This document shows, one piece after another, positions 1 through 9,688 of a stretch of 9,688 nucleotides of DNA; position 1 is the stretch's first letter; each line of letters starts with the position of its first letter. Both the position numbers and the translations under genes were made by a program. Origin of the DNA: a virus (lineage: Duplodnaviria > Heunggongvirae > Uroviricota > Caudoviricetes); IMG/VR virus record IMGVR_UViG_2541047758_000002, positions 1 to 9,688 of that record. The stretch is one strand, 5' to 3'. The notes beneath the pieces are model-generated. The model saw nothing but the letters and a program-made list of their open reading frames with translations. It did no database searches and was not told where the DNA came from.

Positions 1-117
1 GAAGAAACCCGGAAAGACGGTAAGAAAATTGATTATCCGGCGCGTCCTCTGCTCGGCTTTACCGGTGAGGATGTGCAGATGATTGAAGAGATTATTCTGG
101 CGCACCTCGACCGTTAG
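1..117 (+). CDS. S: 3' end of tail completion protein (P2 gpS-like); partial, 5' end lies outside the window
   Basis: Frame 1 is open from position 1 to TAG at 115..117 (translation ...GFTGEDVQMIEEIILAHLDR*). It sits directly upstream of the V homolog, as S does in P2. Identity rests mainly on synteny. Confidence 0.55.
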   Translation, partial: EETRKDGKKIDYPARPLLGFTGEDVQMIEEIILAHLDR

Positions 118-136
118 TTGTGCCATTCCCGACACC
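118..136 (+). promoter_or_regulatory. Candidate late-promoter activator site (Ogr/Delta-type) upstream of V
   Basis: TTGTGCCATTCCCGACACC lies between the S stop and the V start, with TGT at 119..121 and ACA at 132..134 (ten intervening bases by my count). A related motif lies upstream of FI. P2 late promoters carry a TGT-N12-ACA dyad near -55. Confidence 0.3.
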
Positions 137-149
137 TCATCGTCACATT

Positions 150-171
150 GCCGCCGGTATGACCCGGCGGC
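150..171 (+). other. Perfect 8-bp stem / 6-nt loop hairpin in the S-V intergenic region
   Basis: GCCGCCGG-tatgac-CCGGCGGC; not followed by a T-run. Confidence 0.3.
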
Positions 172-183
172 ATCCTTCCCGTT

Positions 184-819
184 ATGAACACTCTCGCAAA
201 TATCCAGGAACTCGCGCGCGCACTGCGCAACATGATTCGCACCGGCCTTGTCGTCGAAACCGACCTTAACGCCGGTCGCTGCCGTGTGCAGACCGGCGGC
301 ATGTGCACCGACTGGCTTCAGTGGCTGACCCATCGCGCCGGGCGTTCGCGCACATGGTGGGCACCTTCCGTGGGGGAGCAGGTGCTGATTCTGGCCGTGG
401 GCGGTGAACTTGACACGGCGTTTGTTCTGCCGGGGATTTATTCCGGCGATAACCCCGCGCCGTCTGCGTCGGCGGATGCCCTGCATATCCGTTTCCCTGA
501 CGGGGCGGTGATTGAGTATGAACCTGAAACCAGTGCACTGACGGTAAGCGGAATTAAAACGGCCAGCGTGACGGCTTCTGATTCTGTTACTGCCACGGTG
601 CCGGTGGTCATGGTGAAAGCGTCAACCCGCATCACCCTGGACACACCGGAGGTGGTCTGCACCAACAGGCTGATTACCGGCACGCTGGAAGTACAGAAGG
701 GCGGGACGATGCGCGGCAATATTGAACACACCGGCGGTGAACTCTCATCAAACGGTAAGGTACTGCATACCCATAAACACCCCGGCGACAGCGGCGGCAC
801 AACCGGGAGTCCTCTATGA
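184..819 (+). CDS. V: Baseplate central spike / baseplate assembly protein V (P2 gpV-like)
   Basis: 211-aa ORF, the same length as P2 gpV; the translation (MNTLANIQELARALRNM...HTHKHPGDSGGTTGSPL) matches what I recall of gpV. Stop overlaps the next start (ATGA at 816..819). Confidence 0.9.
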   Translation: MNTLANIQELARALRNMIRTGLVVETDLNAGRCRVQTGGMCTDWLQWLTHRAGRSRTWWAPSVGEQVLILAVGGELDTAFVLPGIYSGDNPAPSASADALHIRFPDGAVIEYEPETSALTVSGIKTASVTASDSVTATVPVVMVKASTRITLDTPEVVCTNRLITGTLEVQKGGTMRGNIEHTGGELSSNGKVLHTHKHPGDSGGTTGSPL

Positions 820-1163
820 CAGCGCGTTATCTTGGAATGAATCGCAGTGATGGCCTGACTGTCACTGACCTTGAGCATATCAGCCAGAGTATCGGCGATA
901 TCCTGCGCACGCCGGTCGGCTCACGGGTGATGCGTCGTGATTACGGCTCATTGCTGGCGTCAATGATTGACCAGCCGCAGACCCCGGCGCTTGAGTTGCA
1001 GATTAAGGTCGCCTGTTACATGGCGGTGCTGAAATGGGAACCCCGCGTCACCCTGTCATCCGTCACCACTGAGCGCAGTTTTGACGGGCGAATGACGGTC
1101 ACGTTAACCGGCCAGCACAACGACACCGGCCAGCCACTTTCGTTAACCATCCCTGTGAGTTGA
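816..1163 (+). CDS. W: Baseplate wedge protein W (P2 gpW-like, T4 gp25 family)
   Basis: 115-aa ORF, the same length as P2 gpW, with its start overlapping the V stop in an ATGA motif; position in the V-W-J-I order. Confidence 0.88.
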   Translation: MTARYLGMNRSDGLTVTDLEHISQSIGDILRTPVGSRVMRRDYGSLLASMIDQPQTPALELQIKVACYMAVLKWEPRVTLSSVTTERSFDGRMTVTLTGQHNDTGQPLSLTIPVS

Positions 1164-1167
1164 AACC

Positions 1168-2076
1168 ATGCCGATTATCGACCTGAACCAGCTACCCGCA
1201 CCGGATGTGGTCGAGGAGCTGGACTTTGAAACCATTCTTGCCGAACGCAAGGCGACACTGATTTCCCTTTACCCGGAAGACCAGCAGGAGGCGGTTGCCC
1301 GTACCCTGACGCTGGAATCCGAGCCTCTCGTCAAACTGCTGGAGGAAAATGCTTATCGTGAGCTTATCTGGCGTCAGCGTGTGAATGAGGCCGCACGGGC
1401 GGTAATGCTGGCCTGTGCCGCCGGTAATGACCTTGATGTGATTGGTGCCAATTACAACACCACGCGCCTGACTATCACCCCGGCAGACGATTCGACCATC
1501 CCGCCGACACCGGCAGTGATGGAATCTGACACCGATTATCGGCTGCGTATTCAGCAGGCGTTTGAAGGTTTAAGCGTTGCCGGGTCGGTGGGTGCCTATC
1601 AGTATCATGGTCGCAGTGCCGACGGGCGCGTCGCAGATATCTCTGTCACCAGTCCGTCTCCGGCCTGCGTCACCATCTCCGTGCTGTCACGTGAAAATAA
1701 CGGTGTCGCATCCGAAGACCTGCTGGCCGTGGTGCGTAACGCCCTTAATGGCGAGGATGTCAGGCCGGTGGCCGACCGCGTGACCGTGCAGTCTGCCGCC
1801 ATTGTTGAATATCAGATAAACGCCACGCTTTACCTTTACCCAGGTCCCGAAAGCGAACCCATCCGCGCTGCTGCCGTGAAAAAACTGGAAGCGTACATCA
1901 CGGCACAGCACCGGCTTGGGCGCGACATCCGTCTGTCTGCCATTTATGCCGCTTTGCATGTGGAAGGCGTGCAGCGTGTCGAACTGACTGCACCTCTGGC
2001 TGACATCGTGCTCAACAGTACGCAGGCGTCTTTCTGTACTGAATACCGCGTCGTGACCGGAGGCTCGGATGAGTGA
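1168..2076 (+). CDS. J: Baseplate assembly protein J (P2 gpJ-like)
   Basis: 302-aa ORF, the same length as P2 gpJ; begins 5 nt after the W stop; synteny. Confidence 0.9.
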   Translation: MPIIDLNQLPAPDVVEELDFETILAERKATLISLYPEDQQEAVARTLTLESEPLVKLLEENAYRELIWRQRVNEAARAVMLACAAGNDLDVIGANYNTTRLTITPADDSTIPPTPAVMESDTDYRLRIQQAFEGLSVAGSVGAYQYHGRSADGRVADISVTSPSPACVTISVLSRENNGVASEDLLAVVRNALNGEDVRPVADRVTVQSAAIVEYQINATLYLYPGPESEPIRAAAVKKLEAYITAQHRLGRDIRLSAIYAALHVEGVQRVELTAPLADIVLNSTQASFCTEYRVVTGGSDE

Positions 2077-2680
2077 TTCGCGCCTGCTGCCGACCGGCTC
2101 ATCACCGCTTGAAGTTGCCGCCGCAAAAGCCTGTGCGGAAATTGAAAAAACGCCGGTCAGTATTCGTGAGCTGTGGAACCCGGACACCTGCCCGGCAAAT
2201 CTGCTGCCGTGGCTGGCGTGGTCATTTTCGGTCGACAGGTGGGATGATAAATGGCCGGAAGCGACCAAACGCGCTGTTATCCGCGATGCGTATTTCATTC
2301 ACTGCCATAAGGGCACTATTGGTGCGATTCGCCGTGTGGTGGAGCCGCTCGGCTATCTGATTGAGGTGAGGGAGTGGTGGCAGCTCAACGAGGAGCCGGG
2401 GACGTTCCGCATCGTTGTTGGCGTGCTTGAGCAGGGTATTACCGAGGAAATGTATCAGGAGCTGGAGCGTCTCGTTGCTGATGCAAAACCTGCAAGCCGC
2501 CATCTGACGGGACTGGCTATCAGTTTAAGTACAACCGGCAACATTTTTGCCGGTGCGGGATGCTATCACGGCGACGCCCTGACGGTTTATCCCTACACCC
2601 CGGAGGCCATTATTGTCGGAGGGGATTATTTCCCGGCCTCGGCCATTCATTTAATTGATAACCTGAGAGTAAACGCATGA
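2069..2680 (+). CDS. I: Baseplate/tail protein I (P2 gpI-like)
   Basis: 203-aa ORF whose ATG at 2069 overlaps the J stop (ATGAGTGA); synteny between J and the tail fibre gene. The start is uncertain because I recall P2 gpI as shorter, but no in-frame internal ATG lies near the expected position. Confidence 0.82.
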   Translation: MSDSRLLPTGSSPLEVAAAKACAEIEKTPVSIRELWNPDTCPANLLPWLAWSFSVDRWDDKWPEATKRAVIRDAYFIHCHKGTIGAIRRVVEPLGYLIEVREWWQLNEEPGTFRIVVGVLEQGITEEMYQELERLVADAKPASRHLTGLAISLSTTGNIFAGAGCYHGDALTVYPYTPEAIIVGGDYFPASAIHLIDNLRVNA

Positions 2681-3957
2681 CAGTGAAATACTACGCCATT
2701 CTGACTAATCAGGGCGCAGCACGGCTGGCTAACGCGACGATGCTCGGCAGTAAGCTGAATCTGACGCAAATGGCCGTTGGTGATGCGAATGGTGTCTTGC
2801 CGACACCAGACCCGGCACAGACAAAACTGATTAACCAGAAACGCATTGCACCGCTGAATCTTCTGAGTGTTGACCCGAATAACCAGAGCCAGATTATTGC
2901 GGAGCAAATCATCCCTGAGAACGAGGGCGGATTCTGGATCCGTGAGATTGGGCTTTATGATGATGAAGGCGTACTCATTGCGGTGGCGAACTGCCCGGAA
3001 ACGTACAAACCGCAGTTGCAGGAAGGCAGCGGTCGTACCCAGACTATCCGCATGATTCTGGTTGTCACGAATACCGAAGCTATCACGCTGAAAATCGACC
3101 CGTCGGTGGTACTGGCGACCCGTAAATACGTGGATGATGAAGTCCTGGAATTAAGGCTGTATGTGGATGACCAGATGAGAAACCATATTGCCGCACAGGA
3201 TCCTCATACCCAGTATGCACAGAAACATAATCCGACATTTACCGGAGAACCAAAAGCGCCGACGCCTGCTGCAGGAAATAACACCACGCGGATTGCGACC
3301 ACTGCGTTTGTTCAGGCGGTTATTACCGCTCTGATTAACGGTGCGCCTGCCACGCTGGATACACTGAAAGAAATTGCCGCAGCCATTAACAATGACCCGA
3401 AATTCAGCACCACCATTAACAATGCGCTGGCAGGTAAACAACCGCTGGACAATACGCTGACTAATTTGAGTGGAAAGGATGTAGCTGGTCTTCTCACATA
3501 CCTTGGAATAGGAGAAACGGGAAAATACGACATTCTGCCAGCATCAAGAGGAGGCACTGGAGCGTCAACTATAGCCGGAGCATTGATAAACTTTGGTCTG
3601 AGTGATTTAGTGACTGCCGGATTAGTACAGGTGGAATCTGGTACAGACTTTATTACTGCTAAGATTCCATTTCTGTCCGGTGGTAGAAAGCGATTCCTGA
3701 TGATACATGCCATCAAGGCGACAATGCCTGCAAATAATAACGGGTATAACCTTACTGTTACATTCCCAACTGCCTATGATAATGCACCGATACCAATTCT
3801 TGGCTCGACCGTAGGGTCGACTTCAACAACGGGTGGTACCACAGAGTCAATGAATATTTCATCAGTCACAAAATCGGGTTGCATCATTTCTTCAGCATGG
3901 CAAACATGGTCTGAGGGACCGGTATATCTTTTAACGATTGGAGGAGTTGCAGCATGA
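2677..3957 (+). CDS. H: Tail fibre protein (P2 gpH-like): constant N-terminal part to about 3503, variable C-terminal part 3505..3957 inside the invertible segment
   Basis: 426-aa ORF with start overlapping the I stop (ATGA). The N-terminus (MTVKYYAILTNQGAARLANA...) is the conserved fibre N-terminal domain shared by P2 H and Mu S-type fibres. The C-terminal third is AT-richer and begins at a hix/gix-like site. Confidence 0.9.
   Translation: MTVKYYAILTNQGAARLANATMLGSKLNLTQMAVGDANGVLPTPDPAQTKLINQKRIAPLNLLSVDPNNQSQIIAEQIIPENEGGFWIREIGLYDDEGVLIAVANCPETYKPQLQEGSGRTQTIRMILVVTNTEAITLKIDPSVVLATRKYVDDEVLELRLYVDDQMRNHIAAQDPHTQYAQKHNPTFTGEPKAPTPAAGNNTTRIATTAFVQAVITALINGAPATLDTLKEIAAAINNDPKFSTTINNALAGKQPLDNTLTNLSGKDVAGLLTYLGIGETGKYDILPASRGGTGASTIAGALINFGLSDLVTAGLVQVESGTDFITAKIPFLSGGRKRFLMIHAIKATMPANNNGYNLTVTFPTAYDNAPIPILGSTVGSTSTTGGTTESMNISSVTKSGCIISSAWQTWSEGPVYLLTIGGVAA
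3491..3516. repeat. Left crossover site of the invertible segment (hix/gix/cix-like 26-bp site), inside the H coding sequence
   Basis: TTCTCACATACC-TT-GGAATAGGAGAA. It matches the reverse complement of the right site (TTTTCTTAAACG-TT-GGTTTAGGAGAA) at 18 of 26 positions, 12 of 14 in the half that lies inside the segment. It has the 12-2-12 architecture of Hin-family recombination sites. Confidence 0.65.
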
Positions 3958-4340
3958 AATATTATTCACCTTCAATTAATGGATTTCCCGAACAAAAGAC
4001 TGATGACAGTATTGAGATCAGTGAAGAGGTCTGGAGAATACTTCTTAGTGAAATTTACTCAGGCCGGGAGTTATTTAACGATGGCGGCGTACCCGCTACC
4101 CGTGTGCCGCAACCTACGCAAGAACAAGTAATTGCAGCCGCAGAAAATGAGCGCCAACGATTGCTGAATTATGCTGATACCGTAATGCTCGACTGGCGTA
4201 CAGAATTGATGCTGGGTGAAATCAGCGACGCCAACAGGGCTAAATTGTCGGCGTGGCTGGCTTATAAAAATCAAGTTAAGTCGGTTGATGTGACAACTGA
4301 CCCTGAGCATGTTAACTGGCCTATTTCCCCGGAGGCGTAG
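3954..4340 (+). CDS. Tail fibre assembly chaperone (P2 gpG / Mu U / Tfa family) for the currently expressed fibre tip
   Basis: 128-aa ORF with start overlapping the H stop (ATGA). Sits immediately downstream of the fibre gene; the C-terminal region (...EHVNWPISPEA) resembles Tfa proteins. Confidence 0.8.
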   Translation: MKYYSPSINGFPEQKTDDSIEISEEVWRILLSEIYSGRELFNDGGVPATRVPQPTQEQVIAAAENERQRLLNYADTVMLDWRTELMLGEISDANRAKLSAWLAYKNQVKSVDVTTDPEHVNWPISPEA

Positions 4341-4752
4341 GCCATTCAATATCTGGCGCACCGGAAGTATCGACCAGTTCCAGTGCGTCCAGATAATCCA
4401 GCCACGAATTATATTGCGCCAGTTCCTCTCCTTTCAGACGACCAATCGCCGCTTTACCAGGCCATTGCTTACTGTTTATGTATTCGTTGACCTGATTAAT
4501 CAATTGCTGCTTTTCCAGTTCGGCTGCGGCAATTTGTTCCTCATGAGTTGGCGGTGGAATATCAATCCATGCTGGCATTCCGTCGATGACACCTCTGTAT
4601 TTTCCTTCTGGTGCTTCCTTCATAAATTCGGCGGCAACAGTGTCGTCAATTTCGATTCCATCATCGGGCCATTCGCCGGATTCCTGATAAGCGATTTTAA
4701 GCTCCACAGGGAAAAACGCATTTTTCTCGGCACTGAAAATATATTTCTGCAT
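4321..4752 (-). CDS. Alternative tail fibre assembly chaperone (Mu U'-like), partner of the silent fibre cassette
   Basis: 143-aa ORF on the - strand, starting 2 nt after the stop of the silent fibre cassette. The C-terminus (...DIEWPTPPGK) is Tfa-like. Its 3' end overlaps the + strand chaperone gene by 20 nt. Confidence 0.8.
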   Translation of the reverse strand: MQKYIFSAEKNAFFPVELKIAYQESGEWPDDGIEIDDTVAAEFMKEAPEGKYRGVIDGMPAWIDIPPPTHEEQIAAAELEKQQLINQVNEYINSKQWPGKAAIGRLKGEELAQYNSWLDYLDALELVDTSGAPDIEWPTPPGK

Positions 4753-4754
4753 TT

Positions 4755-5111
4755 CTACCGTCCTATCGAAATATAACTGAATCTGTATTGCTGTGAGATA
4801 TCACTGGTTGCCACACGCCACGCTGAATTACTGATATGTTCAAAATTTACAGACAAAACCTGCGGGGCAGGATTCGACGGGTCTGACTGAACGGCATCAG
4901 ACATAACACTGACTGAAACCATCGGCTGATTAGGGAATGGTATAGGGAAGTGTCCACTGATAAAGCGGGTCGTGTTTCCTGAAAAAGTGCCAAACTGAAC
5001 AATATATCCACCTGGTAGCCTGAACCATCCCGAACCAGAAGCGAATGCTCCCATATCAGGTATCTGATTATCTCCTGTGCCCACATCCCTTTTCGCCGCT
5101 TCTCCTAAACC
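4755..5111 (-). CDS. Silent alternative tail-fibre C-terminal cassette (Mu S'v-like); lacks its own start and would be expressed only after inversion fuses it to the constant part of H
   Basis: - strand reading frame open from the right crossover site to TAG at 4757..4755. Its first codons after the crossover core (GLGEAAK...) parallel the H codons after the left core (GIGETGK...). Frame arithmetic shows an in-frame fusion after inversion. Confidence 0.7.
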   Translation of the reverse strand, partial: GLGEAAKRDVGTGDNQIPDMGAFASGSGWFRLPGGYIVQFGTFSGNTTRFISGHFPIPFPNQPMVSVSVMSDAVQSDPSNPAPQVLSVNFEHISNSAWRVATSDISQQYRFSYISIGR

Positions 5112-5125
5112 AACGTTTAAGAAAA
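5100..5125. repeat. Right crossover site of the invertible segment (hix/gix/cix-like)
   Basis: TTCTCCTAAACC-AA-CGTTTAAGAAAA. Close to the Hin-family half-site consensus TTxTCxxAAACC with a 2-bp AA core, inverted relative to the left site (core TT on the + strand). Lies 55 bp upstream of the invertase start. Confidence 0.7.
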
Positions 5126-5180
5126 TGCAGAGGTAACAGCTAACTGGCATCATCCCCGGTTTTTATTCAGGGGGATAATC

Positions 5181-5774
5181 ATGCTTATTGGCTATGTACG
5201 CGTGTCAACAAATGACCAGAACACGGAATTGCAGCGTAACGCGCTGGAGTGTGCAGGATGTGAGCTGATTTTTGAGGATAAAATCAGCGGCACGAAGTCC
5301 GACAGGCCGGGACTGAAAAAACTGCTCAGAACATTATCAGCAGGTGACACTCTGGTGGTCTGGAAGCTGGACAGGCTGGGGCGTAGTATGCGGCATCTGG
5401 TCATTCTGGTTGAGGAACTGCGCGAACGCGGCGTTAATTTTCGCAGCCTGACGGATGCTATTGATACCAGCACGCCGATGGGGCGTTTTTTCTTTCATGT
5501 GATGGGTGCCCTGGCTGAAATGGAGCGAGAACTCATTGTCGAGCGGACACGCGCCGGACTGGAAGCGGCCAGAGCCAAAGGTCGTATTGGTGGCGGACGA
5601 CCGAAACTCACTGCGGGTGAGTGGGAGCAGGTCGGACGGTTGCTGGCTGCGGGGGAATCTCGTCAACGTGTGGCGCTGATTTTTGATATTGGTCTGTCCA
5701 CGCTCTATAAAAAATTCCCCTCATCAGCGACAAAGAATAAATTGTGTCATCCCTTAGCCAACCGGGACAAATAG
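5181..5774 (+). CDS. Site-specific serine DNA invertase (Hin/Gin/Cin/Pin family resolvase-invertase)
   Basis: 197-aa ORF; N-terminus MLIGYVRVSTNDQNTELQRNAL... carries the serine-recombinase catalytic motif (YVRVST) and the ...DRLGRS... region; C-terminal helix-turn-helix (...GLSTLYKKFP). Shine-Dalgarno GGGGGA lies 5 nt upstream. Adjacent to the invertible segment. Confidence 0.92.
   Translation: MLIGYVRVSTNDQNTELQRNALECAGCELIFEDKISGTKSDRPGLKKLLRTLSAGDTLVVWKLDRLGRSMRHLVILVEELRERGVNFRSLTDAIDTSTPMGRFFFHVMGALAEMERELIVERTRAGLEAARAKGRIGGGRPKLTAGEWEQVGRLLAAGESRQRVALIFDIGLSTLYKKFPSSATKNKLCHPLANRDK
5742..5763 (+). promoter_or_regulatory. Candidate late-promoter activator site upstream of FI, overlapping the 3' end of the invertase gene
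   Basis: TTGTGTCATCCCTTAGCCAACC about 90 nt upstream of the FI start; shares TTGTG-CAT-CC with the motif upstream of V. Confidence 0.3.
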
Positions 5775-5833
5775 CCTGACATCTCCGGCACAACTGAAAA
5801 TACCACTCACCCATTAACCACGGAGTTAAACGG

Positions 5834-7024
5834 ATGAGTGACTATCATCACGGCGTGCAGGTGCTGGAGATTAACGACGGCACCCGCGTCATTTCCACCG
5901 TATCCACTGCCATTGTTGGCATGGTCTGCACGGCCAGCGATGCGGATGCGGAAACCTTCCCCCTCAATAAACCGGTGCTGATTACCAATGTGCAGAGCGC
6001 AATTGCAAAGGCCGGTAAAAAAGGCACGCTGGCGGCATCGTTGCAGGCCATCGCCGACCAGTCAAAACCGGTCACCGTTGTCGTGCGTGTGGAAGACGGC
6101 ACCGGCGACGACGAGGAAACGAAACTCGCGCAGACCGTTTCCAATATCATCGGCACCACCGACGAAAACGGTCAGTACACCGGACTGAAAGCCCTGCTGG
6201 CGGCGGAGTCGGTAACCGGTGTTAAACCGCGTATTCTCGGCGTGCCGGGACTGGACACCAAAGAGGTGGCGGTTGCACTGGCATCAGTATGTCAGAAGCT
6301 GCGCGCTTTCGGGTATATCAGCGCATGGGGCTGTAAAACCATTTCCGAGGTGAAAGCCTACCGCCAGAATTTCAGCCAGCGTGAGCTGATGGTCATCTGG
6401 CCGGATTTCCTCGCATGGGATACGGTCACCAGTACCACCGCCACCGCGTATGCCACTGCCCGTGCACTGGGCCTGCGCGCTAAAATCGACCAGGAGCAGG
6501 GCTGGCATAAAACGCTGTCCAATGTCGGGGTGAACGGTGTTACCGGCATCAGCGCATCTGTATTCTGGGATTTGCAGGAGTCCGGCACCGATGCTGACCT
6601 GCTTAACGAGTCAGGCGTCACAACGCTGATTCGCCGTGACGGTTTCCGCTTCTGGGGTAACCGTACCTGTTCTGATGACCCGCTGTTCCTCTTTGAAAAC
6701 TACACCCGCACCGCGCAGGTGCTGGCCGATACGATGGCTGAGGCGCACATGTGGGCGGTGGACAAGCCCATCACCGCAACGCTGATTCGCGACATCGTTG
6801 ACGGCATCAATGCCAAATTCCGTGAGCTGAAAACAAACGGCTATATCGTGGATGCGACCTGCTGGTTCAGCGAAGAATCCAACGATGCGGAAACCCTTAA
6901 GGCCGGAAAACTGTATATCGACTACGACTATACCCCGGTGCCTCCTCTTGAAAACCTGACCCTGCGCCAGCGTATTACCGATAAATACCTGGCAAATCTG
7001 GTCACCTCGGTTAACAGCAATTAA
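5834..7024 (+). CDS. FI: Contractile tail sheath protein (P2 gpFI-like)
   Basis: 396-aa ORF, the same length as P2 FI; GGAG ribosome-binding site upstream; followed by the tube gene. Confidence 0.92.
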   Translation: MSDYHHGVQVLEINDGTRVISTVSTAIVGMVCTASDADAETFPLNKPVLITNVQSAIAKAGKKGTLAASLQAIADQSKPVTVVVRVEDGTGDDEETKLAQTVSNIIGTTDENGQYTGLKALLAAESVTGVKPRILGVPGLDTKEVAVALASVCQKLRAFGYISAWGCKTISEVKAYRQNFSQRELMVIWPDFLAWDTVTSTTATAYATARALGLRAKIDQEQGWHKTLSNVGVNGVTGISASVFWDLQESGTDADLLNESGVTTLIRRDGFRFWGNRTCSDDPLFLFENYTRTAQVLADTMAEAHMWAVDKPITATLIRDIVDGINAKFRELKTNGYIVDATCWFSEESNDAETLKAGKLYIDYDYTPVPPLENLTLRQRITDKYLANLVTSVNSN

Positions 7025-7036
7025 GGAGCCTGACCG

Positions 7037-7555
7037 ATGGCAATGCCGCGCAAACTCAAGTTAATGAACGTCTTTCTGAACGGCTACAGCTATCAGGGCG
7101 TTGCAAAGTCCGTCACGCTGCCAAAACTGACCCGTAAGCTCGAAAACTATCGCGGTGCGGGGATGAACGGCAGCGCACCGGTAGACCTCGGCCTTGATGA
7201 CGATGCGCTGTCAATGGAGTGGTCGCTCGGGGGCTTCCCGGATTCGGTTATCTGGGAGCTTTACGCCGCAACCGGTGTGGATGCCGTGCCGATTCGTTTT
7301 GCAGGCTCTTACCAGCGCGACGATACCGGCGAAACGGTGGCCGTCGAAGTGGTCATGCGTGGGCGTCAGAAAGAAGTCGACACCGGCGAGGGTAAACAGG
7401 GAGAAGATACCGAGTCGAAAATCTCCGTGGTCTGCACCTATTTCCGGCTGACGATGGACGGTAAGGGGCTGGTCGAAATTGACACCATCAACATGATTGA
7501 GAAGGTGAACGGCGTCGACCGGCTGGAGCAACACCGCCGCAATATCGGCCTGTGA
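7037..7555 (+). CDS. FII: Tail tube protein (P2 gpFII-like)
   Basis: 172-aa ORF, the same length as P2 FII; strong AGGAG ribosome-binding site at about 7024..7028; synteny after the sheath gene. Confidence 0.92.
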   Translation: MAMPRKLKLMNVFLNGYSYQGVAKSVTLPKLTRKLENYRGAGMNGSAPVDLGLDDDALSMEWSLGGFPDSVIWELYAATGVDAVPIRFAGSYQRDDTGETVAVEVVMRGRQKEVDTGEGKQGEDTESKISVVCTYFRLTMDGKGLVEIDTINMIEKVNGVDRLEQHRRNIGL

Positions 7556-7562
7556 TTTTCAT

Positions 7563-7583
7563 CCGGTCAGCCAGGCTGACCGG
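7563..7583 (+). other. Perfect 9-bp stem / 3-nt loop hairpin in the FII-E intergenic region
   Basis: CCGGTCAGC-cag-GCTGACCGG, 8 nt after the FII stop; followed only by TT. Confidence 0.3.
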
Positions 7584-7611
7584 TTAACCCCGATTCAGAA
7601 GTGAGAAAACC

Positions 7612-7887
7612 ATGAACAAAGAAAATGTCATTACCCTGGACAATCCGGTCAAACGTGGTGAGCAGGTTATCGAACAGGTCACGCTGATGAAACCCAATGC
7701 CGGGACGCTGCGCGGTGTCAGTCTGGCTGCGGTTGCAAACTCCGAAGTCGATGCACTGATTAAGGTGCTGCCGCGCATGACGGCACCGATGCTGACCGAG
7801 CAGGAAGTCGCCGCGCTGGAACTGCCTGACCTTGTGGCGCTGGCCGGTAAGGTGGTCGGTTTTTTGTCGCCGAACTCGGTGCAGTGA
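7612..7887 (+). CDS. E: Tail assembly chaperone E (P2 gpE-like), zero-frame product
   Basis: 91-aa ORF, the same length as P2 gpE, between the tube and tape measure genes; contains the TTTTTTG slippery site near its 3' end. Confidence 0.88.
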   Translation: MNKENVITLDNPVKRGEQVIEQVTLMKPNAGTLRGVSLAAVANSEVDALIKVLPRMTAPMLTEQEVAALELPDLVALAGKVVGFLSPNSVQ

Positions 7888-8039
7888 CGTTTCCAAAAAA
7901 TCTCTCGGTCGATGACCTGATGGCGGATGTGGCAGTGATATTTCACTGGCCGCCATCAGAACTGTATCCCATGAGCCTGACCGAACTCAACACATGGCGC
8001 GAAAAGGCGCTCCGGCGAAGCGGAAACACGAATGAGTAA
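7612..8039 (+). CDS. E: Tail assembly chaperone E+E' made by programmed -1 ribosomal frameshift at 7860..7866
   Basis: The -1 frame downstream of the slippery heptamer is open to TAA at 8037..8039 (...VTFPKNLSVDDLMADVAVIFHWPPSELYPMSLTELNTWREKALRRSGNTNE*). The fusion would be about 142 aa, matching P2 gpE+E'. Confidence 0.75.
7860..7866 (+). promoter_or_regulatory. Slippery heptamer T-TTT-TTG for the -1 frameshift producing E+E'
   Basis: Sequence ttttttg read directly; same heptamer class as used by P2 E/E' and lambda G/GT. Confidence 0.7.
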
Positions 8040-9688
8040 CAATGTAAAATTACAGGTATTGCTCAGGGCTGTTGACCAGGCATCCCGCCCGTTTAAATCC
8101 ATCCGCACAGCGAGTAAGTCGCTGTCGGGGGATATCCGGGAAACACAAAAATCACTGCGCGAGCTGAACGGTCACGCATCCCGTATTGAGGGATTTCGCA
8201 AGACCAGTGCACAGCTCGCCGTGACTGGTCATGCACTTGAAAAGGCACGGCAGGAGGCCGAAGCCCTTGCCACACAGTTTAAAAATACCGAACGACCGAC
8301 CCGTGCTCAGGCGAAAGTGCTGGAATCCGCAAAGCGTGCGGTGGAGGACTTACAGGCGAAATATAACCGCCTGACGGATTCCGTTAAACGCCAGCAGCGG
8401 GAACTGGCCGCTGTGGGAATTAATACCCGCAATCTTGCACATGATGAGCAGGGACTGAAAAAACGTATCAGTGAAACCACCGCACAACTTAACCGTCAGC
8501 GCGACGCGCTGGCGCGTGTCAGTGCGCAACAGGCAAAACTTAACGCAGTAAAACAGCGTTATCAGGCCGGAAAGGAACTGGCCGGAAATATGGCCTCAGT
8601 AGGCGCTGCCGGTGTGGGGATTGCGGCGGCGGGAACGATGGCCGGAGTTAAGTTACTGATGCCCGGTTATGAGTTTGCGCAGAAAAACTCAGAATTGCAG
8701 GCCGTGCTCGGAGTGGCAAAAGACTCCGCCGAAATGACCGCACTACGCAAGCAGGCGCGCCAGCTTGGCGACAACACCGCCGCCTCGGCGGATGATGCAG
8801 CCGGTGCGCAGATTATCATTGCGAAAGCCGGCGGGGATGTTGATGCCATTCAGGCGGCAACGCCGGTCACGCTGAATATGGCGCTGGCGAACCGTCGCAC
8901 GATGGAAGAAAACGCCGCCCTGTTGATGGGGATGAAATCCGCCTTTCAGCTTTCAAACGATAAGGTCGCTCATATCGGGGATGTTCTCTCCATGACGATG
9001 AACAAAACCGCCGCCGATTTTGACGGCATGAGCGATGCGCTGACCTATGCCGCACCTGTGGCAAAAAATGCCGGTGTCAGCATTGAAGAAACCGCCGCAA
9101 TGGTCGGGGCGCTGCATGATGCAAAAATTACCGGTTCAATGGCGGGGACGGGAAGCCGTGCCGTGTTAAGCCGTCTGCAGGCACCGACGGGAAAAGCATG
9201 GGATGCACTGAAAGAGCTTGGTGTGAAAACCTCAGACAGCAAGGGAAACACCCGGCCAATATTTACCATTCTGAAAGAAATGCAGGCCAGTTTTGAGAAA
9301 AACCGGCTCGGTACTGCCCAGCAGGCTGAATACATGAAAACTATTTTCGGGGAGGAGGCCAGCTCAGCCGCCGCCGTGCTGATGACTGCCGCCTCAACCG
9401 GAAAGCTGGACAAACTGACCGCTGCGTTTAAAGCCTCGGACGGGAAGACCGCCGAGCTGGTAAATATCATGCAGGACAACCTCGGCGGTGACTTTAAAGA
9501 GTTTCAGTCCGCTTATGAGGCGGTGGGGACTGACCTGTTTGACCAGCAGGAAGGCGCACTGCGTAATCTCACACAGACGGCCACAAAGTATGTGTTAAAA
9601 CTCGATGGCTGGATCCAGAAAAACAAATCACTGGCGTCAACCATCGGCCTCATTGCCGGTGGCGCACTGGCGCTTACTGGCATCATCG
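8032..9688 (+). CDS. T: Tail tape measure protein (P2 gpT-like), N-terminal 552 codons; continues past the window end
   Basis: ATG at 8032 inside the E' stop (AATGAGTAA). The frame stays open to the window end (MSNNVKLQVLLRAVDQASRPFK...). Coiled-coil-like, Ala/Gln-rich composition typical of tape measure proteins; synteny after E/E'. Confidence 0.9.
   Translation, partial: MSNNVKLQVLLRAVDQASRPFKSIRTASKSLSGDIRETQKSLRELNGHASRIEGFRKTSAQLAVTGHALEKARQEAEALATQFKNTERPTRAQAKVLESAKRAVEDLQAKYNRLTDSVKRQQRELAAVGINTRNLAHDEQGLKKRISETTAQLNRQRDALARVSAQQAKLNAVKQRYQAGKELAGNMASVGAAGVGIAAAGTMAGVKLLMPGYEFAQKNSELQAVLGVAKDSAEMTALRKQARQLGDNTAASADDAAGAQIIIAKAGGDVDAIQAATPVTLNMALANRRTMEENAALLMGMKSAFQLSNDKVAHIGDVLSMTMNKTAADFDGMSDALTYAAPVAKNAGVSIEETAAMVGALHDAKITGSMAGTGSRAVLSRLQAPTGKAWDALKELGVKTSDSKGNTRPIFTILKEMQASFEKNRLGTAQQAEYMKTIFGEEASSAAAVLMTAASTGKLDKLTAAFKASDGKTAELVNIMQDNLGGDFKEFQSAYEAVGTDLFDQQEGALRNLTQTATKYVLKLDGWIQKNKSLASTIGLIAGGALALTGII

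Follow-up and report, generated by a model that had tools for sequence, protein, structure and literature searches.

Predicted activator sites of two late promoters upstream of genes V and FI in a P2-like prophage

Results

Genes of the late region and position of the two motifs

The DNA analyzed here, called the window in the following, is a stretch of 9,688 nucleotides of viral origin, and its identity was drawn from a map of its open reading frames in combination with Pfam matches and megablast against phage records. The genes are arranged in the order S (3' end only), V-W-J-I-H, an invertible tail-fibre module with a DNA invertase, and FI-FII-E-T, where the end of the window falls inside gene T (Table 1). 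Among the phage records the window is 95-97% identical to the Escherichia phages 'P2' T22, pro483 and S164 and to Salmonella phage MET_P1_103_31, and matches to it are present in 3500 of 5426 complete E. coli genomes. Judged by this gene order and these identities, the window is the late region of an ordinary P2-like (Peduovirus) prophage, that is, a textbook system. A search against Rfam gave no RNA family match anywhere in the window.

Two oppositely oriented reading frames, 4321-5153 on the minus strand and 3954-4776 on the plus strand, adjoin the invertase gene, and their arrangement is consistent with an invertible cassette of tail-fibre and assembly genes as annotated in pro483. Further downstream, the overlapping reading frames 7612-7887 and 7884-8039 correspond to the E/E' frameshift pair of P2-like tails.

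The two motifs under study, TTGTGCCATTCCCGACACC at 118..136 and TTGTGTCATCCCTTAGCCAACC at 5742..5763, had originally been picked out from the sequence alone as candidate late-activator sites placed 60-90 nt upstream of V and FI. Both were found on the plus strand at exactly these coordinates, the first starting 66 nt before the ATG of V (184) and the second 92 nt before the ATG of FI (5834), in keeping with the distances proposed. The V-side motif directly adjoins the stop codon of gene S (TAG, 115-117).

Table 1 Features of the two predicted late promoters in the window, and annotated late promoters of P2 and 186 used for comparison.
Feature	Sequence	Position	Strand	Basis or remark
Gene S, 3' end (tail completion)	Window	1..117	+	Translation ends EEIILAHLDR-stop; matches the P2/Wphi S annotation
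PV upstream activator (Ogr-family) site, predicted	Window	117..138	+	Second-best matrix match; TTGT 66 nt before V ATG
-35-like hexamer TTGCCG of predicted PV	Window	148..153	+	Conservation peak at -36..-34 in 62 V promoters; alignment of stacked P2 and 186 promoters
GC-only hairpin, 9 pairs (GCCGCCGG-tatgac-CCGGCGGC)	Window	149..172	+	RNA fold
-10-like hexamer CATCCT of predicted PV	Window	171..176	+	Conserved GCATyCTT block at -15..-8; P2 CAATCT in the same register
Gene V (baseplate spike)	Window	184..819	+	Pfam Phage_base_V and Phage_spike
Genes W, J, I, H	Window	3' of V		Order from ORF map, Pfam and megablast
DNA invertase gene	Window	5181..5774	+	Pfam Resolvase and HTH_7; ORF list; annotated as DNA invertase in pro483
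PF upstream activator (Ogr-family) site, predicted	Window	5741..5763	+	Top matrix match; in register with the annotated P2 pF site
Conserved AAATAGCC block, -35 region of PF	Window	5771..5778	+	Identical in P2 pF and 186 pJ; conserved upstream of FI
PF -10 hexamer GAAAAT	Window	5796..5801	+	Identical to P2; 6-8 nt upstream of the equivalents of the P2 start
Predicted PF transcription start (CAC)	Window	5808..5810	+	Homology to P2 start annotated at 17626-17628
Gene FI (tail sheath)	Window	5834..7024	+	Pfam Phage_sheath domains; Shine-Dalgarno GGAG at 5822-5825
Genes FII, E/E', start of T	Window	3' of FI
pO/pP activator site	P2 (NC_001895)	3057-3087		O start 3127
pV activator site	P2 (NC_001895)	10239-10266		Start 10308 is the first base of the V CDS; leaderless mRNA
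pF activator site	P2 (NC_001895)	17555-17583		Start 17626-17628
B-protein sites	186	3798-3817 and 14091-14110		pJ start 14159

The motif upstream of FI

The motif on the F side lies in register with the activator-binding site that the P2 record gives for pF. It contains an imperfect dyad, composed of aTTGT (5741-5745) and CCAAC (5758-5762) with 12 intervening bases, and thereby takes the form TGT-N12-CCA. The annotated sites of P2 pF, P2 pO and 186 pJ are imperfect in the same way. From position 5754 to the ATG of FI the window differs by one base from P2 pF, and this stretch includes the annotated transcription start; the TTGTG at 5742 is located 66-68 nt from the CAC that corresponds to it. 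Besides the register of TTGTG, P2 PF and the window have in common the right half CCAACC, the AAATAGCC block, the -10 hexamer, the leader and the Shine-Dalgarno sequence. They differ in the left part of the site, which reads TTGTGTCATCCC in the window and TTGTGCTGTCGA in P2, and in all of the DNA upstream of it. On the strength of this homology we regard the motif at 5742..5763 as the P2 PF activator site.

The site is not intergenic but is located inside the 3' end of the DNA invertase gene, where the last 11 codons and the stop codon overlap it, while the site in P2 follows the fun(Z) region. The invertase stop codon occupies 5772-5774, and the last approximately 10 residues of the protein are encoded by promoter DNA. 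Homology to phages of the L-413C/fiAA91 type sets in exactly at 5742 and that to P2 at 5754, so the activator site marks a mosaic junction.

The motif upstream of V

On the V side the left half site is perfect: GTTGT at 117-121, extended to GTTGTG as in the left half of the F-type sites. The right half is degenerate, since in the N12 register it reads ACCTC (134-138) and matches ACAAC at three of five positions. In an alternative register TGT (119-121) and ACA (132-134) are separated by ten bases, which is the count given in the original prediction. The TGT-N12-ACA element of the P2 late promoters, with which the motifs had been compared there, describes the F side in the form TGT-N12-CCA and fits the V side in its left half, while the ACA there sits two bases out of register.

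TTGT precedes A184, the A of the V ATG, by 66 nt, just as the P2 pV site precedes the start annotated for it by 66 nt. The same S-V junction with its motif occurs, at 96-98.5% identity, in 53 phage records, among them Wphi, L-413C, fiAA91-ss and pro483, and the PV regions of these four and of other Peduovirus phages show no difference of substance from that of the window. By sequence, then, the V-side motif belongs to the PV that Wphi, L-413C and more than 50 other P2-like phages share, and it is not P2's own PV. Alignment to the P2 late promoters was obtained for both motifs as far as register is concerned; as homology it held for the F side and not for the V side.

Several features are nevertheless common to P2 PV and the window, namely TTGT 66 nt before the V ATG, an ATnGC block at offsets 31-35, a weak CAnnCT -10 sequence 7 nt before the ATG, and the lack of a Shine-Dalgarno sequence. 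The differences concern the DNA in which these features are embedded. Between the S stop codon and the V ATG no homology exists between P2 and the window; this interval is approximately 940 bp in P2 (9368-10307) and contains a terminator, orf30 and an AT-rich promoter, whereas it is 66 nt in the window. The P2 PV dyad is TGT-N11-ACA (10242-10262), compared with TGT-N10-ACA or N12-ACC on the V side of the window, and its spacer is without the GC hairpin that the window carries (see below).

The -35-like hexamer TTGCCG belongs to the ATnGC block of the P2 and 186 late promoters, and it is followed after 17 nt by the -10-like hexamer CATCCT, from which another 7 nt lead to A184. By comparison with the P2 annotation A184 is the predicted transcription start of PV. 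No Shine-Dalgarno sequence is present upstream of V (ccttcccgttATG, 177-186), nor in any of approximately 80 related loci, while FI keeps its GGAG in nearly all loci, and this fits a leaderless V transcript like the one in the P2 annotation.

A generic promoter scan called neither the PV nor the PF core. Both cores are poor (TTGCCG/CATCCT at PV and TAGCCT/GAAAAT at PF), and a missed call is what is expected for activator-dependent promoters, although it gives no positive support. The records of Wphi and L-413C have no promoter annotated at the S-V junction, and the 186 record has no B-dependent promoter annotated before the V homologue orf32.

Comparison with late promoters of phage 186

When the promoters of P2 pF, P2 pO, P2 pV and 186 pJ are stacked on the first T of TTGT, the distance from TTGT to the start is 65-68 nt in all of them. 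The late promoters of 186 (pJ and pV/p12) resemble those of the window in carrying GTTGTG-N11-CCA in the same register, and 186 pJ in addition shares TTGTGCCA with the V-side site. Gene orf32 of 186 has TTGTG 66 nt ahead of its ATG, with a degenerate right half as in the window. Phage 186 differs in that its activator is B and not Ogr, and in having no hairpin in the spacer.

Conservation among related prophages

For a wider comparison the V protein was used to scan one genome per species, which yielded 80 Enterobacterales loci that were taken with flanks of 10 kb each. The regions upstream of V were anchored on the V ATG and dereplicated at 80% identity, leaving 62 sequences. Four groups of conserved columns stand out in these: TTGT at -66..-63, AAAC near -48..-46, TTG at -36..-34, and GCATyCTT at -15..-8. 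No conservation was seen upstream of -68 in the 62 regions. After refinement of the register the distance from TTGT to the V ATG is 66 nt in 36 loci, 65 nt in 25 and 67 nt in one.

In 49 of the 62 loci gene S is not adjacent to V, and the register of TTGT is kept in every one of them. An S homologue was located in 38 of these 49 loci, separated from V by 0.8-3 kb of unrelated DNA; in the remaining 11 none was found within 5 kb upstream of V. As the register relative to V is kept in spite of the inserts, the element goes with V rather than with S. The interval between S and V is a hot spot for cargo, and the inserts end just upstream of the TTGT at -65/-66, the orf30 of P2 being one example.

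The element is likewise conserved upstream of FI, where 52 regions from other species show it in a constant register. In these, 89-92 nt separate the left half site from the ATG, and downstream of the half site come CCAAC, AAATAGC, a -10 sequence resembling GAAAAT, and a near-invariant GGAG.

Taken over the V and FI sets the consensus is GTTGTGyCA...(A/C)CAAC, that is, GTTGT-N12-ACAAC, and it contains the published TGT-N12-ACA. GTTGT is found in 85% of the V-type and 88% of the F-type sites, and A at offset 18 in 93% and 94%, respectively; the window has C at this offset on the V side. The two types differ most at offsets 16-18, where CCA is present in 7% of the V-type sites vs 76% of the F-type sites. 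Originally the likeness between the two motifs had been described as TTGTG-CAT-CC. This pattern is indeed shared by both sites, but it is not the conserved element: CAT at offsets 6-8 occurs in 27% of the V-type and 24% of the F-type sites, and CC at offsets 10-11 in 8% and 37%, so the CAT-CC part of it is largely incidental.

Specificity of a weight matrix

The pattern TTGTGNCATNCC occurs exactly twice in the window vs 0.04 times expected from dinucleotide shuffles, a comparison that is circular as the pattern was derived from these very sites. With one mismatch permitted, its two matches are unremarkable against an expectation of 1.0. Likewise GTTGT-N14-AAC with one mismatch showed no enrichment in the window, and only a full matrix discriminates.

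As an independent test we used a weight matrix of 28 nt built from 100 sites that lie upstream of V or FI in other species, leaving out the window, P2, Wphi, L-413C and 186, as well as any site at least 70% identical to the sites of the window, P2 or 186. Over the approximately 19,300 positions on both strands of the window, the best match is at 5742 with 21.6 bits and the second best at 118 with 13.5 bits, while the third reaches 5.1 bits. Cross-training gave a corresponding result, as a matrix derived from FI sites alone ranks the V-side site second in the window and a matrix derived from V sites ranks the F-side site first.

Applied to the entire P2 genome, the matrix has its two best matches at the annotated pF and pO/pP sites, and in 186 the two best matches are both of the annotated B sites. 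In P4, the record of which is without promoter annotation, the best matches cluster at 9492-9549 just upstream of sid, where the promoter Psid lies. In pro483 the four best matches of the whole genome include PF, PO/PP and PV. A further pro483 match, of 14.6 bits at 21380 on the minus strand, is located inside an inverted tail-collar fibre gene in the invertible segment and scores above the pro483 PV site; the window has no counterpart of it, the best other match there having 5.1 bits.

Among 300 shuffled windows, 0-3 attain the score of the F-side site. The V-side score is expected by chance 0.15-0.4 times per shuffled window, and is as such modest, so that its significance rests on the position of the match in the expected register: in the sole register that the element takes in the relatives (65-67 nt before the V ATG, plus strand) a match of this score has a chance probability of roughly 2e-5. 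Scores below that of the V-side site of the window were obtained for the pV site annotated in P2 (7.2 bits) and for the site upstream of 186 orf32 (8.9 bits), so a modest score is typical of V-type sites.

A hairpin in the PV spacer

The stable GC-only hairpin listed in Table 1 sits in the PV spacer, flanked by the -35-like and -10-like hexamers, an unusual arrangement in a promoter, and forms part of a fold of positions 100-200 with an energy of -27.9 kcal/mol. It is not followed by a U-tract, since its tail AUCCUUCCCGUU has 5 U in 12, and a terminator scan made no call. A comparable hairpin is present in 33 of the 62 V promoters and is enriched where S adjoins V (11 of 13, vs 22 of 49 where it does not; Fisher p=0.013). 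P2 and 186 are without it. The hairpin at 149-172 is a candidate weak terminator, attenuator or insulator against read-through from the O operon.

Discussion

Each of the two motifs is very probably the upstream activator site of a sigma-70 late promoter of the activator-dependent kind in a P2-like prophage, with PV driving V-W-J-I-H and the tail-fibre genes and PF driving FI-FII-E-T and the genes that follow. A small activator of the Ogr/Delta zinc-finger family, encoded outside the window, would bind the imperfect dyad GTTGT-N12-(A/C)CAAC, centred approximately 57 nt upstream of the transcription start, and would bring RNA polymerase to promoter cores whose -35 and -10 hexamers are poor. At PF, transcription would start at 5808-5810 and give a leader of 24-26 nt with the GGAG ribosome-binding site, and at PV it would start at A184 and give a leaderless V mRNA.

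That Ogr recruits RNA polymerase through the C-terminal domain of the alpha subunit is established for P2, and the same contact may be supposed here. The P2 late promoters are described as sharing TGT-N12-ACA and depending on Ogr (PMC3931495), and mutations in Ogr are stated to suppress rpoA109 (PMC11434276). In pro483, the closest complete phage with the same layout of invertase and FI, a zinc-finger protein of the Ogr_Delta family (PF04606, 76 bits) is encoded after gene D. The ogr gene is expected downstream of gene D, beyond the window.

The reading of the two motifs as late-activator sites, put forward in the original prediction, is supported by their agreement with the register of the P2 and 186 promoters, by the conservation in 62 prophages, and by the first and second rank that an independent matrix assigns to them. 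It is essentially right, and the sites it identified are of a known kind and not new biology. This applies to the V-side PV as well, which is of known kind even though the Wphi and L-413C records leave it unannotated.

The V side is where other explanations have to be considered. One could imagine that the F side alone works and that the V-side site is a decayed remnant, so that in this phage type most transcripts of V-W-J-I-H would come from the O operon, by read-through of the short S-V gap. The degenerate right half and modest matrix score would agree with this, as would the mere 66 nt between the S stop codon and the V ATG, a hairpin which in lacking a U-tract makes read-through plausible, and the lack of an annotated promoter in Wphi, in L-413C and upstream of 186 orf32. 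We nevertheless consider it improbable. A remnant is difficult to reconcile with TTGT, -35-like and -10-like blocks whose positions with respect to the V ATG are conserved across 62 divergent loci, including the 49 in which S is not adjacent and the cargo often lies on the other strand, and the experimentally annotated P2 PV site itself scores lower (7.2 bits) than the V-side site. Moreover, without a Shine-Dalgarno sequence in front of it, V would be poorly translated from a read-through transcript. Mere coincidence in the likeness of the two motifs, without any function, could be argued from the fact that the shared pattern was defined post hoc, that its one-mismatch matches are about at chance level, and that relatives show little conservation at its CAT and CC positions. 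Against this stand the large gap by which the independent matrix separates the two motifs, as its first and second match, from everything else in the window, their placement at the exact register of annotated P2 and 186 promoters, and the homology of the F side to a mapped promoter. Pure chance was rejected on these grounds, being excluded for the F side and very unlikely for the V side.

It could also be asked whether the V-side site belongs to CRP instead of an Ogr-family activator, since TGTGC-N6-CGACA has the core spacing of a CRP site in its TGT-N10-ACA and matches TGTGA-N6-TCACA at 7 of 10 bases, and the V-type consensus can be written TGTGT-N6-CCACA. What is conserved in the relatives, however, is GTTGT together with A18/A19/C20, and matches to TCACA are mostly 2-3 of 5. 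Class I CRP sites are centred at -61.5, -71.5 and similar positions, and the V-side dyad, with its centre at approximately -57.5 from A184, is out of phase with them. The FI-derived matrix, built from sites that have no CRP-like right half, still ranks the V-side site second in the window. A class I CRP site was rejected on the basis of this centre and of a CRP right half that is not the conserved part in relatives, and we hold a CRP-type site to be extremely improbable.

With both motifs taken as Ogr-family activator sites, the value of the result is mainly in annotation, as it supplies operon boundaries and predicted transcription starts for a very common type of prophage, and no new biological question is opened by it. 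The late-activator element would be better described by GTTGT-N12-(A/C)CAAC, with TTGT 65-68 nt upstream of the start, than by TGT-N12-ACA. The activator site also marks mosaic junctions, as cargo placed between S and V, or between the tail-fibre module and FI, always stops just upstream of it. More tentatively, and with rather less than even likelihood, the PV of the Wphi type may form a distinct variant of the P2 late promoter, in which the activator acts through essentially one good half site (GTTGTG), a GC hairpin nested between the -35 and -10 hexamers halts or attenuates read-through from the O operon, and V is translated solely from the leaderless mRNA that this promoter makes. If so, expression of the V operon would be tightly coupled to Ogr and insulated from the operon upstream.

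Follow-up and report, generated by a model that had tools for sequence, protein, structure and literature searches.

A Pin-type invertible tail-fibre segment in a P2-like prophage, with both orientations found among natural relatives

The stretch of phage DNA analysed here (9,688 nucleotides; hereafter the window) contains a genuine but ordinary phage host-range switch, in which a Pin/Gin-type enzyme flips a 1.6-kb tail-fibre segment in a P2-like prophage. The prophage is very probably a Peduovirus relative in which a Pin-type inversion module of the Din family has replaced the G and Z/fun region of P2 (Table 1). An initial annotation had proposed that the locus shares the architecture of the Mu G, P1 C and e14 P segments, namely a fibre gene split into constant and variable parts, two tips each accompanied by its own chaperone in mirror orientation, a segment of about 1.6 kb bounded by inverted 26-bp sites, and a serine invertase gene 55 bp to the right of the segment. 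Every one of these elements was tested and found: the constant and variable parts are fused in frame in both orientations, the mirrored tip and chaperone pairs lie where they had been placed, the segment measures 1,611 bp between the sites at 3491-3516 and 5100-5125, and the invertase ORF does start 55 bp from the right site.

Table 1. Features of the invertible tail-fibre locus and its surroundings (window coordinates)
Feature	Coordinates	Strand	Basis or remarks
Baseplate gene V	184-819	+	P2-type; in one operon with W, J and I, upstream of the fibre gene
Baseplate gene W	816-1163	+	P2-type; same operon
Baseplate gene J	1168-2076	+	P2-type; same operon
Baseplate gene I	2069-2680	+	P2-type; same operon
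Hc, constant part of tail-fibre gene H	2677-3502	+	275 codons plus 1 nt; ends in the outer half of the left site
Left crossover site, pix/gix-like	3491-3516		Central TT at 3503-3504; inside H coding sequence, codons ...LLTYLGIGE...
Invertible segment	3503-5113		1,611 bp; flip of exactly this interval matches L015 and L017
Sv, variable C-terminus of H in expressed position	3505-3957	+	Continuous ORF 2677-3957
U, tail-fibre assembly chaperone for Sv, 128 aa	3954-4340	+	PF02413 Caudo_TAP, E 1e-19
U', chaperone for the alternative tip, 143 aa	4321-4752	-	PF02413, E 1e-34; silent in sequenced orientation
Sv', alternative variable C-terminus	4755-5111	-	PF21882 Gp53-like_C, E 2e-9 to 3e-9; silent in sequenced orientation
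Right crossover site	5100-5125		Central AA at 5112-5113; 24/26 to consensus
Din-family serine DNA invertase, 197 aa	5181-5774	+	PF00239 and PF02796; outside the segment, fixed orientation
Putative Fis-dependent recombinational enhancer	5199-5270		Within the 5' end of the invertase gene; position and homology
P2 pF late-promoter region (activator-binding site and FI leader)	5737-5833	+	P2 homology
Tail gene FI	5834-7024	+	P2-type; Pfam sheath domains, P2 identity
Tail gene FII	7037-7555	+	P2-type; P2 identity
Tail gene E	7612-7887	+	P2-type; P2 identity
E'	via slip site 7858-7866	+	
T	from 8032 past window end	+	

In the sequenced orientation the H ORF runs uninterrupted through the left crossover site and encodes a protein of 426 aa. 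Its constant part matches the tail-collar fibre N-terminus (PF12571, E 2e-62), is about 97% shared with P2-like prophages up to position 3516, and shows 41% aa identity to the N-terminus of P2 H. The expressed tip, Sv, is 98.9% identical to the tip of an e14-like prophage (L002) and gives a weak, below-threshold match to Gp53-like_C (E 0.0014). The two tips had been described as unrelated; a pairwise comparison of Sv with Sv' indeed recovered no significant similarity (E 0.25), but the term is too strong, as both match the Gp53-like_C profile of Pfam. The start codon of U overlaps the stop codon of H (ATGA), and U' is 32% identical to U. When the segment is flipped in silico at the central dinucleotide, Sv' joins Hc in frame to give a 394-aa H', followed by U'.

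The left site (TTCTCACATACC TT GGAATAGGAGAA) and the right site (TTCTCCTAAACC AA CGTTTAAGAAAA) stand in inverted orientation with matching central dinucleotides and a mutual complementarity of 19/26, the left one agreeing with the Din consensus at 23 of 26 positions. A scan with this gix/cix/pix consensus (TTCTCNNAAACCWWGGTTTNNGAGAA), allowing up to three mismatches, returned two matches in the whole window, the left and right sites only, against a chance expectation of 0.00 derived from 200 shuffles, and the hix/gix-like character noted earlier is thereby borne out. The identical scan finds exactly two sites each in e14, Mu, P1 and every P2-like relative, and those in Mu and P1 coincide with the annotated boundaries of the G and C segments (gix and cix). 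The right site is nearly identical to the e14 pix site beside pinE (TTCTCCCAAACCAACGTTTATGAAAA). As a point against an active switch, the sites are imperfect, the inner half of the left one reading ...TATTCC in place of ...AAACC. The outer half of the left site belongs to the P2-like H gene. A repeat finder missed both sites at its default seed of 9, and at a seed of 6 it reports an inverted repeat of 35 nt and 71%.

Both orientations occur in nature. A lookup of the exact 197-aa invertase showed six loci (L012-L017), of which L012, L013, L014 and L016 have the window's orientation and L015 and L017 the flipped one. With its segment flipped, the window is colinear with L015 (99.92% over 4,932 nt) and with L017, an independent contig (100% over 1,739 nt), and the fibre encoded by L015 is a 394-aa protein identical to the in-silico prediction. 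The crossover sites of these two loci are the predicted reciprocal hybrids, with the inner half of the left site swapped, and they confine the crossover to 4 nt, the TTGG at 3503-3506. Thus, the predicted inversion has occurred, by reciprocal exchange at the site centres, as seen between different assemblies; furthermore, it is recent relative to the invertase allele, because the orientations differ among prophages with 4 mismatches in 4.9 kb and an identical invertase. On a wider scale, the fused Hc-Sv'-U' junction occurs colinearly in 23 complete genomes of E. coli and U'-Sv' adjoins the invertase in 117 genomes, and similarly organised cassettes, as judged by gene order and sizes, lie in opposite orientations in L001 and L007/L008. 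In a third assembly the contig L016 begins at window position 3508, within the left crossover site, a break that could arise from mixed-orientation reads.

These observations also bear on a static cassette exchange, in which the fibre modules of two phages were joined tail to tail, with an incidental likeness of the sites and no inversion. The region is certainly mosaic: L001 and L003 share positions 1-3516 and 4329 onward with the window and not 3517-4328, the e14-like prophage L002 shares 3492-5719, comprising the whole segment and the invertase, at about 91%, and the GC content of the segment is 45-47% versus 56% in the backbone. However, mosaicism alone would not be expected to generate a flipped isoform with half-sites exchanged reciprocally at exactly the central nucleotides, the agreement of the sites with the Din consensus greatly exceeds chance, and an intact Din invertase gene adjoins the segment. 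The static account is contradicted by the colinear flipped matches to L015 and L017 and by their hybrid sites, and we regard it as extremely improbable.

The enzyme and the sites of this invertible segment belong to the Din family of Fis/enhancer-dependent serine DNA invertases; the earlier label "Hin-family" is correct as a family name, the nearest member being Pin. A protein search with the product of 5181-5774 recovered the Resolvase (PF00239, E 3e-52) and HTH_7 (PF02796, E 4e-11) domains, with the Gin crystal structure 3uj3 as the best PDB match (residues 1-182, E 1.5e-92). Amino acid identity is 86% to e14 Pin, 78% to P1 Cin and 76% to Mu Gin, and the serine nucleophile is conserved, Ser9 aligning with Ser9 of Gin. 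The Fis-contacting residues Q151/R154/L155 of Hin and the basic helix-B positions 47/48/51 are conserved in DNA invertases and not in resolvases (PMC3798978); their equivalents here are Q150/R153/L154, which are invariant in the alignment, and K46/K47/R50 for K47/K48/K51 of Hin. Compared with e14 Pin the enzyme bears a 13-aa C-terminal extension, the last 7 codons and stop of which are P2 backbone sequence.

One substitution raises the question of whether the switch is a relic or reliant on another enzyme. Position 139 is Gly in the window's invertase and Arg in all six aligned relatives, which include Pin, Gin, Cin and an allele in L001 that is 99% identical; this Arg corresponds to Arg140 of the minor-groove arm of Hin. 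The window's allele could be weakened. Were it to have no activity or very little, the fibre of this strain would in effect be fixed in the Hc-Sv state, and the differences in orientation would stem from rare events in the past or from inversion in trans, which could be catalysed by another Din invertase such as e14 Pin or that of another prophage; members of the Din family are well known to complement one another. The prevalence of the window's orientation among the loci with the exact allele (4/6) would fit such a locked state, as would the result of a search for a sigma-70-like promoter upstream of the invertase gene, which detected none. Against this, prophages that are almost identical to each other and encode the same allele display both orientations, Arg140 directly follows Gly139 so that a Gly-Arg arm may be kept (GGGRPK in the window; GGRRPK or GGRPPK in the relatives), the remaining catalytic and Fis-contact residues are all intact, and the start of the L016 contig at 3508 may reflect reads of mixed orientation. 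A relic or dependent switch appears very unlikely to us, and this particular allele is presumably active, if perhaps not fully.

In an active switch of this kind, dimers of the invertase would bind both 26-bp sites and host Fis would presumably bind the enhancer within the 5' end of the invertase gene. The putative enhancer corresponds to the P1 enhancer annotated at cin nt 19-90, and contains two G-N13-C cores (5202-5216 and 5251-5265) with a spacing of about 48-49 bp; its identity of 57/72 to P1 and 62/72 to e14 is confounded by the fact that the stretch is coding sequence, and this conservation is therefore not independent evidence for an enhancer. The invertase would then cut each site with a 2-bp stagger at its centre and rotate the strands, thereby inverting 3503-5113. 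In the sequenced orientation the V-operon transcript would encode Hc-Sv (426 aa) and the chaperone U, and after inversion it would encode Hc-Sv' (394 aa, with the gp53-like tip) and the chaperone U'. A population of lysogens would be expected to be mixed, and should release virions of two presumably differing receptor specificities.

The surrounding genes display the P2-like (Peduovirus) cluster order V W J I H ... FI FII E E+E' T, together with the translational frameshift site and the pF region. The V-W-J-I stretch is 94.3% identical to P2 at the nucleotide level over 184-2505, with a Pfam Tail_P2_I match for 2069-2680; the gene-by-gene Pfam families of the baseplate genes were taken from the identical locus L014. 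DNA homology to P2 is absent from 2506 to 5753 and returns at 5754, with 97.6% nucleotide identity over 5754-9688, a stretch that includes a slip site (GGTTTTTTG) identical to that of P2 and a T ORF that is open to the window end. As the initial annotation had pointed out, P2 has G and Z/fun at this position; the gene order of canonical P2 here is H, G, fun(Z), FI. Its further claim that a fixed tip was replaced holds as to the replacement but not as to the tip alone: H differs from P2 throughout, as does the 3' end of I, and more than the fibre tip has therefore been exchanged. The invertase ORF terminates within the activator-binding part of the pF region, the upstream part of this region overlapping its last codons; the activator site and transcription start annotated in P2 (17555-17583 and 17626) correspond to about 5737-5765 and about 5808 of the window. 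Invertase expression could be coupled to late-gene activation via this overlap, although this goes beyond what was shown.

Homology with the sister P2-like prophages stops at the left site and returns midway between the convergent chaperone genes. The intervening Sv+U half (3517-4328) is found in only 3 of 5,426 complete E. coli genomes. As this half is rare and differs from the P2-like relatives, the cassette is a new combination of halves each found elsewhere. The left site is itself hybrid, joining an outer half of P2 type to an inner half of e14 type, and the homology breakpoints with L001/L003 and with L002 coincide with it. Given this hybrid nature, and that homology to L002 begins at the very site where that to the sister prophages ends, it is conceivable, if doubtful, that phages of unrelated types exchange fibre cassettes at the Din crossover site, which would act as a portable junction. 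This proposal goes beyond what was shown, and earlier studies of tail-fibre mosaicism, reportedly those of Haggard-Ljungquist in 1992 and Sandmeier in 1994, had in large part anticipated it.

The closest invertase is that of the e14 P-segment of E. coli K-12 (Pin, pinE), which has the layout Sc, Sv, U, U', Sv', invertase in common with the window and for which inversion has been shown experimentally (PMC4272514). Unlike the window with its P2-type myovirus tail cluster, e14 has baseplate genes of its own type (YmfQ and others), and the tips and chaperones of K-12 e14 are other sequences, except for part of one chaperone. Among P2-like elements, the prophages of EPEC E2348/69, Peduovirus pro483, Peduovirus magyaro "P2" of O157:H43 T22 and Salmonella phage MET_P1_103_31 likewise carry an invertible locus between H and FI, with an invertase of 96-99% aa identity and a backbone of 93-97.6% nucleotide identity to the window; they differ from it in the Sv+U half. 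Deposited records of related P2-like phages annotate a DNA invertase, inversion-based phase variation of the tail fibre in the EPEC P2-like prophages was shown by whole-genome sequencing and PCR (PMC4272514), and the invertase has been noted to occur often as cargo at the Z/fun hotspot of P2 (bioRxiv 10.1101/2024.10.15.618418). The Mu G (Gin) and P1 C (Cin) systems similarly have a fibre gene split at a 26-bp site, mirrored tip-plus-chaperone pairs and an invertase just outside, but their segments are much larger (3.0 kb in Mu and 4.2 kb in P1, versus 1.6 kb here), their Sv parts are unrelated to the window's tips, and in P1 the segment separates the invertase gene from the constant part of S. 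Salmonella Hin, of the same enzyme subfamily, also recombines 26-bp sites through a 2-bp crossover at their centre; its enhancer lies within the invertase gene, where the putative one is placed here (PMC3798978). However, Hin flips a flagellin promoter and its gene lies inside the H segment, whereas here a coding fusion is switched by an invertase encoded outside.

Invertible tail-fibre switches are textbook biology. The invertible fibre switch of P2-like prophages is an already known system, and, with the presence and activity of such switches in P2-like E. coli prophages published, the present case carries little weight as a discovery. The natural orientation pair nonetheless provides a worked example in which a serine-recombinase crossover is located to 4 nt from public assemblies alone. 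The locus is also of practical use in three respects. In annotation, RefSeq relatives present the silent tip as a "gp53-like domain-containing protein" standing on its own and label the invertase generically as a "recombinase family protein". In assembly quality control, contigs that break or differ in orientation at these sites reflect biology and not errors. Finally, in host-range prediction, such prophages should be credited with two receptor-binding proteins.

The 1,611-bp segment at 3503-5113 very probably functions as an active Pin-type switch that selects one of two fibre tips, each with its own chaperone; this reading is based on sequence comparisons. The sites, coding units and invertase of the initial annotation were checked on the sequence and its coordinates proved accurate. 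Features are listed in the table below, in which Sv and Sv' are the expressed and silent C-termini of the tail-fibre gene H, and U and U' their chaperones.

Coordinates of the tail genes and of the invertible cassette
Feature	Position	Strand	Description
V	184-819		P2-type tail gene
W	816-1163		P2-type tail gene
J	1168-2076		P2-type tail gene
I	2069-2680		P2-type tail gene
H	2677-3957		tail fibre
Left site	3491-3516		TTCTCACATACC TT GGAATAGGAGAA
Sv	ends 3957		expressed fibre tip, in the H reading frame
U	3954-4340		chaperone, PF02413
U'	4321-4752	minus	chaperone, PF02413
Sv'	4755-5111	minus	silent tip, Gp53-like_C
Right site	5100-5125		TTCTCCTAAACC AA CGTTTAAGAAAA
FI	5834-7024		P2-type tail gene
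FII	7037-7555		P2-type tail gene
E	7612-7887		P2-type tail gene
E'	runs on to 8039		via the E/E+E' programmed -1 frameshift (slip) site GGTTTTTTG at 7858-7866, exactly as in P2
T	8032 to past window end		tape measure

The two 26-bp crossover sites stand in inverted orientation, with 19 of 26 positions complementary and matching central dinucleotides. A repeat search misses both at the default seed of 9 and detects them with a seed of 6. When the consensus TTCTCNNAAACCWWGGTTTNNGAGAA was applied with at most three mismatches, they were the only matches in the window, and none arose in 200 shuffles, which bears out the proposed resemblance to known recombinase sites. A strict regular expression matched nothing; a scan scored against this consensus took its place, and e14, Mu, P1 and nine loci of P2-like or e14-like type each yielded exactly two sites, which in Mu and P1 fall where the G and C segments are annotated to begin and end. 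A third or cryptic site, as in Min- or shufflon-like multi-inversion systems, is unsupported: the single weak candidate, at 3581-3606 inside Sv (18/26 to the consensus of the Din family of Fis/enhancer-dependent serine invertases, central TT), is probably a chance match.

In-silico inversion of 3503-5113 makes the constant part of H (Hc) read in frame into Sv', giving a 394-aa product (...LLTYLG|LGEAAKRD...) with U' beginning two bases after it. Contigs encoding the exact 197-aa invertase were looked up and orientation was scored on six of the 12. Among those listed, four have the window orientation (L012, L013, L014 and L016), and two are flipped, L015 (GCA_000457635.1) and L017 (run SRR958209), each encoding a 394-aa H followed by a 143-aa chaperone. 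L015 is colinear with the in-silico flip at 99.92% over 4,932 nt, and its H translates exactly to the predicted protein; L017 matches at 100% over 1,739 nt. Both carry sites recombined reciprocally as predicted, TTCTCACATACC TT GGTTTAGGAGAA and TTCTCCTATTCC AA CGTTTAAGAAAA. It is this reciprocal exchange of half-sites that contradicts a static mosaic in which no inversion takes place, an explanation we regard as barely credible. The flanking half-sites can be told apart by the base immediately outward of the central dinucleotide and by the third base inward of it, which limits the exchange to four bases, TTGG (3503-3506). Hin and Gin make 2-bp staggered cuts, with which this exchange zone is consistent.

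Complete E. coli genomes agree with this: the fused Hc-Sv'-U' junction occurs colinearly in 23 and U'-Sv' adjoining the invertase in 117. Similarly organised cassettes lie in opposite orientations in the related loci L001 and L007/L008, as judged by gene order and sizes only. The contig of L016 (GCA_043390775.1) begins at window position 3508, inside the left site, a break that mixed-orientation reads could produce. In the flipped scaffold L015 (653-1422), an N-gap links the locus to part of a different tail-fibre cassette. The two cases are hints that inversion or repeated cassettes made the assembly ambiguous.

The invertase gene starts 55 bp past the right site. As the initial annotation had anticipated, a protein search of 5181-5774 places its 197-aa product in the Hin/Gin/Cin/Pin family: it comprises resolvase and HTH_7 domains and aligns over residues 1-182 with crystallised Mu Gin (E 1.5e-92). 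Sister P2-like prophages encode invertases 96-99% identical to it; among the named enzymes, e14 Pin is nearest at 86%, ahead of P1 Cin (78%) and Mu Gin (76%). Ser9 is conserved, and the residues conserved in Fis/enhancer-dependent invertases, Hin Q151/R154/L155 and 47/48/51 (McLean et al., PMC3798978), correspond here to Q150/R153/L154 and K46/K47/R50. Nucleotides 19-90 of the gene (5199-5270) are the counterpart of the annotated P1 cin enhancer (57/72 identical) and include a pair of G-N13-C cores spaced about 48-49 bp; we infer a recombinational enhancer here, treating it as putative because the stretch is coding sequence. A consensus scan found no invertase promoter between 5100 and 5180.

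Codon 139 (5595-5597) specifies Gly, with Arg in all six relatives aligned, among them Pin, Gin, Cin and a 99%-identical sister allele; the arm reads GGGRPK here versus GGRRPK, and an Arg stands at position 140. We take the replaced residue to match the minor-groove-arm Arg140 of Hin. The substitution might have crippled the enzyme, in which case the flips would be historical or catalysed in trans. This is improbable, given that prophages with the identical allele occur in both orientations with just 4 mismatches in 4.9 kb. The exact Gly139 allele is present on 12 public contigs, with both segment orientations, and is thus not a sequencing error.

The initial annotation had described two unrelated fibre C-termini. 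Sv and Sv' indeed lack significant pairwise similarity, but the wording is slightly too strong, as both reach the Gp53-like_C family, Sv below threshold only (E 0.0014). U and U' are 32% identical. The silent Sv' also appears as a free-standing 132-aa ORF (4755-5153, minus) whose ATG start (5153) lies outside the segment, and which is named "gp53-like domain-containing protein" in RefSeq relatives; this ORF is an annotation artefact of an unexpressed half-gene. Shuffled sequences fold just as well as the stretch where the chaperone genes converge (4296-4366) and as the invertase leader (5126-5185), with z of +0.1, +0.6 and -0.5, which lends no support to a terminator or hairpin between U and U' or to structure in the leader.

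The contig between two N-gaps of scaffold KE699873.1 (draft assembly GCA_000457655.1) is 100% identical to the window, and the nearest relatives are E. coli P2-like prophages and Peduovirus phages. In this locus (L014), the first 95 window bases are duplicated across a 10-N gap (811-820), and T is interrupted by a second N-gap (10509-11458) and not truly truncated. DNA homology to canonical P2 spans 184-2505 (94.3%) and 5754-9688 (97.6%); the intervening 2506-5753 is foreign to P2, where the same interval is annotated as the end of I, then H, G and fun(Z). The fixed P2 fibre tip was thus replaced, as proposed, but the replacement is larger: 2506-3490, with the 3' end of I and the constant part of H, lacks DNA homology, and the N-terminus of H shows about 41% protein identity to P2 H. 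P2 homology resumes 21 nt ahead of the invertase stop codon, so that the last seven codons and TAG are P2 backbone, contributing to a 13-aa C-terminal extension relative to Pin. They fall within the P2-annotated pF activator-binding region (overlap 5737-5774), and the upstream element of this late promoter therefore overlaps invertase coding sequence.

The region is a mosaic. The sister P2-like loci L001 and L003 share 1-3516 and 4329 onward, their own Sv+U half being different; the e14-like prophage L002, with Mu/e14-type baseplate genes, shares 3492-5719, the entire segment plus invertase. Homology to relatives breaks exactly at the left site and between the convergent chaperone genes (4329). 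The inner half of the left site is identical to that of L002, and this sharing pattern marks the site as a hybrid with an outer half of the P2 lineage. The GC content of the segment is 45-47% versus 56% for the backbone. The Sv+U half is rare: of the complete E. coli genomes, 5,426 in number, 3 have it. The whole 2677-5830 combination is absent from complete E. coli genomes (best coverage 75%).

In function and family affiliation the switch belongs with the Din inversion systems, Pin being the nearest named member. In EPEC, two P2-like prophages phase-vary through inversion of the tail-fibre locus, as established by sequencing and PCR (Goldberg et al. 2014, PMC4272514), and a 2024 preprint (bioRxiv 10.1101/2024.10.15.618418) records that the P2 Z/fun hotspot often contains invertases, along with inversion of neighbouring genes. 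Several deposited Peduovirus genomes carry an annotated invertase. The initial observation is correct, and such a switch in P2-like prophages is already known; what this prophage adds is solely its particular pairing of tip cassettes.

Follow-up and report, generated by a model that had tools for sequence, protein, structure and literature searches.

The prophage region described here very probably carries an invertible DNA segment of the Din family, which joins the constant part of tail-fibre gene H, in frame, to one or the other of two variable cassettes (A and B). Both orientations of this same element occur in nature, and the exchange that relates them lies inside four bases, TTGG, at the boundary between constant and variable sequence. 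These positions, like all others given below, are those of the window, that is, the whole 9,688-nt stretch of DNA that was analysed. The system is a known one that was read correctly and is no discovery, and published work already covers inversion in P2-like prophages.

Positions 1823-11510 of scaffold KE699873.1 (GCA_000457655.1) match the window at 100% identity, and its genes mark it as the tail region of an E. coli prophage that is P2-like (Peduovirus-type). Baseplate genes V, W and J precede I and H, and tube and tape-measure genes follow the sheath gene. This is the order of a P2-like (Peduoviridae) tail module, V-W-J-I-H ... FI-FII-E-T, with P2-type proteins, and the source contig encodes the domains Phage_base_V, GPW_gp25, Baseplate_J, Phage_tube, Phage_P2_GpE and PhageMin_Tail. 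The nearest annotated phage is the Peduovirus Salmonella phage MET_P1_103_31, at 96.8% identity with 74% of the query covered. The invertible segment, 1.6 kb in length, sits between H and the sheath gene, and the features of the locus are as follows.

2069-2680: gene I, with a Tail_P2_I domain (Pfam)
2677-3957, plus strand: tail-fibre gene H, an open reading frame of 426 aa
2677-3504, plus strand: constant N-terminal part of H, P2 gpH-type, 276 codons (open reading frame, Pfam)
3491-3516: left crossover site, Din/pix type, 12-2-12, TTCTCACATACC TT GGAATAGGAGAA, core TT at 3503-3504
3505-3957, plus strand: variable cassette A, the one now expressed, 150 residues at the C-terminus of the fibre (GIGETGKYDILPASRGG...)
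3954-4340, plus strand: tail-fibre assembly chaperone A, 128 aa (PF02413 Caudo_TAP, E=1.1e-19)
4321-4752, minus strand: tail-fibre assembly chaperone B, 143 aa (PF02413, E=9.8e-35)
4755-5111, minus strand: variable cassette B, 118 residues (GLGEAAKRDVGTGDN...) and a stop at 4755-4757, unjoined to H here
5100-5125: right crossover site, TTCTCCTAAACC AA CGTTTAAGAAAA, core AA at 5112-5113
5112-5153, minus strand: putative 14-codon ATG leader (MMPVSCYLCIFLNV), within the open reading frame 4755-5153
5181-5774, plus strand: Pin-like small serine DNA invertase, 197 aa (Pfam and alignment)
5199-5270, plus strand: stretch homologous to the P1 cin enhancer, of putative role (57/72 identical to L004 positions 5679-5750)
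5834-7024: tail-sheath gene (sheath domain, Pfam)

The anatomy is that of a fibre switch, with a constant N-terminus outside the segment, two opposed units of cassette plus chaperone, and both fusions in frame. The constant part matches PF12571 (Phage_tail_fib) over H residues 1-150 (E=2.4e-62, Pfam), and its final codon, CTT (Leu, 3502-3504), includes the 2-bp core. Chaperone A is co-oriented with cassette A and chaperone B with cassette B, and the 3' ends of the two chaperone genes overlap by 20 nt. Cassette B encodes a Gp53-like_C domain (PF21882, E=3e-09, Pfam); annotation pipelines report the unfused cassette as a 'gp53-like domain-containing protein' in its own right, and the switch is thereby hidden. 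A PDB sequence search with H gave weak, partial matches only (9d93, 7z47), and an exact look-up of the 143-aa chaperone B returned the window's own scaffold as its sole match.

The two 26-bp crossover sites lie in inverted orientation with matching cores, TT and AA, as in other Din-family systems, and the coordinates that an earlier note on this DNA had assigned to the sites and their cores all hold. Compared as inverted repeats they are identical at 19/26 positions, and together they form the longest inverted repeat within 3300-5300. No other stretch of the window comes within three mismatches of the 12-2-12 consensus; 0.01 such matches would be expected by chance, and none of 200 shuffled windows held two or more. 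The right site agrees with e14 pixR at 24/26 positions and the left site with the published pixL at 19/26 (site table in PMC3241671). The two inner half-sites, GGAATAGGAGAA and GGTTTAGGAGAA, agree at 10/12 positions, both read GG(A/T)(A/T)TAGGAGAA, and encode GIGE and GLGE, respectively; the claim that near-identical half-sites place G-(I/L)-G-E just after the core at both junctions is therefore confirmed. As a variant of GGTTTRGGAGAA the left inner half-site is rare, and it is off consensus at two positions. Its GGAATA occurs in 1 of 49 distinct cassettes surveyed, where it is the single variant at positions 3-4, and it keeps A/T pairs there. Given that this half-site is rare and departs from the consensus, the inversion rate may be low.

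Inversion in silico supports the interpretation, put forward in the earlier note, that the sites are placed so as to give an in-frame fibre fusion. The codon phases are as that note had them, (3505-2677) mod 3 and (5153-5111) mod 3 both being 0. Translation of the inverted sequence from 2677 yields an open frame of 394 aa (...LTNLSGKDVAGLLTYLGLGEAAKRDVGTGDN...) with a TAG stop that maps to 4757..4755, as predicted, and its junction, ...AGLLTYL/GLGEAAKRDVGTGDN... (a slash marks the point just after the core throughout), is in frame with no intervening stop. The same product is obtained whether 3505..5111, 3504..5112 or 3503..5113 is inverted. The reciprocal junction is open as well, MMPVSCYLCIFLNV/GIGETGKYD..., and gives 164 aa. 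Core and inner half-site thus lie in frame inside the fibre reading frame, and the crossover site does double as coding sequence, although to say that the junction peptide is dictated by the half-site is safer than to give it the structural name of linker, as had been done. In-frame placement of this kind restates a known property of the Hin/Gin/Cin/Pin (Din-family) fibre-switching systems.

Natural isomers, in which one constant H part is joined to cassette A or to cassette B, were found by way of a protein search, since a search of 5,426 complete E. coli genomes with the junction of H with cassette A gave no match that spanned 80% or more of the query. A 394-aa protein annotated as an Escherichia coli 'phage tail protein' (P0019) is identical to the predicted fusion at every residue. 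It is encoded by an E. coli sister assembly, L019 (GCA_000457635.1, KE699863.1), which aligns with the window as given in three pieces, the middle one reversed. With the window inverted in silico it aligns colinearly and without a gap over 4932 nt, all but 4 of them identical. Both L019 junctions match the prediction letter for letter. A Logan assembly (L016) is flipped in the same way, and cassette B is fused to the constant part of H not only in these two assemblies but also in 21 complete E. coli genomes, where the junction is contiguous at 96-98% identity. In the flipped isomers the gene for the 394-aa fibre and, downstream of it, that for chaperone B share one strand. The orientation of the window is found again in L010, L011 and L012, and the exact 426-aa H has this one orientation in all four assemblies that carry it. 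An exact-pattern scan of one genome per species found neither the parental nor the recombinant left junction. Two viral contigs that emerged from the exact-pattern junction scan were set aside, as they share just the last 175 nt of H (83%) and represent a different element.

The position of the exchange was mapped by shifting the assumed boundaries of the inversion one base at a time and counting mismatches to L019. The count reaches its minimum only for boundaries 3503 to 3507, which places the exchange inside TTGG (3503-3506). This interval contains the proposed 2-bp core; the isomers resolve to 4 bp, within which TT and GG are inseparable. An independent case, a related element in two complete E. 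coli genomes, XH989 and EC15, tells the same story: the 1883 bp between its cores are exact reverse complements in the two strains, the flanks are identical over 200/200 and 700/700 bases, and the exchange is confined to TTGGTTT, which is compatible with the core. The invertase of that element is 96% identical to the one in the window and of the same extended 197-aa type. Because L019 is flipped with only 4 differences in 4932 nt, inversion has taken place very recently in this lineage and with these exact sites, and the sister assemblies suggest that switching may be ongoing in this strain.

The gene adjoining the right site encodes a recombinase of the Din family, with an N-terminal resolvase domain (PF00239 Resolvase, E=2.9e-52) that contains Ser9 and a C-terminal helix-turn-helix (PF02796 HTH_7, E=4e-11; both Pfam). 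Its identity is 86% with e14 PinE, 78% with P1 Cin and 76% with Mu Gin, and in the alignment the nucleophile Ser9 and 125 other columns are invariant. It differs in having a 13-residue C-terminal extension and in reading GGGRP in place of GGRRP. In the Din family a Fis-dependent recombinational enhancer acts in cis, and for Gin, Cin and Hin it is part of the 5' region of the invertase gene. Near the 5' end of the invertase gene in the window lies the stretch related to the cin enhancer, but the rest of the gene matches cin at 235/328 positions (72%), so that 57/72 is about what coding conservation alone would give. Crude Fis-like 15-mers occur at positions 22 and 71 of the gene, a placing also seen in Mu gin, in a scan that is ambiguous. 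When the surroundings of the invertase start were scanned for promoters, no sigma-70-like site and one terminator-like hairpin emerged. Other Pin-family enzymes in the same cell have been reported to flip the e14 segment (PMC12529663). The adjacent gene is hence best regarded as the candidate enzyme, and the segment could also be inverted in trans by other Pin-family invertases of the same genome.

The biochemistry of related systems may inform how the segment inverts. The Gin mechanism has been described, including the scheme of subunit rotation (PMC3575834), and breakage and exchange take place at two core residues (PMC3241671). By family resemblance, the Pin-like invertase would bind as dimers to both 26-bp sites, attack by Ser9 would produce double-strand breaks with a 2-bp stagger at the TT/AA cores (3503-3504 and 5112-5113), and half of the synapse would rotate through 180 degrees before religation, leaving 3505-5111 flipped. 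Cleavage at the TT/AA dinucleotide would be expected on these grounds, and dependence on Fis and an enhancer is likewise something we infer. In the state present in the window, the 276 constant codons with cassette A (GIGETGKYD...) encode a 426-aa fibre; in the flipped state, the same codons with cassette B (GLGEAAKRDV...) encode one of 394 aa, and each state has the matching assembly chaperone downstream on the same strand. Both fusions are in frame because both cores directly precede a codon start and the inner half-sites are alike. The two fibres would presumably confer different host ranges.

The codon phase at the junction is shared with the classical systems. In translated reference records, the fibre-side junctions read ..IQNL/GLQE in Mu, ..IQYL/GLRE in P1 and ..LENL/GLGE in e14, and those of the window ..LTYL/GIGE and GLGE. 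In all four the first base past the core is a codon start, and the core occupies positions 2-3 of a Leu codon. The comparison with Mu S/S' and P1 S that the earlier note had proposed accordingly shows equal codon phase and a similar junction peptide. To gauge how general this is, 79 viral contigs encoding Pin-like invertases were scanned for 12-2-12 sites. In 138/143 sites a frame open for at least 50 codons runs into the segment, starting exactly after the core, and in 138/143 that frame begins with G (D once) followed by L, I or F.

It might be supposed that the two sites merely happen to be in frame with each other here, as a random pair of sites would be in one case out of three. The recurrence of the same phase in Mu, P1, e14 and nearly all surveyed sites speaks against this, as do the 118 further codons over which the fusion frame continues, the placing of its stop 2 nt away from where the matching chaperone gene starts, and the fact that the fusion is a widespread annotated protein; we consider coincidence hardly credible. 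The flips themselves could in principle have another origin, RecA-dependent homologous recombination between short repeats or faulty assembly, and the natural isomers do bound the exchange to 4-7 bp while saying nothing of the enzyme. However, no run of identical bases common to the repeats is longer than about 12, far below what efficient RecA recombination uses, and a repeat shorter than the sequencing reads means that assemblers cannot pick an orientation arbitrarily. Complete genomes also show both orientations, and the exchange falls at the midpoint of canonical 12-2-12 Din sites, next to which an intact Pin homologue is encoded. The probability of either origin is accordingly minute.

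A more serious concern is that the geometry has been inherited while this copy no longer inverts, frozen, for instance, by its deviant GGAATA half-site or by the extended C-terminus of its invertase. The rarity of the half-site (1/49) would fit a relic, as would the 13-residue extension with its GGGRP and the single orientation shared by the four assemblies with the exact 426-aa H. Two relatives, L017 and L018, are clearly locked, both having lost the right site and the invertase gene. Yet L019, so close to the window in sequence, is flipped and carries the GGAATA half-site now beside the invertase gene, and the extended type of invertase adjoins the element that is inverted between XH989 and EC15. 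That the present copy is a relic is thus very unlikely, if somewhat less so than the readings above.

Read as a Din-family switch, the locus has a close counterpart in the e14 P segment of E. coli K-12 with its invertase PinE, which was reportedly described by Plasterk and van de Putte in 1985. The order is the same in both: constant N-terminus, site, cassette plus chaperone, opposed chaperone plus cassette, site and invertase gene. The junction (..NL/GLGE) and the invertase-side leader (MMPF..INV) are also the same. An e14-like prophage, L007, has the two cassettes of the window at 93% identity, cassette A included, behind a quite different constant part. The e14 constant part is of StfP type, whereas that of the window is P2 gpH-type with P2 baseplate and sheath genes around it. 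The left outer half-sites differ (TTCTCACATACC in the window, CTCTCGAAAACC in e14), and PinE lacks the C-terminal extension.

More distant members of the family show the same design. The Mu G segment, inverted by Gin (S/S', U/U'), has 12-2-12 sites at the constant/variable boundary of the fibre gene, the same codon phase, an L/GL.E junction and an invertase gene adjoining the right site; it differs in its core (TC/GA), its half-sites (TTATCCAAAACC / GGTTTACAGGAA), its length of 3 kb with much longer variable parts, and its other tail lineage. The P1 C segment with Cin, together with p15B Min and Shigella PinB, is a system of the same kind, and its junction has the phase seen in the window. The P1 record annotates cixL and cixR; it assigns the crossover to the central dinucleotide, and an enhancer to the 5' part of cin. 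P1 differs in that cin reads towards the segment and overlaps cixL with its 3' end, so that there is no ATG leader there, and in a segment of 4.2 kb against 1.6 kb; p15B differs in its six sites and multiple inversions. Among P2-like prophages, those of EPEC E2348/69 have an invertase and inverted repeats that invert experimentally to give alternative C-termini (Goldberg et al. 2014, PMC4272514). Their cassette content differs from that of the window, which pairs the common GLGEAAKRDV with the rare GIGETGKYD of the GGAATA half-site. The same module occurs in many annotated P2-like phages, among them Salmonella phage MET_P1_103_31, Escherichia phages 500465-2 and pro483, and 'P2' from O157:H43 T22.

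There is reason to think that recombinase binding, and not the fibre, sets the sequence at the junction. Among 49 distinct cassettes, the information content at third codon positions is 1.86, 0.91, 1.34 and 1.67 bits within the 12-nt inner half-site, as against 0.07-0.73 bits in the next six codons, with the qualification that choosing the sites by similarity to the consensus inflates conservation inside the 26 bp, lenient though the threshold was. Because synonymous positions inside the half-site are nearly fixed, the DNA half-site seems to dictate the G-(L/I)-G-E peptide and not the reverse, and the peptide would be a by-product of a recombinase-binding half-site that lies inside coding sequence. 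The flanks in the survey are of three kinds, ..YL for the P2 H-type constant part, ..NL for the e14-type constant part and ..NV for the invertase-side leader, and cassettes such as GLGEAAKRDV and GLGEGSALPV are common to all three. Given that the same cassettes stand behind different constant parts, the site-encoded junction serves as a common adapter for swaps of fibre tips from one phage lineage to another. The adapter idea for horizontal exchange of fibre tips is said to go back to Sandmeier in 1994.

On the other side of the segment, the short, conserved leader is in frame with whichever cassette adjoins the invertase gene and so keeps the unfused cassette within an open reading frame. The 164-aa reciprocal frame predicted after inversion is identical to one called in L019, and the ..NV leader is present at invertase-proximal sites of the 79 surveyed contigs. 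For the leader, too, the scan near the invertase start gave no promoter-like site. An equivalent product, StfE2 of e14, has been claimed to block adsorption of T2 (2025, PMC12529663). It is conceivable, if rather doubtful, that the 'silent' cassette is made as a free, truncated receptor-binding tip (132 or 164 aa) with a receptor-blocking or superinfection-exclusion role; if this were true, inversion would toggle two products at once in P2-like prophages.

The locus is a further instance of a live fibre switch in a P2-like prophage and leaves existing knowledge unchanged. It also confirms that a Din-type inversion switch, codon phase included, can be recognised correctly from raw sequence alone. 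The flipped state of L019 shows that a GGAATA half-site still recombines, a natural case of tolerance to T-to-A changes at positions 3-4 from the core. Finally, P2-type and e14-type tails share one cassette pair, which illustrates how the site-encoded junction acts as a universal adapter when fibre tips are exchanged horizontally.

A short reading frame lies on the minus strand between the right crossover site and the invertase gene, and it opens onto whichever cassette adjoins the invertase flank. This putative leader and two further features are located as follows.

5112-5153, minus strand: putative 14-codon leader MMPVSCYLCIFLNV with an ATG start, in the flank that separates the right site from the invertase gene
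4321-4340: 20-nt overlap between the 3' ends of the two convergent chaperone genes
5142-5161, plus strand: terminator-like hairpin followed by a T-run, just 5' of the invertase ribosome-binding site

An equivalent leader ORF is present in L001, L006 and the sister E. coli contig of flipped orientation, L019 (5111-5605), and a leader ending in ..NV is repeated at invertase-proximal sites among the 79 viral contigs surveyed. Because the ATG leader is in frame with the adjoining cassette, annotators name a separate 'gp53-like' protein of 132 or 164 aa there, and the e14 equivalent of this product has been given an anti-phage role in a 2025 paper (PMC12529663).

The hairpin could shield the invertase gene from late-operon read-through leaving the invertible segment, and a promoter scan around the invertase start found no sigma-70-like promoter. 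The invertase itself (5181-5774) carries GGGRPK in place of the GGRRPK of Pin and Cin, and it ends in a 13-residue C-terminal extension (..SSATKNKLCHPLANRDK) that is common to P2-like relatives, whereas e14 Pin lacks such an extension; the added residues stop <60 nt before the start of the sheath gene. The overlap of the convergent chaperone genes means that one stretch of DNA encodes both of their C-termini, ..NWPISPEA on one strand and ..EWPTPPGK on the other. An imperfect inverted repeat of 15 nt spans this overlap (4309-4323 and 4338-4352), and in the related XH989 element the overlap is 29 nt.

Positions 1-95 of the window occur twice in its source scaffold, with the extra copy immediately 5' (L012 1718-1812 and 1823-1917), a duplication that probably arose as an artefact of assembly. 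At the window ends the tail-completion and tape-measure genes are truncated; together with the duplication, this suggests that the window is a single contig between scaffold gaps. Two 2.2-kb Logan short-read contigs, L013 (SRR784021) and L014 (SRR958205), are identical to window 2161/2192-4358 and stop just past the first chaperone gene, at no crossover site; these ends likely reflect repetition of the second cassette and its chaperone in other prophages of those genomes. The relatives L017 (GCA_051196315.1) and L018 (SRR34342543) (~6350-6570) are degraded and locked in the flipped state: both follow the inverted window only as far as inverted coordinate 5045 and then switch to an ogr-like gene. 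Deletion has removed the right site together with the invertase gene and the tail genes that lie downstream.

The window's cassette pair and chaperones are also present, at 93% identity, in an e14-like prophage of E. coli USDA-ARS-USMARC-49610 (NZ_CP104123.1, 2215-4741), whose baseplate is of the Mu type and which has the rare GGAATA half-site in common with the window. There the cassettes adjoin pinE and sit behind a constant fibre part unrelated to that of the window. The entire invertible module has thus been transferred between tail lineages.

Follow-up and report, generated by a model that had tools for sequence, protein, structure and literature searches.

Organisation of the fibre locus

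The window, that is, the whole 9,688-nt stretch of DNA that was analysed, carries late genes in the Peduovirus-type order V-W-J-I-H ... FI-FII-E-T, as assigned with Pfam. Outside positions 2506-5741 it is 95-98% identical to P2, fiAA91-ss and the Peduovirus MET_P1_103_31. The homology to P2 and fiAA91-ss covers 1-2505 and 5742-9688, ending at 2505 and restarting at 5742-5754, just upstream of FI, and MET_P1_103_31 matches 1-3516 and 4329-9688. The source-strain assembly GCA_000457655.1 matches the window with 100% identity. No Rfam family scored above threshold anywhere in the window. The intervening region contains the fibre gene H, two half-cassettes that face each other (convergent), two crossover sites and a serine invertase gene (Table 1). 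The locus fits the Z/fun variable hotspot, a slot between the fibre-assembly gene and FI that is occupied by fun(Z) in P2 and by orf20 in fiAA91-ss, each with 33% GC. In P2-like phages this hotspot undergoes swaps of a receptor-binding protein gene and an invertase (bioRxiv 10.1101/2024.10.15.618418).

Table 1. Features of the fibre locus in window coordinates.
Feature	Position	Strand	Description
Intermediate-GC block	2506-3490	+	GC 0.513; C-terminal part of baseplate gene I and constant N-terminal part of H
Tail fibre gene H, current form	2677-3957	+	426 aa; constant part and tip A; Pfam Phage_tail_fib N-terminal collar, E=2e-62
Left 26-bp crossover site	3491-3516	+	TTCTCACATACC TT GGAATAGGAGAA; core dinucleotide 3503-3504
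Half-cassette A	3517-4328	+	Variable tip A (to 3957) and chaperone gene tfaA; GC 0.45-0.46
tfaA	3954-4340	+	128 aa; start overlaps H stop (ATGA); Caudo_TAP, E=1e-19
tfaB	4321-4752	-	143 aa; chaperone of silent tip B; Caudo_TAP, E=1e-34
Conserved Tfa domain	~4321-4577	-	C-terminal half of tfaB
Half-cassette B	4329-5118		Tip B and tfaB
Fibre tip B	4755-5113	-	Silent, promoterless; Gp53-like_C, E=3e-9
Right 26-bp crossover site	5100-5125	+	TTCTCCTAAACC AA CGTTTAAGAAAA; core dinucleotide 5112-5113
Gin-family serine DNA invertase	5181-5774	+	197 aa; Resolvase, E=3e-52; HTH_7, E=4e-11 (Pfam)

The left and right crossover sites are mutually inverted, agree at 19 of 26 positions and have the same core (TT/AA). 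Ten related loci that bear a switch were examined, and each has precisely two 26-bp sites, inverted and with an AA core; no such site was found in the switch-less P2 and fiAA91-ss. The invertase matches the Mu Gin structure 3uj3 over residues 1-182 (E=1.5e-92), with about three-quarters of the residues identical as read from the alignment, and contains the catalytic-serine motif (YVRVSTNDQ; MLIGYVRVSTNDQ). This enzyme would recombine the two sites and flip about 1.6 kb, comprising two convergent units, each made up of a fibre tip and its own Tfa chaperone. The constant part of H, which is now joined to tip A, would be joined in frame to tip B once the segment is inverted; therefore, the virion would carry one of two receptor specificities. 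Inversion in silico yields an in-frame 394-aa H', with tfaB starting 2 nt past its stop codon. In E. coli GPEC1222, the backbone of which is 96.7-96.9% identical, 4329-5116 is inverted and a 394-aa H is annotated, followed by tfaB, and the predicted flipped junction is found in 47 complete E. coli genomes. Both orientations of half-cassette B thus exist in nature within this type of backbone. The recombinase domains, the paired inverted sites, the in-frame fibre swap and the occurrence of both orientations place the system in the Din family (Gin/Cin/Pin/Hin/Min). Phase-variable inversions have been described in P2-like prophages (PMC4272514).

Tip B scores 37.7-38.1 bits against Gp53-like_C (PF21882), above the gathering threshold of 24.9 bits. 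Tip A, at 19.6 bits (E=0.0014), lies below this cut-off and is not filed as a member, and it may be a distant relative of the family. Both tfaA and tfaB match PF02413 (Tfa/Caudo_TAP). In Tfa proteins, a variable N-domain binds the fibre and the C-domain is conserved (PMC9608196); at the DNA level, only the C-terminal coding parts of the tfa genes match other lineages, 4329-4392 being 98.4% identical to the tfa genes of HK97 and HK106, and 4329-4577 being shared at 85% identity by P2 T22, which has a different tip. Half-cassette A is rare, being present in three of 5426 complete E. coli genomes. A tblastn search of 50,697 phage records for relatives of half-cassette A and tip A gave no match, nor did a scan of 185,579 species-representative genomes with the back-translated pattern of tip A. 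A protein search with tip A yielded no more than 15 clusters; they come from E. coli, E. fergusonii and Salmonella, and nearly all of them have an identity of 97% or higher. As a rare receptor-binding tip, tip A could be tried for retargeting.

Base composition

The sequence-only reading had described the tract 3440-5160 as more AT-rich than its neighbours, and the computed GC profile bears this out in both size and place. The GC content is 0.460 in the tract vs 0.558 in the rest of the window (Fisher p=1.1e-13), the values being 0.563 on its left side and 0.555 on its right, and the lowest-GC 1721-nt window in the whole sequence starts at 3449. Synonymous positions carry most of the AT signal: the four cassette ORFs have a GC3 of 0.34-0.44, compared with 0.60-0.70 for V, W, J, I, FI and FII. 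Codon usage differs as well: the Karlin codon bias of the pooled cassette relative to the backbone is 0.557, above the maximum of 0.333 reached in 1000 resamplings (null 0.241 +/- 0.030). GC1 of the tips is 0.46-0.48 vs 0.56-0.67 in the backbone, so that amino-acid composition also contributes to the low GC, and GC2 of tip A is high (0.55).

The same reading had located the change in composition near the two crossover sites, which is not borne out in that form. Modest steps do occur at the sites, from 0.514 to 0.450 at the left one (p=0.012) and from 0.463 to 0.530 at the right one (p=0.024). However, the maximum-likelihood changepoints fall at 2640 (2-lnL support 2480-3360) and 5340 (support 5180-5500), and these intervals leave out the crossover positions 3503 and 5113. 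By BIC, the three-segment model with these two breaks ranks first, and its likelihood gain is 34.6 lnL units. The profile is best described as a staircase rather than as two sharp breaks at the crossover sites: GC is about 0.58 to ~2505-2640, 0.51 to ~3360-3500, 0.46 to ~5340 and 0.56 thereafter, the added step near 3360-3500 gaining only 3 lnL units, with BIC preferring the two-break model. The 0.51 step spans the last stretch of gene I together with the constant region of H. On the right, the low-GC tract continues for about 160 nt inside the invertase gene, the GC content of which is 0.481 over the first 160 nt and 0.551 beyond.

Mosaic distribution of the modules

The block 2506-3490 is a separate mosaic module. 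It is 94-98% identical in Gemsvirus 500465-2, the baseplate genes of which are at most ~70-84% identical.

Half-cassette B is 98-99% identical across backbones that are ~66-70% identical to the window or unalignable with it. Its carriers are a Gemsvirus, a Klebsiella P2-like phage, SKA5 (98.6%), which combines a Mu-type baseplate with lambdoid-type early genes, and an IncY P1-like phage-plasmid (98.8%). For half-cassette A, an identity of 98-100% was found in a second P2-like lineage and in an e14-like prophage whose baseplate is of the Mu type; a fourth myovirus type shares it at 91%. Such near-identical DNA in backbones that are unalignable or only ~66% identical is direct evidence of transfer. 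A model in which a single cassette is exchanged is rejected because the neighbour sets of the two halves are disjoint; the halves assort independently. The histories of half-cassette A, half-cassette B and the invertase gene are separate from one another.

When the segment and the flanks were searched separately, their nearest neighbours differed. The idea of horizontal exchange has therefore survived its refutation test, and the proposal of a host-range cassette that was acquired horizontally and exchanged between unrelated phages is supported by the presence of the half-cassettes in unrelated backbones. The suggested range of partners, P2-like, Mu-like and lambdoid phages, stands for P2-like carriers and for carriers of a Mu-type baseplate. 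The lambdoid link is thin, comprising a 64-nt patch at the 3' end of tfa common to the siphoviruses HK97 and HK106, and 63% protein identity over 49 aa in phi80 and mEp237; between the segment and Mu itself there is no nucleotide match.

Homology to the e14-like prophage begins at 3492, that to MET_P1_103_31 stops at 3516 and that to SKA5 stops at 5118. In comparisons between unrelated backbones, the homology boundary is never more than a few bases away from the 2-bp core, the inner half-sites following the tip and the outer half-sites following the backbone. The unit of exchange is a tip together with the Tfa N-domain. Its outer bracket consists of the crossover site plus ~90 bp of conserved fibre linker, and its inner bracket of the conserved Tfa C-domain DNA, the two tfa genes meeting at ~4329. 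These conserved bracketing patches are likely to be the recombination points. In practical terms, the bracketing sequences (site plus linker, and Tfa C-domain) define points at which tips could be swapped for retargeting P2-type phages or tailocins.

The crossover sites might also act as the junctions at which cassettes pass between unrelated phages, through rare intermolecular recombination by the invertases in a cell that harbours two switch-bearing elements. The position of the boundaries near the 2-bp core is in line with such a route, as is the division into tip-specific inner and backbone-specific outer half-sites, but short-homology recombination within the conserved site and linker accounts for core-proximal boundaries equally well. 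Moreover, the inner junction at ~4329 has no crossover site and cannot be explained by intermolecular action of the invertase, and we regard this route as rather doubtful.

Origin of the AT-rich tract

The tract is very probably the receptor-recognition end of a Peduovirus prophage fibre locus, equipped with a Gin/Cin/Pin-type invertible switch. The tail and baseplate genes of P2 would differ in history from the tips and chaperones, which would stem from a module pool of ~46% GC that is passed around, with hardly any change, among temperate phages whose backbones are unrelated. The recipient P2-type and Mu-type tail modules have 56-58% GC. The staircase follows nested blocks, namely backbone, the module comprising the C-terminal part of I and the N-terminal part of H, cassettes, invertase gene and backbone again. 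The GC-rich tail modules of the P2 and Mu types (56-58%) contribute as much to the contrast as the cassette does. No dip arises where these cassettes sit in the P1-like and L019 backbones (GC 41-52%), and an e14-like prophage with a Mu-type baseplate shows the same staircase, with 56-58% in the baseplate, 49% in stf, 46% in tfa and 50% in pin. What the dip in composition reveals is how far the module pool departs from the recipient backbone, and not the switch.

Low GC could instead reflect the nature of the encoded proteins, beta-rich tips and small chaperones, through their amino acids and perhaps slow codons, rather than foreign ancestry. A dip was indeed seen in every fibre/tfa region examined, including those of P2 and fiAA91-ss, and the GC1 of the tips is below that of the backbone genes. 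However, most of the signal resides at third positions, and the GC2 of tip A runs in the opposite direction. Demands of the proteins also fit poorly with the 98-99% identity of the DNA in unalignable or ~66% identical backbones and with the fact that the cassettes have the local GC content in backbones of 41-52% GC. This explanation is thus unlikely for the tract.

It is more improbable still that AT-richness was selected for the operation or control of the switch, for instance by looping flexibility, sites for Fis or HU, or H-NS silencing in the lysogen. An argument against it comes from P2 and fiAA91-ss, which have neither invertase nor crossover site: with 50% GC in H, 44% in G and 33% in the fun/orf20 slot, the dip in these switch-less relatives is as deep or deeper. 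Composition is therefore uninformative about the switch itself, and the dip is ruled out as its marker. Such selection would account at best for ~160 nt of the 1.7 kb, namely the start of the invertase gene. The first 160 nt are indeed lower in GC than the remainder in all ten invertase genes compared, and synonymous-codon identity among six invertase genes is slightly raised at nt 1-200 (0.55-0.76, vs 0.39-0.48 at nt 200-300), but the synonymous-conservation profile of these six genes has no clear peak. In the gin, hin and cin systems, Fis-bound enhancers sit in the 5' part of the invertase gene, and inversion at the present locus may likewise depend on Fis and an enhancer. A search of 5100-5500 with the Fis consensus GNNYRNNWNNYRNNC gave two isolated matches and zero pairs at the canonical 48-bp spacing; a relaxed scan gave a single 48-bp pair at 5380/5428, no better than chance.

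An ordinary random fluctuation in composition, for which nothing speaks except that the edges look gradual when plotted in 300-nt windows, is refuted by the Fisher test (p=1e-13), by shuffling in 50-nt blocks, in which none of 2000 shuffles gave a 1721-nt window below GC 0.482, and by the likelihood and BIC of the three-segment model.

Comparison with known systems

Invertible and exchanged fibre cassettes are a well-documented kind of phage mosaicism, so that the present case, with exchange from a shared module pool as its very probable origin, is clear but ordinary, and it leaves current understanding unchanged. The locus is a clean example of enterobacterial temperate phages trading receptor-recognition modules, with three nested mosaic layers inside 9.7 kb, each having its own base composition.

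The H-G region of P2 and its Z/fun hotspot, which lies between G and FI, occupy the same position in the late operon and are also low in GC, but P2 has one fixed fibre gene and fun(Z) in the slot. The fibre genes of P2 have reportedly been transferred horizontally among unrelated phages, as the title of a 1992 paper by Haggard-Ljungquist et al. has it.

As in the G segment of Mu with its Gin invertase, the gene for the serine invertase lies close to the invertible segment but not within it. According to the Mu annotation, the layout is shared too, the segment enclosing a pair of convergent tip-plus-chaperone units and the constant region of the fibre gene staying external to it. The 26-bp inverted sites with a 2-bp core are also shared. 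Unlike Mu, in which the segment is ~3 kb long, the locus has a segment of ~1.6 kb, a P2-type backbone and short gp53-like tip domains.

The C segment and Cin of P1 have their counterpart on IncY P1-like phage-plasmids, which share half-cassette B and part of the invertase gene, with 92% identity overall, and have an identical crossover site on the invertase side. The constant region of the fibre is different there and the replicon is a plasmid prophage. The cassette shows no compositional anomaly in these plasmids because their backbone has 44-52% GC.

The e14 P segment with PinE has relatives in prophages with Mu-type baseplates, SKA5 and the USMARC-49610 prophage. The alignment with the USMARC-49610 prophage starts at 3492 (left site) and reaches 5719 (invertase gene), taking in the invertible segment and most of the invertase gene, with 98-100% identity in half-cassette A and 64-98% in the rest (100-nt windows). 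In USMARC-49610 and SKA5, however, neither the constant region of the fibre nor any of the tail backbone is related to that of the window, and the outer half-site differs as well (GGTTTTCGAGAG against GGTATGTGAGAA).

Gene organisation and the invertible switch

The ORFs of the window, as assigned by Pfam, constitute a P2-type late operon, and its flanks match Peduovirus at 95-97% in megablast searches. Scaffold KE699873.1 of NCBI assembly GCA_000457655.1 is 100% identical to the window. None of the 5426 complete E. coli genomes carries more than 92% of it in a single colinear place; the 8% lacking from the best colinear E. coli matches is half-cassette A.

Positions of genes, crossover sites and half-cassettes in the window
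Feature	Position	Strand	Basis or sequence
Baseplate V	184-819	+	Pfam
W	816-1163	+	Pfam
J	1168-2076	+	Pfam
I	2069-2680	+	Pfam
Tail fibre H	2677-3957	+	Pfam
Left 26-bp crossover site (inverted relative to the right site)	3491-3516		TTCTCACATACC TT GGAATAGGAGAA
Tip A	3505-3957
Half-cassette A (tip A and tfaA)	3517-4328
Tfa chaperone, tfaA	3954-4340	+	Pfam
Second Tfa chaperone, tfaB	4321-4752	-	Pfam
Half-cassette B (tip B and tfaB)	4329-5118
ORF with gp53-like fibre tip (tip B)	4755-5153	-	Pfam
Right 26-bp crossover site	5100-5125		TTCTCCTAAACC AA CGTTTAAGAAAA
Serine recombinase with HTH (invertase)	5181-5774	+	Pfam
Sheath FI	5834-7024	+	Pfam
Tube FII	7037-7555	+	Pfam

Residues 1-182 of the recombinase align to the solved structure of Mu Gin (E=1.5e-92); reading the alignment by eye puts identity at about three quarters of the residues, and the protein has the catalytic-serine motif. 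When 3503-5113 is flipped in silico, H stays in frame and becomes a 394-aa protein ending in tip B, with the start of tfaB 2 bases past the H stop. The annotated H of E. coli GPEC1222, which shares the backbone at 96.7-96.9% and carries 4329-5116 in the reverse orientation, is exactly 394 aa long, and 47 complete E. coli genomes contain the predicted flipped junction. Exactly two 26-bp sites with an AA core occur in 10 of 10 related switch-bearing loci, and none in the invertase-less P2 and fiAA91-ss. In gin, hin and cin, the enhancers bound by Fis sit in the first ~160 nt of the gene, and one is expected here too; neither a consensus scan nor synonymous conservation gave confirmation of such an element towards the 5' end of the invertase gene. 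Enhancer apart, the locus has the features that define a Din-type switch. A hairpin resembling a terminator, with a T-run after it, occupies 5142-5168, in the gap that separates the right crossover site from the start codon of the invertase, and could insulate the invertase gene from transcription exiting the segment.

The locus belongs to a well-known kind of phage fibre switch. P1 C, e14 P and p15B Min are classical cases of a fibre segment inverted by a Gin-family enzyme, as is Mu G, the layout of which was examined here. Phase-variable inversions have been measured in P2-like prophages of E. coli (PMC4272514), and in the Z/fun hotspot of P2-like phages fibre and tfa genes are reported to be swapped, frequently alongside a DNA invertase and with their neighbours inverted (bioRxiv 10.1101/2024.10.15.618418).

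Base composition

The sequence-only reading had described 3440-5160 as AT-rich with edges near the crossover sites, and the size and place of this tract are borne out: its GC is 0.460, against 0.563 on the left side and 0.555 on the right (Fisher p = 1e-13 versus the rest of the window), and the minimum-GC 1721-nt window of the entire sequence begins at 3449. In shuffles of 50-nt blocks, 0 of 2000 fell below 0.482. The GC gap is mainly synonymous, GC3 being 0.34-0.44 in the four cassette ORFs versus 0.60-0.70 in backbone genes, and the Karlin codon bias of the pooled cassette against the backbone is 0.557 (null 0.241 +/- 0.030). The tract is therefore real, and chance is excluded. Amino-acid composition contributes a little to the low GC, GC1 being lower in the tips, but cannot account for the GC3 gap.

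The edges are not sharp at the crossover sites. The best two-break model places the breaks at 2640 (support interval 2480-3360) and 5340 (5180-5500), and the steps exactly at the sites are modest (p=0.012 and p=0.024). The best-fitting staircase descends from 0.58 to 0.51 at ~2505-2640 and to 0.46 at ~3360-3500, and returns to 0.56 at ~5340; its extra step gains just 3 lnL units, and BIC favours the two-break model. The low-GC tail that reaches into the invertase gene is typical of the family, the first 160 nt having lower GC than the remainder in 10 of 10 genes compared (window 5181-5340; related loci L001, L003-L008, L011 and L012).

The GC dip is generic to the fibre/hotspot region and is no signature of the switch. 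It is also found in the switch-less relatives P2 (H 50.5%, G 43.8%, fun(Z) 32.8% GC) and fiAA91-ss (H 49.9%, G 44.9%, orf20 33.1%), in both of which the sheath gene FI after the slot is back at 56-57%. The same staircase appears in the e14-like prophage against a Mu-type baseplate of 56-58%, whereas the cassettes match their surroundings in the P1-like plasmid (local GC 44-52%) and in L019, a myovirus of a fourth kind (41-52%). The breakpoint is therefore a contrast between a pool of modules of ~46% GC and the unusually GC-rich P2-type and Mu-type tail modules. Horizontal exchange of the cassette is supported, as had been proposed from the sequence, but the dip is not tied to the switch.

Mosaic structure and exchange partners

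According to the title of a 1992 paper, P2 fibre genes are reportedly transferred horizontally among unrelated phages. In local BLAST and 100-nt sliding identities, the segment and the flanks clearly have different neighbours. Homology to P2 and fiAA91-ss is limited to 1-2505 and 5742-9688 (the P2 left match begins at 1876, since the fetched P2 locus starts inside gene J), the C-terminal part of gene I, the end of the invertase gene and all that lies between them being replaced. The Peduovirus MET_P1_103_31 is homologous over 1-3516, up to the outer edge of the left crossover site, and again from 4329. The invertase gene is 98% identical in MET_P1_103_31, 83-95% in the e14-like prophage and 68-77% in Gemsvirus 500465-2.

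Half-cassette A is rare, being found in 3 of 5426 complete E. coli genomes. Its homology in an e14-like prophage with a Mu-type baseplate begins at 3492, right at the start of the left site. A further P2-like lineage (strains C2 and DETEC-S566), with backbones 66-69% identical to the window, has half-cassette A as well, and a 91% copy adjoins an invertase in L019. Half-cassette B is found at 98-100% identity in four other hosts: Gemsvirus 500465-2, with baseplate genes no more than ~70-84% identical to the window; the Klebsiella P2-like contig KP12_3 (backbone 66-69% identical); phage SKA5, which combines a Mu-type baseplate (Mup42-47 homologues) with early genes of lambdoid type and in which homology ends at 5118 within the right crossover site; and an IncY P1-like phage-plasmid. 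Half-cassette B and an invertase gene occupy 6001-7277 of IncY plasmid CP098993.1, and P1-like phage-plasmids carry them in E. coli, Salmonella and Enterobacter; the plasmid records that match one part or another of the segment total 136. The exchange network therefore includes plasmid prophages.

These alignments show a nested mosaic. The partner sets of the two half-cassettes are never the same, so A and B assort independently, and the invertase gene evolves separately from both. Cassettes are near-identical across backbones that are 66% identical or unalignable, which shows that the transfers are recent relative to backbone divergence. Of the single cassette exchanged between unrelated phages that had been envisaged, the exchange stands, among P2-like, Mu-baseplate/e14-like, P1-like and fourth-type myoviruses, but as two independently assorting halves and a separate invertase gene; true lambdoid siphoviruses share short patches only.

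The region 2506-3432, where the C-terminal end of baseplate gene I adjoins the N-terminal portion of H, is a mosaic block of its own. It is missing in P2 and fiAA91-ss and is 94-98% identical in Gemsvirus 500465-2, where the other baseplate genes are far more diverged; this distribution suggests joint exchange of the gpI C-domain and the fibre attachment domain.

Joints of the exchanged modules

Half-sites were assigned from a table of the sites and a left-junction alignment, covering the window and loci L001-L012. Across loci these sites prove chimeric: the inner half-site of 12 bp follows the tip (TTCTCCTATTCC for tip A, TTCTCC(C/T)AAACC for other tips), and the outer half-site follows the backbone (GGTATG(C/T)GAGAA in P2-type H, GGTTTTCGAGAG in e14-like stf, GGTAATCAAGAA in P1-like S, and CGTTTA(A/T)GAAAA on the invertase side, where SKA5 has CCTTTCAAATAT). 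The boundary between unrelated backbones is therefore no more than a few bases away from the core dinucleotide. The ~90 bp upstream of the left site (3420-3516), encoding roughly AGKQPLDNTLTNLSGKDVAGLLTYLG, are almost invariant as DNA in P2-like fibre genes, even between genera, and are likely a homologous-recombination patch for tip swaps.

The inner joint at ~4329 is the meeting point of the two convergent tfa genes. Matches of tfa DNA to other lineages are limited to C-terminal coding parts (HK97 and HK106, 98.4% over 64 nt; SEN34, 85% over 183 nt; P2 T22, 85% over 249 nt), in agreement with the published picture of Tfa proteins, in which the fibre-binding N-domain is variable and the C-domain conserved (PMC9608196). 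The exchange unit thus comprises the tip and the Tfa N-domain, with conserved DNA on either side.

Tip A and minor features

Tip A is rare and nearly orphan, the sole mildly unusual element of the locus. A tblastn search for it in 50,697 phage records gave no match, its protein matches are confined to 15 clusters from E. coli, E. fergusonii and Salmonella, almost all of them 97% identical or more, and its score against Gp53-like_C (19.6 bits) is under the Pfam threshold of 24.9. The tfaA product is short (128 aa; 197-200 aa for the tfa at that position in sister phages) and matches phrog_188 from profile position 45 onward only. The ATGA overlap between the tfaA start and the stop codon of H suggests that the two genes are translationally coupled.

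After the E gene (7612-7887), and overlapping its end, comes a 51-aa ORF in a different frame (7884-8039), the layout of the programmed -1 frameshift annotated in P2 E/E'. The source scaffold carries, 105 bp upstream (L016 1718-1812, just ahead of window position 1), a second copy of window bases 1-95, a tandem duplication that seems to divide the tail-completion gene S into 143- and 38-aa products.

Follow-up and report, generated by a model that had tools for sequence, protein, structure and literature searches.

The window, by which we mean the whole stretch of 9,688 nucleotides that was analysed, is the tail module of a P2-like prophage, with baseplate genes J and I on the + strand. Among phage records, the nearest are those of P2-like Salmonella, E. 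coli and Klebsiella phages in which a DNA invertase is annotated between the fibre genes and the sheath gene. The genes and recombination features at the locus are as follows.

2677-3957, + strand: tail fibre gene of the P2 gpH type, 426 aa in its current form (Pfam Phage_tail_fib, E 2.4e-62)
3491-3516, no strand assigned: left crossover site TTCTCACATACC-TT-GGAATAGGAGAA (in full TTCTCACATACCTTGGAATAGGAGAA), inside the tail-fibre H reading frame
3503-5113, no strand assigned: invertible segment of 1.6 kb, between the central dinucleotides
3954-4340, + strand: tail fibre assembly protein, current orientation (Pfam Caudo_TAP, E 1.1e-19)
4321-4752, - strand: alternative tail fibre assembly protein, silent orientation (Pfam Caudo_TAP, E 9.8e-35)
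4755-5112, - strand: alternative tail-fibre C-terminal segment, without a start of its own (Pfam Gp53-like_C, E 3e-09)
5100-5125, no strand assigned: right crossover site TTCTCCTAAACC-AA-CGTTTAAGAAAA, located by exact match and matrix score
5100-5111: inner half of the right site, coding on the - strand, moving with the segment
5112-5113: AA core of the right site
5114-5125: outer half of the right site, fixed and non-coding
5181-5774, + strand: serine DNA invertase, 197 aa (Pfam Resolvase, 2.9e-52; HTH_7, 4e-11)
~5199-5270, no strand assigned: putative recombinational enhancer, by homology to the P1 enhancer
5834-7024, + strand: tail sheath gene
7037-7555, + strand: tail tube gene

The gene adjacent to the right site encodes a small serine invertase with a resolvase catalytic domain, the catalytic serine and a C-terminal HTH_7 domain. 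Its N-terminus reads MLIGYVRVST, with the serine at position 9 and VRVST at residues 6-10, and residues 1-182 match the Gin structure 3UJ3 with an E value of 1.5e-92. Across the first 120 nt of the gene, the window, e14, Mu and P1 have a mean column identity of 88%, and blastn with Mu and P1 detects just the 5' part of the invertase gene. In the P1 record the enhancer is annotated at nt 19-90 of cin, a stretch covered by these conserved 120 nt, and the enhancer homologue was therefore placed at ~5199-5270. The conserved 5' region is thus a candidate enhancer, and any Fis sites within it are putative. At the other end of the gene, P2-type phages without an invertase align to the window from 5742 onward only (region 5742-5833), so that the invertase cassette must terminate, on its right, within the 3' end of the invertase ORF. 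P2 backbone sequence supplies the last ~11 codons of the invertase, which extend its C-terminus past the ~182 residues it has in common with Gin. The P2 late promoter of the sheath operon should lie in this stretch of P2 backbone, just upstream of the sheath gene.

The right site occupies 5100-5125 exactly as the 26-mer TTCTCCTAAACCAACGTTTAAGAAAA, for which 200 shuffles gave 0 matches. It fits the pattern of Hin, Gin, Cin and Pin sites, in which a core of 2 bp is flanked by two imperfect inverted half-sites of 12 bp each (26 bp in total), and its halves, TTCTCCTAAACC and TTTTCTTAAACG as reverse complement, are identical at 9 of their 12 positions. Invertase-proximal sites from 18 other lineages were used to construct a half-site matrix, under which the right site ranks first among 9663 positions with 31.5 bits. 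The left site at 3491-3516 ranks second of the same 9663 with 15.7 bits, in a comparison that may favour the right site because of the origin of the matrix. The next best position reaches only -0.8, so that the window contains exactly two sites. The left site lies in inverted orientation, its TT core being the complement of the AA core on the right. The identification of 5100-5125 as a genuine crossover site of the Hin/Gin family, given in a preliminary description of this DNA, is thereby confirmed, as is the claim that the right site is a better match than the left, with the stated bias of the matrix towards invertase-proximal sites. Between the right site and the invertase ATG at 5181 lie 55 nt (5126-5180), in agreement with the distance previously given.

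The segment delimited by the two cores encodes, on its + strand, the fibre C-terminus now in use together with the matching assembly protein and, on its - strand, an alternative pair, whereas the constant part of tail fibre H extends up to ~3502. When the segment was inverted in silico at the central AA/TT, the fibre N-terminus (...GLLTYLG) was fused in frame to the - strand segment (LGEAAKRDVG...), yielding a fibre of 394 aa with the alternative C-terminus. Core exchange in silico hence produces two functional gene arrangements. The proximal junction after inversion reads TTCTCCTATTCC-AA-CGTTTAAGAAAA. As the strong inner half-site TTCTCCTAAACC travels with the segment, inversion also swaps site quality, with the proximal site dropping from 31.5 to 19.1 bits and the distal site gaining from 15.7 to 28.0. 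Taken together, these data identify 5100-5125 as the crossover site proximal to the invertase (gixR/pix type) in a Gin/Pin-type tail-fibre switch of a P2-like prophage, and the locus is an ordinary member of the well-known Gin/Pin (Mu/e14-type) family of tail-fibre inversion switches. The invertase encoded 55 nt downstream would bind the right site and its partner at 3491-3516 and, with the enhancer in the 5' end of its own gene, would invert the 1.6-kb segment, swapping the fibre C-terminus together with the assembly protein. The steps from site binding to fibre swap can either be traced in the letters themselves or would follow from close homology. The P2-like prophage accordingly appears to carry a standard, probably active host-range switch, although little depends on that finding.

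A broader view of the switch was obtained from 159 related loci gathered from genomes and viral contigs. In about 85 related loci, all with an invertase at least 79% identical to that of the window, 53-55 nt separate the crossover site from the start codon downstream; some lineages have spacers of 43-79 nt. Two pairs of public contigs from the invertase lineage of the window contain the segment in opposite orientation with unchanged flanks: in L088 and L083 it is 99.9% identical as reverse complement over 1841 bp, and in L107 and L140 it is 99.6% identical as reverse complement. A one-base difference between L088 and L083, at the outer end of the inner half-site, moves together with the segment, and the exchange must therefore fall between that base and the outer half-site. 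Moreover, seven draft-genome contigs from different genera (L004, L006, L007, L010, L015, L019 and L139) have their end within the site's inner half, at a distance of 73-125 nt upstream of the start of the invertase gene. Contig ends of this kind indicate that both orientations were present in the cultures sequenced, since assemblers break there. For e14, inversion of the P segment at CCTTCTCCCAAACCAA has been observed experimentally, and the segment becomes locked when pinE is deleted (PMC12529663). Complete E. coli genomes do not contain the inverted junction of the window itself; no full-length match was found in them, and matches begin at the site, so that for the window copy inversion is something we infer. 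The start of these matches at the site also indicates that, in complete E. coli genomes, the + strand fibre module is not paired with this cassette.

Two further observations on these loci deserve mention. In L146 (1332-2105), the alternative fibre end and assembly module of the window is present at 93.5% identity in the opposite orientation and does not adjoin the invertase gene, so that the invertible region of this prophage may be larger or contain several modules. Loci such as L036-L059 and similar ones have ~63% identity to the invertase, carry an identical upstream AGATCGTACACCCACGAAGAAGTGAT 42 nt before the start in unrelated genera, and have no gix-like site upstream. Such matches probably represent a widespread transposon or plasmid resolvase unrelated to fibre switching.

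Among characterized systems, the element e14 of E. coli K-12 is particularly close. Its site TTCTCCCAAACCAACGTTTATGAAAA differs from TTCTCCTAAACCAACGTTTAAGAAAA of the window at two positions, its spacer, which hardly differs from that of the window, measures 54 nt as against 55, and TGGCATCAT, the T-run and the G-rich ribosome site are common to both spacers. PinE is ~86% identical to the window invertase, and gene order is alike in the two, with fibre, assembly protein, inverted assembly protein, inverted fibre end and invertase. On the other hand, e14 is a defective element whereas in the window a tail module of the P2 type continues downstream into sheath and tube genes, and the variable fibre modules of e14 are unlike those of the window. 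In Mu, a phage of another type than the P2-like window, gixR ends 54 nt before the start of gin, and the spacer has TGGCATGAT at the offset of the window's motif. The strong match of the window invertase to Gin extends to a conserved, enhancer-bearing 5' gene region, but the core dinucleotide of Mu is GA instead of AA, and the rest of its spacer has diverged. P1 shares with the window a homologous invertase, the enhancer and the logic of the fibre switch. Unlike in the window, however, cin lies on the other side of the segment and reads toward the C segment. According to the P1 genome annotation, the 3' end of cin, whose CDS ends at 32220, lies within cixL (32215-32234), and the two predicted cin promoters are located upstream, beside lydC, without a cix site. 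P1 is thus not a precedent for a promoter over the proximal site and is removed as such. Of the proposal that the invertase promoter overlaps the proximal site in both Mu and P1, the Mu half agrees with the position of gixR 54 nt before gin and the P1 half has to be dropped.

The spacer between the right site and the invertase gene may hold signals for expression of the gene. The + strand of 4700-5900 yielded nothing in a scan for canonical sigma70 consensus promoters, nor did the surroundings of the gene when 3400-5900 was scanned, which bears out the earlier remark that a convincing sigma70 -35/-10 pair is not evident in 5126-5180. The following elements were nevertheless recognized in the spacer.

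5125-5130, + strand: putative hexamer ATGCAG at the -35 position, a poor 2/6 match overlapping the last base of the site
5145-5153, + strand: extended -10-like motif TGgCATCAT, with TG at 5145-5146 and the hexamer at 5148-5153
5159-5161, + strand: predicted transcript start, derived from the -10 position alone
5170-5175, + strand: Shine-Dalgarno-like GGGGGA, read from the sequence, within a G-rich block kept in relatives

When eight diverged spacers were compared (window, SEN8, e14 group, P88, L013, Mu, L008 and 613R3), most positions were found to have drifted and four blocks to have been kept: TG after the site, TGGCAT..T at spacer positions 20-28, (G)CTTTT, and the G-rich ribosome site. TGGCAT..T (5145-5153 in the window) is the best-conserved of these blocks, with 1.78 bits per column versus 0.63 for the preceding 19 nt. 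The TG at 5126-5127, which corresponds to positions 2-3 of the -35 hexamer, is invariant in all eight, and the distance from the hexamer at the -35 position to CATCAT is exactly 17 bp. The window motif has TG at -15/-14 as well as A2 and T6, with a hexamer matching at 4 of 6 positions. The skeleton of such an extended -10 element, TGnNANNNT, occurs in 17 of the 24 distinct clusters of spacers, and 10 of these 17 have it exactly 19 nt downstream of the site; the upstream TG, the hexamer A2 and T6 persist where the hexamer varies (CATGAT, CATTAT, CACAAT, AAAAAT, TATGAT). By chance, an extended -10-like motif arises in 6% of spacer shuffles and about once per 1000 nt per strand, so that its occurrence alone is not significant. 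The predicted start at 5159-5161 falls at the edge of a conserved T-run after a G+C-rich stretch, and its base would be T, which is unusual for a start. A terminator-like hairpin at 5142-5161 reported by a scan was rejected, as its stem is weak and it is not kept in relatives. A second exact TGGCATCAT occurs at 9678-9686, at the end of the window and inside coding sequence, and was taken as coincidence.

An extended -10 promoter of the invertase gene's own within the spacer is, on the sequence, the best-supported and a plausible reading of these data. The 55-nt spacer would hold a weak sigma70 promoter consisting of TGgCATCAT and the poor -35 element ATGCAG, with transcription starting at ~5160. 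Such a promoter would free invertase expression in the prophage from dependence on the late fibre operon. Indeed, pinE is clearly expressed in the defective e14 without phage late functions, since its deletion locks the segment (PMC12529663), and upstream fibre modules vary among relatives while the spacer is conserved with the gene. We put the probability of the explanation as a whole, i.e. a Gin/Pin-type switch site followed by a weak extended -10 sigma70 promoter in the spacer, with possible self-damping, at about one half. A sigma70 promoter does not account for the conserved G+C-rich stretch and G(C)TTTT downstream, and the invariant G and C within TGGCAT exceed the needs of an extended -10 element.

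How Gin/Pin-type invertases are kept at very low levels sets the switching rate, and a compact spacer motif conserved from Mu through e14 to P2-like prophages may bear on the control of invertase level. In the preliminary description it was suggested that invertase expression may be autoregulated by occupancy of the site. Numbered from a start at ~5160, the site spans ~-61 to -36. It ends at 5125 and overlaps the putative -35 hexamer at 5125-5130 by 1 bp, and this contact between the site and the -35 position of the promoter-like element makes repression by occupancy geometrically plausible. An invertase dimer on the outer half-site would abut both the -35 region and the stretch farther upstream that RNA polymerase contacts, and could thereby dampen the invertase's own synthesis; we regard this as a geometric possibility only. 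Extended -10 promoters rely little on -35 contact, which weakens a simple occlusion model. Serine recombinases are known to repress their own genes, as for Tn3/gamma-delta resolvase at res and Hin at hixL. In these precedents for self-repression, like here, a serine recombinase site lies immediately upstream of the recombinase's own gene. Since the strong inner half-site leaves the proximal site upon inversion (31.5 to 19.1 bits), self-repression, should there be any, would be expected to differ between orientations and bias the switch.

The conserved spacer can also be read in ways that involve no promoter next to the gene. Thus, the invertase could be transcribed from upstream, either from weak + strand starts inside the segment, and hence in an orientation-dependent manner, or by read-through from the late fibre operon, with the conserved spacer bases acting in RNA. 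Pairing of GGCAU with the AUG and of UCCCC with the Shine-Dalgarno sequence would then limit translation, much as IS10 is protected against outside transcripts. The start-site table of Kim et al. 2012 (PMC3415461) fits an upstream origin, as the only + strand starts it lists for K-12 pinE, at very low depth, are two within the invertible segment, at distances of 340 and 536 nt from the gene; the 100 nt preceding the gene contain no listed start. These K-12 data weakly lean toward a far-upstream transcript, the outcome that had been named in advance as speaking against autoregulation at the site, but the calls rest on 4 reads each. In the part of the Cappable-seq source that was accessible (PMC4782308), no match near the pinE coordinates appears among the matches listed, and SMRT-Cappable-seq has no entry for e14 pinE. 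No convincing + strand terminator was found between 4340 and 5100, in favour of transcription from upstream; yet upstream segments vary in relatives and the spacer is conserved with the gene. As for the RNA, the minimum-energy fold of the window (-20.6 kcal/mol) pairs 5146-5150 with the AUG and 5152-5157 with GGGGAU of the ribosome site, 8 of 19 folded relatives have the motif's CAU paired with the AUG, and one pair changes from U-A/U-G to C-G in the consensus fold. This fold is no better than those of shuffled sequences, however, with a z score of -1.7 for the window and mostly -1.7 to +0.9 in the 19 relatives. The consensus retains 7 pairs at -1.85 kcal/mol with a compensatory change from a single clade, the pairing of CAU with AUG is trivial, and Rfam reports nothing in 4900-5900. 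We consider transcription from upstream combined with such an RNA role rather unlikely. The same bases might instead serve as contacts for the recombination machinery or for a host DNA-bending protein and not as expression signals, contacts being needed because site and enhancer are just ~90-100 bp apart. In favour of this role, both the 53-55 nt spacer length and the distance from site to enhancer are tightly conserved, and the TG that immediately follows the site is invariant. Spacers in some lineages measure 43-79 nt, though, no known binding consensus was matched by eye, and the left site is without an equivalent flank. Gin and Hin are not known to demand such spacer contacts, and we judge this role distinctly improbable.

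A different kind of expression signal is suggested by the conserved pattern TGGCAT-N7-GC(T)TTT, which may be taken for a sigma54 -24/-12 element that renders the invertase sigma54-dependent or gates it through a silent closed complex. Bonocora et al. 2015 (PMC4591121, S2 Table) list a K-12 sigma54 ChIP-seq peak centred at 1208878, 30 nt before pinE. Its motif ATGGCATCATTCCTGCTT (L163 4650-4667) lies between the pix site and pinE, coincides with the e14 spacer motif and is a predicted promoter in EcoCyc (PMC4591121). The peak belongs to a low-stringency set for which the threshold was lowered five-fold, reaches only 3 on that scale, and pinE is absent from the other supplementary tables of the paper, including that of genes changed by sigma54 overexpression (PMC4591121). 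The GG-N10-GC signature is kept in e14, Mu, P88, SEN8, L119, L008, L013 and L018, and also in ENT90, L004, L007, L010 and L139. With a matrix derived from the other 148 ChIP motifs (PMC4591121; training-set minimum 5.6 bits), e14 and P88 score 12.2 bits each and L013 11.9, near the training-set median, while Mu scores 8.7 and several others ~7.5. Scores of at least 12 arise twice by chance in the 9.7-kb window, however. Both the -24 GG and the -12 GC are present in e14-type relatives, and the presence of this GC in the e14 spacer sets it apart from the window, where the GG is present and the corresponding sequence CTGGCATCATCCCCGGTT has GG instead of GC at the -12 position and scores -1.7 bits (rank 445 of 19342 positions). 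The whole group with 55-nt spacers, which includes the window (56 of 102 loci), is without the -12 GC, yet has intact invertase genes and inversion. Moreover, no activator protein or site is evident. For the window, control by sigma54 was therefore rejected on the score of -1.7 bits and the missing -12 GC; it is retained as a low-probability idea for e14-type relatives, and as a general explanation of the conserved motif it is extremely unlikely. One may also envisage that both signals are superimposed, a weak sigma70 extended -10 element being overlaid by a sigma54 -24/-12 element at which the holoenzyme, bound but silent or driven by some activator, gates invertase synthesis and with it the switching rate. 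Such a dual signal, which we hold to be very unlikely, would make the lineage of the window, having lost the -12 GC, a natural variant freed from the sigma54 gate.

A - strand start is also listed by Kim et al. 2012 (PMC3415461) at K-12 position 1208967 (U00096.2), with 7 reads, inside the 5' end of pinE and in the enhancer region. Mapped through L163 it corresponds to ~5240 of the window, and it reads back over the spacer and the site into the silent fibre segment. If real, the transcript from this start would be antisense to the invertase leader.

Follow-up and report, generated by a model that had tools for sequence, protein, structure and literature searches.

The locus described here is very likely a two-state invertible fibre switch of the Gin/Pin type in a P2-like prophage of E. 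coli, working in the manner of the G segment of Mu and the P segment of e14. The cassette lying silent on its minus strand is an intact, constrained alternative C-terminus of the tail fibre. Profile comparisons make it likely that the silent tip and the tip now joined to the fibre, although very divergent, belong to a single domain family and have a common fold.

Organisation of the locus

The window, by which we mean the whole stretch of DNA analysed (9,688 nt), is 100% identical to part of scaffold KE699873.1 of assembly GCA_000457655.1. Its open reading frames, its Pfam matches and a comparison with related contigs show that it carries the late tail operon of a P2-like prophage. The late operon is of the P2 type and is apparently complete, running from L (head-completion), X, the lysis genes, R, S, V, W, J, I and H to the sheath, tube and tape-measure genes. 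The features discussed in the text are as follows.

184-819: V, tail operon gene
816-1163: W, tail operon gene
1168-2076: J, tail operon gene
2069-2680: I, tail operon gene
2677-3957, plus strand: fibre gene H, an ORF of 426 aa
2677-3503, plus strand: constant part of H, residues 1 to ~276, including an N-terminal tail-collar fibre domain
3491-3516: left crossover site, 26 bp, inside H (codons L-L-T-Y-L-G-I-G-E), with its central TT at 3503-3504
3505-3957, plus strand: expressed variable tip, 150 aa and stop, a fibre-repeat linker and then a C-terminal globular domain of ~110 aa
3954-4340, plus strand: tail fibre assembly chaperone of the expressed tip, 128 aa, matching Caudo_TAP PF02413 (E=1.1e-19) and phrog_188 (E=1.8e-32)
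4321-4752, minus strand: silent chaperone, cognate to the silent tip, 143 aa, matching Caudo_TAP (E=9.8e-35)
4755-5111, minus strand: silent alternative fibre tip, 118 aa and stop, Gp53-like_C (Pfam PF21882)
5100-5125: right crossover site, 26 bp, inverted relative to the left one, with its central AA at 5112-5113 (TT on the other strand)
5112-5153, minus strand: 14-codon leader (MMPVSCYLCIFLNV), added to the silent tip by ORF callers
5181-5774, plus strand: serine DNA invertase of the Gin/Pin/Cin/Hin group, 197 aa, matching Pfam Resolvase and HTH_7

Residues 1-150 of H match the Pfam domain Phage_tail_fib (PF12571, E=2.4e-62), and the constant part is 97.6% identical in E. coli IAL7250 (L001), up to position 3516. 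The tips are short in comparison with the H protein of P2, as had been suggested earlier: H has 669 aa in P2 itself and 426 aa here. The slot between G and FI, which in P2 is occupied by fun(Z), here contains the second half-cassette and the invertase.

Downstream of the invertase come the sheath, tube, E/E' and tape-measure genes. The ORFs at 7612-7887 and 7884-8039 match the E/E' arrangement of P2, where a programmed -1 frameshift is annotated (NC_001895). At the opposite end of the window, gene S is split in the gene calls by a 95-bp duplication: the source scaffold has window positions 1-95 twice, on either side of a stretch of 10 N (L008, positions 1718-1812 and 1823-1917). We considered and rejected a genuinely defective S, as the duplication flanks the 10 N and is an assembly or scaffolding artefact, and S is intact in L007.

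The invertible segment

The two crossover sites lie within a 35-nt inverted repeat (3491-3525 and 5091-5125). Their 26-bp cores are TTCTCACATACC-TT-GGAATAGGAGAA and TTTTCTTAAACG-TT-GGTTTAGGAGAA, which are identical at 19 of the 26 positions and have the central TT in common, read in the same sense. A scan of the window with the two-site consensus returned exactly these two sites, even with three mismatches allowed, and two matches were obtained in none of 200 shuffled controls. A three-state switch with a third crossover site, as found in EPEC, was rejected on these grounds. The invertible segment is ~1.6 kb long (3503-5113) and consists of two convergent half-cassettes, each made up of a tip and a chaperone; exchange between the two central dinucleotides would invert about 1610 bp (3504-5112).

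When the segment is flipped in silico, the constant part of H is joined in frame to the silent tip, producing an uninterrupted ORF of 394 aa that reads ...AGLLTYLGLGEAAKRDVG... In natural genomes each tip is seen in either position. A 255-bp probe across the predicted junction of the flipped state, where the constant part of H meets the silent tip, is at least 80% covered in 51 complete E. coli genomes, with an identity of ~94-99%, and the annotation in these genomes is always 'phage tail protein'. In E. coli FG92-1 (L005) the half-cassette 4329-5125 forms the expressed end of H, in inverted form and with an identity of 98.5%, and the inverted match stops at 5125, which is the outer edge of the right site. 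The expressed tip, for its part, is found in the silent position in another P2-like prophage (L018), which has a different gp53-like tip on H and represents the flipped state of the arrangement in L004. The protein encoded on this contig, P0007 (28 member sequences), is the expressed tip behind the invertase-proximal leader. The source contig shows a single orientation, and activity of the switch in the source strain is something that we infer.

The invertase is a full-length protein with a strong match to Pfam Resolvase (E=2.9e-52) in addition to HTH_7. Residues 1-182 match the structure of Mu Gin (3UJ3, E=1.5e-92), the catalytic N-terminal serine region is conserved with respect to Gin, and the protein is 86% identical to PinE of K-12 (e14). 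In the Gin, Hin, Cin and Pin systems, the invertase acts together with enhancer-bound Fis to invert the segment at low frequency. A degenerate Fis motif was scanned over 5126-5500, a stretch that takes in the start of the invertase gene; candidates were numerous, and none of them formed a convincing pair. Between the right site and the start of the invertase gene, on the plus strand, there is a terminator-like hairpin followed by a run of T (5142-5161), which might insulate the invertase from read-through of the late operon.

The silent cassette

The minus-strand ORF extends over 4755-5153. The part to be fused to the fibre is 4758-5111, with the stop codon at 4755-4757, and it encodes 118 aa reading GLGEAAKRDVGTGDNQIPDM...YISIGR. 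The coordinates 4755-5111 and the approximate lengths assigned to the two tips in the initial annotation are thus right, the expressed tip having 150 aa encoded by 3505-3954. The leader MMPVSCYLCIFLNV does not belong to the invertible segment, stands in front of different tips in other genomes (P0007 and L018) and probably holds no real start codon. No sigma-70-like promoter was found upstream of the minus-strand ORF. Given that there is no promoter, and that the leader is outside the segment and common to other tips, the cassette is silent until flipped. It had originally been read as a silent, alternative fibre tip, and this reading holds: the cassette is promoterless, it lies inside an invertase-driven switch, it flips in frame, and it comes with its own chaperone.

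The silent tip is a common type that is already annotated. It is 100% identical to proteins in the databases and has 395 homologues; the RefSeq name of the ORF is 'gp53-like domain-containing protein'. Of 5426 complete E. coli genomes, 312 contain its DNA, and 19 phage records encode the tip with a protein identity of at least 95%. In other genomes it is the expressed end of full-length fibres.

The possibility of inactivating lesions in the silent cassette, raised at the outset, was examined in an alignment of 24 sequences at 75-99% identity. No lesions were found in the present copy, and the only defective members of the alignment are two database fragments. Neither the silent tip nor its chaperone contains stops or frameshifts. 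In comparison with the 84%-identical copy in E. coli USMARC-49610 (L002), the tip has a dN/dS of 0.25, and the sole change in length is an in-frame indel of two codons.

These results bear on the proposal that the silent cassette is a frozen remnant, with a switch that no longer operates here and a minus-strand ORF that is decaying or irrelevant. We regard this as very improbable. It is true that one orientation was seen in all five of the contigs examined that encode the exact H protein (nine were found), and the scan of 5126-5500 yielded no convincing pair of Fis enhancer sites. Against this, the invertase and both crossover sites are intact, the core dinucleotides of the two sites match, the reading frames of the silent tip and its chaperone are uninterrupted and the tip has the low dN/dS given above, and near-identical half-cassettes are found in both orientations.

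Relationship between the two tips

The initial annotation described the silent tip as unrelated in sequence to the expressed one, with only a few junction residues in common. In a pairwise comparison this is correct: BLASTP of one tip against the other gives E=0.25, and the sole collinear match is the junction itself (GIGE/GLGE). The tips have G-[I/L]-G-E in common because the recombination site itself encodes these residues. As a statement about families it probably does not stand, since Pfam, phrog_1396, BLASTP against StfP and hhalign all link the expressed tip to the domain family of the silent one.

The silent tip is a member of the family Gp53-like_C. It matches PF21882 with 38.1 bits, where the cut-off is 24.9, over profile positions 1-84 of 84. 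The expressed tip matches the same profile with 19.5 bits (E=1.4e-3), over positions 14-83 of 84, and PF21882 is matched by five of the ten members of the expressed-tip family. No Pfam match other than PF21882 was found for either tip, and no NCBIfam models were found for either tip or either chaperone. A second profile, phrog_1396, matches both tips, the silent one with E=6.7e-22 over positions 230-340 and the expressed one with E=2.1e-3 over positions 272-325. In addition, BLASTP finds 27% identity over 86 aa (E=2e-5) between the expressed tip and the C-terminal tip of StfP from K-12, and StfP itself matches PF21882 with 58.7 bits.

Profile-profile comparison depends on the breadth of the alignments used. 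Direct hhalign of the two tip clades gives a probability of 4-7%, and our first run, on narrow alignments, gave 7%; the method became informative once diverse gp53-like tips were added. The reference for this purpose was a diverse set of eight gp53-like tips, taken from other phages and prophages and excluding the silent-tip clade. Against it, the expressed-tip family obtains a probability of 79% (E=1.6e-5, score 34.4) and the silent clade 97.5% (E=6.6e-12), whereas reversed and column-shuffled controls score 6.6-14.4, with probabilities of at most 0.6%. The remote-homology search that had been recommended for both tips therefore points to one domain family (PF21882, phrog_1396, and hhalign at 79% and 97.5%) and away from unrelated modules.

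Structure prediction was also recommended earlier, and here the outcome is neutral. AlphaFold2 monomer models of the tips have pLDDT values of 41.6 and 42.2, and are all-beta with seven strands each; the input alignments contained 12 and 24 sequences, nearly all of them close relatives. Foldseek searches of the PDB with these low-pLDDT models returned noise (E of 0.26 or higher), so that the models speak neither for nor against a common fold.

The opposing view is that the tips arose independently, as receptor-binding modules with no structural relationship to each other. The pairwise E value of 0.25, the 4-7% probability in the narrow profile-profile comparison, the position of the expressed tip under the Pfam cut-off and the unusable tip models (pLDDT ~42) would all agree with it. 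It has to be set against the near full-length coverage of PF21882 by the expressed tip at E=1.4e-3, the phrog_1396 match over the same region of the profile as the silent tip, the match to the gp53-like tip of StfP at E=2e-5, and the 79% hhalign probability with clean reversed and shuffled controls. On balance we consider an independent origin unlikely. The expressed tip is probably a distant gp53-like relative that falls below the threshold and so is not filed as a Pfam member, a placement that comes from sequence profiles.

Searches of the PDB suggest what the common fold may be. Single-sequence searches of the PDB with either tip gave nothing significant. With profiles, the best match of the expressed family is the fibre foot of the R1 pyocin (6CXB, E=0.017), and the silent family has weak matches to the R2 pyocin fibre and to AP22 gp53 (E ~0.7). 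Both tips probably share the lectin-like "foot" fold of the R-pyocins and of AP22 gp53, as far as these matches indicate. The R-pyocin foot domains have in common an eight-stranded, lectin-type jellyroll with variable distal loops, and these loops are the proposed carriers of LPS specificity, so that one foot fold can bear different LPS specificities (Salazar et al., PMC6363177).

Chaperones and exchange of half-cassettes

Identity between the two chaperones is 32%, and the silent one is 52% identical to TfaP of K-12. Their genes are convergent and overlap tail-to-tail by 20 bp (4321-4340). Each chaperone moves with its own tip in other genomes; the chaperone of the expressed tip, for example, accompanies that tip at 99% identity or above in L002, L003 and L004.

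Several genomes record the exchange of these units. The window matches L001 up to position 3516 and again from 4329, which means that the expressed tip and its chaperone have been replaced there as a unit. These mosaic breakpoints coincide with the outer edge of the left crossover site and with the place where the chaperone genes overlap tail-to-tail. L003 and L004 have an expressed tip and chaperone at least 98.9% identical to those in the window, while their constant part of H and their invertase are only 75-79% identical. An e14-like element of USMARC-49610 (L002), which carries pinE, has the whole segment at 93% identity. The expressed tip is found on three kinds of fibre scaffold, namely a P2-type H, an e14-type StfP-like protein of 247 aa and a fibre of 604 aa. 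Half-cassettes of tip and chaperone thus move horizontally between unrelated fibre scaffolds, as is already well established for fibre genes.

Two contigs that carry this H protein, L009 (2161-4358, SRR784021) and L010 (2192-4358, SRR958205), both end at 4358, just past the chaperone junction. This suggests that in these genomes the silent half-cassette is repeated elsewhere, or that it is heterogeneous.

Comparison with known switches

Switching of fibre tips by an invertase has been textbook knowledge since Mu, P1 and e14. The closest system is the P segment of e14 (stfP/tfaP, stfE/tfaE and pinE), which has the same layout as the present locus: constant fibre part, site, tip and chaperone, inverted chaperone and tip, second site, and invertase. 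The crossover cores are nearly the same, being TTGGTTTGGGAGAAGG in e14 and TTGGTTTAGGAGAAGC here. The constant parts differ: the one described here is of the P2 H type, bears the PF12571 baseplate-attachment domain and belongs to a P2-like prophage that is apparently complete, whereas that of e14 is short and belongs to a defective lambdoid element. The tips differ also, in that both are gp53-like here while the stfE tip of e14 is of the collar type. Collar-type tips, as typed by reading the sequences, are also present in L001 (expressed) and L005 (silent), alongside K-12 StfE, unlike the two tips here, for which PF21882 was the one Pfam match.

The G segment of Mu (S/U, S'/U' and Gin) and the C segment of P1 (Cin) operate by the same mechanism as the locus described here. 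Each has one constant 5' part of the fibre gene and two variable 3' parts, each variable part has its own assembly chaperone, and the switch changes the host range. The segment here is smaller, at ~1.6 kb compared with 3 kb for G and 4.2 kb for C (sizes quoted in PMC12529663), and its tips are gp53-like domains of ~120-150 aa, unlike those of Mu G and P1 C.

The P2-like prophages of EPEC E2348/69 likewise combine an invertase with inverted repeats to generate alternative fibre C-termini, and the fibre variants have been shown experimentally to coexist in culture (PMC4272514). Inversion has been demonstrated for e14 as well as for the EPEC P2-like prophages (PMC4272514). One of the EPEC loci has three repeats and three alternative termini, in contrast to the two sites found here.

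The tips themselves are best compared with the R-pyocin foot and AP22 gp53 (6CXB/6CL5, 6CT8 and 4MTM; PF21882). Like the tips here, these domains of ~100 aa form the C-terminus of a fibre and depend on a chaperone encoded downstream, although the sequence matches to the present tips are marginal. In the R-pyocins, soluble expression of the fibre requires the downstream chaperone (PMC6363177). Pyocin fibres do not switch by inversion, which sets them apart from the locus described here.

The locus is therefore of an already known kind, with its sequences present in the databases, and it adds no new biological phenomenon.

Proposed mechanism and function

We propose that the locus would function as follows. 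The constant 5' part of H ends in the 26-bp crossover site, and the neighbouring serine invertase would recombine the two inverted sites. The resulting flip would exchange the expressed tip and its chaperone (3505-4340) for the silent pair (4755-5111 and 4321-4752), to give the in-frame fibre of 394 aa. The two tips would probably bind different surface receptors by means of different distal loops, and by analogy with the R-pyocins these receptors would probably be LPS or other surface glycans. A population of lysogens could in this way release virions with either tip, and hence with two host ranges.

That the two tips recognise different receptors is something we infer from the analogy with related fibres, and a shared fold leaves room for it. 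The locus had been called a compact host-range determinant, and this is a reasonable reading, given an intact alternative tip that has its own chaperone, shows a dN/dS of 0.25 and is expressed in other genomes.

A different main role has been considered, namely host defence, in which the flipped fibre would mask a receptor and block other phages. In e14, inversion of the P segment is reported to create a gp53-like chimera, StfE2, that blocks the adsorption of T2 (PMC12529663), and the invertase, the silent chaperone and the expressed tip of the present locus all have relatives in e14; moreover, the whole segment is found at 93% identity in an e14-like element. The setting speaks against it. 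The cassette is located in an apparently complete P2-type late operon, the fibre is of full length and has its baseplate-attachment domain, and late genes are not expressed in a repressed lysogen. Defence as the main selected role thus seems most improbable, and a host-range switch remains our preferred reading, beside which defence is possible as an added role. By analogy with StfE2, the switch might act beyond the host range of the virion, with one orientation supplying a receptor-occupying gp53-like fibre that blocks unrelated phages, but we would give this little credence. If it were true, the rare expressed tip might be kept for defence, or might use a receptor that is used by no characterised coliphage fibre.

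Characterisation of the pair would extend the catalogue of small gp53-like fibre tips by two receptor specificities. Such tips are convenient modules, paired with a chaperone, for the retargeting of phages and tailocins.

The expressed tip

The unusual tip of the pair is the expressed one, which is rare. It occurs in three of the 5426 E. coli genomes, it is absent from 50,697 phage records, and a search of 5.8 billion proteins located 15 proteins. When 1.84 billion representatives were searched exhaustively, only about six proteins matched over the globular domain, with identities of 30-39%; most of the matches in this search cover just the repeat motif of the linker. As a rare gp53-like relative below the family threshold it is only mildly new. 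It is nevertheless the more useful lead of the two tips, because it has almost no relatives and lies below the family thresholds.

Two minor observations concern the N-terminal region of this tip. A 17-nt inverted repeat (TCAAGAGGAGGCACTGG), 94% complementary, connects positions 3544-3560 in the expressed tip with 6935-6951 at the 3' end of the sheath gene, and is probably due to chance. The linker (3529-3600, residues ~9-32) bears a fibre-repeat motif (ILPASRGGTGASTIAGA...NFGL), and the relative P0006 has an extra copy of it (VPVSKGGSGATNVAGA), showing that the copy number varies.

Follow-up and report, generated by a model that had tools for sequence, protein, structure and literature searches.

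The closest described counterparts of the locus analysed here are the Gin/G segment of Mu, the Cin/C segment of P1 and the Pin/P segment of e14, in each of which a small serine invertase is encoded just outside an invertible segment, the segment swaps tail-fibre C-termini together with their chaperones, and the crossover sites are 26-bp quasi-palindromes with matching central dinucleotides. Inversion has also been demonstrated by sequencing in P2-like prophages of EPEC E2348/69, according to the available text of that report (PMC4272514), and the Z/fun hotspot of P2-like phages often encodes a DNA invertase with inverted adjacent genes, as set out in the accessible part of a recent preprint (Egorov & Atkinson, bioRxiv 10.1101/2024.10.15.618418). 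The gene order of the present locus, namely fibre, chaperone, inverted cassette, invertase and the tail sheath gene FI, is also found in the Elveevirus phages Cartapus and KP12. Their invertases, whose N-terminal part has 86-87% DNA identity to the one described below, are 188 aa long and terminate at their own stop codon 142 nt before FI, with a TGT-N12-ACA element lying in the intergenic spacer. P2 late promoters have the consensus TGT-N12-ACA, centred near -55, and are activated by Ogr/Delta (cited in PMC3931495).

The window, by which we mean the whole 9,688-nt stretch of DNA analysed, appears to be the tail region of a P2-type (Peduovirus) prophage. Within it lies a module that resembles the Mu, P1 and e14 systems in all of the respects listed above, but that differs from them in its placement within a P2-type tail cluster and in its invertase gene, which has no stop codon of its own and continues for 10 codons into the next, predicted promoter. 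We consider it very likely that a Gin-type inversion module resides here in a P2-type prophage and that the tail of its invertase is translated DNA of the pF late promoter. From a list of open reading frames and a Pfam scan of the window, the genes are arranged as follows:

1-117, 3' end of S (stop codon at 115-117)
184-819, V
816-1163, W
1168-2076, J
2069-2680, I
2677-3957, fibre gene H, with a Phage_tail_fib N-terminus
3954-4340, plus strand (opposite to the cassette at 4321-5153), fibre-assembly gene encoding a chaperone (Caudo_TAP)
4321-4752, minus strand, alternative chaperone, a second Caudo_TAP gene (Pfam)
4755-5153, minus strand, alternative fibre tip, Gp53-like_C (Pfam), lacking an N-terminus of its own
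5181-5774, plus strand, Gin/Hin-family serine DNA invertase of 197 aa, outside the invertible segment
5834-7024, plus strand, FI tail sheath (Phage_sheath_1, Phage_sheath_1C, Gp18_domIII_N)
7037-7555, FII tube
3' of FII, E/E'/T

Alignment with P2 (AF063097; blastn) gave 94-98% identity over window positions 1-119, 184-2505 and 5754-9688, the last of these stretches being 97.6% identical, and just a single weak 154-nt match between 2505 and 5754. Because P2 homology breaks at these points, the block at 2506-5753 is taken to have replaced the 3' end of I together with H, G and fun(Z) of P2. Variable DNA with conserved flanks is thereby found between the fibre-assembly gene and the pF/FI boundary, as in the Z/fun hotspot, and this is the same hotspot whose cargo is treated in the accessible part of the preprint of Egorov & Atkinson. 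The first-pass annotation had placed an invertase at the Z/fun position; the location is right, but the position holds more than an invertase, since the second half of the inversion module (alternative tip, alternative chaperone and invertase) is there.

The identity of the invertase is well defined. Pfam Resolvase (PF00239) matches residues 3-135 with an E value of 2.9e-52 and HTH_7 (PF02796) matches residues 139-181 with an E value of 4e-11; at the level of NCBIfam, no specific Gin/Hin model scored above its cut-off. Residues 1-182 align to Mu Gin (PDB 3UJ3, E 1.5e-92; also 4M6F), and the catalytic Ser9 in YVRVSTNDQ aligns with Ser9 of Gin, a position that is Ala in the crystallised 3UJ3 variant and Ser in 4M6F. 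The C-terminal helix-turn-helix DNA-binding domain is preceded by a G-R minor-groove arm, which at residues 137-140 (5589-5600) reads GGGRPK here, GGRRPK in the closest relatives and GGRPPK in Gin. The protein ends in ...SSATKNKLCHPLANRDK, directly followed by the stop codon. A scan for sigma-70 promoters returned no convincing promoter for the gene, and a terminator scan of window positions 4340-5834 returned no convincing intrinsic terminator after either the fibre-assembly gene or the invertase. The transcription units are accordingly ones that we infer, and the F operon may receive some read-through, given that no terminator separates the invertase from FI.

The module itself is delimited by a pair of crossover sites:

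3491-3516, left crossover site, gix/hix-like, 26 bp, inside H, reading TTCTCACATACC-TT-GGAATAGGAGAA, found by aligning it locally with the right site in reverse complement
5100-5125, right crossover site, 26 bp, reading TTCTCCTAAACC-AA-CGTTTAAGAAAA, located by local alignment and a degenerate pattern
3504-5112, putative invertible segment of about 1.6 kb between the crossover sites
inside the segment, current arrangement: C-terminus of H (to 3957) and the chaperone (3954-4340)
inside the segment, other strand: alternative chaperone (4321-4752) and alternative fibre tip (4755-5111)

These sites are so degenerate that a repeat search (seed 9) missed them. They were recovered by local alignment and with a degenerate gix-like pattern, and the only two matches to the pattern in the window are the two crossover sites (chance expectation 0.00). 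As the sites lie in inverted orientation, the central dinucleotide TT on the left corresponds to AA on the right, which is TT when inverted. When inversion is simulated, the constant H region is joined in frame to the minus-strand alternative tip, and this flipped H junction occurs in 38 of the complete E. coli genomes, with identities of up to 97.8%. The junction that the window itself carries in H (3354-3654) is rare, with matches in just 2 complete E. coli genomes, at 92% identity. The finding of the flipped junction in 38 genomes versus the window's own orientation in two suggests that fibre cassettes have been shuffled between prophages. Both orientations of the same prophage were not found among the complete E. 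coli genomes searched by junction; the segment is predicted to invert in this host.

Where the invertase family ends and the remainder of the reading frame begins can be fixed closely, and the 3' part of the gene divides as follows:

5181-5720, plus strand, family-conserved part of the invertase, residues 1-180 (through ...STLYKKFP)
5721-5741, plus strand, hypervariable linker, residues 181-187 (SSATKNK)
5742-5774, plus strand, putative promoter-encoded tail, codons 188-197 (LCHPLANRDK) and the TAG stop, extending from the left half-site TTGT of pF to the conserved AAATAG

The alignment with canonical invertases that the first-pass annotation had proposed bears out this division. The alignment with Mu Gin stops at residue 182, after which Gin has an unrelated 11-residue tail, and the Hin 52-mer (1HCR) aligns to residues 139-188 (...STLYKKFPSSATKNKL versus ...STLYRYFPASSIKKRM) and finishes one residue past its last aligned position. 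In a 31-sequence family alignment, F179 and P180 are the last invariant columns and no consensus exists beyond them, and most of 120 close homologues end at 182-190 aa with tails that are unrelated after FPA. In an AF2 model the last helix ends at residue 178, and residues 184-197 have pLDDT values below 50 and no predicted secondary structure, although this is weak evidence because the model as a whole is moderate (mean pLDDT 68). Residues 181-187 probably form the C-terminus that the invertase naturally has, the counterpart of ASSIKKR in Hin, and this linker varies from lineage to lineage in both its sequence and its length (SSATKNK, AQAGVEKS, ASNSDPL and AHVGAEKS). We considered, and set aside as speculation, the idea that an out-of-frame TAA at 5738-5740 is the ancestral invertase stop codon displaced by a 1-nt indel. 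It was based on a tail-less Salmonella relative (P0005) that ends ...ACA AAA TCA TAA, and the diverged lineages have no such TAA.

Beyond the linker, the DNA is that of the pF promoter. In a sensitive DNA search with positions 5690-5900 as query, P2 homology begins at 5754 and homology to Peduovirus sequences of the L-413C type at 5742. Identity to P2 is 98.6% from 5754 through the FI start region (to 5900), a stretch that takes in the right half of the activator site, the -10 element and the start, and the same figure holds for 5754-5833, the region upstream of FI whose comparison with P2 had been suggested beforehand. Two features annotated in the P2 GenBank record can be transferred to the window, 'activator binding site; activation of pF promoter' (P2 17555-17583) and 'transcription start site for F operon' (P2 17626-17628), and a second late-promoter-like site lies upstream of V:

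5737-5765, plus strand, predicted binding site for an Ogr-type activator at pF, placed by transfer of the annotation of P2 in GenBank
5808-5810, plus strand, predicted start point of F-operon transcription (FI, FII, E, E', T...), the P2 feature falling on an identical CAC, 24 nt before the FI ATG
118-136, plus strand, pV-like late-promoter site (TTGTGCCATTCCCGACACC), directly after the S stop at 115-117 and about 55-57 nt upstream of the V start

The activator site (ATAAATTGTGTCATCCCTTAGCCAACCGG in the window, GGTGGTTGTGCTGTCGATTAGCCAACCGG in P2) is identical at 19 of 29 bases, and the differences are confined to the left flank and the spacer, leaving TTGT, CCAAC and the distance between them unchanged. 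The half-sites, TGT at 5743-5745 and CCA at 5758-5760 with a 12-nt spacer, form the same imperfect dyad as in P2, centred about 58 nt from the mapped start, and the distances to the start site and to FI are likewise those of P2. The window's site differs from that of P2 in its left flank and in five spacer bases, its spacer being of the L-413C type (TCATCC), and it also lies within coding sequence rather than behind a terminator or non-coding DNA. At base 5741, immediately before TTGT, the window's E. coli lineage has A in place of an otherwise invariant G, the base found in 18 invertase-free and 4 diverged invertase-bearing sequences, and this change may weaken the left half-site. The pF promoter requires sequence to about -69, a detail on which none of our arguments rests.

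Read in frame, 5742-5774 is TTG TGT CAT CCC TTA GCC AAC CGG GAC AAA TAG, and the stop codon falls at about -37 to -35 relative to the pF start and 59 nt before FI (5834). The first-pass annotation was accurate in that the invertase reaches to within 60 bp of the FI start and that its last 10 or so codons overlap a motif like the one upstream of V. Its interpretation of the tail as read-through into late-promoter DNA is supported, since both of the checks it proposed came out in favour and 5742-5774 is P2-type pF DNA. The shared motif, TTGTGNCATNCC (TTGTG.CAT.CC), has exactly two copies in the window, at 5742-5753 and 118-129, with a chance expectation of 0.04 for a pattern defined post hoc from both copies. 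The upstream copy (TTGTGCCATTCC, 118-129) abuts the S stop codon, and because the O-operon terminator and orf30 of P2 are absent, the S-V spacer is just 66 nt long, a compact form that is common among Peduovirus records.

Of 5426 complete E. coli genomes, 581 carry the complete junction, comprising the invertase 3' end, pF and the FI start, O157:H7 EC4115 being one of them; E. coli UTAK-18 matches 5600-5900 at 100%, and phage pro483 also has the junction. Other genomes show homology only from 5742 or 5754 onwards, breakpoints that lie at the activator site or within it. An in-frame overlap of the same kind is seen in prophages of Atlantibacter (L004), Pluralibacter (L006, listed as 'Enterobacter lignolyticus') and Citrobacter (L008) and in a metagenome contig (L011), all four of which have the order fibre, chaperone, inverted cassette, invertase, 58 nt and FI. 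The invertase cores of the three named genera are 83-84% identical to the window's, with stop-to-FI spacers of 58-59 nt, and invertases that are 78-80% identical overall share the ending LC....N.DK before the stop codon, with the overlap in an identical reading frame in every lineage seen. Among these lineages, no natural allele with a stop codon just before TTGT was found, and together with the constant frame this leaves a small probability for a role of the tail at the protein level. A more distant prophage (L010, P0047) was evaluated as a further case of overlap at 634-888 and left out of the comparison; its site is rearranged (collapsed; CTGTGCC-CACAAATAGCC), its invertase continues beyond the TAG in a different frame (...LCPQIAPDG, then a stop codon), and a different 190-nt region precedes FI.

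One alternative is that the ending is a selected, functional peptide, for example an extension of the invertase that contacts DNA or the Fis enhancer or serves as a stability signal, with which the promoter was forced to coexist. In support, the pattern L-C-x3-(A/T)-N-x-D-K, its stop codon and its reading frame are kept in at least four genera, the decapeptide is nearly invariant within the E. coli lineage, including IMG/VR sequences, and the C-terminal residues of Hin touch DNA in the Hin-hix structure. Against such a role stands the fact that the identical bases are conserved where there is no reading frame at all. A scan for the conserved ribosome-binding and start sequence of FI, with each species represented by a single genome, identified 17 further P2-like prophages, all 17 of them without an invertase and most with a terminator hairpin upstream of the activator site and no reading frame entering it; P2 similarly has a strong hairpin just upstream of its pF activator site. 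One of the 17, from Escherichia sp. MOD1-EC7003 (L032, 126-149 and upstream), has a pF without the left half-site TTGT (...GCGCTTACAGCCAACCGGGACAAATAG), near a contig end, the break falling at the same point as the breakpoint between P2 and the window at 5754. With that sequence removed and P2 and L-413C added, 18 invertase-free, non-coding pF regions yield the consensus GTTGT..CA........CCAAC...GA.AAATAGC, and the invertase-bearing set yields TTGTG.CA..C....ACCAACC..GACAAATAGCC. Conserved columns coincide between the two sets, and in each the stretch from AAATAG to the -10 element drifts.

Within the four diverged prophages, the tail DNA takes the form TTGTG(Y).........(R)CCAAC...GAYAAATAG, such that the conserved codons are TTG TGY, RCC AAC and GAY AAA TAG. 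Across the five lineages there is no variation in TTG (Leu), AAC (Asn), AAA (Lys) or TAG. Conserved codons are fixed at their third positions, and the residues between them change radically (H/K/Q, P/T/S, L/Q/P and R/P/S at residues 190-192 and 195). In the invertase core, an identical codon is kept in just 24 of 131 columns with invariant residues. As a statistic, 3 of 5 conserved-residue codons invariant versus 18% in the core gives a p value of roughly 0.05 in a small test in which three of the five lineages are close relatives, and with so small a sample of related lineages the result on its own is no more than suggestive; the match to the non-coding promoters is the stronger argument. The decapeptide is in addition absent from the canonical active invertases Gin and Hin and from most relatives, and is predicted by AF2 to be disordered. 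The conservation of these bases in non-coding pF regions, together with the radical change of the residues between them, therefore points to constraint on the promoter and not on the peptide, and a selected functional extension seems improbable to us. The suggestion in the first-pass annotation that the tail is not conserved protein sequence needs amending: several genera do share a conserved tail (LC....N.DK), in a pattern that fits constraint on the promoter rather than on the protein.

Two further accounts concern the state of the promoter and of the overlap. One holds that pF is a decaying relic, the F operon being transcribed mainly by read-through from pV or from an invertase promoter, with the overlap simply tolerated. 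The lack of a terminator-like structure between the fibre genes or invertase and FI fits this account, as does the replacement, in the window's lineage, of the otherwise invariant G in front of TTGT by A. Decay is difficult to reconcile, however, with the retention of TTGT, CCAAC, GAYAAATAG, the -10 element and the start region in diverged invertase-bearing lineages in which the intervening DNA has drifted, with the near identity of 5754-5833 to the functional pF of P2, or with the near invariance of the region within the E. coli lineage next to a linker that is polymorphic there (SSATKNK, SSAAKNK, SSAIKNK, ASVTKNK, VSTTKNK and SSAAENK), and we judge it very improbable. The alternative of a regulatory overlap, in which activator and polymerase bound at pF in late infection block elongation through the invertase gene and so freeze fibre orientation, or in which invertase transcription occludes pF in the lysogen, could draw on the tightness of the overlap, its evolutionary stability in two promoter types and the lack of a terminator between invertase and FI; the Elveevirus phages, however, have the module with invertase and FI in this order, 142 nt apart and without any overlap, so the module can work without it, and there is in our estimate hardly any chance that this account is correct. 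Returning to the reading in which the tail is translated promoter DNA, we consider that pF is probably a working promoter, given that diverged lineages with an invertase have kept its elements despite drift in the flanking DNA. The earlier description of the region as an ancestral late promoter holds as regards its pF origin, but the promoter is probably more than ancestral. The window contains no ogr gene, and by analogy with P2 we expect pF to be active here and dependent on an Ogr-type activator. A phage of E. coli O157:H43 T22 (KC618326, L035) carries a 4-nt deletion that frameshifts the invertase (164 aa, with loss of the helix-turn-helix) and leaves pF intact; it appears to be a naturally occurring variant with a dead invertase, in which the fibres would be expected to stay in one orientation.

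Prophages of Enterobacter (L013, about 3059-3076 and 3880-3900; L099-L105) provide a second, independent promoter type that behaves like the window's. In these prophages an N6/N4 methyltransferase gene lies between the invertase and FI. The invertase tail LSERSDTPV, ending in a stop codon, runs through a perfect TGT-N12-ACA dyad (TGTCTGAACGCTCAGACA) before the methyltransferase gene, and the methyltransferase reading frame ends ...TTG TGT GAT TAA inside a second TGT-N12-ACA before FI. Two different Enterobacter invertase 3' ends (...FPASAVAP and ...FPASGLTE) join identical DNA at TTGT, beginning TTGTCTGAACGCTCAGACA.

Together, these observations can be accommodated in a simple scheme. A Gin-type inversion module, consisting of two 26-bp crossover sites, two cassettes each of fibre tip plus chaperone, and an invertase just outside the segment, would have replaced the H/G/fun(Z) block of P2, with its right recombination junction placed exactly at the left edge of the activator (Ogr-type) site of pF, the promoter predicted to drive FI-FII-E-T. 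As no stop codon lies between the natural end of the invertase, at about residue 187, and the junction, the reading frame continues through the activator site, which is read as TTG TGT (Leu-Cys) ... RCC AAC (Ala/Thr-Asn), and its stop is the TAG that belongs to the conserved promoter element GACAAATAG, near -35 of pF. The partial conservation of LCHPLANRDK across genera would then reflect selection on the promoter. Most likely, the invertase works without needing the tail and pF works as in P2, in which case the decapeptide would be a neutral appendage. The conserved promoter elements may in turn act as a fixed right-hand boundary for the exchange of hotspot cargo. More speculatively, and in our view doubtfully, the left edge of the activator site may be a hard, recurrent hotspot boundary at which rightward cargo, including invertases of at least two promoter types and the methyltransferase, routinely loses its stop codons and acquires promoter-encoded caps, and the overlap might couple invertase expression to occupancy of the late promoter, with activator and polymerase at pF forming a roadblock that ends fibre switching when late transcription begins.

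The overlap is an ordinary by-product of phage mosaicism. Invertases in the Z/fun hotspot have already been described, and neither the accessible part of 10.1101/2024.10.15.618418 nor the available text of PMC4272514 mentions an invertase reading frame that ends inside the pF activator site, so that with respect to these texts the coding/promoter overlap appears to be a small new detail. It leaves the understanding of invertases and of P2 late transcription unchanged, and its practical value lies mainly in annotation and in the interpretation of conservation: a C-terminal extension that is seemingly conserved across genera can echo a regulatory DNA element and not a feature of the protein. For the P2-like phages, the boundary of the hotspot can be assigned with single-base precision to the first T of the activator-site TTGT, which helps when fibre or defence cargo is to be built into P2-like phages and tailocins with pF left undamaged.

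Follow-up and report, generated by a model that had tools for sequence, protein, structure and literature searches.

Genes E and E' in the tail module of a P2-like phage and the −1 ribosomal frameshift that very probably joins them

The DNA analysed here, a single stretch of 9,688 nucleotides referred to throughout as the window, holds a late tail module of the P2 type, comprising genes V, W, J, I and H, a tail-fibre assembly gene, FI, FII, E/E' and T. The genes for tail tube, chaperone and tape measure keep the conserved order FII, E, T, at the same position in the late tail operon as on the P2 map. The features at and around the chaperone locus are as follows.

5834–7024: FI, the tail sheath gene by Pfam match, from the open reading frame list.
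7037–7555, plus strand: FII (tail tube), the upstream neighbour of E, assigned by Pfam PF04985 (Phage_tube, E = 2.7e-59) and by the P2 map.
7612–7887, plus strand: gene E, the zero-frame product of the tail assembly chaperone locus, 91 aa from ATG 7612 to TGA 7885–7887, from the open reading frame list and translation.
7860–7866, plus strand: slippery heptamer T_TTT_TTG in the X_XXY_YYZ register of E, read from the sequence.
7866–8039, plus strand: E' extension in the −1 frame, 57 sense codons and TAA 8037–8039, by translation.
8032–8039, plus strand: overlap of the T start with the E' stop, 8 nt, ATGAGTAA, read from the sequence.
8032–9688, plus strand: gene T (tail tape measure), N-terminal 552 codons, open past the end of the window, by translation.

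Gene E matches the Pfam family PF10109 (Phage_TAC_7) with E = 2.6e-12 (47 bits against a cutoff of 25) and PHROG 103, annotated as 'tail protein' (E = 2.6e-45). The E' extension belongs to PF06528 (Phage_P2_GpE, E = 9.6e-22, 76.6 bits against a cutoff of 23) and to PHROG 1756 (E = 2.9e-27). No NCBIfam model matched E or E', and no solved structures of relatives of E or E+E' were found. The product of gene T is recognised by PF10145 (E = 1.1e-45) and by TIGR01760, tape_meas_TP901 (E = 3e-106), and its start codon, ATG 8032–8034, shares the reading frame of E.

The original prediction had placed a T-TTT-TTG heptamer eight codons before the E stop, and base-by-base inspection bears this out: the heptamer lies in register at 7860–7866, with its TTT (7861–7863) and TTG (7864–7866) forming codons 84 and 85 of E and the TTT standing as the eighth codon ahead of the stop. 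The zero and −1 frames are jointly open for 34 nt only (7851–7884), because the −1 frame is closed before 7851, and the heptamer falls inside this short stretch. From position 7866 the −1 frame reads VAELGAVTFPKNLSVDDLMADVAVIFHWPPSELYPMSLTELNTWREKALRRSGNTNE, and translation confirms the 57 sense codons that had been proposed, up to TAA 8037–8039. The tape-measure ATG at 8032 is likewise nested in the E' terminator as predicted, within the 8-nt ATGAGTAA, and the same is true of P2.

Pairwise alignment of window positions 7560–8100 with phage P2 (AF063097) gives 98.7% identity (534 of 541 nt), the 541 columns containing seven substitutions and no indels, and several Peduovirus phages of Yersinia and Escherichia match the same segment at approximately 99% identity. 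Of the seven substitutions from P2, three are intergenic, between FII and E, and two are synonymous. The remaining two are amino-acid changes: S29N, the single residue by which E differs from P2 gpE, and an I-to-N replacement in the TELxTW motif of E'. The window matches P2 exactly over the heptamer and for at least 35 nt to either side. Also common to both are the gene order FI-FII-E/E'-T, predicted products of 91 and 142 aa, TTTTTTG at the same codon, the E' stop and the 8-nt ATGAGTAA overlap with T, whereas fun(Z) of P2 is replaced in the window by an invertible tail-fibre cassette.

The P2 GenBank record places gpE at 19430–19705, gpE+E' as a joined CDS reaching 19857, gpT from 19850 and a 'site of -1 translational frameshift' at 19685; both E and E+E' are labelled 'essential tail protein', the latter in full as '-1 frameshift; essential tail protein'. 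When an offset of 11818 is subtracted, these fall at window positions 7612–7887 (gpE), 8039 (end of gpE+E'), 8032 (gpT) and 7867 (frameshift site). Since the P2 annotations map onto the window in this way, every element listed above is the P2 arrangement, the nested start of T included; P2 places its T start within the E' stop in just this way, and the feature is not a new one. The claim that the locus has the tail-chaperone frameshift arrangement of P2 E/E' is upheld by this near-identity, by the PF10109 and PF06528 matches and by a heptamer present in all 95 of the loci described below. We consider, with great confidence, that the element is a copy of P2 E/E+E' in a P2-like (Peduovirus) prophage or phage, and that the system is one already known. 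Christie et al. 2002 (J Bacteriol 184:6522) is the primary paper on P2 gpE and gpE+E', in the FETUD tail operon.

The sole route from the E start to the E' domain is a −1 shift within 7851–7884, where the heptamer is the only shift-prone site. It is very probable that a programmed −1 ribosomal frameshift on T_TTT_TTG joins E to E', and E' is almost certainly made only as the C-terminal end of the E+E' protein (142 aa, made up of E residues 1–85 and the 57 residues of the extension). In the mechanism proposed here, most ribosomes would read through T_TTT_TTG and terminate at TGA 7885 to give the 91-aa gpE, while a minority would slip back by one base, with the P-site tRNA-Phe and the A-site tRNA-Leu re-pairing on UUU UUU. 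The slipped ribosomes would resume at 7866 in the −1 frame and reach TAA 8037, producing a 142-aa gpE+E' that carries the E' domain. Tandem slippage with the Leu kept would leave the junction GFL/VAEL (the slash marking the join) and the tryptic peptide VVGFLVAELGAVTFPK; if only the P-site tRNA slipped and the A site were decoded in the −1 frame, the junction would be GFF/VAEL and the peptide VVGFFVAELGAVTFPK, and joining the frames at P2 base 19685 would produce GFL/FAEL and the peptide VVGFLFAELGAVTFPK. If the pair works as G/GT does in lambda, the portion common to both products would attach to the tape measure T and the E' portion would bring in the tail tube protein; a constant frequency of slippage would then yield a fixed ratio of E to E+E'.

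For P2 itself, PMC3091744 (citing Christie 2002 and Xu 2004) states that the TTTTTTG frameshift gives E of 91 aa and E+E' of 142 aa from one start. Fusion-protein experiments in P2 are reported to show the frameshift, and its frequency is put at roughly 10%, both as cited in PMC3091744 and PMC5009743. As the heptamer and its flanks of at least 35 nt are identical, frameshift behaviour like that of P2 is to be expected here. The binding roles, and a similar frequency and ratio, would extend to this copy by analogy; the further claim of the original prediction, that the frameshift sets the chaperone ratio, is carried over from work on P2 and lambda and would hold here on the same footing.

Counted alone, the heptamer is unremarkable: TTTTTTG occurs three times on both strands of the window, against 2.05 ± 1.47 in shuffles, and is not enriched. 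Because the heptamer by itself is at chance level, the case rests on its context and not on a motif count, and what lies above chance is the combination of its register, its position in the 34-nt overlap, the domain encoded in the −1 frame and its conservation in relatives. A tblastn search with the E+E' fusion matched 424 of 50,697 phage records, 401 of them over at least 80% of the query, and among the matches listed those of full length were split into two pieces, as expected if the E and E' halves occupy different frames. We aligned 13 loci from distinct Peduoviridae genera (35–80% protein identity) which, together with the window and P2, make 15. An in-register X_XXY_YYZ heptamer lies inside the overlap of the zero and −1 frames in 15/15 of these loci, from more than 10 Peduoviridae genera; it is TTTTTTG in 12 and CCCTTTC, AAATTTT and GGGAAAG in the most distant three. 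The E' motif DDLMADIAxIFHWPPSE...W is encoded in the −1 frame of all 15.

Addition of 80 IMG/VR loci, the closest matches, brought the set to 95, every one of which has an in-register heptamer (87 TTTTTTG, five TTTTTTA and three other), a figure that counts sequences and is neither a number of independent events nor a probability, since the loci share ancestry and close relatives are over-represented in the IMG/VR set. The GC-rich loci L005 and L009 also have TTTTTTG, and one Klebsiella phage has a run of seven T instead of six. In a codon-level test the site reads NNT-TTT-TT[G/A] in all of 90 distinct sequences, and the codon ahead of TTT ends in T throughout, whether it encodes G, T, L or N. 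Elsewhere in E/E' only 46% of Phe codons are TTT, 6% of Leu codons are TTG and 26% of Gly codons are GGT. As synonymous positions are fixed at the site and variable elsewhere, the constraint acts on nucleotides and not on amino acids alone. Across other Peduoviridae the heptamer stands 6 to 24 codons before the E stop (8 here), and the length of the E' linker varies.

It could be argued that E' is a separate small gene with its own start, either ATG 7920 (39 aa) or GTG 7884 (51 aa, reached by termination-reinitiation at GTGA, where it overlaps the E stop). RefSeq/PGAP annotations of E. coli genomes and several phage records do give a separate 39-aa CDS, the open reading frame list for the window contains a 51-aa GTG frame (7884–8039), and the conserved Pfam domain of E' lies downstream of ATG 7920. 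Pairing with the anti-SD is nevertheless at background for both candidates (−3.0 kcal/mol for GTG 7884 and −2.4 kcal/mol for ATG 7920, against a median of −2.4 kcal/mol), and candidate E' starts stay at background level across 81 loci. GTG 7884 is moreover not conserved, with TTA or GTA found in Kp4884-2, YpM_MHG38 and YenM. No locus has a −1-frame stop between the heptamer and the domain, although the linker ranges from 51 to 71 codons, and the synonymous-site conservation of the heptamer is something that a separate E' gene does not require. The P2 record moreover annotates a frameshift, which fusion-protein experiments in P2 are reported to show (PMC3091744, PMC5009743), and a separate E' gene is in our judgement very unlikely. 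A change of frame could also be produced before translation, by RNA polymerase slipping on the T6 run so that the mRNA gains or loses one U. The site is indeed a homopolymer of six T (the run of seven in the Klebsiella phage being longer still), and reporter or fusion assays alone cannot always tell transcriptional from ribosomal slippage. Efficient transcriptional slippage in bacteria, however, involves runs of about nine A or T (PMC5009743), compared to which six is short; the X_XXY_YYZ register with E is exact in 95/95 loci, which matters to tRNAs but not to a polymerase; and the three distant relatives carry two-block heptamers (CCCTTTC, AAATTTT and GGGAAAG) without any long homopolymer. 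We regard slippage of the polymerase as extremely improbable.

There is finally a negligible chance that nothing is recoded here at all and that a −1 frame open by chance merely coincides with a chance run of T. The TTTTTTG count in the window is close to expectation, and an open frame of 57 codons is not very rare, but coincidence is refuted by the PF06528 match in the −1 frame (E = 9.6e-22), by an arrangement kept in 95/95 loci and in hundreds of phage records, and by the synonymous constraint at the heptamer.

With regard to stimulatory elements, RNAalifold applied to 11 diverse relatives predicted 0 conserved pairs downstream of the heptamer, and no conserved upstream RNA structure was found among relatives. 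Because no conserved stimulatory RNA was found on either side, the efficiency of the shift is not predictable from the sequence. Folds of the window alone gave z = −2.3 for 7867–7960 and z = −0.27 for 7840–7930. The P2 site is itself reported to lack an RNA stimulator (PMC3091744), and our null result agrees with this. A terminator-like hairpin at 7839–7860, whose T-tail is the slippery run, was rejected as it is not conserved and the scan that yielded it gave a total of 3 against 1.7 expected. We do not count among the stimulators the SD-like UAAGGUGGU at 7848–7856, which lies 3–4 nt from the heptamer, compared to the 9–14 nt spacing known for SD sequences that stimulate −1 shifts (PMC5009743), and overlaps conserved codons; most relatives have GAGGUG or AAGGUG at this position, encoding conserved K/E-V residues. 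An Rfam scan of the whole window matched 0 families.

A separate GC-rich hairpin is present at 7562–7583, directly after the FII stop and before E, with a 9-bp stem (CCGGUCAGC/GCUGACCGG), a CAG loop and no U-tract (dG −18.8 kcal/mol, z = −3.2). Single-sequence folds place a hairpin of different sequence at the same position in 10/10 Peduoviridae loci. The hairpin may serve for attenuation or for mRNA stability, marking off the sheath and tube genes, which are abundant, from E, T, U and D, which are low-copy.

The likeness to lambda G/GT that had been proposed stands for organisation but not for sequence homology. The E/E+E' pair falls, by its organisation, within the lambda G/GT-type class (Xu et al. 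2004): as with lambda gpG and gpGT, two overlapping open reading frames lie between the major tail (tube) and tape-measure genes and an infrequent −1 frameshift close to where the first one ends connects the two. By Pfam scan E matched PF10109 only and E' PF06528 only, with no lambda-type chaperone family among the matches. The relation to lambda is thus one of organisation and presumed function, with no detectable sequence homology. The lambda heptamer is G_GGA_AAG, unlike the TTTTTTG found here, and the P2 tail, unlike that of lambda, is contractile and has a sheath. The lambda chaperones and the conserved tail-gene frameshift of long-tailed phages are reportedly the subject of Levin 1993 and of Xu, Hendrix and Duda 2004, 2013 and 2014. 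In chaperones of the lambda class neither product is found in the virion and the ratio of the two is important for assembly; the lambda G:GT ratio is about 30:1, and P2 efficiency is two to three fold above that of lambda (PMC5009743). The same source (PMC5009743, citing Xu 2014) names the tape measure as the binding partner of lambda G, and the major tail protein as that of the T part.

Closer counterparts are the Burkholderia phages KS5, KS14 and KL3 and Mannheimia phage 1152AP, in which E+E' is annotated with ribosomal slippage. Their E and E' domains are homologous, at 35–59% identity, with an in-register heptamer and the same gene order (see also PMC3091744). In the record of the Mannheimia phage, the annotated genes after E+E', which has a GGGAAAG heptamer, are those for a small membrane protein and U (1192–2057 of that locus); the usual E'-T junction is missing from this record, since no recognisable tape-measure gene follows E+E'. 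Among bacterial genes, the A_AAA_AAG site of E. coli dnaX is likewise of the homopolymer type X_XXX_XXG and yields two products in a fixed ratio (PMC5009743). In dnaX about 50% of ribosomes shift, aided by a 5' SD stimulator at 9–14 nt and a 3' stem-loop, whereas at the present site no conserved 3' structure was found and the sole SD-like element, UAAGGUGGU, lies 3–4 nt away.

The position of the T start suggests a possible link between the frameshift and the tape measure. The T ATG lies 5 nt ahead of the E' stop, and unshifted ribosomes terminate 144 nt upstream of T. In related loci the overlap of T with E' is 8 nt in 59 and 11 nt in 26, with a few at 4 nt (ATGA, in KS5, RSA1 and Aeromonas LPM4) or 14 nt (two others), and FUB61 has a 2-nt gap. 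Anti-SD pairing at the T start amounts to −3.5 kcal/mol here and to a median of −3.5 kcal/mol in 89 relatives, close to background, but this weak SD is not discriminating because the start of E itself scores alike (median −3.3 kcal/mol). Translation of T might conceivably depend largely on ribosomes that have shifted into E', although we think this rather unlikely. If it were true, the frequency of slippage would set the dose of T as well as the E:E+E' ratio, coupling the output of E+E' to that of T.

The E/E' segment is present in 1583/5426 complete E. coli genomes, mostly at 95–99% identity. Such a recoding site is textbook knowledge, its prophage type is among the commonest in E. coli, and it amounts to little as a discovery; its practical value is for annotation, where recognising the heptamer gives the correct 142-aa product. 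Pipelines including RefSeq/PGAP usually split the pair into a 'phage tail assembly protein' and a 39-aa 'GpE family phage tail protein', the stand-alone E' call starting at the internal ATG (7920–8039 in the window; 8409–8528 in the locus from E. coli IAL7250) with no joined slippage CDS. The stand-alone 39-aa call, which many phage records share, is a systematic annotation shortcut. In that same E. coli IAL7250 locus, from the closest complete genome, the tape-measure gene (8521–10272) is flagged as a pseudogene, 'missing C-terminus'. As this gene is annotated as a pseudogene, at least some copies of this prophage type are defective, and the element in the window may also reside in a defective prophage.

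Upstream of the sheath gene, the window carries an invertible tail-fibre cassette at 3491–5774, of a type already familiar from the host-range switches Mu G, P1 C and e14 P, with the following parts.

2677–3957, plus strand: H.
3954–4340, plus strand: tail-fibre assembly gene.
4321–4752, minus strand: alternative assembly gene.
4755–5153, minus strand: alternative fibre C-terminus.
5100–5125: putative crossover site (TTCTCCTAAACCAACGTTTAAGAAAA), with its putative inverted partner at about 3491–3516 inside H.
5181–5774: serine invertase gene (Resolvase and HTH_7).

A 155-aa open reading frame at 4309–4776 on the plus strand has no Pfam match, runs antisense to the minus-strand assembly gene at 4321–4752 and is most likely not a gene.
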